Source of the DNA: Psilocybe cubensis
Lineage: Eukaryota
Reading direction: 5' to 3'
Length of the DNA stretch: 64,000 nt
NCBI GenBank assembly: GCA_017499595.2
Contig: CM038998.1
Coordinates: 4,030,001 to 4,094,000 of the forward strand
Made by a program: the position numbers and the translations under genes. The notes under the pieces were generated by a model. It searched no databases and was not told the DNA's origin. It saw only the letters and a list, made by a program, of their open reading frames with translations. This document shows positions 1-64,000 of the stretch, one piece after another; the stretch's first letter is position 1; every line of letters starts with the position of its first letter.

Positions 1-960
1 TGCTCCTCACTCGTCAGATTTTTTCAAGTTGACGGTGGCTGATACTACAGAGGCAGAGACAGGCAGAGACAGATGCATGGTATGACATTGCATTGCATTG
101 CATGGCATGATCGCGAATCGTGAATCCCTCCGTGACTCCGATGGTCCGTGGTCGTAGTGGTCCGTGGATGTCCATGCACGTTCGGTAGGTTCTTGATGAA
201 GGAAAGAAGGAAAGAAGGAAGGATACTTGCTAGTTACGCTGGGATAGTAGGAGACGGGATAGGAGTTTCCCTTTCCCTTTCATTTCCTTAATCTTTTCCT
301 TTACCTGACTCGCCGTATGGCGTTGGCGCTGGCATTGGCGCTGGCATTGGCATTGGTATTGGCGCGCCACTTCATACGCATGCGCGTGCACATACGCAGC
401 ATCGTCTCGTTTCGCGTTTCGCGTTTCGCGTTTCTAATTTCTCGATTTTAATTTCTAATTCATGCGTTTACGCGTTCGCGTTTCTCGTTTTTAATTTCTC
501 GATTTTAATTTCTAATTTCCCGTTCACGCGTTTCTCTCGTTCTCGTCCGCGCGCTATGTTAATGTGTAAATGTGTAAATGTGTTAATGTAGCTCACCATC
601 TCGACGACGCGACGACGCGACATTACACCCAACATCCAACATCCAACATCTAGCATCTAACATCTAACATCTAACATCTAACATCCCATCAACGCTTGAC
701 TTCATCACGACCACACTGAGCCTTTGCTTACACCTTTTTGCTTGGCAACAAGTACGAAGTATGAAGTACGAAGAGCGAAGTACGAGAAACGAAGAACGAA
801 GAACGAAGAACGGAAAAGAAGTATGAAGTATGAAGTATGATTATGACAGGAATTGATTGATTAGATGAGTTAATTTCAATTAAACTGCTCAGCTGTCATT
901 GACGCGACTCGCGACTCGCGAGACTGAGAACTGAGAAGAGGAGAGGAGAGGATACGAAAG
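1..960. repeat. Microsatellite/low-complexity intergenic tract
   Basis: Dense short tandem repeats: (CATTG)n, (GCGTTTC)n, (AACATCT)n, (ACGAAGA)n, (AAGTATG)n; no credible ORF. Confidence 0.8.
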
Positions 961-1000
961 GAAAGGAGAGGAGAACAGATTTTTTTCTCCACTCCAGGCT

Positions 1001-2582
1001 TACGGTTGGCGGGTGACTTCAGGTCTGTATATGGAAGGCAAACGCTAATGTCCGAGGGGTGTTAGTGGGAGTTGGCACCGCTTCGCAGAACGAAATGAAG
1101 ATATCTGCAATGTGTGACAGTGTGCCACTGAGGTGACCCCATGGCCATCGCCGTTATGTTGCCATTGCATGGGGTTTCAGTATCTTCATCTTTCCCCCAC
1201 AATGTCCAATGATCCATGTTGGATCCATGCCAACTTTGCACAATCATATGACCGGTTACTCTCCAGAGTTTTATGACATAATCCCGGGACCAACACCAGC
1301 ATTGACTTGCAAAATACGTCATTTCACTGCATATCATCCAAACGGCCTATAGGGACCAAGGCGCATTAACCTCAGTGTTGCTTTTTTGTGGTAGTCAGAA
1401 CGTTATACATTATTTAATATTCATCGACTGTCAGTTTACTATAGATTATCCCAATCTATTAGGTTATCTAGGTTTGTTGTCATCCAACCGGGTATTGTGT
1501 GTGACGGATCCTCTACAAACTCCAAATGGCATGATGTGACATGTCCGCGTCATGTTGTCAGATATGTTTGTTTATGCATTCACGTTCAGCCCAATCTTCT
1601 CGAATCTCTCCGTCGTCGCTGCTGGGGTGGTTCCCCTCGTGAACAACACCCTCATATTCTTTGCGATATCTTGGAGCTTAGCAAAAAACTCTCTGCACCA
1701 TCTGAATTTCCAAGTTGGGTTCCGGGTCATTGTGTTTGGTGACTACATGCCAGTGTTCTCGAGGTCGTTGCTGCAGGCCTAGGACGCTCTCCCTCCCCTC
1801 CTCTGACCAATTTTCTCCTTTAGGCTGTGGCCAACTTTCGACGTGTCTTGTAGATTTGTCACAACCCAAACTAGGTCAGCTGGTTTAATTTTCTGCGAGT
1901 TGTGACTGACACCTATACAACTATGCAAGACGCGGATACAAGGCTGCTTGAATTGGAATGGGCGTTGGATGGGATTACGGATGGGATAGAACGATAGAGA
2001 TGCTAACAAACATCAGGTACGCTATAAACATACGGTTTCTTCCCCTCCTTTTCTTTGCAGGCTAGCAGCCTAGGAATTTTCAAGCCTGGAAATACACTAG
2101 GCCGCTGGCTCATTATTGACTGTCGACTATTCTTTGGAATGTTTCTCCAGAGATATTTAGTCGGCACTATTTCATTCTTTTTTAGTGATTTTTTCTCTAT
2201 TCTCATCTTCTGAGCTGCCATTAGCCATGCTTATCATAGCCGGTTCGATCGCCATCGCCCGACATTTACGCTCTCCCTGGTATTTAAACCTTGTTCTTCC
2301 ACGATTCGCAATTTTCAACTAAGAATACCTTCAGTGACAAGTGTCCCCAATGGCATCCTATTCTTCTGGAAGTACGGGTCCCCGTGAAAACAGAACATCA
2401 TTACGCTCAGATTCGGCACCCAGATTCAAAAATAAAGGGGAAAAGGAGAGATGACAAGAAATATTATATTATTGCAAAGTAAACTAAGCCTGCTCAGCGG
2501 TAGGGACCCCATCACACCGATGGCCTGTCAGAAGCTGACAAAATCGTGATGGAGACAGACCTGAAGTCAGCCGCCAACCGTA
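1001..2582. mobile_element. Non-autonomous TIR DNA transposon (28-bp TIRs, 6-bp TSD CAGGCT)
   Basis: 1001-1028 TACGGTTGGCGGGTGACTTCAGGTCTGT matches the reverse complement of 2555-2582 with one mismatch; CAGGCT lies directly outside both ends (995-1000, 2583-2588); no recognisable transposase ORF inside. Confidence 0.85.
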
Positions 2583-3362
2583 CAGGCTTCTTCACGTTGA
2601 ACTCGGATGCGACTCGTTTGACCTTCGAATCATGATGCATGAATCATGACCGCTGTACAGCTCACGACGCGATGAGGACGATGAGAACATGAGGACGAGC
2701 GTCTGCGTCAGAGGATTTTCTTTCTCGAATTTTCGTTTGCCAGTCCTAGTCGTCTCTGGATCCACCTGCATGCATATTGTATAATAATTTTCTGTAATAT
2801 TCAGAGCTTCCAACTTCAACTTCAATGTTCAGTGTGGTGTAGTGTAGTGTAGTAGTAGTGTCATGCCTGCTCGTCTACCTGACTGTCCGGACGAGCGTTC
2901 AATCCATTCCAATCATCCATCCGAGTCCAGGATGGCGGGAGTCGACCTGCAAGGAGGTCTCGAGTAATGGTAATGTACAGGCTTCAAGGATCCACCTTGA
3001 AGCTTCCGTATTTCACCAGTTTCTCTTCAGCGTCAACGCTTTAGCTTTCTACTCCAGAGTTAAAGGGATGCGTCCGAGCCCCTATCTGATTCAGAACAAC
3101 TACTATACGCCATACCCACCATCCCCTTTCTCACTGCGTAGTACACAATATCAGTGACTAAAGTAAGGAAGAGTATATACCAACTTTACTTCAGTAACAC
3201 CACAACGTGCAGAGTGAACCCAGAGCTCCCTATATCGACATCAACCCTGCATAAGTGTCTAATTGATTGAGCGACGCAACGACGCGACGCGACGCGACAG
3301 TTCGGAAACAGATCCCGCCTCGCACGTGACACGCGCATCCACCATCCGACGGACGCCGTCAC

Positions 3363-3754
3363 CCGTGGGCGTATTTCATTCTCTAACCCTATCACTATCA
3401 CTATCACAATCACAATCTCATACCCAACGGTCAACCCATTCGCAAAGAACACAAAAAAGCTCTTATCTAAAGATAGGATGATACTCCCGCTGCGAACTTC
3501 TCCAGTCCTATCCATATCCATATCCATATCCCTATCAATGTCATATTCTGATTATCCCATGCCCGTGGCCCTTTTCTGAAATTCCCAAGCGCTGCTAGTA
3601 TCCGACGTCGGGTGATATGCATATGCATATGCGACCCGTGGGCCGTGGGGCGTGGTCTAGCTTTCTGTCTTTTGTTTTTCTCTCATGTCGAACTTGCGAA
3701 GGGATTTGGAAGAGATTAGGAGGGACCCATGACCATGGCCGTGGACCTATATAA
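3363..3754 (+). promoter_or_regulatory. Putative promoter: five CCGTGG motifs and TATA box upstream of the PuuE-like gene
   Basis: CCGTGG at 3363, 3563, 3636, 3643 and 3739; TATATAA at 3748-3754, about 130 bp before the ATG at 3882. Confidence 0.4.
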
Positions 3755-3881
3755 CAGGGCGAACATTCACTCAATGCTCAACCACCACTTCTCCAACAAC
3801 CAAAGGTCTCTCACCCACCTTCCTACCTACTCTCCAATATCTAAACCCCGTCTTTAGATCTCTACAAGCTCTTCTCCTACA

Positions 3882-5233
3882 ATGTCCACATCCACATCCA
3901 CCGTGAACCTGACCAACTACCCCCCACGCGACTTCAAAGGGTACGGCCGTGTGCCGCCCAACCCGAACTGGCCCAACGGCGCCAAGATCGCGGTCAACTT
4001 TGTCATCAACTACGAAGAAGGCGGCGAGAACACGCTCGACAACGGCGATGCGCAGGGCGAGGCGATGTTGCAGGAAGTCGGCCCCGTGCGTTTTTCTCTC
4101 TCTCTTTCTTTTTCATTTCATGCTTTTTAACCTCTGCGTTTCTATTTGTATATCTGACTTTACTGATTCTGTTTGGCCTTTTTTGTTTTTGTAGAAAATT
4201 GGATTGCAGGGCGAGCGCGATATTCCGATGGAGACTCAGTTCGAGTACGGCTCGCGCCGCGGTATGTGGCGCCTGCTCAACCTCTTCGAGAAGCACAACA
4301 TGGCCGTGACAATCTACGCCGTCGGAAAAGCATACGAGCAACAACCGTACGTTTCCCCTCCCACCCCTTCCCACCCCACCCTTCTCACACAACTCACATT
4401 TCCCAATTTCCCAATTTCCCAATTTTTTGTAATCCAGAGACATCGCCGCGGCATGCGAACAAGGCGGGCACGAAACAGCCTCGCACTGCTACCGCTGGAT
4501 CGACTACACGCTCATGGACGCCGAGACGGAGGAGAAGCATATCAGACAGGCAGTCGAGTCGTTTAAGAAGACGAGTCCGACGGGCAAGGTCCCTGTCGGG
4601 TGGTACTACGGCCGCCCGTCCCCGCGCAGCCGCGCGCTCATATCCAAAGTGTACCGCGAGCTCGGTCTGGAGCTTTTGTACCAAGCTGATACCTGTACGC
4701 GCTTTCTTCTCGTATCTTAAAACCTTTTTTTTTGCTGAACTTCCCTCTGTCCCTCTGCTCCGCCCACAGACGCCGACGACCTCCCATACTACATCCCCGA
4801 CCCCATCGCAGGCCCCTCCGAAGGCCTCCTAATGATGCCCTACAGCTACGACTGCAACGACTTCAAATTCTTTGTCGCGCCAGGGTTCGGCTCCTCCATG
4901 GCCTACTTCGAACACGCCAAGAACGGGTTCGATACGCTGTATGAGGAAGGCGAGAACGGGCAGCCGGCGTATCTTACTGTTGCGCTGCATGCGCGGGTTA
5001 TTGGACGGCCTGGGAGGTTTCAGGCTATTAAGCAGGTGCGTTGGTTTTTTGCTTTCTTTTTTTGATGGGATGGGATGTGTGTTGATCGTTGAGGATGGTT
5101 TCCTTTTTGTTTCTTTCTTTTTCAGTTTGTTGAGTATGTGGCGCAGAAACCTGATGTGTGGGTTGCTACCCGCGAGCAGATTGCGAGGCATTGGAAGGCG
5201 CAGTACCCGTATCAACCTCCTAGCGCTGCCTAG
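3882..5233 (+). CDS. Polysaccharide deacetylase (CE4) family protein, PuuE allantoinase / S. pombe Cda1-like; multi-exon
   Basis: Spliced ORF pieces give PRDFKGYG..PNWPNGAKIAVNFVINYEEGGE, FEYGSRRGMWRLL, HETASHCYRWIDY, GWYYGRPS, PYSYDCNDFKF, LHARVIGRPGR, VWVATREQIARHW; stop TAG at 5231-5233. Confidence 0.9.
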
Positions 5234-5661
5234 TTATTTTCGATAATTAGATAAATGCGCATATATCAGGCCTCAGGCGTTATGGGTGGAGAAGGTCATC
5301 GAAAGGGTGCTGCTTATTACTTTATATTAGATTTAGGATCAAGCTTTTCATTTTTTCATTTCACGTTCATTCATTCTCATTCCTATTCCTATTCCTATTC
5401 CTATTCCTTCTTGTAAAATAAGCAAAGTAAATCTATAATCCGATTTTTTCTCTATGGTAAAGGGTATTATTTGAGCATATGCAGTGTGGGTTACTTTTTT
5501 TAAAGCTGAAGCTGATATACGAAGTTTGGAATGACAAGTAGATGAAATGTTATAACGCTACATGTGAATGATAGTGCAAAAAAGAAAAAAAAAAGATAGT
5601 AATTACTCTACGCCATACGGGATGTGCATGTGAACCTTAACCAGCTGAACACACGGAATGG

Positions 5662-7767
5662 TTACGGCGTTACGGTTACGGTCAGATTCAATTCCCTCTT
5701 CTCGTCCTCTATCTTCTCTTTTTGCATATCGTCAAGAATGACAGTCGACACCCTTCTCTCACTCACACTCGCATCCTGCTCAACATCCGGTACCGCGGCG
5801 CTGTGACCACCAGATCCCAAATTCGCACCCGCACCCGCACCCGCACCACCTTGACCTTGACCTTGAGCACCACCACCACCACCACCAGCTGCAAAAGCAA
5901 CCCGCTTCCGCGCCTCCAGCCCGCCTTCATACCCAAACCACGTAAACCTTCCACAATGCGGGCCACGCACGAGGAGGAGCAGGAGCTGCAGCCCAAAGAG
6001 GCCTGTGGAGAGCGCGGCGGCTGCGCGCCATCCCGAGTGGACGAAGACGTGTGTGCCGACGGATGTGCCGATTACTTGGCCTATGAAGATCTATAGGATG
6101 TGTGCGGTGGTGAGGATAACGCTGGATTGACGCTGGATTGAGACGATCCCCAGCCTGACTTAGACTTACGGAGAGAATGGAGACTGCGTTCAGACGCGAC
6201 CGCGCGGCGGGCGAGATGCTACCGTCAGAACAGCACATGCGCAAGTGTCAGTTTCGAAATGTAACGCAATCCAAATGTACAAGGAGAAGGACAGACCCAA
6301 AGATCGAAGTTGTCAATGAAACGCGGACCATCTGGGTGAAGACGTCGAGGCCGAAGGCAGCGATGACGACAGCTGCGACGCTGATGCCTCCCGCGCCTGT
6401 CTGCACCGCGGACGTGACTAGGAGCATCGCGATGGCGAATAGCGTTCCGTACCACGGCACGAGCTTATCCAGCACGCGCCCGAGCAGCGGGCCCATCGCC
6501 ACGCCCGCCATACCCACCAAGCCGAACAGCCCAATGACCAGTCTGCATGAACATCTCAATCAGTATGCATTCTACCACCCTCTCACGGAGAAAATACCGT
6601 ACGTGGAATAGTCGTATGGCGGCCCGCCGAGGAGGAAAGTGAGCGTCACCCAGAAATTGCTGAAGCACGCGCTCGACGCCAGATTGAGGAGACACGCTTG
6701 GATAAGGACCGGTTCCGTCACAGCGAACTTGACCATCGTCCACAACGTCTGCCAGTACGTCAGGTCGCTGTTCTTCGACGGATAGTCCGGGAGCATGAGG
6801 TAGCTGCCGCCCAGCACGAGCGCCTGCACGCCGATGGCGAAGTAGTACACGACGCGCCACGACCTGAACTCGGCGATGATGCCCGCCAGCACGCGCGCGA
6901 TGAGGATGCCGAAGAGGAGCCCGGAGAGGACGAGCGAGACGGCGGATGCACGGCGCTTCTCTGGCGCGAGGTCCGCGGCGAGCGGGGTGAGGATCTGCGG
7001 GGTGACGGAGACGATGCCGACGAAGAAGGAGAGCACTTGGAAGACGACGAGGTTGTTGGTGATGGCCAGGCCGATGGTGAGCGCCGTTGAGATCGTGACG
7101 ATGAAGAGAATGAGCTGTCTGCGACGCAGGAGGTCTCCGAGCGGTGAGACGAGTACGATCCCGATTCCATAGCTACATGTACGCTCAGTATTCAGGATTC
7201 TGCTCCAATTTTAAGATTTGACATGAGAATCAGCCGTACCCAGCTTGGACCAATGTCGGTATTCTTGATAAAAAAAAAGATTAGTCGAGACAAAATCTCT
7301 TTGCAAAATATAGGACGCACAGTGACACCTCGCTGTAAGATGCATTAAATGATTCGGATAGTTGTACTGCACGGATCGTCAGCGACGCGACATGAAATAG
7401 TATCCCGCTGCGAACTTAATAATGGTTGACAGTAATACAAGTTGGCTACAGCTATCGGAGTCACGACCCAGTCAACGCTTATTCCGACACCGATTGTATT
7501 CAGTGACTCACTGAAAGTAGAAGCGAAGGCAAAAGCAATGTTCAACAGCAAACCAAAGTGCGGAGGTTTGGACGGGTCGTATCGAAGATGTCGAGGAATA
7601 GGCAAGAACCCGAACTCCTTGGTAAAAGCAACCTCTTCATCGCCCATAACTTTCTCTTCGCTTTTCAACTGCGTCAGACTCTCCTTCTTTGTTGACTTCG
7701 TGTCCCGAGGCTCATTGTCCAAAGAAGCCGTCGGAGACGGAGACGTTTTGGCACTCCCGTTTCCCAT
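5662..7767 (-). CDS. MFS transporter (type shared with bacteria); multi-exon
   Basis: VANLYYCQPLL, SPLGDLLRRRQL, PQILTPLAADLAPEKRRASAVSLVLSGLLFGILIARVLAG and many hydrophobic helices across GT-AG-separated exons. Confidence 0.85.
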
Positions 7768-8932
7768 TTCGACCTGATAGAAAATGGCCTCTGAAGACCG
7801 AGAGCCTGAGAGCCAGAGGCAAGCAATCCCGGTGTACGTCACGGTAGTAGAACGACGGCAGGGGTTTGATAAAAATTCTGCATGGCAGTATTTAAGTAAA
7901 TCCCTGGAGCCTTTTTTCTCAGCCGTTTCAAGTGATTCAGGAACGATGGCCGATGGCACAGAGGCCAAGGTTGTCGCCCCACTACGAGGGATGTTGACAA
8001 TTCATTTTTAAGGAAGATTTTCGCATCAATATATGGATTGCGATGGCTTATTCTTGGGACTTTCACACGTATTGTTGGAAGGAGATGTTAATAACTTTCG
8101 CCTTGACGGTCCTGTCCTAGATTTATAATTGGTTTTGCGATGAAGGATCATACTGGACTCACCAACTTGAGTTCTTTGGTTATAGTTATTGTGTCATAAA
8201 CGTCGTCCACATCGTCAAGCGATAGCGTTTCAGAAAGGAACGGAACCATTGATGGCAGCATATCCCTACCGGCGTGATTGTGCACAGAGCAACATTGTGA
8301 GAATCAAAAGTAAATGACATAATTGGTACCGTTGGAAAAGTCCCAGATTAATATTGGGCAGACATGGAATGAACAGCCCGAATGACGGTGAGCCTTCAAC
8401 CCGTTACGGACGTCCCAGCATTGCCAACTGAATGTTGAACGTTCGTCCAGGAAAAGAAGCACTGTGAGCTTTCTCTAGAATAGAATCTCAGATATCAGCG
8501 TGAGTGATTCAGAATTAACTGGAAATGGGGAAGATAAACTCTGGGTCAAAGGTCAAGTGAGAAGTGAGGGTTACATGGTAGCTGAGAGAATCCATATTTT
8601 CGAAACTGATGTGGTTGGTGATTACGAGAGTAACAAGAGCCAAACACGGACACCCAGTACTAGAAAAACATTGGTCTAAAGAAACATCACACATTTTTGC
8701 CTAGTATTTTAAGTATTATCTACGCTTCACCATATCTGCGCTAGGCAGAGCACAGGAAGTATCCTCAAAAGTCATGTTATTTAACTGAACCATGGAGCAA
8801 TATTTTATGCCCACTCTCATCAAGTCCAGAGGGTTTGATGTGCGAGACTCGATGGGCGAATTGATACCCGCGCACTAATTTTTTCTCGCCGAAAGGTCAA
8901 AGTCAGAACTTATAGCATTCGAGACATTTGGA

Positions 8933-10870
8933 TCATGTCAACTTCTTCTTGGAAGTTGAATGAGAATTCAAAATCAATGCGCTCAGGCTCGTTGCAACAG
9001 CCATAGATCCTAAGATGCTTTATCAGATCCAAACTGAAAACGGAATGGCGGGATTGTTTATACGAGTTCTTACCTACGAATATTTCGACCTTGCGGAATC
9101 CAAAGCCTCCGTACACAGTTTTGGCGGTACTTTGGGTGTCGTAAAGTGAGGCGGCGATGATAGGACCAATGGTGGCTCCGATTCCCTTGAAGCCGGAGAA
9201 ACATCCCATAGCGAGACTTGTTATATGATCGCGAGAACCTTCCAATAAATTTTCAGAACACGTTATTGGATTATTAATTGAGCACAGAGCAGACCTCCAA
9301 TATCAGTACCAGCTGCGGGCCAAATGGCTGCGATACCCCCGCTCTGCGGCAAAAAATCGGGTCAGCATACATCGATATATTTCCCAAAAACAAAGAACAT
9401 ACGAATCCACCGAATATAGCTGCAAATGCGAACACCAGAGTTAATGACGACGCGAATCCCCACACAAAGAATGCTGCAAGAGCACTTCCTAGGCCGCTAA
9501 CGAAGATGATGTATGGATATGGATACGAATCGCTGATTCTTCCGAACAATAGGTAGGACAGTGAAGAGGATACATTGAAAATGGCGAGAACGACAGTGGA
9601 AGGCAGAGTAGCAGACGAAAGCGACGAAGTGTAGGTTGAAATAAGGATGCTGACAGGGAAATAAGAAAGCGCTTGCAAAATGCTGATCGCAAGCTATAAT
9701 ATTAGTCAGCACTTCGCTCAGCGCAGGAGTAATTGCTTGTGAGGAGACCTACCATGCTGTATAAGAGAGGGCTCTTGAAGTGAGATAAATCGCGAGGTAG
9801 CCATGGTTCTCTAGGAATGGGCATGGTAGACTTTCTAATGGGGACTCTGGGGTTTACTCCGAGAATAGCAAGTCCGCCGGTAACGCCTAAAGCCAAAGCC
9901 CATATCCTGTAATAAATTATGCAATGTTCAGGACATTAAAAGTTATAATATGGCAATAAATTCTCAAACCTCAACGTCCAACGGAATCCCACACCTTTGA
10001 GCAGATAACCCATGATCAGGGGGAAAGCAAAACCTGCGAGACCTGCACCTCCGAATATGAGGCCTGCGGCAAGGCCTCTTCGATTGACAAACCAATCAGG
10101 GATCCAAATGAGAACCGGTGCATACATTGCACCAGCAGCGACACCGAACACCACTCCTTGCAAAAGGATCAAACGCCAAACCTGCGACAGAATCAAGTGA
10201 CTAGAATTATATCGATCGTGGAAGGGCATTACCTGGGTAGCGAAACTTGAAAGGAAAAGTGCAGCGGAGCAGATGCCCAAGGTTATCCACATCATATGCT
10301 TGACATACTCGGGATATCGTTGTGCGACTGGATACACTGTCAGAACATCTTTGGGCCTTGGAAAACACATATCACTTACAGGCCATGACTAACACAGCTT
10401 CCATATATTGAATTCCCAAAGACGTTGTACCAACAGAAGAAATGGCTGCTGCTGAAGCCGTATTAAATGGAGGGTGCGAAGTGTAGTAATCTTATGTGGA
10501 CAATGATCAGTTGACATACTTCTCCTTTGGTGGCAAATCAAGCAGACCTTGAAAAACGCCGTATGTGTTGTTCCAACCCCAGATCAACATCTCGCACAGG
10601 CAACAACAGACACAAAACAACCAAGCATGTCGACCCTATCATTATCGGAATGAGTCTAATTTCGAAGCTTGACGTGACTCTTCCTACCATGTCTACTGGA
10701 GGAAGTGACGCTTCGGTCGAACCGACAGTGTCGTTTACAGTGCCAGAGGGGTGTTCACGTTCTACTTCCTGAATGCTTGAGGGCGAAGCATCGCCCGCTC
10801 GATCTGCGTTTTCTCGTCTATGAAAGACTTCAGCTGAAGAAAAATTTGCCAGTTCCACTTCTGCGCTCAT
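8933..10870 (-). CDS. MFS transporter, monocarboxylate porter (Mch-like) family; multi-exon
   Basis: LPPVD, WRLILLQGVVFGVAAGAMYAPVLIWIPDWFVNRRGLAAGLIFGGAGLAG, VGFRWTLR, FGRISDS; start MSAEVEL at 10870, stop at 8933-8935. Confidence 0.85.
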
Positions 10871-11424
10871 TTGAAGACCGGGTAAGCATTGCGGATACTC
10901 AAGTATATAAAGTCTTTCGAGGAGGTTATGACTCGACCACATCATACGCTATCCATGTGGTCCACTAGCCGAGAACAAATTGCGCTTCGGAGCTATCGGT
11001 AAATTGTGAAGTCCATGATAGGCCCTAGGACAAATGTTAGGGACCAATATAAAAATACAAGAAGAACACCAACACAACAACATCAAAGGGCAATCGATAT
11101 CTTCAGATTCTTCTTCATTCACGTCCAGTTCACCAATCTAAGCGAGCATGGCAAATAATAGTTTTGTTTGATTGGTAAACTTGGCCGGTGGCCGACTTGT
11201 GTCACAGTATCTATTACAAATGTAATACTGTCTGTATTCCCAGAAGATGGCACTTCGCCTGAGTATATGAAGGTCGCTAGTGTTTGCCGTTTGGTTGTGC
11301 ACCCAAGGCACTTGGGGCCGATAGGTTAATGTTGCACAATCCTGCATATCATAGCGGATTGAGAGCCTGTATGACAAATGCACTTGCACCCATGGGTTCG
11401 CACTGATAACGCGAGTTTCGTTTC

Positions 11425-11895
11425 TCAGCCGTCGCTTTGGAATGGGGTTGATGCAACAGAGTCGACTTCCATTTTCAAGTCGCGAGAAGCAGCAGAAGAG
11501 GCGACCTTGCGAGCTGAAAAGGCAGCTAATTGCGCTCTGGAAAGCGACATCAGTGATATGCCAGAGCGAGATGGCAAGGAACGAACTTTTTGCGCTCCTT
11601 CAACATTTCCAACATCTCGATGACGTCGTCCTGCTCCTCAATCGTAAGTTCCCCTCCAGGTAGGTTATTGGCAAAGTCTTTCGCCTGAGCCAGCGCATTT
11701 TTGAAATTAATTGTCTGTGGAGATGAATATGAGGCCAGCGTTTGCTGTAAATATAAGACGACGCACCGCTTGCAACAACTTTTGCCTTGCCTGAGGGTTG
11801 GATATTCCCGAAGTCTGCTGTGTGAGTTCCAATACTTCTAAGAGCTTGGGAAGGAGCTCTGCGTATAAAGACGAAGGGAATACGCTGGTCGACAT
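11425..11895 (-). CDS. MED9: Mediator subunit Med9-like small protein; 3 exons
   Basis: Spliced product MSTSVFPSSLYAELLPKLLEVLEL...FKNALAQAKDFANNLPGGELTIEEQDDVIEMLEMLKERKKAQLAAF; the LPG-x-EEQ coiled-coil pattern resembles Med9/Cse2. Confidence 0.6.
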
Positions 11896-12138
11896 TGAGA
11901 AACGAAAAGGATTTCGAGTTCAAACAGGTTCAAACGTTCATAACGTTCGTGGCTTGTTTGTCACCCTGTGGGAAACTATTTCCCAATGTGAATTTTCGCC
12001 GAAATGCCCCACACCAGCATCAAACTGTTCAATTTTTCATCGAGTTCAATGACATTCCACAATTTCACACTATTTCACATTACATAGATTAAATATAATC
12101 AGTAATTCGTATTTTATGAGATAGAACAGGATAGAACG

Positions 12139-13134
12139 CTAAGTAGTATGGAAATGTTTATGGAATGGCCAAGCGGCCTTCTGATGGTCAACATCGCAGT
12201 AATACGCGCTTCCGCATGGACATTTGCGAAGGGTCTTTCCTGGCGCCCCACAGTGACCGCACCAGTGTTCATTTTTACGGTTGTCCCACCTTTCCTTGAC
12301 CCTCTTCGCCACTTGTCTAAGCCATGCACTATCTGGAGCATCGTTGATCCTCGAACTGTGTTTCCCATCTTCAAAATTGTTCTGCGTCGCGAATCTTGGC
12401 AAATAGCGGTCGACATATTCGTGTACAGGCTCTAAAAGGAACAATCCACGGCCTTTGCATCCACGGCCAACGTCTCCAAATTGCAGCGAAGAGAGGTCGA
12501 GAATGCTTTCGATATTCTGACCGTCTTCAGAGAACGCAAGCACGGCGTGGTCGATAACTCTGGCTCCTCCGGAGATGTATGTTTGGTTGTCGGGCAAAAC
12601 ACAGGCCAAGGTTAATGAGCTAGGTTCCTTGAGCTTCATTTCCAAAATGAGTCGAGCCCCAGCTGATACGGTATAAACCTTTGGTCCATGGTTATCAATA
12701 GTGCGCACGCGAATGGGGATGGTGTTGGGATTGGGAAAGAGGTCGATGAAATGCTGAAACAAAGTAACAGTACGATAGCATCCGTCATGATTTCGGGCTT
12801 GCCAATACAGCGTCTCGAGCTGTTTGGGATTCAAACTGGTCAATGATGGCGACGGAGAATCGGGGAGCATGTTGGATGGTAAGTCGGGACGTGTCTCCGT
12901 TTGACTACCCCTCCTAGGTTTGTCGAACACCATACCCGTCTTAGGAACGTTAGGGGCTGCCCATTCGGGCGCTAGAAGTCTAACGGTCTGAAAGTCTGAA
13001 TTTGTGACTTCACGTAGCTTTGCGTGTCTGAAACGGGGCTCGGTTGATGCCCGCTCGTAATTGAGGAGGAGAGCAATGTCATGCAGGTCGAGAATGTCCG
13101 AGTTACTGGTCTCATTGGAGCTATCTGAAACCAT
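12139..13134 (-). CDS. Zinc-finger MYND domain protein (single exon, 331 aa)
   Basis: Uninterrupted ORF with C-terminal CGHC-x9-CPC-x4-YC-x3-HQKAAWPFHKHF MYND pattern. Confidence 0.85.
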   Translation of the reverse strand: MVSDSSNETSNSDILDLHDIALLLNYERASTEPRFRHAKLREVTNSDFQTVRLLAPEWAAPNVPKTGMVFDKPRRGSQTETRPDLPSNMLPDSPSPSLTSLNPKQLETLYWQARNHDGCYRTVTLFQHFIDLFPNPNTIPIRVRTIDNHGPKVYTVSAGARLILEMKLKEPSSLTLACVLPDNQTYISGGARVIDHAVLAFSEDGQNIESILDLSSLQFGDVGRGCKGRGLFLLEPVHEYVDRYLPRFATQNNFEDGKHSSRINDAPDSAWLRQVAKRVKERWDNRKNEHWCGHCGAPGKTLRKCPCGSAYYCDVDHQKAAWPFHKHFHTT

Positions 13135-13648
13135 GAGAAGATGAAATTAAGGAAAGAAATTTGGACTAGGGACCAATACAGTTTCTATCGTAGGCAGCAG
13201 AACCTTGTGGATGAGTTTTGATCCTCCCGCCGCATTGCGTGAAATGGTTGGACCTATCGCGTTAACGGTTACGCGTTAGTCACGTGGTTTGGTACAGCCA
13301 AGTACTTTCAATCGGAGATAATCTCTGATATCAACCCCTAAGGTTAGGACTCATAATTGATCATTTTTTCCGACCATACGAACCACAAATCCATTGCCCC
13401 TCTTTGGGTAGTTGCTGTTTTAATTAATGCACAGCCGCGTTACATATTATTATTCTTTGTTACGGCTGCATGGAAAAACGTTTGCCGGAAGGTCAGGGGT
13501 GGAGCATGGATTTCGTTATCAAGGTCTTTATTTAAAATTGATACCCCACTCCAGATCGTTTCTTTACCCCACATTTTCGACAATATCTGGGGTAATGTCA
13601 ATTAATGTAACGTCCTGAGATTGTCAAGCCATTCTCGCCAGTTCTCGG

Positions 13649-13800
13649 CGCTTCGAACGGTATGGATACTTAGGATTCAACAATTTTAAGGGAAATCTGA
13701 TACTGTACGGGCAATAGTAGATTGCGCTTCGAACAGTGTGGATACTTAGGATTCAATATTTCTACGGGAAATCTGATACTGTACAGGCATTAGTAGATTG
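13649..13800. repeat. Two-copy 76-bp tandem duplication
   Basis: CGCTTCGAAC..GGATACTTAGGATTCAA..GGGAAATCTGATACTGTAC..TAGTAGATTG starts at 13649 and 13725 with a few substitutions. Confidence 0.85.
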
Positions 13801-14632
13801 CAGTCTGTCTAAGGCCTGTGGGCTGTACCTAATGTACGTCACTCTTGGCCTTGTAAACACCTCATGTGCACTTACGGAGTCCCTTTACTTCCTGTCTTTC
13901 CTTTCCCTCTCCGCCGCCTTGGCATTTGTCTGTACCCGTCGCGGTCGATTATGAATTTTCTTGTTCATTTTCATTGCCGATAAGTCACACCACCACCTTC
14001 ATCGTGCATGCCCCCAATATGGCGTGGCTCTCGCAACGGCAGCGGATGGTATGCTATAGCTGGGCTTTATTAAAATTTTGACCCTAACCAAAGTGGAACA
14101 TACCATGCACATATCTTACACAAAGATGATGTGAAAAAACGCTTCATAGTCTTGAAAATGGTTGGAGAGTGTTAATATTCATAGCAACCTGATCAACTAA
14201 TTTCTCCACTTCACGACGTTAATTCTTCGACCTATCATGCTTCTACTTGTCACTGGTTTCGAGCATCAGGTACTTAAAAATTCAAATACGACCAGGACAC
14301 ACTAATTTTGATTTTCATCTTACATTTTTACTCCCATAGGTCCCGCGTCAAATTGCTAGGCATGCGGCATGCCATCTAGCTGGGGAAAGTTGAGGAATGC
14401 AGACTCGGAGGGCTTTGAAGTCCGTTCTGTTGCAATTCTACTATAGCCCATCAGAGCGTCTTGTGACGCCCAGCAGTTCACGCCCCTCGATTCAACGCGA
14501 CGGTTCTCCTAAAAGTATTTCCAACGTGGCTCTCCTTCAATGTCCAGTGACTGGGAAGCGTAGAAGCCAATAAAAGGCTCGTTGTTCGTGAGTCATTTAC
14601 CAGGTTCCCGTCGCCCCATTCCCACTTCTCCG

Positions 14633-16639
14633 ATGGCTTCCACTACAGACTCCAAGAACAGCTCTGACCTCCGAGTTGAAAACATAGAGAAGAGTGAAAC
14701 CCCTGCCCTAGACGCCCATTATGACCCCGCTTTTGTGAAACGAACGATGTATGTTTAATTGTTTGCAAACACTGAACATTGCTGACTGTTACAACCTCCC
14801 CCTCTAGCCGTAGGGTGGATTGGAGAATGTTGCCACTGTTGGGATTCCTGTACGCTGTTGCCCTGATTGACCGTACCAATCTTGGTATTGCCCGCTCAGC
14901 CGGCATGGCTGTCGATCTGGTGAGTTTTTGGCCCATTAACTGAGAACGATTGAAAGGAAATTGACGCTCGGCCAGCGATTAACGATTGGAGAGCGGTACA
15001 GCATCGCATCGATGATCTACTTCGTCCCATACATTTTGCTGTAAGTGAAGGTTTCATAGTCACTTCCCCTTTATTGACCGCCTATTTTGCAGAGAAATTC
15101 CAAGCAATCTGGTTTTGCGCTTTATGGGTGCTCGACTATGGCTCACAATTTGCGTTGTCGGATGGGGAGCAGCGCAACTTGGAATGGGTTTTGTGCCAAC
15201 TTGGGGATACCTGGTACTTTGCCGTGTCTTCTTGGGTGTCTTCGAGGTATGTAGCCCAATATTTGTACAAATTGGCACGAGACAAATGTTAAACCGCTTG
15301 ATATTCTAGGCAGGTTTTTTCCCCGCACTCGTTTTCATCATCACTACCTGGTACAAGCGCCATGAGGTCCAGAAGCGCCTTGCCATTTTCTATCTCTCCG
15401 CAATGGTCATCACGGCTTTCAGCTCGATCTTCGGTACTATAATCTCTTCTGATAACAAAGAACACATCTGACCAAGATATCATATAGCGTATGTTCTTAC
15501 CCTTCTCAAGGGGCGCGGTGGCCTCAATGGATGGCAATGGATTTTCATCATCGAAGGAGTTATCACCATTGCCCTTGGACTCCTCACCTGGCTTTATATC
15601 CCCGATTTCCCTGATAAGAGCAAATTCTTGAATGAAGCCGAGCGAAAGGTACGCTTTATATCCCATACCAAAGAGTTTTGAATATCCATTCAACGCACAC
15701 ACAGATGATTCTTGATCGCGTTGAAGCTGATCGCGGTGATTCCATTCCCGACAAAATGACCAGGGCCAAGTTCTTCAAGCATTTCTTCGACCCTCTTGTT
15801 TGGGCATTCGGTAAGCCGCTCAATTTTTCACGATGATGAACTATCGACTTACAGTCCGTCCGAAGCCTACATGTTTTTGGCCTCAACGGTCCCCGCGTAC
15901 GCCATCGGATTTTTCATCACCATCATTCTCGGTGGAATGGGCTATTCGACGACAGAAGCATTGCTCTTAACCGCTCCTCCTGGCTTGGTCGGCGTAAGTA
16001 ACTTCTACATTGACAGTCTCTAGGAAACTTACTGTTCTTTGAAACTTTAGGCCATCTCAGTATATTTCTTTGCTCATCTTTCCGATAGGACAAGATTGAG
16101 AGCGCCATGGCTTGCTGCTCAGAATCTCCTCACAATCACTGGTTTGTTTGTGGCCGCCTACGCCAAACTTAATGCTGCCCGATATGTTGGACTCTTCCTC
16201 GTCAACATGGGCGCCTCTGGCTGCGTACCAGGCGTCCTTGCATATGTTCGTCAAATTTCCATCAAATTGTTGGAGGGTATGGCTAACTTATATCGACAGA
16301 GTGCTAACAATATCACGAGTCATACAAAGCGTGCCATTCAGACTGCAGTAATCATTGCTGCTGGTGGAATAGGAGGTATCCTGGCTACCACTATGTACAG
16401 GGAAAAGGACTACCCAAGGTCGGTGTTATCTGCAACATCACCAGTCACCCCTTTGATATTGATCGTGTTGATTCCTCGTCAGATATATTCCAGGCATGTG
16501 GGCCACCATTGGCTTCCAGTTTGGAATGCTCGCTATGCTCGCCATTACGACATTCGTCTTCCATCGCCGAAACACCCTGCGTAGAGCAGGCAAGATCGGT
16601 CCTTTGGAAGGCCAAGAAGATTTCTACTACACTTTGTAG
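14633..16639 (+). CDS. MFS transporter, anion:cation symporter (Dal5/Tna1-like) family; multi-exon
   Basis: RRVDWRMLPLLGFLYAVALIDRTNLGIAR, EIPSNLVLR, TTWYKRHEVQKRLAIFY, GWQWIFIIEGVIT, PDFPDKSKFL, C-terminal FYYTL then stop at 16637-16639. Confidence 0.9.
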
Positions 16640-17113
16640 AATAACGCGTCACGACACGTTTTATTTTCTTTACTCTATATCAATGTGTAATTTAAAACTG
16701 TAAAATATCAACAAAAGATAAACAACACAAATCTGTGTGAGCACTCGGCAGAAAGGGATCAAAATTATTTTGCGCTCAGAGCCGCTCGCGTTTTATAAGC
16801 GCGGTCATGCCGTGAGAATATGTTGCCAATTTCATGTGACCTGTTGAACAGTCGAGGTCGAGATGCCACCAAACGCGACGCCTATCAAGTCTTGAAATCT
16901 CCCTTGATACTTTTATACAAATTCTCGTACAGGCGTGCATAACACTTCATACCTGAAAATTCTTATTCGTATTTGAAGACATCAAGCCACCACGAAAGCC
17001 GAGGCAATTCCTTATCTGCAACAAGTACTGGTTTGATCCTCAGGCTGCACTGCATATCATTGGCAAGTTGATGGTATCGCCAATAGTCGCAGAAAGCACA
17101 ACATCCACGAGCT

Positions 17114-20100
17114 ATGACCTCTCAACCATTGCTTAGAGCGCAGAAGGCTTCAGAATCTGAGACTTATGGTTCTTCAATAACAGCGAATGTCAACTCCAAT
17201 TTGCCCAGGTGTGTATACAACACAAGTTCTTCCCTATCCTATCCCGGTGCAGAATAAGACTAAATCATAAAGAACTTCAGAGATACCAGCCAATCAATCA
17301 GATGGATCGAACCAGAAACTCACGAATTTCGTTCTCAAATTGCATCAGGAATGGATAACGAGTTTGTCGAGTGCAGCGTTGATATCTTTTTGAAGCATTA
17401 CCTTCCCTTTGAACCATCAGATGAAGCCGTTGAAACATGCATTGCAAAACTTCTCTGCAAACCTTTTTCTTTCGTCGACGGCGTAAGTGGTGCAAATCCT
17501 AGGTCCGAACAGGTTCCGGAAAAGCCTAGGCGATCGACGTGTGTAAAAACGTTGCCACAGCCTAGTTGTATCGAAAGGCATCCTATATTGTCAGTAGTAA
17601 AGTTTAAGGAACAGAAAGAACCAACAACTTGCGACGCTGAAACAACTGTTCTTCGATTCACAAATTACATGATGCGCCCTGGCAGACAAAGTTTAGGAAA
17701 CAAGAGTGTCTTCGCGCAATTGAAGTCTATTGCTGATGCAGTCGGAGGCCACAGCGAGACCTGTGACGGCAGAGTTCGCAATGATTTTCATTATCTAAAT
17801 TGTCCGGACGCAGTCATTTCGTCAAACATAGGGGGCTTTAAGAACAAGATCGACGCCTGCTTTTCCAATGGAGGAAGTGACTTGAACGTCAAGAACATCG
17901 CTGTGCCTATTGAGCAGCAAGCTTGGGTGGCAAGCAAATACTTTGTGAGTAAAATTTAACCAAGTATCACGTACTTTCTGCCAAACTTTTTCAAGACTAG
18001 TGACCGTCAGGTAGTATCCGCAAATGTTCAAATTATGAACGATGACGTGCGGCGTATGTTCACCTATGGGGTATGTAGAAATAGACTCTGCAAGACGGAA
18101 TATTTCTGATTTTTATTGGTTTCAGATGACCTTTGAAGGCGATAAGGCAACGCTGTGGTATCATTGTCGCTCTCATTCTGCTGTTTCGAAACAATTCAGC
18201 TTTGTCGAGGTATTTAGCATGCTTCTTTTCAATTGATGAACATTATTGATGTAATAGTCTCTAGAATCCCAGATTACTTGTCAAGGTGTTCTTATCGTTT
18301 CTATTTGCAACAGACGAAGAACTCGGCTACGATACCAACGTCACTGCAGTCGAAGGCAAGAAGCGTCAATACATTTTCAAAATCCCCAGTTCTGATGGGA
18401 AATCGGCCAAGTTCTACCGCACACTCAAGGTACTTTCTGAATACCCCTCGAACAACATCTCTGGTCGCATGGCGCGTGTATGGTTGGTCGATCGGGTCGA
18501 TTCTGATGGCAACAAAATTGGCCCGCCATGCGTCTTGAAAGACGTCTGGCTATCCATAAATGCTCTCACTGAAAAGGAGATCCAGACGGCCATCTTTGCA
18601 GATATTGAAAAATACTGTCATCCCGATAAGCCAGATTACAACCTGGCACTGGATCCTCCTACACGCTCTCCGCAGGCTGCTCTCAATGCTATCAAGATGC
18701 GAAATGCCGAGCTTGTTGAATCTGGAGAGTACAAGCAGTACTTTCTTGACATTGAAAGTGACTATTCTGGCAAGCCATCCAAAGACGTTTTGGAGGGATG
18801 TACTCCCGACATGGGCTTGTTTCACAGCGCCCATGCGAATAGGATCGCATCTTTGAACAACATTTCTATTCCATCGGTGGGATCGACAGGTTTTTCAAAG
18901 ACTCGTCGGTCTTCCATTAGAACATATACCCCCCGTAAACAGTATCGCGTCATCTTCAAAGAAGTCTGCCAGGCTGTGGGTGATCTGCCTACTTTGGGGA
19001 AGGTGGTTAATGTGCTCAAACAAACTGTTATTCGTGAGTGACAATCTTGATCAAATATCCACATTTTCTTATGTACTCTCTAGCCCTCTCTCTCTTGTAT
19101 TGCGCCAACTGGGTACACAGAGATATCAGCTCTGGGAACATTCTTGCCCATCAGCAAGGCTCAGTCTTTCGAGCTAAGTTATCAGACCTTGAATATGCCA
19201 AGAAATTTCCGCCACCTGCAGACCATCAAGGCAACGCTGATGCCAAAACGGTACATTTGCTATTTTAATCTTCCATGTGTACTGCTTTCCAAACAACATT
19301 CCAGGGAACTCCCTTTTTTATGCCTGTTGAGATAATGCAAAACTGTTATCTGTATGGCAAACCGAAAGCCGACAACGTAGATTCAAGAATCGAGGACCCA
19401 GTTATTTTGTTGGCAGAAATGCAACGCGTCGAGCATGGTGCTATGAATGATAAAGTTTGGACGAAAATACCATCTTATGAGGCGGTAATCTATAATTTCC
19501 AACACGATTTAGAGTCACTTTGGTGGGTCTTAGTGTGGTCTCTAACTGCACGTGTCAACCACCAACCTTCCAGGACGTGGGCCAACCAAATTTTTCAACA
19601 TGCCGATGTACCTACCTCTGAGAGGGTAAAATTTCTAAGGCCCTTTGACGAAAAGGATCTTGACACAAACACAAAAGCTCAGGACCCTTTGCAAGCTACC
19701 ATGCTCCCATCGATCTCATTTCTCAACTACATCGTGAACATTTTAAAAGATGCCTTGCATGTTGCTTATTCAGAGCATACAAGCAATGCCATCCTGAGAG
19801 AACCGCTATCTTATGCTATTGTTGTAAACCGCTTTTATTTGGGTTTCCAGCTATTCGACCGTGTTGCTGGCGCCCCCTGGGAGGAAACCCCTCTGGTGAT
19901 GAACATCCCTGCTGAAGGTCCCGACACTGTCCAACCTGTTGATACCAATACAGCAGTGTCTAGTGCTCCTTCACTTATCCCCCATCAAAAGGGGTCCAAT
20001 CCAAACATTCGGAAGACAGCACCCTCAGAATCGTTTCAACCAGGCTCGGGCGACGAAGACGTCAAACCTACCATAGAACAGCAAAGATCAAAGCGCTTTA

Positions 20101-20177
20101 AAAACCAGGATGATTCTATCACCAGCAGTTTGATGACTGGGCGCCAATCCAAATCAAGCACAAGATCGAAAGCTTGA
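17114..20177 (+). CDS. Fungal-type protein kinase (FunK1/Pkinase_fungal), copy 1; multi-exon
   Basis: QIMNDDVRRMFTYG, ISGRMARVW, VLKDVW, HRDISSGNIL, LSDLEYAK, GTPFFMPVEI, QHDLESLWWV. Confidence 0.85.
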
Positions 20178-20561
20178 GATGATGATTCAACTCGACGTCA
20201 ATAAAAAGCGACCTCCATCTCGTGGTTTTACGGGCCGTACTTTTACAGTTGTTGACTCAATAATTTATACTGTGTTGTAGCTAGTATATAAATCCATAGA
20301 TAAATTCGCGATAGCACAAGATTTTCTCAGTCACAATTAAAAAAACCATTGCTTCACCTAATGCACAAGGGGAGGCAAGATTTCTTTGTCGGAAGAATAA
20401 TAATGAGCATACCGTGAGAATGTGTTGACACCGTCACATGCCAGGCAGTGAACGCGTTGAAATGGCATTTTACATCTCCTCTATATAAGTCACCTATGTT
20501 CTGATATTCCTTGTGCGTCAGAATCCAGCACAATAATACCCCCTCATTTACAATCCTCTCT

Positions 20562-23389
20562 ATGTCTACCTATGAGTGCCTTTTCCAGCGCCAAATGGAT
20601 AACGAGTTTGTTGAGTGCAGCGTCGATGTTTTCTTGGAGCATTATCTTCCATTTGAGCCTTCTGAACTAGCTGTCGAAGTATGTATCTTGAGACTTCTTG
20701 GAAAGGACCCTGTTCCCACCAGCAATGCTACTGAAGGTTACCCCAGCCCCGAACAGGCTGCAAGAGCGCTTAGACGATCCACATGCTTAACACCACTTCA
20801 TCAACCTGTCAATGACAAAGAACAGCCAATATTGTCGGAAGTCATACTGGAGGAAACCACTGCTCTTCGATTCACCGACTATATGGAACGTCCTAGTAAA
20901 CAAGAGGCAGTGGAGAAGACGTTATTTGCTCCCTTGAAGTCTATCGCTGATGCCGTCGGAGGCTACAGCGAGACCTGTGACGGGAGGGTTCGCAACAATT
21001 TTCAGTATCTGAATTGCACGGAAAGAGTTATTTCGTCGGACATCGGGGGCTCAAACAATAGGATAGATGCCTGCTTTTCAAATGGAGGAAATGATCTGTA
21101 CACAAAGGATATCGCTGTGCCTATTGAGCAAAAGGTCTCCTGCGCCAACAGGGATTTAGTAAGTGTTATGCAACCTTTTGCACATGCTTTTAGCCAATCT
21201 TTTCTTCAAGAACAACTGTCAGGTAGTATCAGCAAATGTTCAAATCATGAACGATGACGTGCGGCGCATGTTCACCTATGGGGTACGTAGAATAGACTCT
21301 GCAAAACGGAATATTCTGATTTTTATTGGTTTCAGATGACGTTTGAAGGTGATAAGGCAACGCTGTGGTATCATTGTCGCTCTCATTCTGCTGTTTCGAA
21401 ACAATTCAGTTTTATCGAGGTATGCTCGTATGGTTCTTTTGAATTGGCAAATATTATTGATCTAATAATCACCCTAGAATCCGAAATTACTCGTCAAGGT
21501 GTTCCTGTCATTTCTATTTGCAACACACGAGGAACTCGGCTACGATCCTAACGTCACTGCGGTGAAAGGCAAGAAGCGTCAATACATTTTCAAAATCCCC
21601 AGTTCTGACGGGAAATCGGCCAAGTTCTACCGCACTGTCAAGGTACTTGCTGAATACCCCTCGAACAACATTTCTGGTCGCATGGCGCGTGTATGGTTGG
21701 TCGACCGGGTTGATTCTGAGGGCAACAAGATTGGCGCGCAATGCATCTTGAAAGATGTCTGGCTTTCCGTAAATGCTCTCACTGAAAAGGAGATCCAGAC
21801 AACCATATTTGCAGATATTGAAAAATACTGTCATCCCGACAAGCCAGATTACAACCTAGCATTGGATCCTCCTGAAGACTCTCCCGAGGCCTCTCTCAAT
21901 AATATCAAGATGCGAAATGCCGAGCTCGTTAAATCTGGCGAGTACAAGCAGTATTTCCTCGAAATTGAAAGTGATCATGGTGGCAAGCCATCCAAAGATG
22001 TTTTGGAGGGATGTACTCCCGTCACAGGCTTGTTTCAGAACGCACATGCGAATAGGATCACATCTGTGAACAACAATTCTATTCCATCGGTGGGATCGAC
22101 ACCTTTTATAAAGAGTGGACAGCAATGCAAGCGAACATTTACCCCCCGGAAACAATATCGCGTCATCTTTAAAGAAGTCTGCCAGGCTGTGGGCGATCTA
22201 CCTACTTTGGGGAAGGTGCTTAATATACTTAAACAAACTCTCATACGTAAGCTCCAACCTCGATTAAATTTCTACATTTATTCATGTATACATCCGTAGC
22301 CCTTTCGCTCCTGTACTGTGCTGGCTGTGTACACAGAGACATCAGCTCAGGGAATATTCTTGCTCATCAAGAAGGCAGGATCTTGCGGGCCAAATTGTCA
22401 GACCTTGAATATGCCAAGAGGTTTCCTCCACCTGAAGATTATGAAGCCAACGGTGACGCCAAAACGGTACTTTGTTATTTCACTCTTCTATGGGTCTTGT
22501 TGTCTCAACAAAATTCCAGGGTACTCCTTTTTTCATGCCTATCGAAATAATGCAAGAATTTTATATATATAATCGAATCGACAACAAGAACGACATAGAA
22601 TTTGCAATTCGCGATCCATCTCTTTTTGTCGCCAAACAACAACTCGCCCAGCTTGGTGCCCGCAGGAAAAATACTTCGCAGAACGATATGTCTTGTAACT
22701 CGGTGATCTATAATTTTCAACATGATCTTGAGTCGCTTTGGTGGGTTTTAGTGTGGTCTCTAACCGCACGTGTCAGCCACCAACCTTCCAGGACCTGGGC
22801 CAACGAAGTTTTTCAACATGATGTCGTGCCTACTTCTGAGAGGATACGCTTTCTGAGGGCTTCGTCCAGCATCACGCTTGAAGATATCATGCTCCCATCA
22901 ATCTCATTTATGCATCTCATGGTGGACTACATACGATCTGCCATGAATATTGCGTATTCAGAACGAGCAAGGGACGACACACTCAGAGACACGCTATCTT
23001 ATGCTATCATTGTAGACCGCTTCCATTTTTGCTTTAAACTACTCGAGAGTGTCGCCGGCTCCGCTTGGGAGGAAACGCCTCTTGTGATGAACATCCCCGC
23101 TGATGGCCCCAACTCTGTTCAGCCTGCCGATGGCGCTACAGCAGCGCCCGGTGCTCCCTCACTTTTTTCTAGTCGTAAGAGACCCAATCCAGACATTGGC
23201 AAGGCGGCACCCTCAGAATCTTTTAAACCAGGCCCGACTGACGAAGACGTAGAAGCTACCCTGGAACGGCAAAGGGCTAAGCGCATCAAAACGCGGGATG
23301 ATCCTAACGCAGGCGGCGGCTCAAATGCCGGAAGGCAATCCAACACCGGGACAATAGACGACAGGGCGTCGATCCAAGTTGGGCACTAG
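20562..23389 (+). CDS. Fungal-type protein kinase (FunK1), copy 2; short N-terminus
   Basis: Same motifs and intron positions as copy 1; starts MSTYE and runs almost directly into MDNEF. Confidence 0.85.
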
Positions 23390-23642
23390 GTCAAAAACTG
23401 GAGGTCCGTAGCTCATTTCGATGTAGATAAATAACACCCTCAATCTCTCTTTTTGATATCGTCACTTTGTATCATTTTATGCACTATATCCATTTCCTGC
23501 AATGAAGTTTGTTTCACATCAAGGTTGACCCTGCACAACATGCTCATCATACTGGATTAACGACGACATAACTTTTCTCTCGCTGACAATCGACAATCAT
23601 TTAAACAGCGTCTTTCGGAGTCTTCCGAATACCCAGGTTGTG

Positions 23643-23923
23643 GCGACGTTGCGGATAGACACCTCGTCATCTGCAGCTGCTAGTGCTAGTGGTACAGTAG
23701 TGGTACAGGCAATCTACACAGGATGAGGGCGGAGTCGAGGTCGAGGGATAAGGAAAAGGAAAAGGAGAGGGAGAGGTCGAAGGAACAAGGGAAGGAGAGG
23801 GAGCGCACGCTCACGCGCGCTGAGGCGGCCCGCGATACTCTGCGTGTACCTCTATCTGGTTGGGTGTCCGCGCCACCGTCCTCATCCTCATTCACATCCT
23901 CATCCCGTCAACTAAACACATAA
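23643..23923 (+). other. Orphan fragment paralogous to the low-complexity gene at 35.8-40.1 kb
   Basis: 23643-23725 (GCGACGTTGCGGATAGACACCTCGTC...GCAATCTACACAGGATG) matches 39595-39696 with one indel, then continues into a charged low-complexity reading frame. Confidence 0.7.
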
Positions 23924-24225
23924 AGGAAAAACAAAAGGAAAGAAAACGGGAAAGACAAAAGGAAAGACGAAGACGAAGAAAGTGGACAAGGCAACTGAAA
24001 AGACAACAGAAAAGACGGAAGAACAATCTACACCTACCCCAACCGCACACAAAGCGTCGTCAAAGTTGAATCTTTGGCCGCAATACATTAAATTTACACA
24101 AATATTTAATTATATATGTAGCTTATCGCGAGCAAAAAAAATTATGTAATTAATCCTGTAACGTTCGTAATTGCTCTCCCGGCAACTCCAGCACCAAACT
24201 TGTCCTCTACCTTTTGTCCTCCCTC

Positions 24226-25570
24226 ACGGGAATACGCGATGTATGGGCACCTAATCTAGAGGCGGAAATGAGAGTCATCCGCGATCTGATAGAACATTTC
24301 CCGTATGTCGCAATGGTCGTATCTCAGTCCACATATATTTCCAACACATCGCTCATCCAATGCCACTAGTAGGACACCGAATTTCTGGGAGTCGTCGCTC
24401 GTCAAATAGGAAACTTTAAGACTTCCTCGGACTACCATTATCAAACTATGCGGTGTAATGTTGACCTGCTCAAGATCATTCAAGTTGGGATCACGCTGGC
24501 GAACGAGGACGGGGAGTTTCCACAGGAAATCTCAACATGGCAGTTTAATTTTTGATTCAGTTTGACGTGTGTTCTTCTGTTCTGTTTATACTGTAACCAC
24601 ACTGACGAACCTGTTATTTAACAACCCAGTGATGATATGTTCACGCCTGACTCTGTGGAACAATTGCAAAAAGCTGGTATTGATTTCGGACGCCATGAGG
24701 AGTTTGGGATCCTTCCCAATGATTTCGCCGAACTTATGATTACGTCGGGCATGGTGCTATCGCACGATACAAAATGGATATCTTTCCGCAGGTGTGTGGT
24801 CTGCCCTAACTAGTTGCTGTTAGCCATTCCGACATCCACCGCACAACGCGCTATTGGAAGAGCCTTCTTTAGGCTTCGTGTCTTCTGAACAGTTTGTTTT
24901 ACAGAGCTTGCTGACAATTATTGGATTCTAGCGGCTATGATTTTGGATATTTCGTGAAAGTTTTGACAGCGGAATCTCTACCGACAAACGAAGATGCCTT
25001 CTTTTTACTTCTCAAAATATGATTTCCCACCGTTTACGACATCAAGTTCCTGATGAGGGCGTCTAAGGCCCTCAAAGGTGGCTTGCAAGAAGTTGCAGAC
25101 GACCTCGGCGTACGTATTCAAACATGATTTATTTATTGATTTCTCAAAAACCATCATAGGTCATGCGCATCAGCACGGGTCAGCATGAGCAAACTGGCTC
25201 TGACTCTCTCCTGACAGCTTCAATTTTCTTCAAGATGCAAGAAATTTACTTCGATGATCACATTGATGACGCAGAGTATTCAGGGAAGCTATACGGTCTT
25301 GGACAAACCTTTTCGATGTCAAATAGGTTGACTGATCCCGCAAGAGGAGGGGTTACGATCGCCGAGAGAGAAGATAGAGGTTCAGTAAGGGACGCTCACA
25401 ACCAAACACCTGGACCCAACAATGGTAGCAGCCAGCAAACACAGCCGACGTCGATGACGTTGGGTCCTATGACAGCTGGTATACAACCTGCCATGACACC
25501 TGGTGGATATGGCTCCATGAACAATGGACCACAAGCATACATGCGGACGATGGTAGGGGGAGGGCGTTAA
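24226..25570 (+). pseudogene. CAF1: CCR4-NOT deadenylase CAF1/POP2 (CNOT7) pseudogene with introns
   Basis: IRDVWAPNLEAEM..YVAMDTEF, YHYQTMRCNVDLLKIIQVGITL, TWQFNF, SGYDFGYFVK, KGGLQEVADDLGV, GSDSLLT; ACG at the probable start position (24226); in-frame TGA at 24553-24555 and 25020-25022. Confidence 0.9.
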
Positions 25571-26169
25571 TGTATACCTGGGCTACCCCATTGCGTATTT
25601 CTACTCTCGGAATTGTGTGGCATGTATATCTGTATTACTGTATTGCTAGATAGATAAATGGCATTTTCTGTAAACTCCTAACCACTCGAAATTGGCCATA
25701 CTTATGTCAGGACAGGTTATGTACAAGAACCATTCTCAGATCCGGATTTCATCTACTTGTCCACCGCGGTGGTTCACGTGATAATCAAACTCTAACTTTA
25801 CATCGACCAAAGTACCGAAATTTTCCAAAAAGAAAATAATACAATTGAGCCTAATAAATTATGAGCGTTAGAACCCTGAATAGGGCCACTTTTTCTGTAT
25901 ATGCAAGCTCCCTAAAAACCAGCTCCAAATATCTTTTCTCTCTCCATTCTAAGGACGAGATACCTTCAAGGTGACATCCAATCAGAGTAACAAAATATTG
26001 CTTGTGAGAGCGCCTCAGTGCCGGTCCTTAGGAAGAAAGGTATGAGAAAGGAGCTTCTCAGGACAGGTGTACATTCCTTTATCTCCCGCCATTCGCCATT
26101 CAATTTCCTGCCAGTGAGTGAACAAACAAATCATAGTCAGTGAAAGCTCTTTGCGAGAAAGAATATTCT

Positions 26170-26829
26170 TACCAGATACATTTCCTAGCCTTTCATACAG
26201 AAATCAATGTTGCTGTCAGGAGTGGTCTGAAAATGGTTGGAGAAGATAACACCTATGGACAGACTCTTGACCTGTAGTTTTTCGAGCTTGTCAGGTCCAA
26301 GACGCTTGAGGAGTAGGACAATAACGACTCAACACGTATTCGACACTGGACAATCCTTGTTGCACGACATTGGGAACGGTCCTATAGCAATGGCTTATTC
26401 GATAGACCAATTCCTTGTTCGGAAGAACAGCAAGAATTACATGAAGAAAACATACAAGAAGAATCCAATGGACGACCCAATGCAACACCAGTATTGTAAC
26501 TGGCAGCCTAGCCCTTGTCATTCATCATCTGGAATGATGCTGGGGTGGTTGCCCAATTAATGGCGCCCCACAATTTCTTGTTGGAAAGCACAGCAAAAGC
26601 AAAGCAAAAAAACCAACTGGGGACCAGGCAAATAAAAAAGGGACTGGCCTAGGATGGATGGTGTGGAGAGCACTTGGAAAGCAGATAAACTGGACCAACC
26701 AAAAGCAAAGATCTTCATCCTTTGTCCATTTTCCCAATGCACAGATGAATCTACATATTGGTTATGCACTCCCTCATCCGAGGAGGCGTCATCATAGTCA
26801 TCTATCGCAAGAGTACCAGAATCTGACAT
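26170..26829 (-). pseudogene. Unidentified decayed coding remnant
   Basis: Protein-like text (LSTPSILGQSLFYLPGP / FAFAVLSNKKLWGAINWATTPASF) split by a frameshift and stops; family not recognised; boundaries approximate. Confidence 0.3.
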
Positions 26830-27025
26830 TCTGGATACAGATTATCAAGGTGCGCATAGTACTCGGGACTGTGACTACATTGATGCTATATTGGAAATGA
26901 GGAGTGACGGGAGCATTGGAATATAGGTCAGTGGTCGGACAGTTGGGTCCTGGATGCTGGCTATGCCGGGCTGAGGGCTTGAGATGCTGCTAGAGGATAT
27001 CAAGAATGAACACTGCTGGTGTTAG

Positions 27026-27302
27026 TGTCAGGGTACGTATTGGTGCCACCCCTATCCGTTATTGTTATCTGTTACGGTCCCACGCTGTCATGCCTTGTTC
27101 TATCTTTGTGTTCAGTCCTATGTCTATCGTTCCCCTGTTTCATCTATTGATAGTTGTCATATATTGAGTACTCTGGTCCAGGAAGTAGTTACTCTGGTCT
27201 CCATGTATATATAAGGTCCTGGGGTTAGTAGTCAGACCCCAGCTTTAATATCAACTTGGTCTTTGGGCATTCTTCTCTCTTGACTTAAGTCGATTCCTAA
27301 CA
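27026..27302 (+). mobile_element. Solo LTR (277 bp) of the KH-encoding LTR element, TSD GTTAG
   Basis: TGTCA...TAACA ends; colinear with the reverse complement of 31759-32035 (14 substitutions counted by eye); GTTAG at 27021-27025 and 27303-27307. Confidence 0.95.
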
Positions 27303-30300
27303 GTTAGCTACAACTGTTATCAAATACCTTGGGATACTGGGCTGAACTTTGTACAATCGGCAGCAAACCTCATGGTCTTGAGACACTGACTGCGTATGGG
27401 CTGATGGGTCGGAGATGGACAGTGACACACAGATTGGAGACTATGTCGGTATTGGTCCTGCTAGATTCTGGTTGTCGACTGTCCTGGATCAGACCCCAAA
27501 CGCTGCTGAAGGATCTAAACAATAATCACTGTTAGTGCCAACTACAGTCGTTACTCAATACCTAGGGATAGCGGGATGAGCTGTCTGGAATCAGCAGTAA
27601 AGCCTGTTCAATGCAATAGAAGGGGTAGGCCGGCATGGACGACATGGATGGCACGCCCGTCGTAATGCCGGACACCTTTAACTAACTTGCCCCCGAGGTT
27701 GTCAGAGTATACTTGCACTGGGATTTGGGCACTGTCATTTGATCATTGTTAAATTTGTCTATTGTTATAGCAGACACGGAGAGCATACCTCCTAAACAGC
27801 AGCAAGGGCACAGCGTGCGATGGTTGGGGGAAATCCGAAGCTAGAATATCGGAGAGAGATGCCTTGGCTCCTAGGAATCCTTTGCCTGTGAGAGTAAGGG
27901 AATCTGTTGACCTTGACTATACCTTGTCTCGTCCTTTTTATGCTCCAGAAAATTTTGGCCTGTCATCTGTGTTCAAAAAACACATACCCTGTGTGATGGA
28001 ATTCCAGAAAGAATCCTGTTTTCCCCATCTGCAATCCACCTACCTTTTGTGGCCCATAATAACCGCAATGCAGTTCAGCCACATCTGTTAGAGACAAGGC
28101 TGCATCCCCGTCGATATGACGTATGACCAAGGTTTTGTCTTTTTCCCTGGCTTTGGAGTGTTTCAAGAAAAGAATTCTATGTCACCAATTAGGGTGCCTC
28201 TCATACGCTTTATAGTGTATTGTATGCCATATTGTGTGCCATGAATTTTCAGCTGTAGCTTCTTCTTCTTCCTTCTATAATTTCAAGAAAGCGGATTGGT
28301 TTTTCAGCCTCACTTGGCAACAACAAAACGGGCAAAAAAAATTTTACCCTGAGGCTGATTGCATATCGTGCAGTCTAGTAACTGTCAACACTTAAGAAGC
28401 TCTGTCATTGCTGTTCCTTGAAATTATTAGTATTTCCCCGAAAACCCATACAATTGCTTAGGCAAATGGTGATGCAGCGATCTACGTATGCTGGCCACAA
28501 TTGTAAAAGACTGACCATTGACACGACCTCTATCCATAGACATGTTCTGTCTATGGGTGGTTAAATTAAAGGACCTTTTGTGGTCCCTTCTGTGTCAGGG
28601 TTTGGGTACTGCTTATCTTGTGGCTGAACGGTTAGTGAATGTACTTTCAAAAAGATAGTATTTAATTGTTTAGTTTGACTCATCCTCCTTATAGAATCGG
28701 ACATAGAAAAACATCTCACAATAAGGTTAATTTCTGCCCACCTGGCTTATCCTTCATGGCCAAAACCAACCTTGGGTCGCTACTCGTTTTCACCTGCTGG
28801 CATTGCCTTTAATTTATTCCTTTCTGGCTGGGGCATGGACGAGGGGCACTAAGGCACTTATGTTCGAATGTAAACAATCAAAATCGGATTTCTTTCTCTC
28901 AAGACTTAAGCGGATAACGAACCATGCGTATCCCCAGACTATCTACAAGGACTACATTTACTCTACTCTACATTGATTCAACCTATGAAGCGTGTAAGTC
29001 TTGTCATTCTTGTCGTGCAAAATTTAATTTGACAACAAGGCAACTCACGTAGTTGCTCAGAAAAATACTCTTCTTTCCATATGCATCGAAACCTAGATTG
29101 CCAGTCAGCAAGGTTCCTGCGCTCTATAATTCATACATACCTTCCCACCACCCATTACTATAGTTCTTGCCACCCATTGTCAGCGTCAGTACATCCCCTG
29201 GCTCAATACTGAGTTAGTCACTTCCTTGGGATATATAAGAGTATAACGCCCGAACTAGGACGTGAACGGTCAGCTGTCTGCTAGTTTACCTTCTGACTTA
29301 GTTCATTATGATATACCCCGCCTTGCAACATCCTTTTCAGGAGTTCCTTTTTGCCCCTGATTGTCATGGATTGTTTCTATGTATGAGGCCGGTACCAACC
29401 CACTATCCCCTGTGCCATCAGATACTTTCACCCATCCAGACCCATTGTCTGGTTCAACTACACGGACCATTGTGCCCTCTAATCCACCAATTGTCAACAG
29501 ATCATAATTCCCGGACCAGTGGCCCATATTGGTACTACAGTGACGCATCATGTACTCCAAGTTCAAATTCGGACGTGGGTGTGAAATCAAACAAAACCTT
29601 TGCATTAATATCTTCTTTAGGAAGCTGGTCGGATGAAATCAATTGAACAAAGGACGACGCTGACGGTGTTATCGCCGGTGTGGATTCTATTAATTCATGT
29701 TAGCGGGAGCTTATTATAATTTCAATTTGAAGGTATTTTTACCACCCGGACCAGTGTTTACACTTCACCTGAGAAATGAGGTTGCCTTTTTTTCTGCTCC
29801 TTTTTCGCAGTTTGCAGGGATCTGGCCAATCGCCAGATTTTTGGTTTGTGGCACTTGATCCAGAGACAGAAATCAACTTACCTTGAGCTCACATTTAGCA
29901 TGTACAGAAACTCCGCATGTTCAACAGGTTTTTCCCTGTTTGCTGAGACCCCATATCAATGACTGAAAAGCATTTTAGGTTCATCAGGCATCTAAATATT
30001 AGCTGGGGTTACCCACCTTACAATAAGCACATGAAGTTGGAATTGAAAATGAAGAACTTTTGAAGGAATAAGGGTGAGAGGCACTTTTGTCATCTAAAAT
30101 AGTTTGAATAAAGATTGACAAAGAAGACATTTCATGACATCCAAGTGAGACCTACCACCAAGTATATTGGCAATTGTTTAAATTTCCGTCTTCAAAATTT
30201 GTTCCAAAGTTGTGTAAAATACCAGCTGGTGTTCAGCTTCCAAATGATTCTATCCAGGTCAGTAAAGGCACCAAAAATAAGTATGTTTTTAGTTACATCT

Positions 30301-31758
30301 GTCAAATCGTCGATAGGTCCCACTAAGATATCCACTGTGTAGGACAACAGTTGTAACAACAGTTTATTGTATTTGGCACCTAAGGATCAATTTAATCAGT
30401 GCACAGTAATTATAATTATGTCTTCTTCCATATGCTTAGACTCTGTCAAGGGTGTGAATTCCTCCAATTTTTCCCGGGTACGTCTCAATTTATTCTGGAT
30501 GAAGACCTTCGGCGCCGGTTCTATGCTCATTGCATCCTAGATAAAGTATTAAAATTATGCTACTGTATTATTGGAAAGAATTACCATGTCATAGTGCACA
30601 GAACAGGGTTCAAAAGTCCAACCTTCAGGTGCAATGAACACCCTTCTGTTATGGTCGATAAAAAGATCCTGATCCTTGACAATGTCAACTTGTTCAAATT
30701 TGGCAAGTGTATCAATGATTTGCGATTTGAGTGTGTCAAGATGCATCAATTGCAAATTTTGACAATGAACGACAATCTTGACAAAACATTCTATGAGACG
30801 GCGCTGAAGAGACTCTAGCAATAAAAAGTCAGGGTCCAGAAATGTTTCACATAACACAACCTACAAAGCTCCTGATTTTGATTGCAGAAGTTAGCCTAGA
30901 GTAGTAATCTTCCAAATTGAACCATAGTATACCCACATTCTCAAAATTAGGCACGTTTTCATTGTAGAATTTTCCCTTCGCTTAATTAGCAATGGCAATT
31001 AAAATCAAGTAAGAGCTTAAATGTCCAAAATGTTGACTTTAGCTTACACATTATTAATGGTATCGTATTTACTTACTTTTTAGAGTTCAACATATTGTTT
31101 TGTTGCTGTTTGGCTTGCCTTGCTGCACGTTCGGCATGTTTATTGTTGCTTGCACGCCCCTAATAACAACCAAGAAAGAGGGGTTAGAAGAAGGTAATTC
31201 CCAAAGTAATTGCCTGTCTATCTCCTTCTGTCAGAATGATTCAACTTAAGATAAAGAGTTAGAAGCCATCCCTGTGGTTATCTGTAATTGCGGATTGCTT
31301 GCCTTCTGTTTATTCTATTAAATGAAGTATTCAGGGTTTGACAGACCATTGATCAGAGAAAGATCTACAAACCTTAATGTGGTCGGCATAAACGCAATCC
31401 CGATCAAAAAAGCAACTTTTGAAAAAATGCCATCTTCTGCACAAGAAGAAAGATTGGATATATTAGATGGAATGCCTGATAATGACGCACTTTTTTCTTT
31501 GATTCTTCATTTCTCTTCTCGAGTATTCTCAAGATTTCAACTGTCCGGGACGTCATCCTGTCCGCAAAGTTGATATGATCTTGAGCAGTGGTACTTAAGG
31601 ATGTTATGAGTCCCTCATAAGTGTTTTCTAGGGTGCTTATGAATGTTCAGTTTCTTGGATGAATGACAATAGATGAAACTGATTTCTAACCATTGTTTGA
31701 GCATATTGGTATCCTGTGATTTGGTGGGATTGCTGCCAAACACGTAAACCAACAACAC

Positions 31759-32035
31759 TGTTAGGAATCGACTTAAGTCAAGAGAGAAGAGTGCCCAAAG
31801 ACCAAGTTGATATCGAAGCTGGGGTCTGACTACTGACCCCAGGACCCTATATATACATGGAGACCGGAGTAACTACTTCCCGGACCAGAGTACTCGACAT
31901 ATGACAACTATCAATAGATGAAACAGGAGAACGATAGACGTGGGACCGAACACAAAGATAGAACAAGGCATGACAGCGTGGGACCGTAACAGATAACGAT
32001 AACGGATAGGGGTGGCACCAATACGTACCCTGACA
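31759..32035 (-). repeat. 3' LTR
   Basis: 277 bp, identical by eye to 33065-33341; preceded on the minus strand by the PPT. Confidence 0.95.
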
Positions 32036-32048
32036 TCACCTCCCCTCT
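32036..32048 (-). other. Polypurine tract
   Basis: Minus strand AGAGGGGAGGTGA abuts the TG of the 3' LTR. Confidence 0.85.
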
Positions 32049-32076
32049 AAAGGTCGGTGTCCCAACGACCTGGTCT

Positions 32077-32973
32077 TCACCGTGGACGGTTTGCACCAAA
32101 GACACGAGGCGGTCCACCGCCACGACGCGCGGTCTGAATTCCCTCCCTAGGCTGAACAGGCCCGGGGCGAGAGTAACCGTCAGAGTGTTGCTGCGGAGCC
32201 CTGAGAGCGTCCACCTCCATAGGCGAACCAGGGGCGAGCGACGAGGATGGGCTGGAGCGAGTGTCGACAGCCGTAGGAGTGGGCAAATGCGGAGAAGCCG
32301 TCCCGGAACGGGATGTCCGCGTAGTTGGGGTAGAGCTCGAGGTTGGAGTAGGAGAAGGAGGTTCAACGACGAGGGTAGGAGGGGCGGCAGTGGGCGCAGG
32401 AGGCTGTTTAGGCTTCTTGGACCTAGGGTTGCGGATGCGACGACGGGCAATCCGCTTGCTGATAGCAGAAAGAGCATCACCAACTTCACGAGCGGTGCCC
32501 CTGATAGTGACGGCACGCAAACCGGAGGTGACGACGGGGGAGACCGAGATCTTTGCGTGCGAGATGTCGTGGATTTGGCGTAAGCCAGTTCCCGCGCGCC
32601 CTATGACATGGCCAGCCTGTTCGTCCGCAATAGACAGGGTAGCGACGATCTTCTCGAGGGCGGCTTTGGTAGTAGTAGAGCGGATGGATTGGGAGTGCGG
32701 GGGCCCTGTAGTAGGGGTAGAGGTAGGTGCAGCCGGGCGTTCCTTCCTAGAGGTGCGTCGAGCGCGAGATGCGCGAGCAGAGGGAGTGGGAGCGGCAGGC
32801 GGTTTGGGTAGGGAGGCTGTGAGGCGTTCAAGTTTAGACTCGATGGCAGACAGTCGGTCATCAACCTTTTTATCGGCGTCAAACCGGACTTGCTGCGCCC
32901 TAAAGAGAAGGGCGAAACGGTCCTCAAGGGACATCGTCATGAACCCATCGTAAGGCGAAGGAGGGTCGGCCAT
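32077..32973 (-). CDS. KH-domain RNA-binding protein (298 aa, intronless) carried by the LTR element
   Basis: aa ~109-175 VATLSIADEQAGHVIGRAGTGLRQIHDISHAKISV...RAVTIRGTAREVGDALSAI fits a type I KH fold with a GxxG loop; N-terminal heptad helix, basic KRIARRRIRNPRSKKPK, Pro/Ser/Thr linker, PMEVD motif. Confidence 0.85.
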   Translation of the reverse strand: MADPPSPYDGFMTMSLEDRFALLFRAQQVRFDADKKVDDRLSAIESKLERLTASLPKPPAAPTPSARASRARRTSRKERPAAPTSTPTTGPPHSQSIRSTTTKAALEKIVATLSIADEQAGHVIGRAGTGLRQIHDISHAKISVSPVVTSGLRAVTIRGTAREVGDALSAISKRIARRRIRNPRSKKPKQPPAPTAAPPTLVVEPPSPTPTSSSTPTTRTSRSGTASPHLPTPTAVDTRSSPSSSLAPGSPMEVDALRAPQQHSDGYSRPGPVQPREGIQTARRGGGPPRVFGANRPR

Positions 32974-33051
32974 AGAGTATAGTAGGTGGGGGCAAGGTAG
33001 AGTGGAGTAGACGAGCGCTGCAGTGGATAGAGTACCAGGGCAACGTTGGGT

Positions 33052-33062
33052 AGCTTCGATAT
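33052..33062 (-). other. Putative self-priming primer-binding site (11 nt)
   Basis: Minus strand ATATCGAAGCT begins 2 nt after the 5' LTR and is the exact reverse complement of AGCTTCGATAT inside the LTR (33126-33116); no TGG tRNA-type PBS. Confidence 0.75.
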
Positions 33063-33064
33063 GC

Positions 33065-33341
33065 TGTTAGGAATCGACTTAAGTCAAGAGAGAAGAGTGC
33101 CCAAAGACCAAGTTGATATCGAAGCTGGGGTCTGACTACTGACCCCAGGACCCTATATATACATGGAGACCGGAGTAACTACTTCCCGGACCAGAGTACT
33201 CGACATATGACAACTATCAATAGATGAAACAGGAGAACGATAGACGTGGGACCGAACACAAAGATAGAACAAGGCATGACAGCGTGGGACCGTAACAGAT
33301 AACGATAACGGATAGGGGTGGCACCAATACGTACCCTGACA
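33065..33341 (-). repeat. 5' LTR with TATA box (33154-33161)
   Basis: 277-bp TG...CA direct repeat; TATATATA begins 35 nt upstream of the PBS-complementary 11-mer. Confidence 0.95.
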
Positions 33342-33454
33342 AACACTTTAGTTTTCTTCTCCGAAGCTTTACGAGCCAAAACTTGAAGCTTGGAGGCAAA
33401 CTCTCGTTCCAAGGCGATGTGGGCCGTGTAAAGCTCCCGCATCTGTATGTTGCA

Positions 33455-34744
33455 TCATCAGCAAAAGTGACCAGACCCCCAAATGCCTTGGGAGCCTTAT
33501 AAGGCATGCCAATGTTTTACGTGACACAGTAATGTCACGCAAAACATTTGGGCAACATTTGGGAACACTCAAATCATTTGGTGGTCATTTGGAGGCCCCA
33601 CAAACATTTTTGAATCACAAAACAAGCACCAAATAATTTCTAGTAACTACAATTTACAAAAAAAAATTTGTACACTGTGCAACCTTGAAGGAATCATTTA
33701 ACAAAATTAAAAGAGGTCACAAAACATTTGGTTTTACACTTCGGTTATGAGAAATGTTTACAGGACTTTCAAATGCTGATGAAATAATTCATCCACACCA
33801 AAATTTACTGGCTATACAGCCACATTAGTTCTAATTAGAATTCTGTACAGTTGGTCACCCGGTCTGTACAATTTCTCGACTGTCAACGAAGTCACAATGC
33901 GATCAGCGTGAATCGGAGTGAATCGGAGATCAAATATTTGTTTGTTTGTGCATAATAATCTCTTTCAACCCCCGTTTCTTTCTTTCCACATACTCTCATG
34001 TTCACTACTCCGGCGACGCTTGGTGGGACTTGGGCTTGGACTTTTCAACTCTAAGTCTTCGTATATCATAGCTGAATCTAACTCACAGGTAATTCTGCCA
34101 CTTCCTTTCTGATTAGATCATCCTCAACTGACCATGTATCTGCCTTTCCGTAGACCGTTCTCCTTCTGCCTTAGATCTACTGGATATCCGGCTTGGTATA
34201 TAATCATTCACTAGTTCCCAAACTTTTAGGTGAGTATATGCGCACTTCTGCACACACACCTTGCTTACATTATGCGACCAAAGTAGCTCCTATAATTCAT
34301 GGGTACCATCTATTGATGACATCGTCTCAGCATCATTTTGTTATTTAACCACTTTCTCGCTTCTCTGTACCTTTTGGAGTCATGTTGTAGTATAAGTTTT
34401 CTTAATGCAACAAGTTCTTTTTACTTGCTATGATAATCTGAGGGATCCACTAAATAATGAACCATGTGAACTGTGTAAAACATTTAAACACTGGCAAATG
34501 TTTGCCAAATGTTTTTGGGACTCCCAAATGTTGCCTAAATGTTACGGACACTCAAATTTTAACCAAATGATTTGGCTATATTTAGTACTACCTAAATCAT
34601 TTGCTTGGAATAAATAATTCGAAGCCTTTCAGTCTTCGGAGTCTCTCGTTACGAACCGCACAATGCCTTTCGGGCATTGGGGCCTTTGGACGCCTCCAAA
34701 TGCCTTGTCAAGGCATTTGGGGATCCGAGCACTTTTGCTGATGA
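33455..34744. mobile_element. Non-autonomous TIR DNA transposon in a BZZ1 pseudogene intron
   Basis: Left TCATCAGCAAAAGTGACCAGACCCCCAAATGCCTTG versus right reverse complement TCATCAGCAAAAGTGCTCGGATCCCCAAATGCCTTG; TTGCA at 33450-33454 and 34745-34749; repeated subterminal AAACATTTG/CAAATG motifs; removing it restores a short intron. Confidence 0.85.
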
Positions 34745-35838
34745 TTGCAATATCAGTAGTTTATTGAAATGAAGTGCATCAGACTACTTGCATCGCTAAT
34801 GACCTCAAGGTGTGCGTCAAAAAAACTGGATATTCTCTCTACTTGTTCCTAAGAATAGACCAAGTAAGGATGAAGTTCGTTTAATGTGGACTACTTTACC
34901 GGAAGAGCCACGCCAAAACTTTGCCCCTGTGAAGCGTTTTGATCGCCCATTTGATTTCTACGGATGTTAAGTGAATAAAATTGTCTACAATGTTCCGAGG
35001 CTTAAAGATCTGGGGTTGTTGGAGTTGAGAATGTCGATGATGACGTCCAGGAATAAGTTGTTAGTCCTTTAGAGAATCCGGTGTTGCTACATATTTGCAT
35101 CATGTGATCACATTAGGGGTTAATTTAGATTTAGAGTATAGACTGACGTCACGCGTTCGCTACACCGCCATTACTATATAGACTCAAGCTAAACGGTGAT
35201 CTACAATCGATTGTCCTCCAAGCTCAATAGATAATGCTTTTAGCTCAGTGATAGTTGTCAACTATTATGGCATTGGAAAATAAATGGAATGCTATCACAG
35301 ACATGAATACTGTCATTATGTGTAAGGCTGCCACATTGAAGCTCTATGTATCCAAGATATTATTTGTCGTGGCAATATGATTCGTGAGATATGTCATTCA
35401 TATAGCAGTGTGTTCTATAGCACACAAGTAGACACAAATAGCATAGCATCCATGCAAACTCTATCCAGATCATGGATATAGCCGCTTGAAGTTCTTTGTG
35501 CTCGCTGTCAACTTATTTTGGAAGTTCAAACCTGTGGTCTGAGGCATGCCATTGCATCCGTATTTTTCTCGACAATAATTTATGGTGCGCTATGTGTACA
35601 AATTTTACCAGCTGTACATGTCATTCCGTTTTCAATATGGGGTCGCCTTCCAGGTGTTCCAGACTGAATAATTCTTTCGATTTAGAAAGCAACGAGAAAT
35701 ATTTCTGAGTATTAAACGAAGTTTCTCCAAGCGAGTATTCGACGTACGAGGTCACCTTGGAAGTCGGATGCTCAGCCACCTGACAAGTACGTTCAAAAGA
35801 AAAGACATGCCTCAAAGAACAATGGAAATTACAGGTGG

Positions 35839-40110
<4,272 letters not shown>

Positions 40111-40765
40111 GTGGTGGATGTTGGATGTGGATGTTGGTGCAGATCGTGGTGTGGTGTTGTGAATTTCCGTGCTTTGTCTGTTTCTTCTCCTTTTTTTCTT
40201 TTCTTGTTTCGAAGCTTCATGCACATGTACAATCATTTGTTTTCTCCTTTTCCTTTTTTTCTTTAATCGCCGTGCCATTGGATTCAGATAACCTCACCGC
40301 CTCTCATTTTTTCTTGGCTTCTTTTTGCTTTCGTCGATCCGCAAAATTGTAAGAAACGTCTGTATTATACCAACCTCTACTTCCGTCGCATTTCTTCTTC
40401 TTCTTCTTTTTTTTTTTTTTTTTTGACGCGTATGAACAATATCCCACACTCTCCTTTCTTTCCTTTCCTTTCCTTTCTGTTCCTTGCTTGTTTATCGCTT
40501 AATTTTTACTCTATTGATCTAATACTCGAATCTCATAGTCACTAAAATCCACCTCTCTCTCTCTTTTTACCGTCATCGATCATCATAGCATTTATACCGC
40601 TGCTACTTAGCATTAGCATTAGCATTAGCACTAGCTACCCCTCATTTTATTTTGTACAGTATACCCATACCTCCCTTTGCATGCATCTCAATTAATCTCA
40701 ATTTTTTTCTTGAACTTTTCACAATGTGCAATGACATGGTTGGAAATTGACAATTGACCTTGAAG

Positions 40766-40917
40766 TTGAGTATCTTCAGCGCTTAATCTACCTAAAGGTG
40801 GCATCTACGGTATCCACATTCACTCCGATATATCGAAAATACTTTAAAGTTAAGAAATTTGAGTACCCTCAGCGCTTAATTTTTCTAAGTATCTACGGTA
40901 TCCACATTCAGTCCGAT
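40766..40917. repeat. Degenerate direct repeat, about 93-bp spacing
   Basis: TTGAGTA..TCAGCGCTTAAT...ATCTACGGTATCCACATTCA.TCCGAT starts at 40766 and 40859. Confidence 0.75.
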
Positions 40918-41538
40918 GGATCTAAAATTATCCACCTTCAATTACTCATTAGTACCTGATGCATCTGTAAGCTTTGGGCAACTCTCACCGCAGCTTCCAC
41001 CTTCTGAATCCTGTCAATTCGACGTAACTGTTGTAGGGTGAGTAAGCCTTTTTGATCGAGCGTGAGGGCCCGGGGTCGGACGTCGAGGTCTGTATCTCGG
41101 AGCGCCATGCAAAGGGTACTGTAACTGTGTAACAGCCACGAAACTGCGAGTTGAATACGGATGACGACATTCTTTTCGGCGACGGCAACAGGTAATGTTG
41201 TGACAAACGTAAAATGCTCTTCTGCGCATGCGGAATCTATGGTCGATGTTTAGTTTCCATTTCAAGTGTTGCTTGTTTGTTTGTTTTATCAAGATCACAA
41301 TTCGCAGTCTTATGGCCTACGTGCTTATCGAGCAATTCAACCGAAAGGGAAGCTGCTGAGAACGGAACAATATATGAATTTGTCATCGCATAAACGCGAT
41401 CGCGCAAGTGTTTGTTGTGCTTGCCCCACACCCCGCAAACTATAAAATACATCTGGCTTAAGCCAATTTAAACCCCATCTTCATCAGCCCCTACCTCCAA
41501 GCAAACCAAGCAAGAACATAAACGTTAAACCTAGGACC

Positions 41539-42539
41539 ATGACCACTCTCATCACAGGCGGAACTGGCAGGACCGGACTGGGCCTCGCAAAGCTTCTGCA
41601 CGCCGCGAACTACCCAGTGCTCATCGCGACACGCACAGGGGTCGCCCCCGCGCCATTCAAAGCCGTCAAATTCGACTGGAACGACGCCTCGACGCACGAA
41701 GCCGCGTTCGACACCGCTGACCCCCCGGTCGACCGGGTGTACATCGTCGGCCCGCCTGCGAGCACCGACGTCGCGTTGCACACCAAGTTCGTCGAGCTTG
41801 CGATATCGAAAGGGGTGAAGCGCTTCGCGCTAATGTCGGCCACTGTCGTTGGGCCAGATGCGAACTCGCCGTTCCCGGCTGGTGTCGTGCATCAGCAGTT
41901 GATTGATGCTGGTGTTGACTTTGTGGTAGTGAGGCCTACTTGGTTCATTCGTAAGCAATACATCGTTTCTCTCTCCTATAGTGACAGATTTTAACCATGA
42001 ATATTCCTTGCCTCCCGCTTTGAACATGTAGAAAATTTCGACAACTTGGGCATCACGAATTTCAGCACAATATTCTCAGCGGCGCAAGATGGGAAAGTAC
42101 CTTTTGTCTCGACAGAGGATATCTCCCAAGCGGTATTCGAGGGTTTAACCGCGGAGAAAAGTCCAAACGACAGTATCTTCGTCGTGGGGCCCGAGCTCCT
42201 CACCTACGAAGATGTGAGTTTCATGCACTTGTCAGCAATCTACTGGTGCTAATCATATCATCCCTCTGAAAACAGGCGGCAAAAATCATATCTTCTGTGC
42301 TGGGCCGAACGATCACTTACAAACGCAACACTATCGAAGAGCAAGCGGCCTTGTACACCCAAGTCGGGGCACCAGCCGATTACGCCAAATTATTGGCAGC
42401 CTTGGACGCGGATGTGGCTAAAGGGACTGAAGAGGCTGTGTTTAATGATGCGGAGGCCGCTGCAAAAGGCCGCCTCTTTGTCGGGAAGCACACACTGCTT
42501 GAATTCTTTAAGGAAGGGAAGAATGTGCAAGCCAAATAA
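41539..42539 (+). CDS. NmrA-like NAD(P)-binding oxidoreductase (EasG/agroclavine dehydrogenase-like), copy 1; 3 exons
   Basis: MTTLITGGTGRTG Rossmann motif, KFDWND, GVKRF, VVRPTWF, DGKVPFVSTEDI, GPELLTYED. Confidence 0.9.
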
Positions 42540-42629
42540 CGAGTGGATGTGAACTGTAGAAAGTTGTTAATAATGACTGTACATTAGGACAAGTTGATTT
42601 AGTGGCTTTTTAGTTTGAAATGGAATGGG

Positions 42630-42720
42630 TTGAATGTCTTACCAATAGCTAACCGCTTCAACGCAGAGAGCGTTCTAGCTGCAATAAAGTGAAAATATCG
42701 AAGGGACTTGGAAGGAAGAA
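42630..42720 (+). repeat. 91-bp direct repeat, left of kinase copy 3
   Basis: Ungapped match to 46436-46526 (13 mismatches counted by eye). Confidence 0.85.
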
Positions 42721-43084
42721 ACCCAACCCGCTGAGTGTCTGTTGCTCCTTCTCTTATCCCCATTGAAACGACCGCCTGGACCTCGGCTAGTTTATTACAT
42801 TGACATGAAGTCAGAGCAGTGACTTAAAACGACAATACAGATAAACCAACAAAATACATTGTGGTGGTATGATTAGAACTGGAACATTGAAAGTGGGCAT
42901 AAACGGTATTTCACTGTCTCGCTGTCGGAGGAGACAAGAAACACCGAGAAATTTCGTTGACACCTGGTTTGCGCCGTCACGGGATTCAGACTAAACCAAA
43001 CAGGCACTGGCAACTCTACGCGTCTCCTCTCCCCTTGAATAAGTATCCAGCACATAACAGTAATATTCCCGTTCATTCTTTTCT

Positions 43085-45977
43085 ATGTCTACCTCTGAGG
43101 GTACCTCTACCAGCACGTTGTCTGTAACTGGTTTAAATCACGATGGTGCCACTGCTGCCGCACCTTCAACAATTACATATACTAGCACCACCCCTGATGC
43201 AGGCTTTCTGGTAGAACACGCCATCAACAACGACTCAAATGACTCTACAAGCGATAAAGGAGTCACAGCATCCAAGATTTCCGCAGATGCTGCTTTGGCA
43301 ACGAAAGTGGATGCCGACTCCAATGAGCCGAGGTGTGTGGCTTCAGCCATTGCTCTTTCTTCCTTCAGGGTGACAAGACTTCAGTAGACGCTCGGAAACA
43401 CCCCAAACCAATTGCGCGGATAACACAAACGAAAATCTTTCCATCCTTCAGTCACAGATTGCATTAGAAATGAATGACGAGTTCATCGAGTGCAGTGTCG
43501 ATGTTTTCTTCAAGCATTACCTTCCATTTGAGCCTTCAGAAGCAGCTGTTGAAGAATGTGTCCTGAGACTTCTCTGCAAGGATCATGCTCCCAATGGCGA
43601 CGCTGGTGAATGTTTCCATCCCAAACAGGCTCCTATGACGCCTAGACAATGCGCACAAATTAAGCCACTTCATAAACTTGACGACAACACAGGCCACCCC
43701 ATATTGTCGGAAGTTGTGCTAACGGTTGGGTATCCGGATACTCCTGGTCTTCGATTCACCGACTACATGAAACGGCCTGGTAGCCACGGCTCTGTGGAAA
43801 AGACAGTATTTGCTCCCTTGAAGACTATTGCTGATGCCGTTGGGGGCTATAGCGAGACATGTGACGGCAGGGCTCGCAACAATTTCCAGTATCTCCATTG
43901 TCCGCAGACAGTCATTTCATCGGATATAGGGGACTCTAAAAGCAGGATAGATGCCTGCTTTTCCCATGAAGGAAGTGATTTACACACCAAGTATATTGCT
44001 GTGCCTATTGAGCAGAACGTCTCCGCCGCCAACAGGAATTCAGTAAGTGTTATGCAATATTTTTACACATGCTTTTTGCCAACCTTTCCTTTAAGAACAA
44101 CCGTCAGGTAGTATCGGCAAATGTTCAAATCATGAACGATGACGTGCGGCGAATGTTCACCTATGGGGTTACGTAGTAGAAATAGACTGTGAAAAGGCAA
44201 TATTTCTGATTTTTAGTGGTTTCAGATGACCTTTGAAGGCGACAAGGCAACGCTGTGGTATCACTGTCGCTCTCATTCTGCTGTTTCGAGACAATTTAAC
44301 TTTGTCGAGGTATGCTTGTGAGGTTCTTTTGAATCGGCGAACATTACTGATCTATTAATCTCTAGAATCCGAAATTACTTGTCAAGGTGTTCCTGTCATT
44401 TCTATTCGCAACAGACGAAGAACTCGGCTACGATCCCAACGTCACTCTGGTCGAAGGCAAGAAGCGTCAGTACACTTTCACAATCCCCAGTTCTGATGGG
44501 AAATCGGCCAAGTTCTACCGCACTGTCAAAGTTATTTCTGAATATCGCTCGAACAACATTTCTGGTCGCATGGCGCGTGTATGGTTGGTCGATCGGGTTG
44601 ATTCTGAAGGCAACAAGATTGGCCCGCAATGCGTCTTGAAAGACGTCTGGCTTGCCGTAAATGCTCTCACTGAAAAGGAGATCCAGACGGCCATCTTTGC
44701 AGATATCGAAAAATACTGTCACCCCAACAAGCCAGATTACAACCTGGCATTGGATCCTCCTGAAGACTCTCCCGAGGCCTCTCTCAATGCTATCAAGATG
44801 CGAAATGCCGAGCTCGTTAAGTCTGGCAAGTACAAGCAGTACTTTCTTGACATTGAAAGTGATTATTCTGGGAAGCCATCCAAAGACGTTTTGGAGGGAT
44901 GTACTCCCGTCACAGGCTTGTTTCAGAACGCCGATGCAGATAGGATTGCATCTTTGAACGACAATTCTATTCGACCGGTAGGATCGACACCTTTTATAAA
45001 GAGTGGACAGCAACACAAGCGAACATTTACCCCCCGGAAACAATATCGCGTCATCTTCAAAGAAGTCTGCCAGGCTGTGGGCGATCTGCCTACTTTGGGG
45101 AAAGTGCTTAATATACTTAAACAAACTCTCATACGTAAGCTCCAACCTCGATTAAATTTCTACATTTATTCATGTAGACATTCGTAGCCCTTTCGCTCCT
45201 GTACTGTGCTGGCTGGGTACACAGAGACATCAGCTCAGGGAATATTCTTGCTCATCAAGAAGGCAGGATCTTGCGGGCCAAATTGTCAGACCTTGAATAT
45301 GCCAAGAGGTTTCCTCTACCTGAAGACTATGAAGGCAATGTTAATCCCAAAATCGTACTTTGTTATTTTACTTTTCTAACCGTGTTGCTGTCCTAACAAA
45401 ATTCCAGGGCACTCCTTTTTTTATGCCTGTCGAAATAATGCAAGACGTTTATCTATATAGTCAAATCGTCAACGATGACGACCTAGAATTTGCAATTCAC
45501 AACCCGACTCTTTTTATTGCCAAACAACAACACGATCTTGGTGGCCCCCGAAAAAATACTACGCAGAACAATATCTTAGAAAAACCGGTGATCTATAATT
45601 TTCAACATGATCTCGAGTCGCTTTGGTGGGTTTTAGTGTGGTCTCTAACCGCACGTGTCAGCCATCAACCTTCCAGGACCTGGGCCAACCAAGTTTTTCA
45701 ACATGATGTCGTGCCTACTCCTGAGAGGGTACGCTTTCTGAGGGCTTTGTCCAGGATCACGCTTGAAGATATCATGCTCCCATCAATCTCATTTCTGCAT
45801 GTCCTGGTGGAACTCATAAGATCTGTCATGAATATTGCGTATTCAGAGCTTGAAAGGGGCGACACATTCAGAGACACGCTGTCTTATGCCATCACTGTAG
45901 ACCGCTTTCATTTATGTTTTCAACAACTCGAGAGTGTCTCCGGCGCCCCTTGGGAGGAAACACCTCTTGTGATGTGA
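43085..45977 (+). CDS. Fungal-type protein kinase (FunK1), copy 3; C-terminal tail truncated by a 2-bp insertion
   Basis: Same motifs and introns as copies 1 and 2; GTGATGTGAACATC here versus GTGATGAACATC in the paralogues creates TGA at 45975-45977, while tail homology continues to about 46260. Confidence 0.8.
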
Positions 45978-46435
45978 ACATCTCCGCCAATGGCCCCAAC
46001 TCTGTTCAACCTGCTGATGCCGCTACAGCAGCGCCCAGTACTCCCCCACTTTTTCCTGGTCGTAAGAGACCCAATCCAAACATTGGCAAGGCGGCATCCC
46101 CAGAATCTTTTAAACCATGCTCGGCTAAAAAAGACCTCGTAGCTACACGTCTAAGCGCATCAAAACGCAGGATGATCCCAACTCAATCAGCGGCTCAAAT
46201 ATTGGAGGCAATCCAACACCGGGAAATTCTACGACAGGGCGTCGATCCAAGTCGAGTACTAGGTCGAAAACTGGGGGTCTTAGTTCATCTCAATGTAGAT
46301 AAATAACGCGCTCAATCTCTCCTTTGATATCGTCACTTTGTATCATTTTATGCTCTATATCCATTTTTTGCAATGATGTTTGTTTCACATCAAGTTGATC
46401 TTGCACAATATAGACATCATAAGCAATGGGAAGGT

Positions 46436-46526
46436 TTGAGTGTCTTACCAGTACCTAACTGTTTCAATGCAGAGATTGTTCTAGCTGTAATAAAGCCAAA
46501 ATCTCGAAGGGACTTGGAACGAAGAA
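46436..46526 (+). repeat. 91-bp direct repeat, right of kinase copy 3
   Basis: Ungapped match to 42630-42720. Confidence 0.85.
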
Positions 46527-46793
46527 GGTTATCGTCGAAGGGCAAGAGTCGTAATATAAGACACGCACATGTGATGTGTATTCTTTGCCACCTGACCTTA
46601 CCTCATAACGTGTTCATCGGGACGCGTCATTGAATATGATATACGCGTCTCACCAACCTACAAATATATTTCTCTTTGACTCATCAAGCTTCCGAGTCAA
46701 GCTTCAAGTTCTAATTCTATAGAACGATTATCTACTCGCAGCTGACAATTGAACAGTGGACTGCCGACCTCAGAAACAATGCTTGATCATGAG

Positions 46794-46912
46794 TCCCGCT
46801 TAGCTCAGCGGTAGAGCGCGTCACTAGTAATCTCCTCATGATTATATTTCTATGTTGGATTCTTTCCACCTTGGGAATGACGAGGTCAGTCGTTCAAATC
46901 GGCTAGTGGGAA
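46794..46912 (+). tRNA. tRNA-Thr(AGT), 47-nt intron (46830-46876)
   Basis: Cloverleaf: TCCCGCT/AGTGGGA acceptor, GCTC/GAGC D arm, CGTCA/TGACG anticodon stem with loop CT-AGT-A^A, AGTCG-TTCAAAT-CGGCT T arm; downstream T run. Confidence 0.9.
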
Positions 46913-47160
46913 TCCTTTTTTCCCTTTCTATGCGCTGTGTTTGCAACAACCTGCTTAATTAACGGTCAGGTACTTACTGACCTTTTTGAAACCATGATAT
47001 AAGTGTGATCATCCGCCAGTACCGCTGACTTTTCTGGGACTATTGAATTCCAGTTTGCTGTGTACCCCAATGATCGATGGGTGCCTGTAATAAAAAGTCA
47101 TTTCACCTCCAGTTGCTCTGTATATCCGTCCTGTTCAGGAAGACAGAGTCAAGCATGCGT

Positions 47161-47227
47161 ACCCACTAGCGGATTGGAACGACTGACCTCGTCTAGTGAC
47201 GCGCTCTATGGTTGAGCTAAGCCGGGC
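47161..47227 (-). pseudogene. Degenerate tRNA-Thr copy lacking the intron and part of the anticodon arm
   Basis: Minus strand GCCCGGCTTAGCTCAACCATAGAGCGCGTCACTAG|ACGAGGTCAGTCGTTCCAATCCGCTAGTGGGT; D-loop GG and B-box altered. Confidence 0.85.
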
Positions 47228-47784
47228 GTGATGTAGATGAGCGTAACATCTCAACCTATGTATAAGGAATTTGTTGAAGTTTTTTATCGCAGTCGTGAGC
47301 AAAATAAAATAGAACTTGGGACTAGGCGTTGAAATCATAATCACGTCCACCTTTAGGCTTGAAGGCAAGAAAATATATTTTACCCCCACTTTATCTCCCA
47401 AATCCCCTCTAATTAGAAATTCCCACCTACCAAACCTCCCATTTTCACACAAGCTAACAGTCAAAATTCTCAGCTTGTACTTCTTTGGGATGCAATCCAG
47501 TAAAATTTGGTTCTTTGGGTGATTTTTGGAAAGTATGAGATTATCAATGCTCGGGGATGCGTAATGTACAAGACAATATCTGAATAATACCAATAACATC
47601 CAATGCTGTTAACTGACCTCACGAGTTCGAAGTCACCGGAGACCGTATAAATTATATTACCATTGTGAACGAAGAGCTTCTCTTGTTTACTGGAGACCTC
47701 GACCCTCTCAGAACTACAATAACAACAACTCATACCGACTATTCCGACTACCATCGATCATCCATCCATCTGAGTACATCCAAC

Positions 47785-48840
47785 ATGACGACTTTAATAA
47801 CAGGAGGGACAGGGCGGACCGGACTCGCACTCGCCCATTTATTGCACGACGCGAAGCGTCCACTCGTCATCGCGACGCGCGCCGGAGCGGCGCCCGCACC
47901 ATTCACCGCCGTCAGATTTGAATGGTATGACTTCGACTCACACGTAGCCGCGCTTTCCGCCCATGATAATGCCACACCAACATCAAAGATCGACCGGGTG
48001 TATATAGTCAAACCGCCGCTCACCACTGACGCGGTGGTCGTCACCTCCTTTATCGACCTGGCGATTTCAAAGGGCGTCACGCGCTTCGTGCTATTGTCGT
48101 CGACGCAGGTTGGGCCTGATCCAAGTTCTAATTCGCCCGGGAGCGTGATACACCAGTACCTAATCGACAGAGGAGTCGAGTACGCCGTTCTACGGCCAAC
48201 GTGGTTCATGCGTACGTGTCCTTCTCTTTTGCTATACAACCCTTCGCATGGAGAAATCTGTAGACTCTGCATGTACTTACTAGCTGATCCATGCATTATA
48301 TCATCCAGAAAATTTCGATGCGAATTTCAAGAGAAGCATCAGAGACTACGATTACATTTTCTCTGCGACGCACGACGGCAAAATACCATGGGTGTCCACG
48401 GACGACATCGCACAAGTTGCATTCGAGTGCCTCACCGCTACGCAAAGCCCCAACAAAGACATTTTCGTCGTTGGCCCTGAATTGCTATCTTACGAAGACG
48501 TCAGTCAAGACTCCCCGACTCCTCTTCCATTCTTCCTTCTCGTCGAAGCCAGACACTGATTGATGCTATACAGGTTGCAGCTATCGCATCGAAAGTCCTC
48601 GAACGGCCCATAAGATTTAAACGATACACCCTCGAAGAGCAGGCTGCGTTCTACATCAGCCTCAAGTGGGACCCCAAATACGCCAAGTTTCTAGCGGAGC
48701 TGGACACAAAGATCGCCCAGGGGTCCGAAGAGGCGGTGTTTGTCGACCCAGAAACGGAAAAAAATGGTCGAAAGTACGTGGGGAAGCGTACGCTTTTTGA
48801 ATATTTTGTGGCAAATAAGAAGTTGTGGATTAAACAGTGA
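47785..48840 (+). CDS. NmrA-like/EasG-like oxidoreductase, copy 2; 3 exons
   Basis: MTTLITGGTGRTGLALA, IDRVYIV, AVLRPTWFM, DGKIPWVSTDDI, GPELLSYED; same intron positions as copy 1. Confidence 0.9.
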
Positions 48841-49787
48841 TGATATGCTTTGGATGTAATTGTGTATGATAACTTGAACTCGCGGGTGAGCGCGGGTGTA
48901 TATGTGTTGCTGTATTTTCATCGGAGACAGAGCTTCTTTTTGTATGAATATACGATGAATATCGTCAGTGTAATTTTGAACGAAAGGGATATCAGGACTC
49001 ACCTTCATATGTCATATGTCTGCCCATGATGTAAAACAGTCACAGAATGACCAAGGATAAATCGGAAGACTTGTATCGTAAAATGTATTGAGTTGGATAT
49101 TAGTAGGAAAAGCTGTCGATGGAATTCATCTGGAATAATTGGCTATTGGGCAAAGAGGGGGTCGATATAGCCTTGTCCACCGAGCGCTTGCAAGTTTTCC
49201 AGTGTCAGTTGTAGTGCCTTTGATACCACGGGTGTCGATATCATCTTGCGTTACAAAATCAGCACACAGAGTCCGGTTGGGTGAATTTCGGTCAACGGCA
49301 GCAGACGTTGCCAATCTTGCAGAATCTACTGAGATGAGATAAGGCTTGAGTTCAAGGAACGATAATACGTGAAGCAGTATCTCGACAAGTAGGTGTGGTG
49401 GGAGCACATGAGAGATGTTCAACTAGCAGCATTGATTTGGAAAGGTTTGGCTTGTTAAGGATTGTACCGGGAGACGCATTGAGAGAAAGACTTTTCTGTT
49501 TCTAGAGAACCTTTGGGGGTTTGAAAATGGACGGAGAAGTTGACCACAACGTCGAACTGATGTGCAAAGAGTATCGCCATTGTCTCGAGCCAGCAGCGGA
49601 TTCAGTGAAAGAAATCCAGCGCGTGTATCTTCCAAGGGTTTGAATGTCACGACACTAGATGGTTCATGTTAGAGAAAAGAATAAGTGAAACGACAAGAAG
49701 GACAAGTGCGAGTCAAATTTGAGTCTTTGACTGGGCCTCGGGAGTTGCCTTGCGGGGCATAATTGCAAAATAGGAAACCCAACTATG

Positions 49788-49873
49788 TCCCGCTTAGCTC
49801 AGCGGTAGAGCGCGTCACTAGTAACCATCACGTGGTTATGACGAGGTCAGTCGTTCAAATCGGCTAGTGGGAA
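49788..49873 (+). tRNA. tRNA-Thr(AGT), 14-nt intron (49824-49837)
   Basis: Exons identical to the 46794 copy; downstream T run. Confidence 0.92.
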
Positions 49874-50703
49874 TCTATTTTTGGCGCTCGCTGTTTCATA
49901 GTGTATGGACACCCAGACTATGAAAGGCTTTCATTTAGCGCACAGATGATGTCGCTTCCGTCATCTGGATTCCGTGCTTTTTTAAATAGTAGAAGGCGAT
50001 CTGTCTATGGTACTTAGTAAGTTACTCTATTTCCCAGAGTTCTATTTCCCAGAGTTGTCATCGAAGAGAGATTTTCAACCGACAAATCTATCTTCTGAGT
50101 AGAAATGCACTGCAATAATCAATAGTTGTAGATCAACCACATAGTTAGATTGGTATATTTTATGTCATTATGGAGATGCCATATCATCGCAATGCGCATA
50201 CAAGATGAAAATACAAAGAAGAACAGTTTTGATGAGACCCTTCGATTTCATTTCCATCATGTCTGACACTGAGGCTTCTCATCAAATCAAACCATACACT
50301 TGCTAGAAATACGGGTAGATTAAGTCGCTAACAAGGATCTGGAACTCATTATTGTAATCAAGCTTGGACCGAAAGCATCTCGTCTTCATTACAGACAGCG
50401 CCAGAAACTTAGCCTCAAGAATCGAACCTGCTAGCTGAAGTACTAAAAGATCCGTTCCGGCTTCGCAGTAATTGGCGCCTAGAGCAGAGGATGTAACCAG
50501 GCTGTACGAGTACTAGGTGCACTTTTCTACTTTAACTTACCGCGACGCAGTCAATTCCGATTATCTGATTTAATGCAACTTACCTGGCTGGAACTTTTGA
50601 CGGAGTCCGGGCAGCCGATTTATCTCGGTGCGCGCTATTGCACCAATGATGATAGTTAGTAGGCTAGCTAAGGAAACATAGTGTCGTCGTCTAAAAACGA
50701 TCA

Positions 50704-51605
50704 TCACCTAACTGATGTTGAGATGGGCTTGCTCTGGATGACCCTAGTCGGCTTTAACAAGTTAGAAACGATAAACTCGCCATCTACCGACAAGCGTATC
50801 TCATGAGTACGCAGGGCGATTCCTTGTGATAATGAAATAATGAGAAACCTACTGGGCAAGTCGTTGAGATCGGCCCTCTTCTCGGCTTCAATCGTATTTT
50901 CTGTGATCCCTGTGAGCACATGGCGTACAGCCAACCTCCTCCTGGCTTCGGCTTTATCAACTTCGATGAACCATCTCTCATCCAATAGGAGGCCACCTTC
51001 ACTCCAAGGTGGAATGGACAGGAACACATATAATCCTTCTATAATCACAATTCGATGATAAGGGTGTATAGACACTGCGTCCAGGGTTGGGTCCTTCAAA
51101 GCATGATCGAAAGAAGGTGCTGTGATTACACCAGCAAAGCTGGTATCGCGAACTTTCTTTAGAAATGTGATGTATGCAGCACCATCAAAGGTCCAGTGAA
51201 TTCCTCTTCGATCGTGAGCTGTACGTGGGTCAGGAAGAAGGTCCAGTTGAGCACGGGAAAGGTGCCATCCATCAAGTCCAACAAGGATGGCTTGCTCGTG
51301 CTCGGGGAAACCAATGTCACCACTTGCGTTCTGGATGTTTGCAGGAGTTTCTCCGCTGGTCGTTGAATTGGTAACCCAACGTTCTCTTAGAAGACTGTTG
51401 ACGCGCTCCACTAATAGATGAGAAAACGTCGATTTCCCGGAGGCTGGTATTCCTGCTATTCCTACAATGAGACGCTGCGCAGCAGGCGTGCTTGTGGAGA
51501 TGCATGCATTATTGCGGTTCTATATAGCAAAGAAATGGTTTAGGTTGCATACCAGTCTAACTTATGGAGCAAGTAGCGCGCCAACTCTTCAACATCTTCC
51601 TCCAT
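50704..51605 (-). CDS. P-loop NTPase, YFH7/pantothenate-uridine kinase-like; multi-exon
   Basis: RLIVGIAGIPASGKST Walker A, LDGWHL, RRGIHWTFDG, PSFDHALKDP, IVIIEGLY, LDERWFIEVD. Confidence 0.85.
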
Positions 51606-51967
51606 TACGGGTATAGTTACTGTGCCGATACTCTCTTTCGATGCAGGTGGTGAGAGGATGAGATGGGCTGTGTGAAGAGAGTAAAGCTGTGTTTTAATTG
51701 GTTTAGATCTCCGTCTCGGTTCCTATAGGCAGCATCGATAATATGGGAGAAGGCCGATTCAGTTATACAGGGGTAGGTATCGTCGCTTGCACAGCTTGAA
51801 TTGGATGACCTGCGGTGTGAGGCTCTGACGTGCCATCTGTCACTTATATGTCCAAAAACTTCTCTAAGTATCCTGGAAACATTCTTTGACCGTGACTCCT
51901 ACTTTTCAACTAATTCTTCTATTGAAACTTTCGGGATCCTATTCAAGAACTACATAATACATTTGTA

Positions 51968-54900
51968 ATGGCGAGCTCCAGCTCAACTAATACCACTGGC
52001 AGAGTGTTAAAAAGGTGCGGCGATAGAGATCTTTCTGATATTCTACGATGTCCTGATTGTGGTCGACGCTGGACAGAGCGCACCCCTCTACCATCCAAGA
52101 CAAATTTCTCGTTGGGTACCAAGGATGGTGAGTGAAAAGTTTCGAGTAGTTAGGTGTAGGGTCTCTCTGAAGATAGGCCTCTCACTTGTCCTCGTCCTTT
52201 ATCAATGTTATAGGTTTACTTGCCACGGCGATGGAGAACCTGTTGGACCAGGCCACCATGGTTGGCTACACTGGTTCAATTACCCAATACCTGATGGTGG
52301 AAGACCCAACACCGATGTCTGGCCAGATGTCTCATCCTACTCCCCCTCCGAACTCTACCCTGCACCAGGGCTCAAGACAAAGGCTGGAGAACCCGTCTTC
52401 TTGTTCTCATCGCGCAATGCAAAAACCGTCCAAAGGTACATGGGCGCCCTACAGTAACTGCTATCAATCAATTCATCTCAACTTTATAGGCATTTTCATT
52501 GGATGGCCGAACATGGAGTGGACGGTGCGTTCCTGCAGAGATTTGCCGGACAGTGCGACCTCGAAGCTGGCAACGAAGGCATCATGCGTATTCGAGATGA
52601 GGTCGGAGAGCGCGTTCGGGAAGCAGCAGAGAAAGAAGGCCGCGTGTTTGCAATTATGTGAGTCCCATTAACAACTGTTCATCTTCTCGGCGCTCCTCGA
52701 GCTTTCCCCTGACATATGCCATGATCCATCATCAAACCCAGGTACGACGTGTCAGGCGTAGCTCCAGACCGCATACAACGTATTCTCGAGCGCGATTGGG
52801 TGCATCTTATTCGTAATAAAGGTGTCTTGGACAGTCCAAACTACCTTAGGGAGAAAGGGAAGCCTGTCGTCGCACTATGGGGTGCGTTCATTTAGACGTG
52901 TATTTCACCTGAACTTGACTTATACATAACGTAGGCTTCGGTTTCGACAACTCTGGACACACACCCGAGCTCGTGCATGCAATAACCCAGTTTTTCCGAG
53001 ACACGACGCCAGGCGGTGCTTATATCATGGGCGGTACACCTGCGAGTTGGCGAACTGCGGAAGGAGATGCAGATAGGAATCCAAATTTCTTGAATGTATG
53101 GCTAAATGACTTTGATGCTATTTCCCCATGGACGATTGGGAGGTATTGTACTGAGCAGGAAGCAGATGGATTTGCAGAGTCAAAGATGAAGGGAGATGTT
53201 GACATGATCAAGAGACATAATGACGAAGGTAGAGGAAGAAAGGTGGATTATATTCCAGTAGTATTCCCAGGAGGATCGGTGCGTACAAAGTCTCTGCTGG
53301 TGCATATGATACATTGGAATGACACTATGAACAGGGATGTAACTTATCAGAAGGCAAGTGGGGATTCAATAATATCAAACGAAACGGTGGCCGTTTTTTG
53401 TGGAAGCAAATATTCAACGCAAAGCGACTCGGAGTTCGTACACTATACGGTGCAATGTGGGATGAGTAAGGAAACCAGTTTGTTTTTTCGACATAATACA
53501 TGCTGACCCTCCAATGCACCTAAACAGGTACGACGAAGGCACGGCCTTCATGCCTATCGTTGAACATAAACGAGATCTTCCTGAATCAGACAACTATCGA
53601 TTTATGGCCCTTGATGAGGATGGATATGATGTGCCATCTGATTGGTTCGTCACAACTCTTTGCTTCACATCTCCGCACATATTGATGACATCTTCTGTGC
53701 AATACGAAAATAGGTATATGAGGATTTGTGGGTTTGCTGGAGAAGGTTTACGCAGTGAAAGAAGGATACATGAGACGTTTCCAGTGAAAGAATTGCAAGA
53801 CTATTGGTCTTCGCGTCCCAGGTATGAGGAAGTGAGCCACAAATCTGGCGATTTTGTTTCTGGTCCATCATATGCAGCTGGTAGTGTTGCTGGCGCAGGT
53901 GGCAGCGGCGCACCGACAGTTGATGTCGAAGGGCAGAGTTACGCAGAATGGCTTGCGGCGCAGAAGGAAGAAAAGGAGGAACTTCCTCCTCCACCGTATA
54001 GTCTTGAAGCTGAAGAGGAACCATCTAGCTCAACTGTAGCTCCTACTAATGCAGCAGCACAAGCGAACGTGTTTGTCCCTGCTGCGACCCCTCTTGGTAT
54101 GTCATCTGGATCTGCTCCTCTAGCTCCTGTCGGACATACATCAACCGCTACGATGGCAAATGCACCCCAATCTTCCACACCTCACCCTCAGAGTACAGGG
54201 TCACTAGCTGCCAATTCGTCAGGGTATGTGAGATCTTCTGATTCTTCCGTCCCTATTGCCAGCGGTCCCGGGGCACCTCAACACCATCAGCAAGATCCAA
54301 TCGCAAACCTTACGCATGGTTTTGAACGGCAAAGTATCTCAGATTCGGTATATCAAAATAGCGGAGGTGCTGCAATTGGTGGAAATTCATCTGCTGGAAC
54401 ATCTTCACCGACCCATACATCTCACTCGGTGGCTTATGACCATGCACACGCACCTCCTATGCATGTCAGCGGTAGGCATTCGCGTCCTTCTAGTCAATCA
54501 GGCACCATTTCCCCGGTTCCGAGACCCTCATCGCAGCAAAATTACCAACATAATTCTCCTGTTTCCTCTGCTGTTCATGTGCGGCCATCAGGTCAGGCTA
54601 ATGCGACAGGCTCATGGTCTCAAGGCCAGTGGCCGCCTCCAGACTGGAATGTGCGTCCCAATCAGACGGTAAACGCTCCCCCTAGTGTACCTCATTCAAC
54701 GTACCCAACTCAGTCCGGTGGGGCGAATTTGACGAGGCCTCAGTCGTTCTCTGCTTCTTCAAACGTAGTTGTAGGGGCGTCTCTGCGCCCGAATTCTACG
54801 ATTAGTGGGCGACCATCCTCGGCAGCTTCTAATCCCATTTCTGCTGGAACCTACACTGGAGCATCTAATTCCGGACACCGTCCAGCGTCTCCCTATTCCA

Positions 54901-55982
54901 GAACTCAAAGCCCACCTAATACCTATAATTCCACTCCTTATCCCCCGCACTCTGTATCACCGTATCCGCCTAAGCCATCGAACAGTCCCCATCCACCCGG
55001 ACAGACATCTGCGCCTTACAGCTTCCCCAACGGGCCATCGTACCCACCTACGGCGTCTGCATATTCGGGTGAAGGTGGGACTTCTTATCCTGGACAATCT
55101 TCGGGTTCGGGATATCAACCTATGCACGGTTCAAACTATACATGGTCAAGTGGCCCGAGCTCCCATGCATCTCCTCCACACAGCCCACTTGGCGTAAGCG
55201 CCTCTTCGTTCCCCGCTCATTCAACGTATTCCCCATCACCGTACAATCCATCACAACCTCCCATACCGCAACAATACACAGGGCCTTCATTCCCTTCCTC
55301 TCCTCCAGGAGGATCGAGCCCTTACCAACCTCAGAGTCCCGATGTGTATTTCCCTCAAGCTCAAGCTCCAACTCCTGGCGCTGAAGGGAGCTACTACGGT
55401 CACAGCAACAATGTGAGCAGTGGTATCAGTATGCCTACAAGCTCCCCGTCTGCGTATCCCTACCCTTCACAATACGGGTCGTCTACACCGTCTTTCCCTG
55501 GACCAAACGGACCGTCTAATTTTGAGTATCCACAACCGGCGACATCTTCTGCTGCGTGGGGCCCCCCGTCTCTCCCTCCCCGTGAGCAGTCTTTTCTTTC
55601 TCTCTATGTAACAACCCCCCACGTTTTCTGTTGAATGCTCGTCTTCTTTTTGGGTTATATGATTAATGATTAATCTATTTATTTATAGGTCCTCCTACAC
55701 ATTCTGGGTACGGTAAACCTTCGAATGTGCCTGCCTTTCCTTCTTCTTCGGGAGGCACAAGCTCCGTCAGCAGTGGATTCGGGAAACTCGCATTAAGCGC
55801 GGTCGACAAGGTCGCAGGTAAGAAGACGAGAGAGCAGCTCGAAAGTCAGGTCGCCGGTATCGCTCAAAGTGAGTACCCCTTCGTTTTTTTTTCTACTTTT
55901 TCCAGAGTTCAGTATTAAGTGCTGACTTCGCTGTTATCGATTAGCTGGAAATAAGCTGTTCAACAAGTATATAAATAAATAA
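51968..55982 (+). CDS. GH99/GH71-like glycoside hydrolase fused to a long Pro/Ser/Tyr-rich tail; multi-exon
   Basis: FLVGYQGWF, WPDVS, RHFHWMAEHGVDGAFLQRF, YDVSG, GKPVVALWGFGF, SPWTIGRY, YIPVVFPGGS, YGAMWDEYDEGTA; then about 600 aa of low complexity; stop at 55980-55982. Confidence 0.8.
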
Positions 55983-57069
55983 ATTACGATGGATTGCGAT
56001 AAGGTAGGCTTTGCACGGACCCGATCGACTCTTTTTTTTTTCGCTTTAGTTCAGGGATCGGTTAGATATTCTATCGCGGCGACTATTTTCTGCTCGTTCG
56101 GAAGCGCAGTTCGTGTACTGCATTCTACCTGCACGATGTGATAGATAACCCTTTTCTTTGCGTCAGTTAGACATGGAAAACCTTCGATCCATTTTTATGA
56201 CAATGAATGTTCTATTAAGTGTCTAGGTTGGCGAGTGATATTGTAAAACTGTGAAATCACATTGCTATGTCGCTAAAAGCTTTGTCTGTTGGTTGTTGTT
56301 GTCGATAACACGCATCGATTAGACTGCATGGTCCTTGAATTTTCTTGAAGTCAACGGCCATACATTCCCGTTGACAGTAAATTGACGCGGGATAATATGA
56401 AGTCAACAAACCCTGGCTCATGGTAATAAGGTTTAAAGGCACGGTATTTGATAAATTGACGCCTCAGCAACGATGAGGTAAAAGAAGAATGGATGGTAGT
56501 GGACGGACAGCAATACATACAAAACGGCTTGGACAAAAGAAAGAAAAAGTCCTGGGGTGCCTTTGGAGGAGACCTCATTGTTTCTTTCTGGGTGCCATTG
56601 TTCTAGAAACCAGAGATCCGTGAGCTGCTTTGCGATGCAGCGCCTGCTGTCAATCAACATGTGTAAAAACATGAGGAGTACCATAAAAGTGGATGGGGTT
56701 GGTACACAAGGGGAAATCGAGCTGGAGAGAGGCATATGATCACAAGTATGGATAGATATCAGATGAAGAATAGACCGGATGGTTACAGATTGGTTAGACT
56801 GCATAGACTCCTATGAATGTGAAGCAAGTTTGATCGTATCTGAAGCTGAAGAGTCGTGCGAAAGGGAAGGCTCAGAGAAAGGCCCGGTTCGGACTGAGCT
56901 CCGCGACGGTCTACGTAAAGACTGAGCGAAGGTCAATTGCTCAATGGCAGGTGCCTGGACTTCCGAAATTCACATCTCGTTCGCATGAAGAGACGTATTG
57001 GATCGGAAAAAAATATATAACATCAAGTCAAGCTCGATTTCACCTCCCGCTTTTTTCGACGCTGTTACG

Positions 57070-58656
57070 ATGCATACACAATACGCCGTTCCCCCACATC
57101 ACAACTACTACTCCTCCCAAACTTTCTATCACGAGGCATATCTTTCGTCAAATGATGCACAAAATATCGCAAACTTCTCCAGAGGATCATCCTTAGCTTA
57201 CCAACAAAACTATCCTTACTTGCTTGACCGCGGAGAGCACTCCAGACTATGCACTTCAGGTCTTGTGGACTCTACTGCTGACGCCACCGGCTTGGGATTC
57301 GCCGGGAACTCTCTGGTTACCACTGGTGCCTTTGCAGGCGCCGAGGATATAGCAAGCTACAACCAGCAGCCGTGGGACTGGAGTAGTGCCCCTGAGGGAG
57401 AAACAAACGCGTCCTCTTCGCCTATCTATGCCTCACCGTCTGCTGAGGATGCGTACTTCAGGATTTCTAAAACGCCGGCAGATCATGAATCTAGTCTTCG
57501 TTCTCCAGCGCCTCAGCTTCCAACTCCTGCAGCAATGGCTATCCTCCTTAATCCGAATGGCCGATCTGAAGCAGAACCATCGCAGCCTGGTTGCCAATTC
57601 CCTCTTCCCTCCGAACTCGTCGCCAACCGCTCACCCGCCACAGCTAAATCCAATCGTCTCGTGGAACAGGTGGTTGCTAGCCAGGAAGGTATTCCTGAAT
57701 CAATATCGCGGGAGAAGAAACATGCATGCACCATGTGCCATAAACGGTGAGCTAGAGGCGTATCCATTTACCATAAATGCAGCCTGTTGATCGTTCGCTC
57801 CCAAAACCCCAGCTTCGATCGCCCTTCTACACTTCGTAAAGTAAGATATTCACCTGATGATTTCAAACTTTCTTGCGTTTATAACTTATACTTTTTGATA
57901 CAGCATCTTCTGGTACACACCGGAGAGAAAGGTATGTCGCGTTGGAATTTTAAAATACTCGTTACGCGTCCTGACAGCGTTCTCCTGCCCCTGCCTTCCT
58001 TAGCTTTTGTGTGTGATATTTGTGGTCGCCGATTTGGAGTCGCTTCCAATTTGAACAGACACGTCAAGCGTTGCGCCTTAAAACCTGTTAACACCCCTTC
58101 TCCATCAAAGTCCACTGCTGATTCCCCCACTGATACCATGAATTCTTCGATTCCCAATCCCTCAACCCCAACCACTTCGTCTGCAGAAAGCGGTGCACAA
58201 GGCCAAGAGCTCAGACGAGCAACCCGTATACATTCAAGCGCTCTCACTGCATCAAGAAGCTCTGCTCATTCCATGAACCCCGCTCATAATTCCAGAGTTT
58301 CTGGAGAAATACCCTCGGTCAGGGCACCCAAGCACCCAACCCAGAAACGCCGCCGACGCGCGCCTTCGCCTTCGCAATGGGTCCCCATCACTCTCCAGAA
58401 TCTTAACCTTTCGTCCGAAGACCTCCACCGCGCGACATGCGTTCCGTTGCCCCCTGTTCGACGCAATTACCCGAAAGAGGAGCGCGATTCCTGGGATGAG
58501 AACGTCGGAGTCTCCCCTTATCACCCGATTTCATGGACCGGGACGCTCCCTGGTCCGGGTTTAGGCCACGGGATCGGTTTGGGAGGAAAAGACCTCAAGA
58601 ACATGGAATTCGGCGGCAGAGGAGGTGTTATCCTAGGCCGTGTGCTCGTTTGTTGA
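57070..58656 (+). CDS. C2H2 zinc-finger transcription factor (two fingers); multi-exon
   Basis: Spliced HACTMCHKRFDRPSTLRKHLLVHTGEKAFVCDICGRRFGVASNLNRHVKRC. Confidence 0.9.
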
Positions 58657-59151
58657 CCACCACCACTGACCTTAGAACGTCATCCTGTTAGCATATCTTG
58701 CACCAACATATCGTCTCGTACATCACTGGGCTACTATATTGGACCCCTTCAGATACCCTCTCGATTTCCACGACCATAAATAACGAAACTGATGAAACTA
58801 TGGTGGATCTTGGTTACTTCTTTTCCTCGCTCAGACGGGCGTTATAGAGGACCCTTTCATATATCCATCTCCACATCACATTTTCTTGCCCTCTTATCCT
58901 CACTCAATTCTCTATCCTGCGGATGTCTATCGGTTATTGTTGGTTAGAACTTAGCGTATTGCCATTCTATACATGGATGGTTACTTTGTTGGACTACTAT
59001 CTTCTATCAAAATTGACTGTCAATATGAACGTGTTTGTACACTCGAAAAAATCGAAGAAATAAGCCGTTAAAATAGACTAAATCTTAAACCGTCAAGCTT
59101 TCGACGCTCAACAGTCACTGCAGACAGCTTGTCCATTTACGCAAAAATGCA

Positions 59152-59272
59152 TTCCCACTAGCCGATTTGAACGACTGACCTCGTCATATCCTGAAATGGA
59201 AGAATCCCTAATTTGGAAGTTGAATATCCTCGTGATTACTAGTGACGCGCTCTACCGCTGAGCTAAGCGGGA
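59152..59272 (-). tRNA. tRNA-Thr(AGT), 49-nt intron (59188-59236)
   Basis: Exons identical to the other two copies; T run downstream on the minus strand. Confidence 0.9.
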
Positions 59273-59871
59273 CATACAATCCTTGTCTAAATATAACGAC
59301 AACAGGCTCTGCTTCAGGGTGAGTTTCAGCGTACTTCTCATTGATAGAACTTTTTGCCTGTTACGTCGTGAGTCCTTCTTTAAACTCGAAGGCGGATGCA
59401 AAGTCCTCAATGGATCATGGATTTAATCATTGTGAGGCTAACTCTAACAAGGGATTCAGAAACCAACGCTGATCCGAGATCACCGCAAGGTCTTCATGGA
59501 TCATTCGTGGAGCATCCCAATTTTTGATTATGACCATTACTCAGAAGTAGTCACACACATTCTTTAATGCCACTTGACGAGTGGAAGATGTGTGCGCTTA
59601 AAATGGATAGGATGCTGTATCGTTTGGAGCTAGCTGTTTCCAGGATTGACTACTCTACGAATCATTGCTTTGAAAACATAAGCGCCCGTGATTTCAATTC
59701 AGGAGCACAGCTGGTAATTGCTATAACGGCATCCAATGTTCTCAATCCTACATATTAAATATCGATCTGGTATACAAACTGTGAAATAGTCCCTGTACAT
59801 GATATCTATAGTCTAGAAGTGTGCTTTGGAATAGTTATTCTTTCCGCCTCCAGCGACGCGAGGTAAAAGGC

Positions 59872-60817
59872 TTAATACTTTGGCTTTTTGCCAGAAACTC
59901 TATAGAACAACGATCCCTATAAATGAAGGACCATAAATTATCAGAGACATTTCATATCATTACTGTCCTGTCAGATAAATGGACTCACATTATAGATAGC
60001 TTTCACATCCTCCTTTCTCATGCCTCGACCATCGACTGGCCAAAGGAGGAGATATGTAGAAAGCCATTCAAACACGGCAGAAAACCAGCCAAACTGACAG
60101 GAATGATAAGCAGCAAGTTTGAATGCAAAATATGTTAAGCGAACTGACAGGATCGTATGGGTTTCGATTCCCGTGAACCATTCTGACACCCTCAGTGAAC
60201 GTAAGGTGGGTATGCGGTTCAGTGGAATACATGTTGAAAATGTATTCGAACCTATTGTCATCGAACTCGCCGAGTGTGGTGTAGACACCAGAATCTGATC
60301 CATGCTTTGCCTGACATCAAAGGTACGGTTAGAACAGTTGGAATCATAACGCCTGTCAGTGGAGCGGTCAAAAAGGTACGTACCCTATGCATGTACTTTA
60401 CTTTCAAGCGGAAAAAAGGGTCGGGAAGGATGCTTCCCCAGGTTATGTAACTGTAAAAACAAACAAACGCATGGCGGGTTACGAGATTTAGGCGATCAGA
60501 GGCGGTCATTGTCATGAGATATGTTCACACTTACGAGAACCCGCTATGAATAACAAGCATCGCCAGAATGGAGAGCAACACGCCGAACTTGAGTTCTCGA
60601 AATCCTCTATATCTGTCAGTGATTTACGTGAGTTTCGATATGAAATCGCTGTTGGCGCCCAAGTAAAAATGGAATTTTCGTACGTATCACCAGGCCAAAT
60701 AATACCATCATCGTCCCTGTCGAAAAAGGCGACGTGGGCTTGGAGGGCAGTGTTGTGCTTGCCAACCTCAAATCCTGTTCCAGGGGCTGCTGAAGGACCA
60801 TCCACTGGGGCGACCAT
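59872..60817 (-). CDS. Caleosin / peroxygenase; multi-exon
   Basis: TALQAHVAFFDRDDDGIIWPGDTY (His plus EF-hand), LPDPFF proline knot, KHGSDSGVY, FEW, GSLFY. Confidence 0.9.
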
Positions 60818-61773
60818 TATGAGAATTACAGGTACTGGTGCCAAAAGTTAAAACACAAGGGGGCTACAACACTGTTTTTCACGAAGGAACCGTGCTATAT
60901 ACTATAAATAATGACGTCACGGTTAATGAACAATTGACATCAGGCTGACATTGATGATCGGCCCCAGTCCATACTGCACTGTCGAGTTGATGTACAGACT
61001 GGACATCGATGCCATGCTAGACACCATGGGCTTATTCTATCAGTGCCTAGTACATGTATGATCGATTTCATCTGCTATATTATTTCCAATTTGAAGGTGG
61101 AAAGCTTCAAATCGTTTTTGACTATTAGTATTACCATCCCCATATAACATTGACATCAAACTGACAACAGTATGTACTCGGTTCGTGCCTGCGGAAGTTA
61201 AGGCAACTAAAGCTGGGAGACCTGCATCGCGTGTAAGCCTCGACAAGATAATTAGATCGAGAAATTCCCAATATCGCTCTGTCGGCGAACGCATTTAATC
61301 CTACAACCACGAGGGCATCATCTTTCATTCACATAGCCATGCGTTGCTTTTTTCGAAAATACCTTTAATCACAGTATTTTTTACACAATGATAGCAGCAT
61401 GCATCAAATCAATGATTTTCTCCCGCCTGAAGATGTCGGGCCCTTACTCCGTCATGATCAGCTATTAGATATCATGATATTATTCTATTTTCAGTGTTAA
61501 CTAAGGGATGATAGATTGCAGCAAGTATAGGTGAGTATTACTTGAATATATACAGTGACTTGGCCAGAAAGAGAGAATGCTGGGATCATTCCTGATTGAT
61601 ACAGTCCATCGTAAAGATAATCACGATTTCTACTAATACAAAAATGACAGGCAATCGTACAGAGTGTGTTTACAAAAGGATCGAAAAATAGATGATGTCC
61701 ATGCGAAAGAGGGGTGACTGTATGACCAGAATCCCTAATAAAGATAGATGAAGCAAACAAAGCAAGACATATT

Positions 61774-63519
61774 TTAGGCGATGTCCCGGCCGCTGATAGA
61801 TTCGCTCCCCGACGGATGCCGTTTTGAATCGTTGGAAGCGCTGACTTGGCGGCCATGGCCGGGTGTATTGGCACGGTTGCTGGTAGATTCATTGTTGGTT
61901 ACAGGCAGCTGCCCAGATATGTTAGCCATACCCGAAGCACTAGAGTTTGGACTATGGGCGGGTGTCGTCCGCGCTCCGTGGTTTCTGCTTGATGTAAGAG
62001 ACTGGAGGGTGTCGCTAGACGCTTGTTTACCTCGGTGGGCGGGTCGATTACCACCGTTTCGTGAAGATTCCGAATAGGCTGGTGGATTATATCGTCCTGT
62101 TCTTTGGCTTTGGCTGGGCGTGGTCGGACGAGTGACATCCATTCTCATTCCTCCGACCGGAGGAGCAGAAGGAGAGTCATATATCGGGAATCCACTGCCG
62201 TTTGATTGTTTTCTGTCGTGACCGATATTTGCCTGTTGTGGTGGAGTAACGAATGGTTCGATTACATCTTCAACGCGATTACCGGGAGGTGGTGAAGTGG
62301 TCACGGGTGGGGTAACTGGAGGTAGATTTGTCGCTCCGTAAGGGGCAGCGGTGGGCGCGACTGAGCTCATGAAAGGAACAGACCGCACGCTGGTGTTATG
62401 AGTAAAGATTGTGGGGCTCGTCGGAGGTCTGAAAGGTGCAGATCCAAGGGTAGTATATGCTTGGGAGGAAGTAGTAACATCTGACATCGAGCGCATGTGG
62501 CCAGGCATGCCTGAGAGCGGAACAGTGCCAGGAGCAGACTTTCGTTGTCGGCGAAGGATGTAGAGCGCAGCGGCGACGGCGGCAGCGATAACTACCAAAC
62601 CTCCGATGACACCTCCGACTATTGCACCCACATTTGTTGATTTTTTGTTAGAAGGAGGAGGAGCCTGACCTAAGTCGGCGTGATCTGCTCGAATGATGAA
62701 TATTGAGGACGATTGAGAGAATACAAACGTCAACACTGACTTTCTCTAGCTATCTGCTGTGCGCTTGCAACATTGAACTGTCTGCTGGGCCAGGTCGTGG
62801 CTAAATAATACATGTAAGGGAGATCTTGGCCTAGATAAGGCAAATATGACTTACGATCTGTCCCAGCCCAGAATGGTATAGTAAGATCGGTAGGAAGCGT
62901 GTAGTTGGAAGGGAAGTATCTATTGGTGGAGTCAGTCAAATTGGGGATGTCTAAAAACGACCAAAATACGCACGTAGTAGACAGTTTTCCAGAGCACATA
63001 GAAGAATAATCATCCCACCTAACCAAACGCAAAGTTAATGTTTGAAGGTATGCTGATTTTTAGACAAGGTCCTACATTGCGACAGTCGAAGTTGCATTTT
63101 GGCACATAGTACATGCACTAATCAGGTTATAGGAAGCCCATGAACTTTGAAAATAGTCAACAGAGCAATTCACTGCTAGAATAGTGCCTTCATACCATGT
63201 ACATAACGTTGCGGTACCAGCACTCGGATCGGGATTGTTGTATCGACCAGAGGTGAGGGAAGGGATAACCCAATCTATTGAATTTTTTTAATGCGACAAG
63301 CCAAGTATGTGAACACAGATCAAACTTACTGCCGCCATTACAGAGTGCGTCCAACTGAGCAACAACTTGACACGGTGATGCGTTGTGCGCATTGTCCATC
63401 CAAACAAAATCCTTAGTGCATGTCGCCGTGGTTTGCCCGGCCCGTCGTTGTAGACCACCTACGCCATACCCGAGAACAAGGGATGTCGAAGCAGCCAGCG
63501 TGCAGAGAATTGACAGCAT
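61774..63519 (-). CDS. Single-pass membrane protein with signal peptide and Cys-rich ectodomain; multi-exon
   Basis: Hydrophobic N-terminus; ATCTKDFVWMDNAHNASPCQVVAQLDALC; TM helix NVGAIVGGVIGGLVVIAAAVAAALYIL followed by RRQRK; Pro/Ser cytoplasmic tail with PPAY. Confidence 0.8.
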
Positions 63520-64000
63520 CGCAGTCGTCGATTTCGCAGTGGTCTGTGAGGGTTCCGAGCAGAAAGGACCAGGCTGATAAAGCGAAGCCAGGGGCTATAA
63601 TATGCTCTGTATAAACATGTGAGTTTTACGGTGTTCTGTGTGAGAAGATTTACTTCGCAGCCAATCGAGATCTAGGTAGGCGCCCTGTCGTGCCGTTGTG
63701 CTAAATGCAGATACGCGGCAAGGCCAAGCGATGGCACCGCCTAGGTCATCGGCACCTCCGACATTTGTCTGGATCAATGCACCCCATGCGGCAAAGTATT
63801 CACCCAAGGTCTAAAAATTCTTTTGCCGAAGAGGAATGTCCATGCATGGTTCTTGGGTTCTTCATTTTGCAAAGAAAACGGCAGCTGACAATCAATTAAA
63901 AAAGGGAGACCGTGTTAGATTGTTACTGGAGTAAATGTATTTTTTTAAAAAGCAGGACTTACGGACCCGTCGTCATAGTTTGCATATTTTCTCCTCAGTT

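Follow-up and report, generated by a model that had tools for sequence, protein, structure and literature searches.

A polymorphic miniature LTR retroelement of Psilocybe cubensis that encodes a KH-domain protein and is probably self-primed

Introduction

Descriptions of non-autonomous LTR elements usually present them as either non-coding or gag-only. Among non-LTR elements, the ORF1p protein of LINE-1 combines an RRM with a trimeric coiled coil. In plants, TR-GAG and BARE-2 are gag-only derivatives, and Bs1 of maize, an element of one species, carries fragments of three host genes (PMC13317346, excerpt). Self-priming of reverse transcription is described for Tf1/sushi and for the Tcn1 chromoviruses (PMC6317226, excerpt). 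In Tf1, the primer-binding site (PBS) pairs over 11 nt with the 5' end of the RNA that contains it, and the wtf genes of S. pombe are flanked by Tf LTRs and are non-mobile (PMC7175516, excerpt).

Here we analyze a locus within a 64,000-nt stretch of Psilocybe cubensis DNA (GCA_017499595.2, CM038998.1), referred to below as the window. We consider it probable that this locus is a recent, polymorphic, non-autonomous mini LTR element of 1583 bp that depends on a helper, primes its own reverse transcription and relies on a KH protein in place of Gag.

Structure and Polymorphism of the Insertion

The element is bounded by two LTRs of 277 nt each (3' LTR, 31759..32035; 5' LTR, 33065..33341), which are 100% identical and end in TG...CA (5'-TGTCAGG...CCTAACA-3' on the minus strand). 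A self-comparison reported a match of 278 nt because one flanking C matches too. The interior between the LTRs measures 1029 bp and holds a single intact ORF of 298 aa without intron on the minus strand (32077..32973, stop codon included), supported by the ORF call, by Pfam and by an AlphaFold2 model. Since the ORF lies on the minus strand, the element reads in that direction and its 5' LTR runs from 33341 to 33065. A 5-bp target-site duplication, AACAC, is found at 31754..31758 on the 3' side of the element and at 33342..33346 on its 5' side, and a polypurine tract (PPT), AGAGGGGAGGTGA, adjoins the 3' LTR (32036..32048, minus strand). The initial annotation had listed identical 277-bp LTRs, a perfect AACAC duplication, a PPT and one intact intronless ORF in the interior, and direct comparison of the sequences agrees with it on each of these points. 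Together with the PBS and the empty site described below, LTRs, TG...CA ends, duplication and PPT make up the structural definition of an LTR retrotransposon.

Reads from other isolates join position 31753 to 33342, thereby skipping 1588 nt (1583 + 5) and restoring an empty site in which one copy of AACAC is left. This joint is covered by 43 reads with 32 starts in X16 (flank depth approximately 55-74), and a single X9 contig carries it as well. Loose ends of reads coincide to the nucleotide with the LTR boundaries (31759, 32035, 33065, and 33341), and their low consensus agreement (0.37-0.43) implies many different flanks; the read depth of the element interior is approximately six times that of the flanks. 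The insertion is recent and still polymorphic between isolates, and the mobility of the element is supported because other isolates carry the empty-site allele. In X14, a run presumed to be RNA, reads are confined to a neighboring repeat (33456-33636).

LTR-flanked ORF families that do not move exist, as exemplified by wtf (PMC7175516, excerpt), and the locus could in principle belong to a host KH gene family that merely lies between LTRs without moving as a unit. However, the LTRs are identical and accompanied by a 5-bp duplication, the ORF has no intron, an allele exists that lacks exactly LTR-ORF-LTR plus one AACAC, and PBS, PPT and a hairpin are kept beside the ORF across distant relatives. 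An immobile host family is thus close to refuted, and we regard it as highly improbable.

The insertion had been proposed to split a host exon, and in the reconstructed empty site the host reading frame indeed continues without a break. A weak FCH/F-BAR match comes from the flanking exon (E 4.2e-4; 21 bits, below the cutoff of 27.8; only 32 aa), and an SH3_9 match that also stays below its cutoff (26.2 bits against 30) comes from a downstream exon. From these matches, the interrupted gene is plausibly an F-BAR/SH3 gene of the BZZ1 type.

The KH Protein

Within the ORF, the initial annotation had recognized a KH domain with a GxxG loop, and had treated the lack of a KH match or fold as a ground for abandoning its proposal. 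Both are present. Pfam KH_1 (PF00013) matches residues 112-172 with an E-value of 5.1e-9 (36.2 bits against a cutoff of 21.5), the AlphaFold2 model adopts the order beta-alpha-alpha-beta-beta-alpha at residues 109-175 (codons 32449..32649, minus strand; block pLDDT 86-95), and the GxxG loop reads G-R-A-G at residues 125-128. A score above the gathering cutoff, the fold and the loop identify a KH domain of type I. Its best Foldseek match is the KH3 domain of PCBP2 (2p2r_A; E 5.8e-7, TM 0.90, rmsd 1.3 A), and the PDB sequence matches of the ORF are PCBP1/2 and hnRNP K. As judged from sequence and from the predicted structure, the domain has its nearest counterparts in the KH3 domains of PCBP and hnRNP K, which bind poly(C) and with which it shares the GxxG loop, and a poly(C) preference as in these proteins would fit the C-rich leader of the element. 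Nevertheless, identity is only 28-33%, and these host proteins differ in having at least three KH domains and no long N-terminal helix.

The protein is laid out as a long N-terminal helix, a disordered linker, the KH domain, a basic patch and a disordered tail rich in Pro, Ser and Thr, in which the motifs PGSPMxVD and QTARRG are conserved; the AlphaFold2 model thus amounts to one helix, the KH domain and disorder. The helix is predicted at residues 16-53 (codons 32815..32928, minus strand) with a pLDDT of approximately 93 and carries a conserved RLxALES motif. A two-copy prediction of residues 6-60 yielded a score of 0.03, which counts neither for nor against self-association. The reported absence of pol, capsid and zinc knuckle is confirmed as well: only KH_1 passes its Pfam cutoff in the ORF protein, no gag, zinc-knuckle, protease, reverse transcriptase (RT) or integrase family matches it at E<=10, the 298 aa include no cysteine, and no capsid-like fold is seen in the AlphaFold2 model. 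A comparison of tail residues 236-298 with proteins of 523-2000 aa gave no match, which is weak evidence against mimicry of a helper polyprotein.

These observations bear on what the protein might do. The element could be mobile and non-autonomous while its KH protein acts neither in packaging nor as a substitute for Gag, serving instead in mRNA stability or translation, in counter-silencing, or as a cargo that benefits the host. The closest KH relatives of the protein are PCBP and hnRNP K, which regulate mRNA stability and translation, PCBPs doing so through C-rich UTRs; moreover, the absence of a capsid-like fold and a tail that shares nothing with long polyproteins are in keeping with a role outside packaging. 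That the ORF is conserved along with the cis elements across the family implies that the protein serves the propagation of the element, and nothing beyond, so that it does not separate these roles. We hold a non-packaging role to be unlikely, and favor replacement of Gag.

Copies, Family Breadth, and Selection

In the annotation of P. cubensis, the ORF belongs to a 14-member cluster with at least 11 distinct proteins of 298 aa, plus two variants of 275 aa, and homologs are also found in other Agaricales and on many environmental contigs. A first homolog search returned 36 family proteins. Another search yielded 412 matches at E<=1e-3, including 78 at <=1e-10, and these 78 divide into 71 of the single-KH family type and 7 multi-KH proteins. 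One single-KH match (P0005) is a copy of the window type matched in three stretches. The ESM Atlas returned only basidiomycete KH clusters (scores 0.82-0.85) and nothing further. The family is large and basidiomycete; fungal genome annotations label its ORFs "K Homology domain-containing" or list them as hypothetical host proteins. The same ORF is carried by 13 metagenome loci; five of these 13 contigs are self-closing, with units of 1254-1612 bp, and three further ones hold LTR pairs. The layout of this ORF inside a mini LTR element thus recurs in many basidiomycete and soil-metagenome sequences.

Counting copies and estimating dN/dS had been put forward as checks on the initial annotation, and both came out in its favor, with the ORF present in multiple copies in P. 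cubensis and dN/dS low between LTR-flanked relatives. For the pair L007-L011, dN/dS is 0.32 over the whole ORF and 0.08 over the KH block (p 4e-6); for L006-L008, the values are 0.40 and 0.13 (p 5e-6). The sequence comparisons indicate strong purifying selection on the KH block. Substitutions (R>C, R>H, S>L, E>K) are numerous in older annotated copies, which suggests that individual insertions decay, with selection confined to the active lineage.

LTR elements such as Bs1 capture fragments of host genes (PMC13317346, excerpt), and the ORF could accordingly be a one-off captured host KH cDNA in neutral decay, an outcome that the initial annotation had seen as fatal to its proposal. The multiple copies, the breadth of the family and a KH-block dN/dS of 0.08-0.13 refute this explanation, to which we give practically no credence. 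Like Bs1, the element has an interior with host-derived coding sequence; in contrast to Bs1, it encodes a single complete domain protein that is conserved, along with cis elements, across a wide family.

Candidate Self-Primer and Other cis Signals

The PBS of the element, ATATCGAAGCT (33052..33062, minus strand), begins 2 nt past the 5' LTR and is complementary to 33116..33126 within that LTR. The latter segment, AGCTTCGATAT (minus strand), is our proposed self-primer, suggested by complementarity and covariation, and putatively comprises the first 11 nt of the transcript. A TATATATA box (33154..33161, minus strand) starts 35 nt upstream of it. This arrangement is general: in 11 of 11 assessable elements, the 10-13 nt just past the 5' LTR are perfectly complementary to an LTR-internal site located approximately 35 nt downstream of a TATA box, and a TATA-like motif lies approximately 31-37 nt upstream of the primer site in all 10 elements with upstream sequence. 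As controls, 10 nt of complementarity was reached by 1 of 110 non-cognate LTR/PBS pairs and by 3 of 2200 shuffled LTRs.

Pairing was counted in an alignment of 8 of the 11 elements; L002, L006 and L008, which MAFFT placed out of register, were left out of this count and included in the complementarity count and in the non-cognate and shuffle controls. All 80 cells of the 10 core pairs are paired, and double changes occur in five of these pairs, a single-sided change in none. Overall, 84.6% of PBS/primer cells are paired, against 25-36% in slid controls, and the covariation score was reached by 0 of 500 shuffles. Deriving and counting paired structures on the same sequences favors these structures, although both types of control, slid and non-cognate, speak against an artefact. 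In L002, L006 and L008, the PBS directly abuts the LTR.

The PBS noted in the initial annotation is indeed present next to the 5' LTR; its type has to be corrected, as complementarity and covariation point to Tf1-like self-priming rather than to a tRNA-like site. A tRNA-type PBS was rejected, judged by the start only, since the sequence past the 5' LTR does not start with TGG. Reverse transcription is probably self-primed as in Tf1, and a PBS that does not look tRNA-type and fits the self-priming kind is what these sequences add to the earlier description. The one feature that suggests that the proposed self-primer would be the very 5' end of the RNA is its spacing from the TATA box.

Other cis signals are shared across the family. 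A purine run followed by TGTYAGG marks the PPT-LTR junction in six loci and a purine run followed by TGTAAGG in four more, so that the junction is kept in 10 of 13 loci. Between the PPT and the ORF lies a candidate hairpin (32052..32070, minus strand) with a 5-bp stem, GGTCG/CGACC, and a 9-nt loop. It is supported by covariation: 41 of 50 cells pair, double changes occur in five of five pairs, and 0 of 500 shuffles reach its covariation score. Finally, the leader from PBS to ATG (32974..33051, minus strand) is C-rich and G-poor (C 44%, G 12%), a bias common to 10 of 10 elements (C 35-51%, G 7-15%) that partly reflects a sense strand that is C-rich overall, the ORF being 28-38% C.

Search for a Helper or pol-Bearing Form

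Gag-only derivatives such as TR-GAG and BARE-2 are known in plants, and gag sequences are very diverse. The KH protein might therefore be the ordinary gag of a catalogued pol-bearing family, from which the element would have arisen by deletion, a derivation that the initial annotation had itself named as incompatible with its proposal. Against this stands the size of the relatives. None of the 150 matches listed of the 412 is longer than 875 aa. The nine longer family members that were scanned contain no gag, RT or integrase: in seven, KH_1 is the sole family; one has no family at all, and one (P0148) combines KH_1 with weak GDSL-lipase and CCCH matches. A profile search of proteins of 658-2000 aa returned one protein, which is KH-only, and no pol-fused form came to light in either search. 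All five looped environmental units are only 1.25-1.6 kb (1254-1612 bp), and reads that leave the LTR inward reveal no dominant alternative interior (agreement 0.37-0.43). We consider a deletion derivative of this kind quite improbable.

No gag-pol and no helper element were found within the 64-kb window. Next to a truncated KH element in L004, the opposite strand carries a gag-like ORF; from its position we take this as nesting, and it was rejected as a link to a helper. The interpretation of the locus as a mobile non-autonomous element, already advanced in the initial annotation, is supported by the empty-site allele, the absence of pol and the conserved family.

Comparison with Described Retroelements

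Like TRIM, LARD and TR-GAG elements, this one lacks pol while having LTRs, a PBS, a PPT and a target-site duplication, and it is presumed to be mobilized in trans. Its small size (1583 bp) recalls TRIMs, and its single ORF recalls TR-GAG. However, TRIMs and LARDs are non-coding, whereas the KH element keeps an intact 298-aa ORF under purifying selection; its size therefore suits a TRIM, and its conserved coding capacity does not. TR-GAG and BARE-2 keep a true gag, whereas this ORF carries no capsid or zinc-knuckle signal: it has no Pfam gag match and no cysteine, and its model lacks a capsid. With neither gag nor pol, the element likewise falls outside autonomous Ty3/gypsy and Ty1/copia elements.

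Tf1/sushi and Tcn1 elements resemble the KH element in having a PBS complementary to their own transcript start (a putative start in the KH element, whose match spans 11 nt, as does that of Tf1), in their 5-bp duplication and in their TG...CA LTR ends. Unlike it, they are autonomous (gag-PR-RT-IN). Because the KH element has no RT, it cannot be placed in the RT phylogeny of Tf1/sushi and would have to borrow its enzymes.

Like LINE-1 ORF1p, the protein starts with a helical segment, continues with a single RNA-binding domain and ends in a basic or disordered region, and it is encoded by the RNA that it supposedly binds. It differs by having a KH domain instead of an RRM and by belonging to an LTR-type element, which makes the likeness a functional analogy, not one of membership. 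By this analogy, we infer that the layout of the KH protein resembles ORF1p more than LTR Gag.

Proposed Mechanism

In the mechanism that we propose, transcription would start approximately 35 nt past the TATA box of the LTR, and the first 10-13 nt of the transcript would fold back onto the PBS just past the 5' LTR. RNase H of the helper would then cut this duplex to generate the primer. RT/RNase H and integrase would be supplied in trans by a self-priming Ty3/gypsy element (Tf1/sushi/Tcn1-type) of the same genome. The KH protein would take the place of Gag, acting as an RNA-binding partner that the element itself encodes: it may bind the C-rich leader, and perhaps the pre-PPT hairpin, of the RNA that encodes it, and such binding could favor this RNA for access to the helper's machinery. 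Use of the helper's RT and integrase and the role of the KH protein are what the structure of the element leads us to infer.

Searches confined to the literature turned up no LTR element described as encoding a KH protein, and this mini LTR family is apparently undescribed so far. A broader proposal, in which we place less than even confidence, is that Agaricomycetes harbor a widespread and undescribed class of self-priming mini LTR elements in which Gag is replaced by a helix-and-KH protein. Such elements would follow an RNP strategy similar to that of ORF1p. They would bring a primer and an RNA-binding protein of their own and parasitize chromoviruses for RT, RNase H and integrase.

Concluding Remarks

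In practice, the ORFs of these elements pass as ordinary host proteins in fungal annotations, and the insertion studied here interrupts a putative host F-BAR gene and differs between isolates. Mechanistically, the family would extend Tf1-type self-priming to a non-autonomous element, and it supplies covarying cis elements (the self-primer/PBS pair and the pre-PPT hairpin), a C-rich leader and a small protein amenable to direct testing. It may thereby offer a natural system in which to study cis-preference and the parasitism of helpers among LTR elements. Ultimately, the retention under purifying selection of one RNA-binding protein that is not a Gag raises the question of how little a retroelement that steals its enzymes must encode for itself.

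Structure and mobility of the KH element

The KH element (31759-33341) is a mobile LTR retroelement of the non-autonomous kind, lacking pol and encoding a single, conserved KH protein. Its LTRs (31759-32035 and 33065-33341) are 100% identical and have TG...CA termini; the repeat comparison returned 278 nt because one flanking C matches too. They enclose a 1029-bp interior with one intact ORF of 298 aa (32077-32973) on the minus strand, so the element reads minus and its 5' LTR is 33341..33065. The PPT, a purine run AGAGGGGAGGTGA at 32036-32048, directly adjoins the 3' LTR, and the TSD AACAC is found at both ends (31754-31758 and 33342-33346). The identical LTRs, perfect TSD, PPT and single intact ORF reported in the initial annotation are thereby corroborated.

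Raw reads of another isolate, X16, which bears the same species label, were compared with 31400-33700. In 43 reads with 32 start points, 31753 is joined directly to 33342, so that 1588 nt (the element of 1583 nt and a single AACAC) are missing. Given the flank depth of ~55-74, the insertion is largely or entirely lacking at this site in X16. The same joint occurs in one contig of X9, a run from another study, and this empty site contradicts the view of a non-mobile, LTR-flanked host gene family like wtf. X16 reads break from the reference exactly at 31759, 32035, 33065 and 33341, and the low consensus agreement of their continuations past the LTR ends (0.37-0.43) implies many different flanks. 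Depth over the interior is ~6x that of the flanks. The reads show 162 variant places, 153 of them transitions (110 of these C>T or G>A). Together with the identical LTRs, the read evidence thus identifies a very recent, polymorphic copy of a dispersed multi-copy element, in keeping with the young insertion originally proposed.

In X16, many positions of the host flanks (31400-31720 and 33350-33450) are two-allelic at intermediate frequency, and X9 yields a pair of flank contigs with 17 and 21 differences from the window over 250 positions, a pattern consistent with two divergent haplotypes such as a dikaryon would carry.

Host gene and neighboring features

The insertion had been described as splitting a BZZ1 exon (...KASEKKTK / VLLVYVFG...). 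The host reading frame is indeed continuous through the reconstructed empty site, and the gene identity is less firm: the exon next to the insertion matches FCH/F-BAR weakly, as does an exon downstream for SH3, with scores that stay under the Pfam cutoffs because the exon pieces are short, so that an F-BAR/SH3, BZZ1-like host gene is plausible, if unproven.

Just upstream of the host exon and 112 bp from the KH element lies a ~1.29-kb element (33454-34745) whose terminal inverted repeats are 37 nt long and 89% complementary. It has sub-terminal inverted repeats as well and looks like a non-autonomous, MITE-like DNA transposon. It is high-copy in reads (depth ~500 vs ~64 in flanks, breaks at 33456 and 33490), and one contig of X14, a run guessed to be RNA, spans 33456-33636. 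Elsewhere in the window, a ~3.2-kb unit occurs three times, as a tandem pair and as a single copy 23 kb off (17264-23389 and 43374-45977). The copies have diverged to 65-93% identity and form a local paralogue cluster, with ORFs that give Pfam matches to Pkinase_fungal (FunK1; E 2.6e-11). At 38890-39147, overlapping long ORFs on both strands contain a long CAGACG hexanucleotide repeat.

The KH protein and its family

The 298-aa protein matches Pfam KH_1 at residues 112-172 (36.2 bits, cutoff 21.5, E 5.1e-9), and no gag, protease, RT or integrase family was found in it at E<=10; it contains no cysteine and therefore no zinc knuckle. AlphaFold2, given 38 family members, confidently models a long helix (residues 16-53, pLDDT ~93) and a beta-alpha-alpha-beta-beta-alpha domain (residues 109-175, block pLDDT 86-95) in an otherwise disordered protein (mean pLDDT 68). 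The closest solved chains by sequence are the KH domains of PCBP1/2 and hnRNP K, and the best Foldseek match of the domain is PCBP2 KH3 (2p2r_A, E 5.8e-7, TM 0.90, rmsd 1.3 A), followed by hnRNP K KH3, PCBP1, Nova and FUBP1. With its GxxG loop located (GRAG, residues 125-128), both the KH domain and the lack of pol, capsid and zinc knuckle first noted are borne out.

The protein is present in the public protein collection. The 90% cluster to which it belongs counts 14 members, 11 of which are distinct 298-aa proteins annotated on several large Psilocybe cubensis contigs, and two 275-aa variants fall in a second cluster; the more diverged copies carry substitutions of the R>C, R>H, S>L and E>K types. 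Annotated homologues (75-47% identity) occur in Agrocybe pediades, Psilocybe cf. subviscida and Dendrothele bispora, and many more on environmental contigs of 1-2 kb. An exhaustive HMMER search gave 412 matches at E<=1e-3 and 78 at <=1e-10, the latter comprising 71 of the single-KH family type and 7 multi-KH. The family alignment runs from a conserved helix motif RLxALES and an APTSTPT stretch through the KH core and AIGKRLARRRIRxPRxKKK to PGSPMxVD and QTARRG near the C-terminus.

Among thirteen metagenome loci with an ORF for a relative, five contigs start and finish with the same sequence and are looped assemblies of whole units (1254, 1520, 1375, 1573 and 1612 bp, vs 1306 bp for LTR plus interior in the window); three further contigs carry LTR pairs. 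All such units are too small for pol. At the PPT/LTR junction a purine run gives way to TGTYAGG in 6 loci and to TGTAAGG in 4. Between LTR-flanked relatives with unsaturated dS, dN/dS was 0.32 for the ORF and 0.08 for the KH domain plus basic block in one pair (L007-L011, dS 0.27, p 4e-6 for the KH block), and 0.40 and 0.13 in the other (L006-L008, dS 0.37, p 5e-6), the ORF tail evolving faster (~0.5). Family breadth and these ratios contradict a one-off captured cDNA. One metagenome locus, L004, is a case of nested transposons on one contig: next to a KH element truncated at its 5' end, and oriented the other way, is an open frame at 1-663 (minus) that, judging from its translation, resembles a retrotransposon gag.

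Probable self-priming

A PBS had been annotated after the 5' LTR; a site is present there, and instead of opening with TGG it is complementary to the LTR itself. ATATCGAAGCT (33062..33052), 2 nt after the 5' LTR, can pair without a mismatch to AGCTTCGATAT (33126..33116), an LTR-internal site that has a TATATATA box 35 nt upstream. This layout recurs, in sequences that differ, in 10/13 loci, the region being absent or rearranged in the remaining three. Cognate complementarity reaches 10-13 nt in 11/11 elements, as against 10 nt in 1/110 non-cognate pairs and 3/2200 shuffled LTRs. In an alignment of eight sequences, the core 10 pairs are paired in 80/80 cells, with double changes in five pairs and no single-sided change; over all 13 pairs, 84.6% of cells are paired vs 25-36% with the partner slid, and 0/500 shuffles reach the covariation score. 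This is the arrangement of Tf1; self-priming has also been proposed in the Cryptococcus element Tcn1 and in two chromovirus clades, Tf1/sushi and Tcn1 (PMC7175516, PMC6317226). Reverse transcription of the KH element is thus probably self-primed, and its RNA would begin at the LTR complement, as judged from TATA spacing only.

A further cis element, a hairpin with a 5-bp stem and loop consensus YCGGGWCRY (32052-32070), lies 8-10 nt upstream of the PPT and is kept in 10 elements (41/50 cells paired, double changes in 5/5 pairs, 0/500 shuffles reaching its covariation score).

Search for an autonomous form and proposed mechanism

No autonomous twin was found in searches that were non-exhaustive. 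None of the best 150 of the 412 HMMER matches exceeds 875 aa, and no gag, RT or integrase was found in nine longer members, seven of which have KH_1 as sole family and one no family; P0148 adds weak GDSL-lipase and CCCH matches to KH_1. Three environmental proteins (P0122, P0147, P0172; 759-781 aa) keep helix, KH and basic patch, followed by a disordered tail of ~450 aa and, at the C-terminus, a small conserved domain, family unassigned. A profile search of 658-2000-aa proteins returned one KH-only protein and no pol-fused form, and the 64-kb window yielded no gag-pol. Derivation by deletion from an autonomous KH-gag-pol element has against it that these searches brought up no element of that type. 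Full-text literature searches likewise gave no account of an LTR element that encodes a KH protein, and the TR-GAG reports among the matches listed concern plants only.

We propose that RT/RNase H and integrase would be supplied by a self-priming chromovirus, and that the KH protein may bind its own RNA in cis, acting as a Gag substitute. The leader from PBS to ATG is C-rich and G-poor in 10/10 elements (C 35-51%, G 7-15%), which would fit the established poly(C) preference of PCBP and hnRNP K KH domains. The layout of the protein also recalls the familiar layout of LINE-1 ORF1p. A regulatory or counter-silencing role of the KH protein, though less probable, is not separable from that of a Gag substitute on the present observations. 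There is a real chance that KH-encoding mini LTR elements constitute a distinct, widespread class.

Follow-up and report, generated by a model that had tools for sequence, protein, structure and literature searches.

In a direct-repeat comparison of the 64,000-nt stretch of Psilocybe cubensis DNA analysed here (hereafter, the window), we found an LTR element of 1,583 bp on the minus strand whose two 277-nt LTRs are 100% identical. The 5' LTR (33065..33341) begins with TGTCAG and ends with CTAACA; the repeat finder returned 278 nt, a length that includes one G past the terminal CA that matches by chance. The 3' LTR (31759..32035) is its direct repeat and carries a second TATA box, hairpin and primer arm, all described below. 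The 5-mer GTGTT adjoins the element on both flanks as a target site duplication (TSD), with the 5'-side copy at 33342..33346 and the 3'-side copy at 31754..31758. The interior spans 1,029 nt and contains a single ORF (32077..32973), which encodes a 298-aa KH protein (Pfam KH_1, E = 5e-9), followed by a polypurine tract, AGAGGGGAGGTGA (32036..32048), that abuts the 3' LTR; similar purine runs precede the 3' LTR in relatives. Together, the two identical LTRs, the GTGTT on both flanks and the purine run identify a complete 1,583-bp LTR retrotransposon. Because it contains no gag, protease, reverse transcriptase (RT) or integrase, this element is non-autonomous, and it has the features by which a non-autonomous LTR retrotransposon is defined, namely TG..CA LTRs, a TSD, a primer-binding site (PBS) and a polypurine tract without RT or integrase.

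The element is recently mobile, multi-copy and insertion-polymorphic. In one raw-read genome run with the same species label, summed read depth was ~54-70 over the flanks, ~300-480 over the interior and up to ~840 over the LTRs. The internal region thus has ~5-8x the flank depth in this run, and the raised depth across both interior and LTRs indicates that several copies of the whole unit exist, ORF included. Furthermore, 43 reads join position 31753 to 33342 and thereby skip 1,588 nt, which is the length of the element plus one 5-nt copy of the TSD, as at an empty site; the same joint was also found in one contig of another run. A related solo LTR, 95% identical and bounded by the TSD GTTAG, was revealed by repeat comparison on the plus strand at 27026..27302. 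It differs from the element LTR at 14 positions, 13 of which are C>T or G>A changes, the arm survives only in decayed form, as AGCTTTAATAT (27241-27251), with no PBS after it.

The ORF product comprises a long N-terminal helix, a KH type I domain, a basic stretch and a disordered tail rich in Pro and Ser. An AlphaFold2 model (mean pLDDT 64.7) places the long helix at residues 16-53 and the KH fold at residues 109-180, with the rest disordered. We rejected the idea that this is a capsid or Gag protein, as the model has no capsid-like helical fold or zinc knuckle and Pfam returned KH_1 alone. Among the read variants listed inside the ORF, 11 of 13 are synonymous, which argues for purifying selection among copies. 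We identified 36 homologues of the ORF, several in Psilocybe cubensis and the rest in other fungi and metagenomes. The ORF is 98% identical to NCBI proteins named Psilocybe cubensis, and homologues from Agrocybe pediades, Psilocybe cf. subviscida and Dendrothele bispora are 75%, 54% and 47% identical, respectively; many others are metagenome proteins on 1-2-kb contigs. A search with a KH profile returned 1,194 matches at E <= 1e-3 and 71 at E <= 1e-30, and the ORF family contains at least 71 protein clusters at 50% identity. Literature searches found no description of KH-coding LTR elements. The Pfam scan also detected fungal-type kinase ORFs elsewhere in the window, which, like the 98% identity of the KH ORF, indicate a mushroom-forming host.

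Complementarity between the LTR and the adjoining leader

A first-pass annotation of this DNA had singled out two 11-mers on the minus strand, AGCTTCGATAT (33126-33116) and ATATCGAAGCT (33062-33052), as exact complements, and our analysis confirmed that each is the reverse complement of the other. The former (33116..33126), hereafter the 5' arm, is the proposed self-primer and would form the first 11 nt of the transcript; it is present in both LTRs. The latter (33052..33062), hereafter the 3' arm, occurs once in the element and is the candidate PBS. The annotation had placed the 3' arm just inside the 5' LTR, and this detail needs correcting: it lies just outside, after a 2-nt spacer, GC (33063..33064), that follows the terminal CA of the LTR (33066-33065). 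The flanking bases are unpaired on both sides, so the helix is exactly 11 bp. A TGG-type PBS had been described as missing, in agreement with our finding that no TGG lies 0-5 nt from the LTR end and that the first TGG occurs ~29 nt further on. Scans for tRNAs returned 0 genes in the window and in the 36 related loci described below. An operational criterion for self-priming, as worded in a passage of PMC6317226, is complementarity of at least 10 bp to the 5' LTR that begins 0-5 bp after the 5' LTR; in this element, 11 bp of complementarity begin 2 bp after the CA.

We assessed this pairing against shuffled and control sequences. When the upstream 250 nt were shuffled by mononucleotide, 1 of 2,000 shuffles produced a stretch of at least 11 nt complementary to the 16 nt that follow the LTR, and the best complement found for six control 16-nt windows located 20-120 nt further downstream in this element was 6 nt. 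The arm/PBS helix is present in both the minimum-energy and the centroid structures of the 97-nt leader. The fold of this leader is no better than that of shuffles (z = -1.1; 31 of 200 shuffles equally stable), and we dropped leader folding energy as evidence for self-priming because it is not significant. An Rfam scan of 31500-33600 at E <= 1 returned 0 matches. Among the 40 of 297 read variants listed from one raw-read and three contig runs, none falls within 33052-33062 or 33116-33126; with 40 of 297 variants listed, the host copies say nothing on arm conservation, either way.

Upstream of the 5' arm lies a probable TATA box, TATATATA (33154..33161), whose first T is 35 nt from the A at 33126, the distance given in the first-pass annotation. 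An inverted repeat that it also reported is present between the two: CTGGGGTC (33148-33141) and GACCCCAG (33132-33125) are separated by a loop and form a hairpin (33125..33148) whose last two bases double as the first two of the 11-mer. This hairpin folds at -15.4 kcal/mol, and 1 of 200 shuffles was as stable.

Conservation and covariation of the arms in related loci

The first-pass annotation had proposed looking for compensatory changes between the two 11-mers in diverged family members. We reached relatives through the KH ORF, using an alignment of 29 homologues (A1) that led to 36 metagenome loci. In many of these loci the ORF is enclosed by direct repeats spaced 1.26-1.58 kb apart, or the ends overlap as is typical when LTRs have collapsed, which indicates that small LTR elements make up the entire family. 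In 27 of the 36 loci we found both arms, which together form a perfect helix of 9-13 bp, one arm after the LTR end and the other within the LTR. Among the 9 loci without both arms, 4 (L005, L011, L025 and L027) have a KH match with no LTR-like sequence upstream and 5 are too short for judgement: L006 and L022 have a PBS-like site on a contig without the LTR part, and the contigs of L018, L023 and L024 lack upstream sequence. The PBS arm begins 0-4 nt after the ..ACA end of the LTR in 26 of 26 sequences, and the spacer is 2 nt in 19 of these; the loop of the helix reaches 179 nt in L003. The PBS differs between relatives in step with the LTR arm. This variation, together with the absence of TGG at the LTR edge, is unlike what would be expected of a site matched to a conserved tRNA.

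These loci do not count as independent observations: two helix types account for 14 of the 27, and a small number of related sample series supplied many of the loci. Distinct helix strings, with that of the window included, number 16, or 12 once nested length variants are merged. The commonest 5' arms are AGCTTGTTAT (9 loci) and AGCTTGATAT (5 loci); the others, besides AGCTTCGATAT of the window, are TTAGCTTTGATAT (L010), AGCTTTGAAAT (L014), ACCTTGATAT (L001), ATCTTGATAT (L009), TAGACTTGATAT (L004), ATCTTTGCAAT (L003), ACCTTAGAATTA (L007), ACCTTTGAATTA (L012) and ACCTTTGAATTT (L002). Several of these differ by one base pair that has changed on both sides: AGCTTGTTAT/ATAACAAGCT versus AGCTTGATAT/ATATCAAGCT, AGCTTCGATAT versus AGCTTTGATAT, and ACCTTAGAATTA versus ACCTTTGAATTA. 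The two commonest helix types differ by a T:A to A:T change, the window and L010 by C:G to T:A, and helix position 2 occurs as G:C, C:G and T:A. In family-wide controls, 0 of 156 windows placed 20-120 nt further downstream reached a complement of 10 nt (maximum 9), and true sites reached at least 10 nt in 25 of 26 cases.

Alignment-based tests gave a similar picture. RNAalifold, applied to 13 diverse members, predicted the same helix unprompted and showed compensatory changes in 7 of 12 pairs. We also built a covariance model from these 13 sequences; it matched 24 modules at E <= 1e-7, and in the alignment fitted to this model 95.8% of 263 cells were paired, compared with 33-54% when the partner was slid by 1-3 columns. 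Both-sides changes affected 7 of 12 pairs and 34 cells in this alignment, and 0 of 500 shuffles scored as high; fitted alignments lean toward the structure of their model. In an unfitted MAFFT alignment (A2), 73% of 311 cells were paired versus 29-37% after sliding, the former figure being lowered by the ACCTT..AATTA group, which is one column out of register in A2. Here, 8 of 13 pairs change on both sides, a number of pairs reached by 96 of 500 shuffles, and 0 of 500 shuffles matched the observed pairing, cell count or covariation score. Given the near-duplicate loci and the structure-favouring fits, we regard the list of distinct helix types as the sturdier evidence. The compensatory helices in 27 of 36 related loci strongly support the proposal of the first-pass annotation that the PBS base-pairs with 5' sequence derived from the element's own LTR, independently of a tRNA.

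Next to the arm, other features recur in the relatives. In 22 of the 25 sequences that extend far enough upstream, a TATA-like motif begins 28-38 nt 5' of the arm; two of the remaining three have TACATAAG or TACTATAAG in the place of the TATA box, and the third has a 10-nt deletion. The first nucleotide of the arm is A in 25 of 25 sequences, preceded by C in 23 and by T in 2. This TATA distance and pyrimidine-A step have the geometry of a TATA-directed start, which would lie at the first base of the arm. Directly 3' of the arm, the stretch CAACTTGGTCTTTGGGC (33099..33115), which is CAACTTGGTTTCCGGGC-like and corresponds to an R block beginning CAACTTGG, is the best-conserved part of the LTR in alignments A2 and A3. 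It is probably an R region or a recognition structure, and may provide R homology for strand transfer or form part of a structure recognised by the helper.

The hairpin is likewise a family trait: of 25 sequences, 23 are predicted to fold into a comparable hairpin immediately 5' of the arm, and 20 beat 95% of their shuffles. Its 3' strand includes nucleotides 1-3 of the arm, and its 5' strand co-varies with them (GCT..AGC, GGT..ACC, GAT..ATC). This covariation implies that both strands are together in one nucleic-acid molecule somewhere in the cycle. Because the hairpin lies between the TATA box and the presumed start, the complete hairpin would be present in RNA only in the 3' LTR copy, and we suggest the idea that it masks this second copy of the primer.

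A self-priming model and competing readings

We conclude that the 11-mer at 33062-33052 is very probably the PBS of this 1,583-bp non-autonomous LTR retrotransposon and that its primer is the element's own RNA. Tf1-type, tRNA-independent self-priming in this element is strongly supported by the comparisons of sequence described above. In the scheme we propose, transcription would start in the 5' LTR at or within a few nucleotides of the A at 33126, ~35 nt past the TATA box. Nucleotides 1-11 of the transcript would then fold back onto the PBS over a 53-nt loop made up of R-U5 and the 2-nt spacer, and the RNase H of a helper RT would cut the RNA at the 3' end of the duplex. The freed 3'-OH would be extended into minus-strand strong-stop DNA, as in Tf1. 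By the general scheme of reverse transcription, the plus strand would subsequently copy the primer, and the PBS would thus be rewritten from the arm in each cycle. Such rewriting would explain why 27 of 27 helices are exactly Watson-Crick and why arm and PBS change jointly, and it would also explain why the shortest helices occur in older copies with diverged LTRs (L013 and L021). The title of a study by Atwood-Moore et al. from 2006 reportedly agrees with a PBS that is rewritten from the primer. A 2-nt spacer is what is expected between a PBS and the CA exposed by integrase, as at retroviral DNA ends.

This route depends on a helper, which the first-pass annotation had assigned to the Tf1/sushi group of Ty3/gypsy elements. 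Membership in that group is defined by pol phylogeny, on RT, RNase H and integrase, and by a chromodomain at the integrase C-terminus. The self-primed elements in the passage on which we draw are Ty3/gypsy elements, and Tcn1 comes from a basidiomycete, which makes a chromovirus the better guess; we consider it reasonably probable that the helper is a chromovirus of the Tf1/sushi/Tcn1 type. The main alternative, a helper from another self-priming lineage such as a Ty1/copia type or an undescribed group, has a smaller and still substantial chance of being correct. A passage in PMC6317226 predicts self-priming both for the TAR lineage of Ty1/copia and for the Tcn1 clade. The superfamily of the helper therefore does not follow from the signature by itself, and the 5-bp TSD does not discriminate either. 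Searches for the helper itself are compatible with this alternative. A Pfam scan of 75 ORFs found no RT, integrase or gag in the window, and 13 longer related loci, judged by size alone, had no ORF of at least 130 aa that was pol-like in size. As weak evidence, a search for longer proteins with a fused KH domain found none. In the profile search, the best 150 of 1,194 matches are all <=845 aa, and three matches of 759-781 aa scanned with Pfam contained KH_1 alone. We also searched viral contigs with a 14-nt R-block pattern and set aside the resulting 120 loci as chance matches, since 0 of 120 had an arm/PBS-like complement. Against a helper from another lineage stand the Ty3/gypsy affiliation of the self-primed elements and the basidiomycete origin of Tcn1 noted above.

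With respect to the helix itself, the position of the hairpin leaves room for a start site further upstream. Self-priming would then be real and a variant of the Tf1 scheme, in which the primer consists of hairpin plus arm and is freed by an internal RNase H cut. Such a primer would fit the hairpin that is predicted next to the arm, on its upstream side, in 23 of 25 sequences, with a 5' strand that co-varies with nucleotides 1-3 of the arm. However, measured from the first T of the TATA-like box, the 5' strand of the hairpin begins only ~11-13 nt downstream, a distance too short for RNA polymerase II to start upstream of the hairpin. Both hairpin strands also coexist in DNA intermediates and in the part of the RNA that derives from the 3' LTR, and this accounts for their covariation with no shift of the start site. 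We therefore regard this variant as unlikely.

Less probable again is that the helix is a leader structure with some other role, such as packaging, dimerisation, translation control or a stem of the U5-leader type, and that the primer is a tRNA fragment or other host RNA. Retroviral leaders have conserved stems around the PBS, a 1998 study by Lin and Levin is said, by its title, to point in the same direction, and priming is read here from sequence alone. What argues against a leader structure is that the 3' arm itself occupies the PBS position, 2 nt after the CA in 19 of 26 sequences and 0-4 nt after it in all 26, so that a separate PBS would not fit; a stem of the U5-leader type next to a tRNA PBS was rejected on the same ground. 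Moreover, tRNAs are conserved but relatives differ in sequence at this site, TGG is absent, and exact Watson-Crick pairing over 9-13 nt in 27 of 27 loci fits a recopied site better than a selected stem. Finally, a chance match, which the short palindromic or AT-rich pieces of the 11-mer (AGCT, TCGA, ATAT) and the one shuffle that reached 11 nt might favour, is refuted by the relatives, in which the same two positions pair in 27 loci with different sequences while 0 of 156 control windows reach 10 nt. Self-priming from the first bases of the transcript thus remains our preferred reading.

Relation to known elements and implications

The mechanism itself is not new: it is established for Tf1, and it has been predicted for further elements of fungi, vertebrates and plants. 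In Tf1, according to a passage in PMC7175516, the first 11 bases anneal to the PBS, and the RNase H cut falls between bases 11 and 12. As in Tf1 and Tf2 of Schizosaccharomyces pombe and Tj1 of S. japonicus, for which excerpts of PMC7175516 and PMC4600332 describe a PBS, directly after the 5' LTR, with complementarity to the LTR, the PBS described here complements its own LTR; the duplex is 11 bp in both this element and Tf1, and a tRNA-type PBS appears to be absent. Unlike Tf1, Tf2 and Tj1, the present element has a KH ORF in place of gag-pol and would borrow RT, RNase H and integrase. It also differs in its host, an agaricomycete, in its conserved hairpin that overlaps nucleotides 1-2 or 1-3 of the primer, and in that its start and cleavage sites are placed by inference. 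To our knowledge, a hairpin overlapping the primer is not a described feature of Tf1.

Passages in PMC7175516 and PMC6317226 propose or predict self-priming for Cryptococcus neoformans Tcn1 and for the Tcn1 clade, and the mechanism is thus to be expected in basidiomycetes; the likeness to our element is drawn from these descriptions, and members of the Tcn1 clade are autonomous chromoviruses, unlike this element. For the plant member SM-Tcn1, the corresponding passage of PMC2864245 reports no evidence of tRNA priming or self-priming. In the Ty1/copia TAR lineage (Houba and Osr-1, of plants), PMC6317226 predicts self-priming, in the part concerned, by the same criterion of at least 10 bp beginning 0-5 bp after the LTR; this lineage belongs to another superfamily and another kingdom than the presumed kin of our element.

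Among non-autonomous elements, TRIMs and LARDs share with this element LTRs, a PBS, a polypurine tract, a 5-bp TSD, the lack of pol and mobilisation in trans, and its 1.58 kb falls between their size classes. It differs from both in having one conserved ORF under purifying selection; we know of no TRIM or LARD with such an ORF. The pairing is also reminiscent of the U5-IR and U5-leader stems of retroviruses, in which U5 pairs with the leader near the PBS in a conserved manner. Those stems, however, flank a tRNA PBS, whereas here the 3' arm itself is at the PBS position and no tRNA site is apparent.

Literature searches on self-priming in basidiomycetes or in non-autonomous elements returned nothing beyond the works cited here by PMC number. 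The family adds a natural covariation series of 16 helix variants and gives basidiomycete self-priming support that goes far beyond a single complementary pair. It also extends self-priming to a non-autonomous element, whose PBS/primer pair must still suit the RT and RNase H of its helper, and it brings to light a conserved hairpin that overlaps the primer and a conserved carrier family that codes for a KH protein. LTR annotation pipelines that score a tRNA-type PBS would miss or down-rank such elements. Small RNAs derived from tRNA fragments have been proposed to silence elements through their tRNA PBS sites (in the abstract of PMC7472051), and, on that idea, a tRNA-independent PBS should escape this silencing.

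Tentatively, we suggest a broader picture, which may well prove wrong in part or in whole: an undescribed, ancient and still active Agaricomycetes family of protein-coding mini LTR elements of ~1.5-2 kb, self-primed, whose single gene encodes a conserved KH protein that acts as the RNA-binding part of Gag and delivers the element's RNA to helper particles, and whose hairpin masks the primer copy in the 3' LTR, leaving the 5' copy, from which the upstream strand of the hairpin is missing, as the one able to anneal to the PBS. If true, hairpin masking would be a built-in discrimination between two identical R copies. For Psilocybe cubensis, insertion polymorphism makes the element usable as a strain marker, or a source of mutations.

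The KH-domain gene of the element

The sole ORF of the 1,583-bp LTR element encodes a KH-domain protein (window 32077-32973, minus strand). The protein has a long helix at its N-terminus, then the KH fold and a basic stretch, and its disordered tail finishes with a QTARRGGGPP-like motif. Clustered at 50% identity, the members of this protein family with E ≤ 1e-30 form no fewer than 71 clusters. Most of the KH loci that we retrieved are LTR elements of 1.5-2 kb, and an ORF of at least 250 aa is retained in 18 of the 36 metagenome loci encoding homologues. A literature search found no description of LTR elements with a KH-domain ORF as their only gene. At codon 172 (window 32460), which adjoins the KH domain, the window copy carries Ser in the AI[G/S]KR motif. 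Gly is found at this position in 288 of 324 reads and in every homologue but the window's own copy, and Ser is thus a minority, non-consensus residue.

Insertion polymorphism, related copies and neighbouring features

The insertion of the element is polymorphic. In one raw-read run, 43 reads span the empty-site joint (31753/33342), which skips the element and one GTGTT duplication, and one contig of a different run contains this joint as well. Read depth over the element interior was ~5-8 times that of the flanks, indicating that there are several copies of the element. A solo LTR of the same family lies at 27026-27302 (plus strand) with a separate 5-bp duplication, GTTAG. It differs from the LTR of the full element at 14 positions, 13 of which are C>T or G>A, a bias of the kind that cytosine deamination or a RIP-like process is expected to leave.

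Among the metagenome loci, several related elements have inserted into or next to a different type of LTR, which starts with TGTAAGGGCTACTGC (flanks of L020, L026, L028 and L029). L036 contains a second, rearranged module (3946-4038) whose PBS has decayed to 8/10 complementary nucleotides. These arrangements are nested or recombined copies.

Elsewhere in the window there are several ORF fragments with matches to PF17667, a family of fungal protein kinases (18265-23389 and 44366-45187, plus strand), with a partial internal duplication (20000-20118 versus 23188-23306, 78% identical); FunK1-type kinase paralogues appear to be clustered here. A long CAGACG hexanucleotide run, reported with 12-nt spacing by the repeat finder, lies within long ORFs of both strands (38890-39147).

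A predicted hairpin over the proposed primer arm

A predicted hairpin (33125-33148, minus strand) separates the probable TATA box from the arm, the 11-nt proposed self-primer in the 5' LTR (33126-33116, minus strand), and recurs at the same place in 23 of 25 family sequences. The hairpin shares arm nucleotides 1-3, and across family sequences changes in these nucleotides are matched by changes in the 5' strand of the hairpin (GCT..AGC, GGT..ACC, GAT..ATC). The hairpin may mask the copy of the primer in the 3' LTR.
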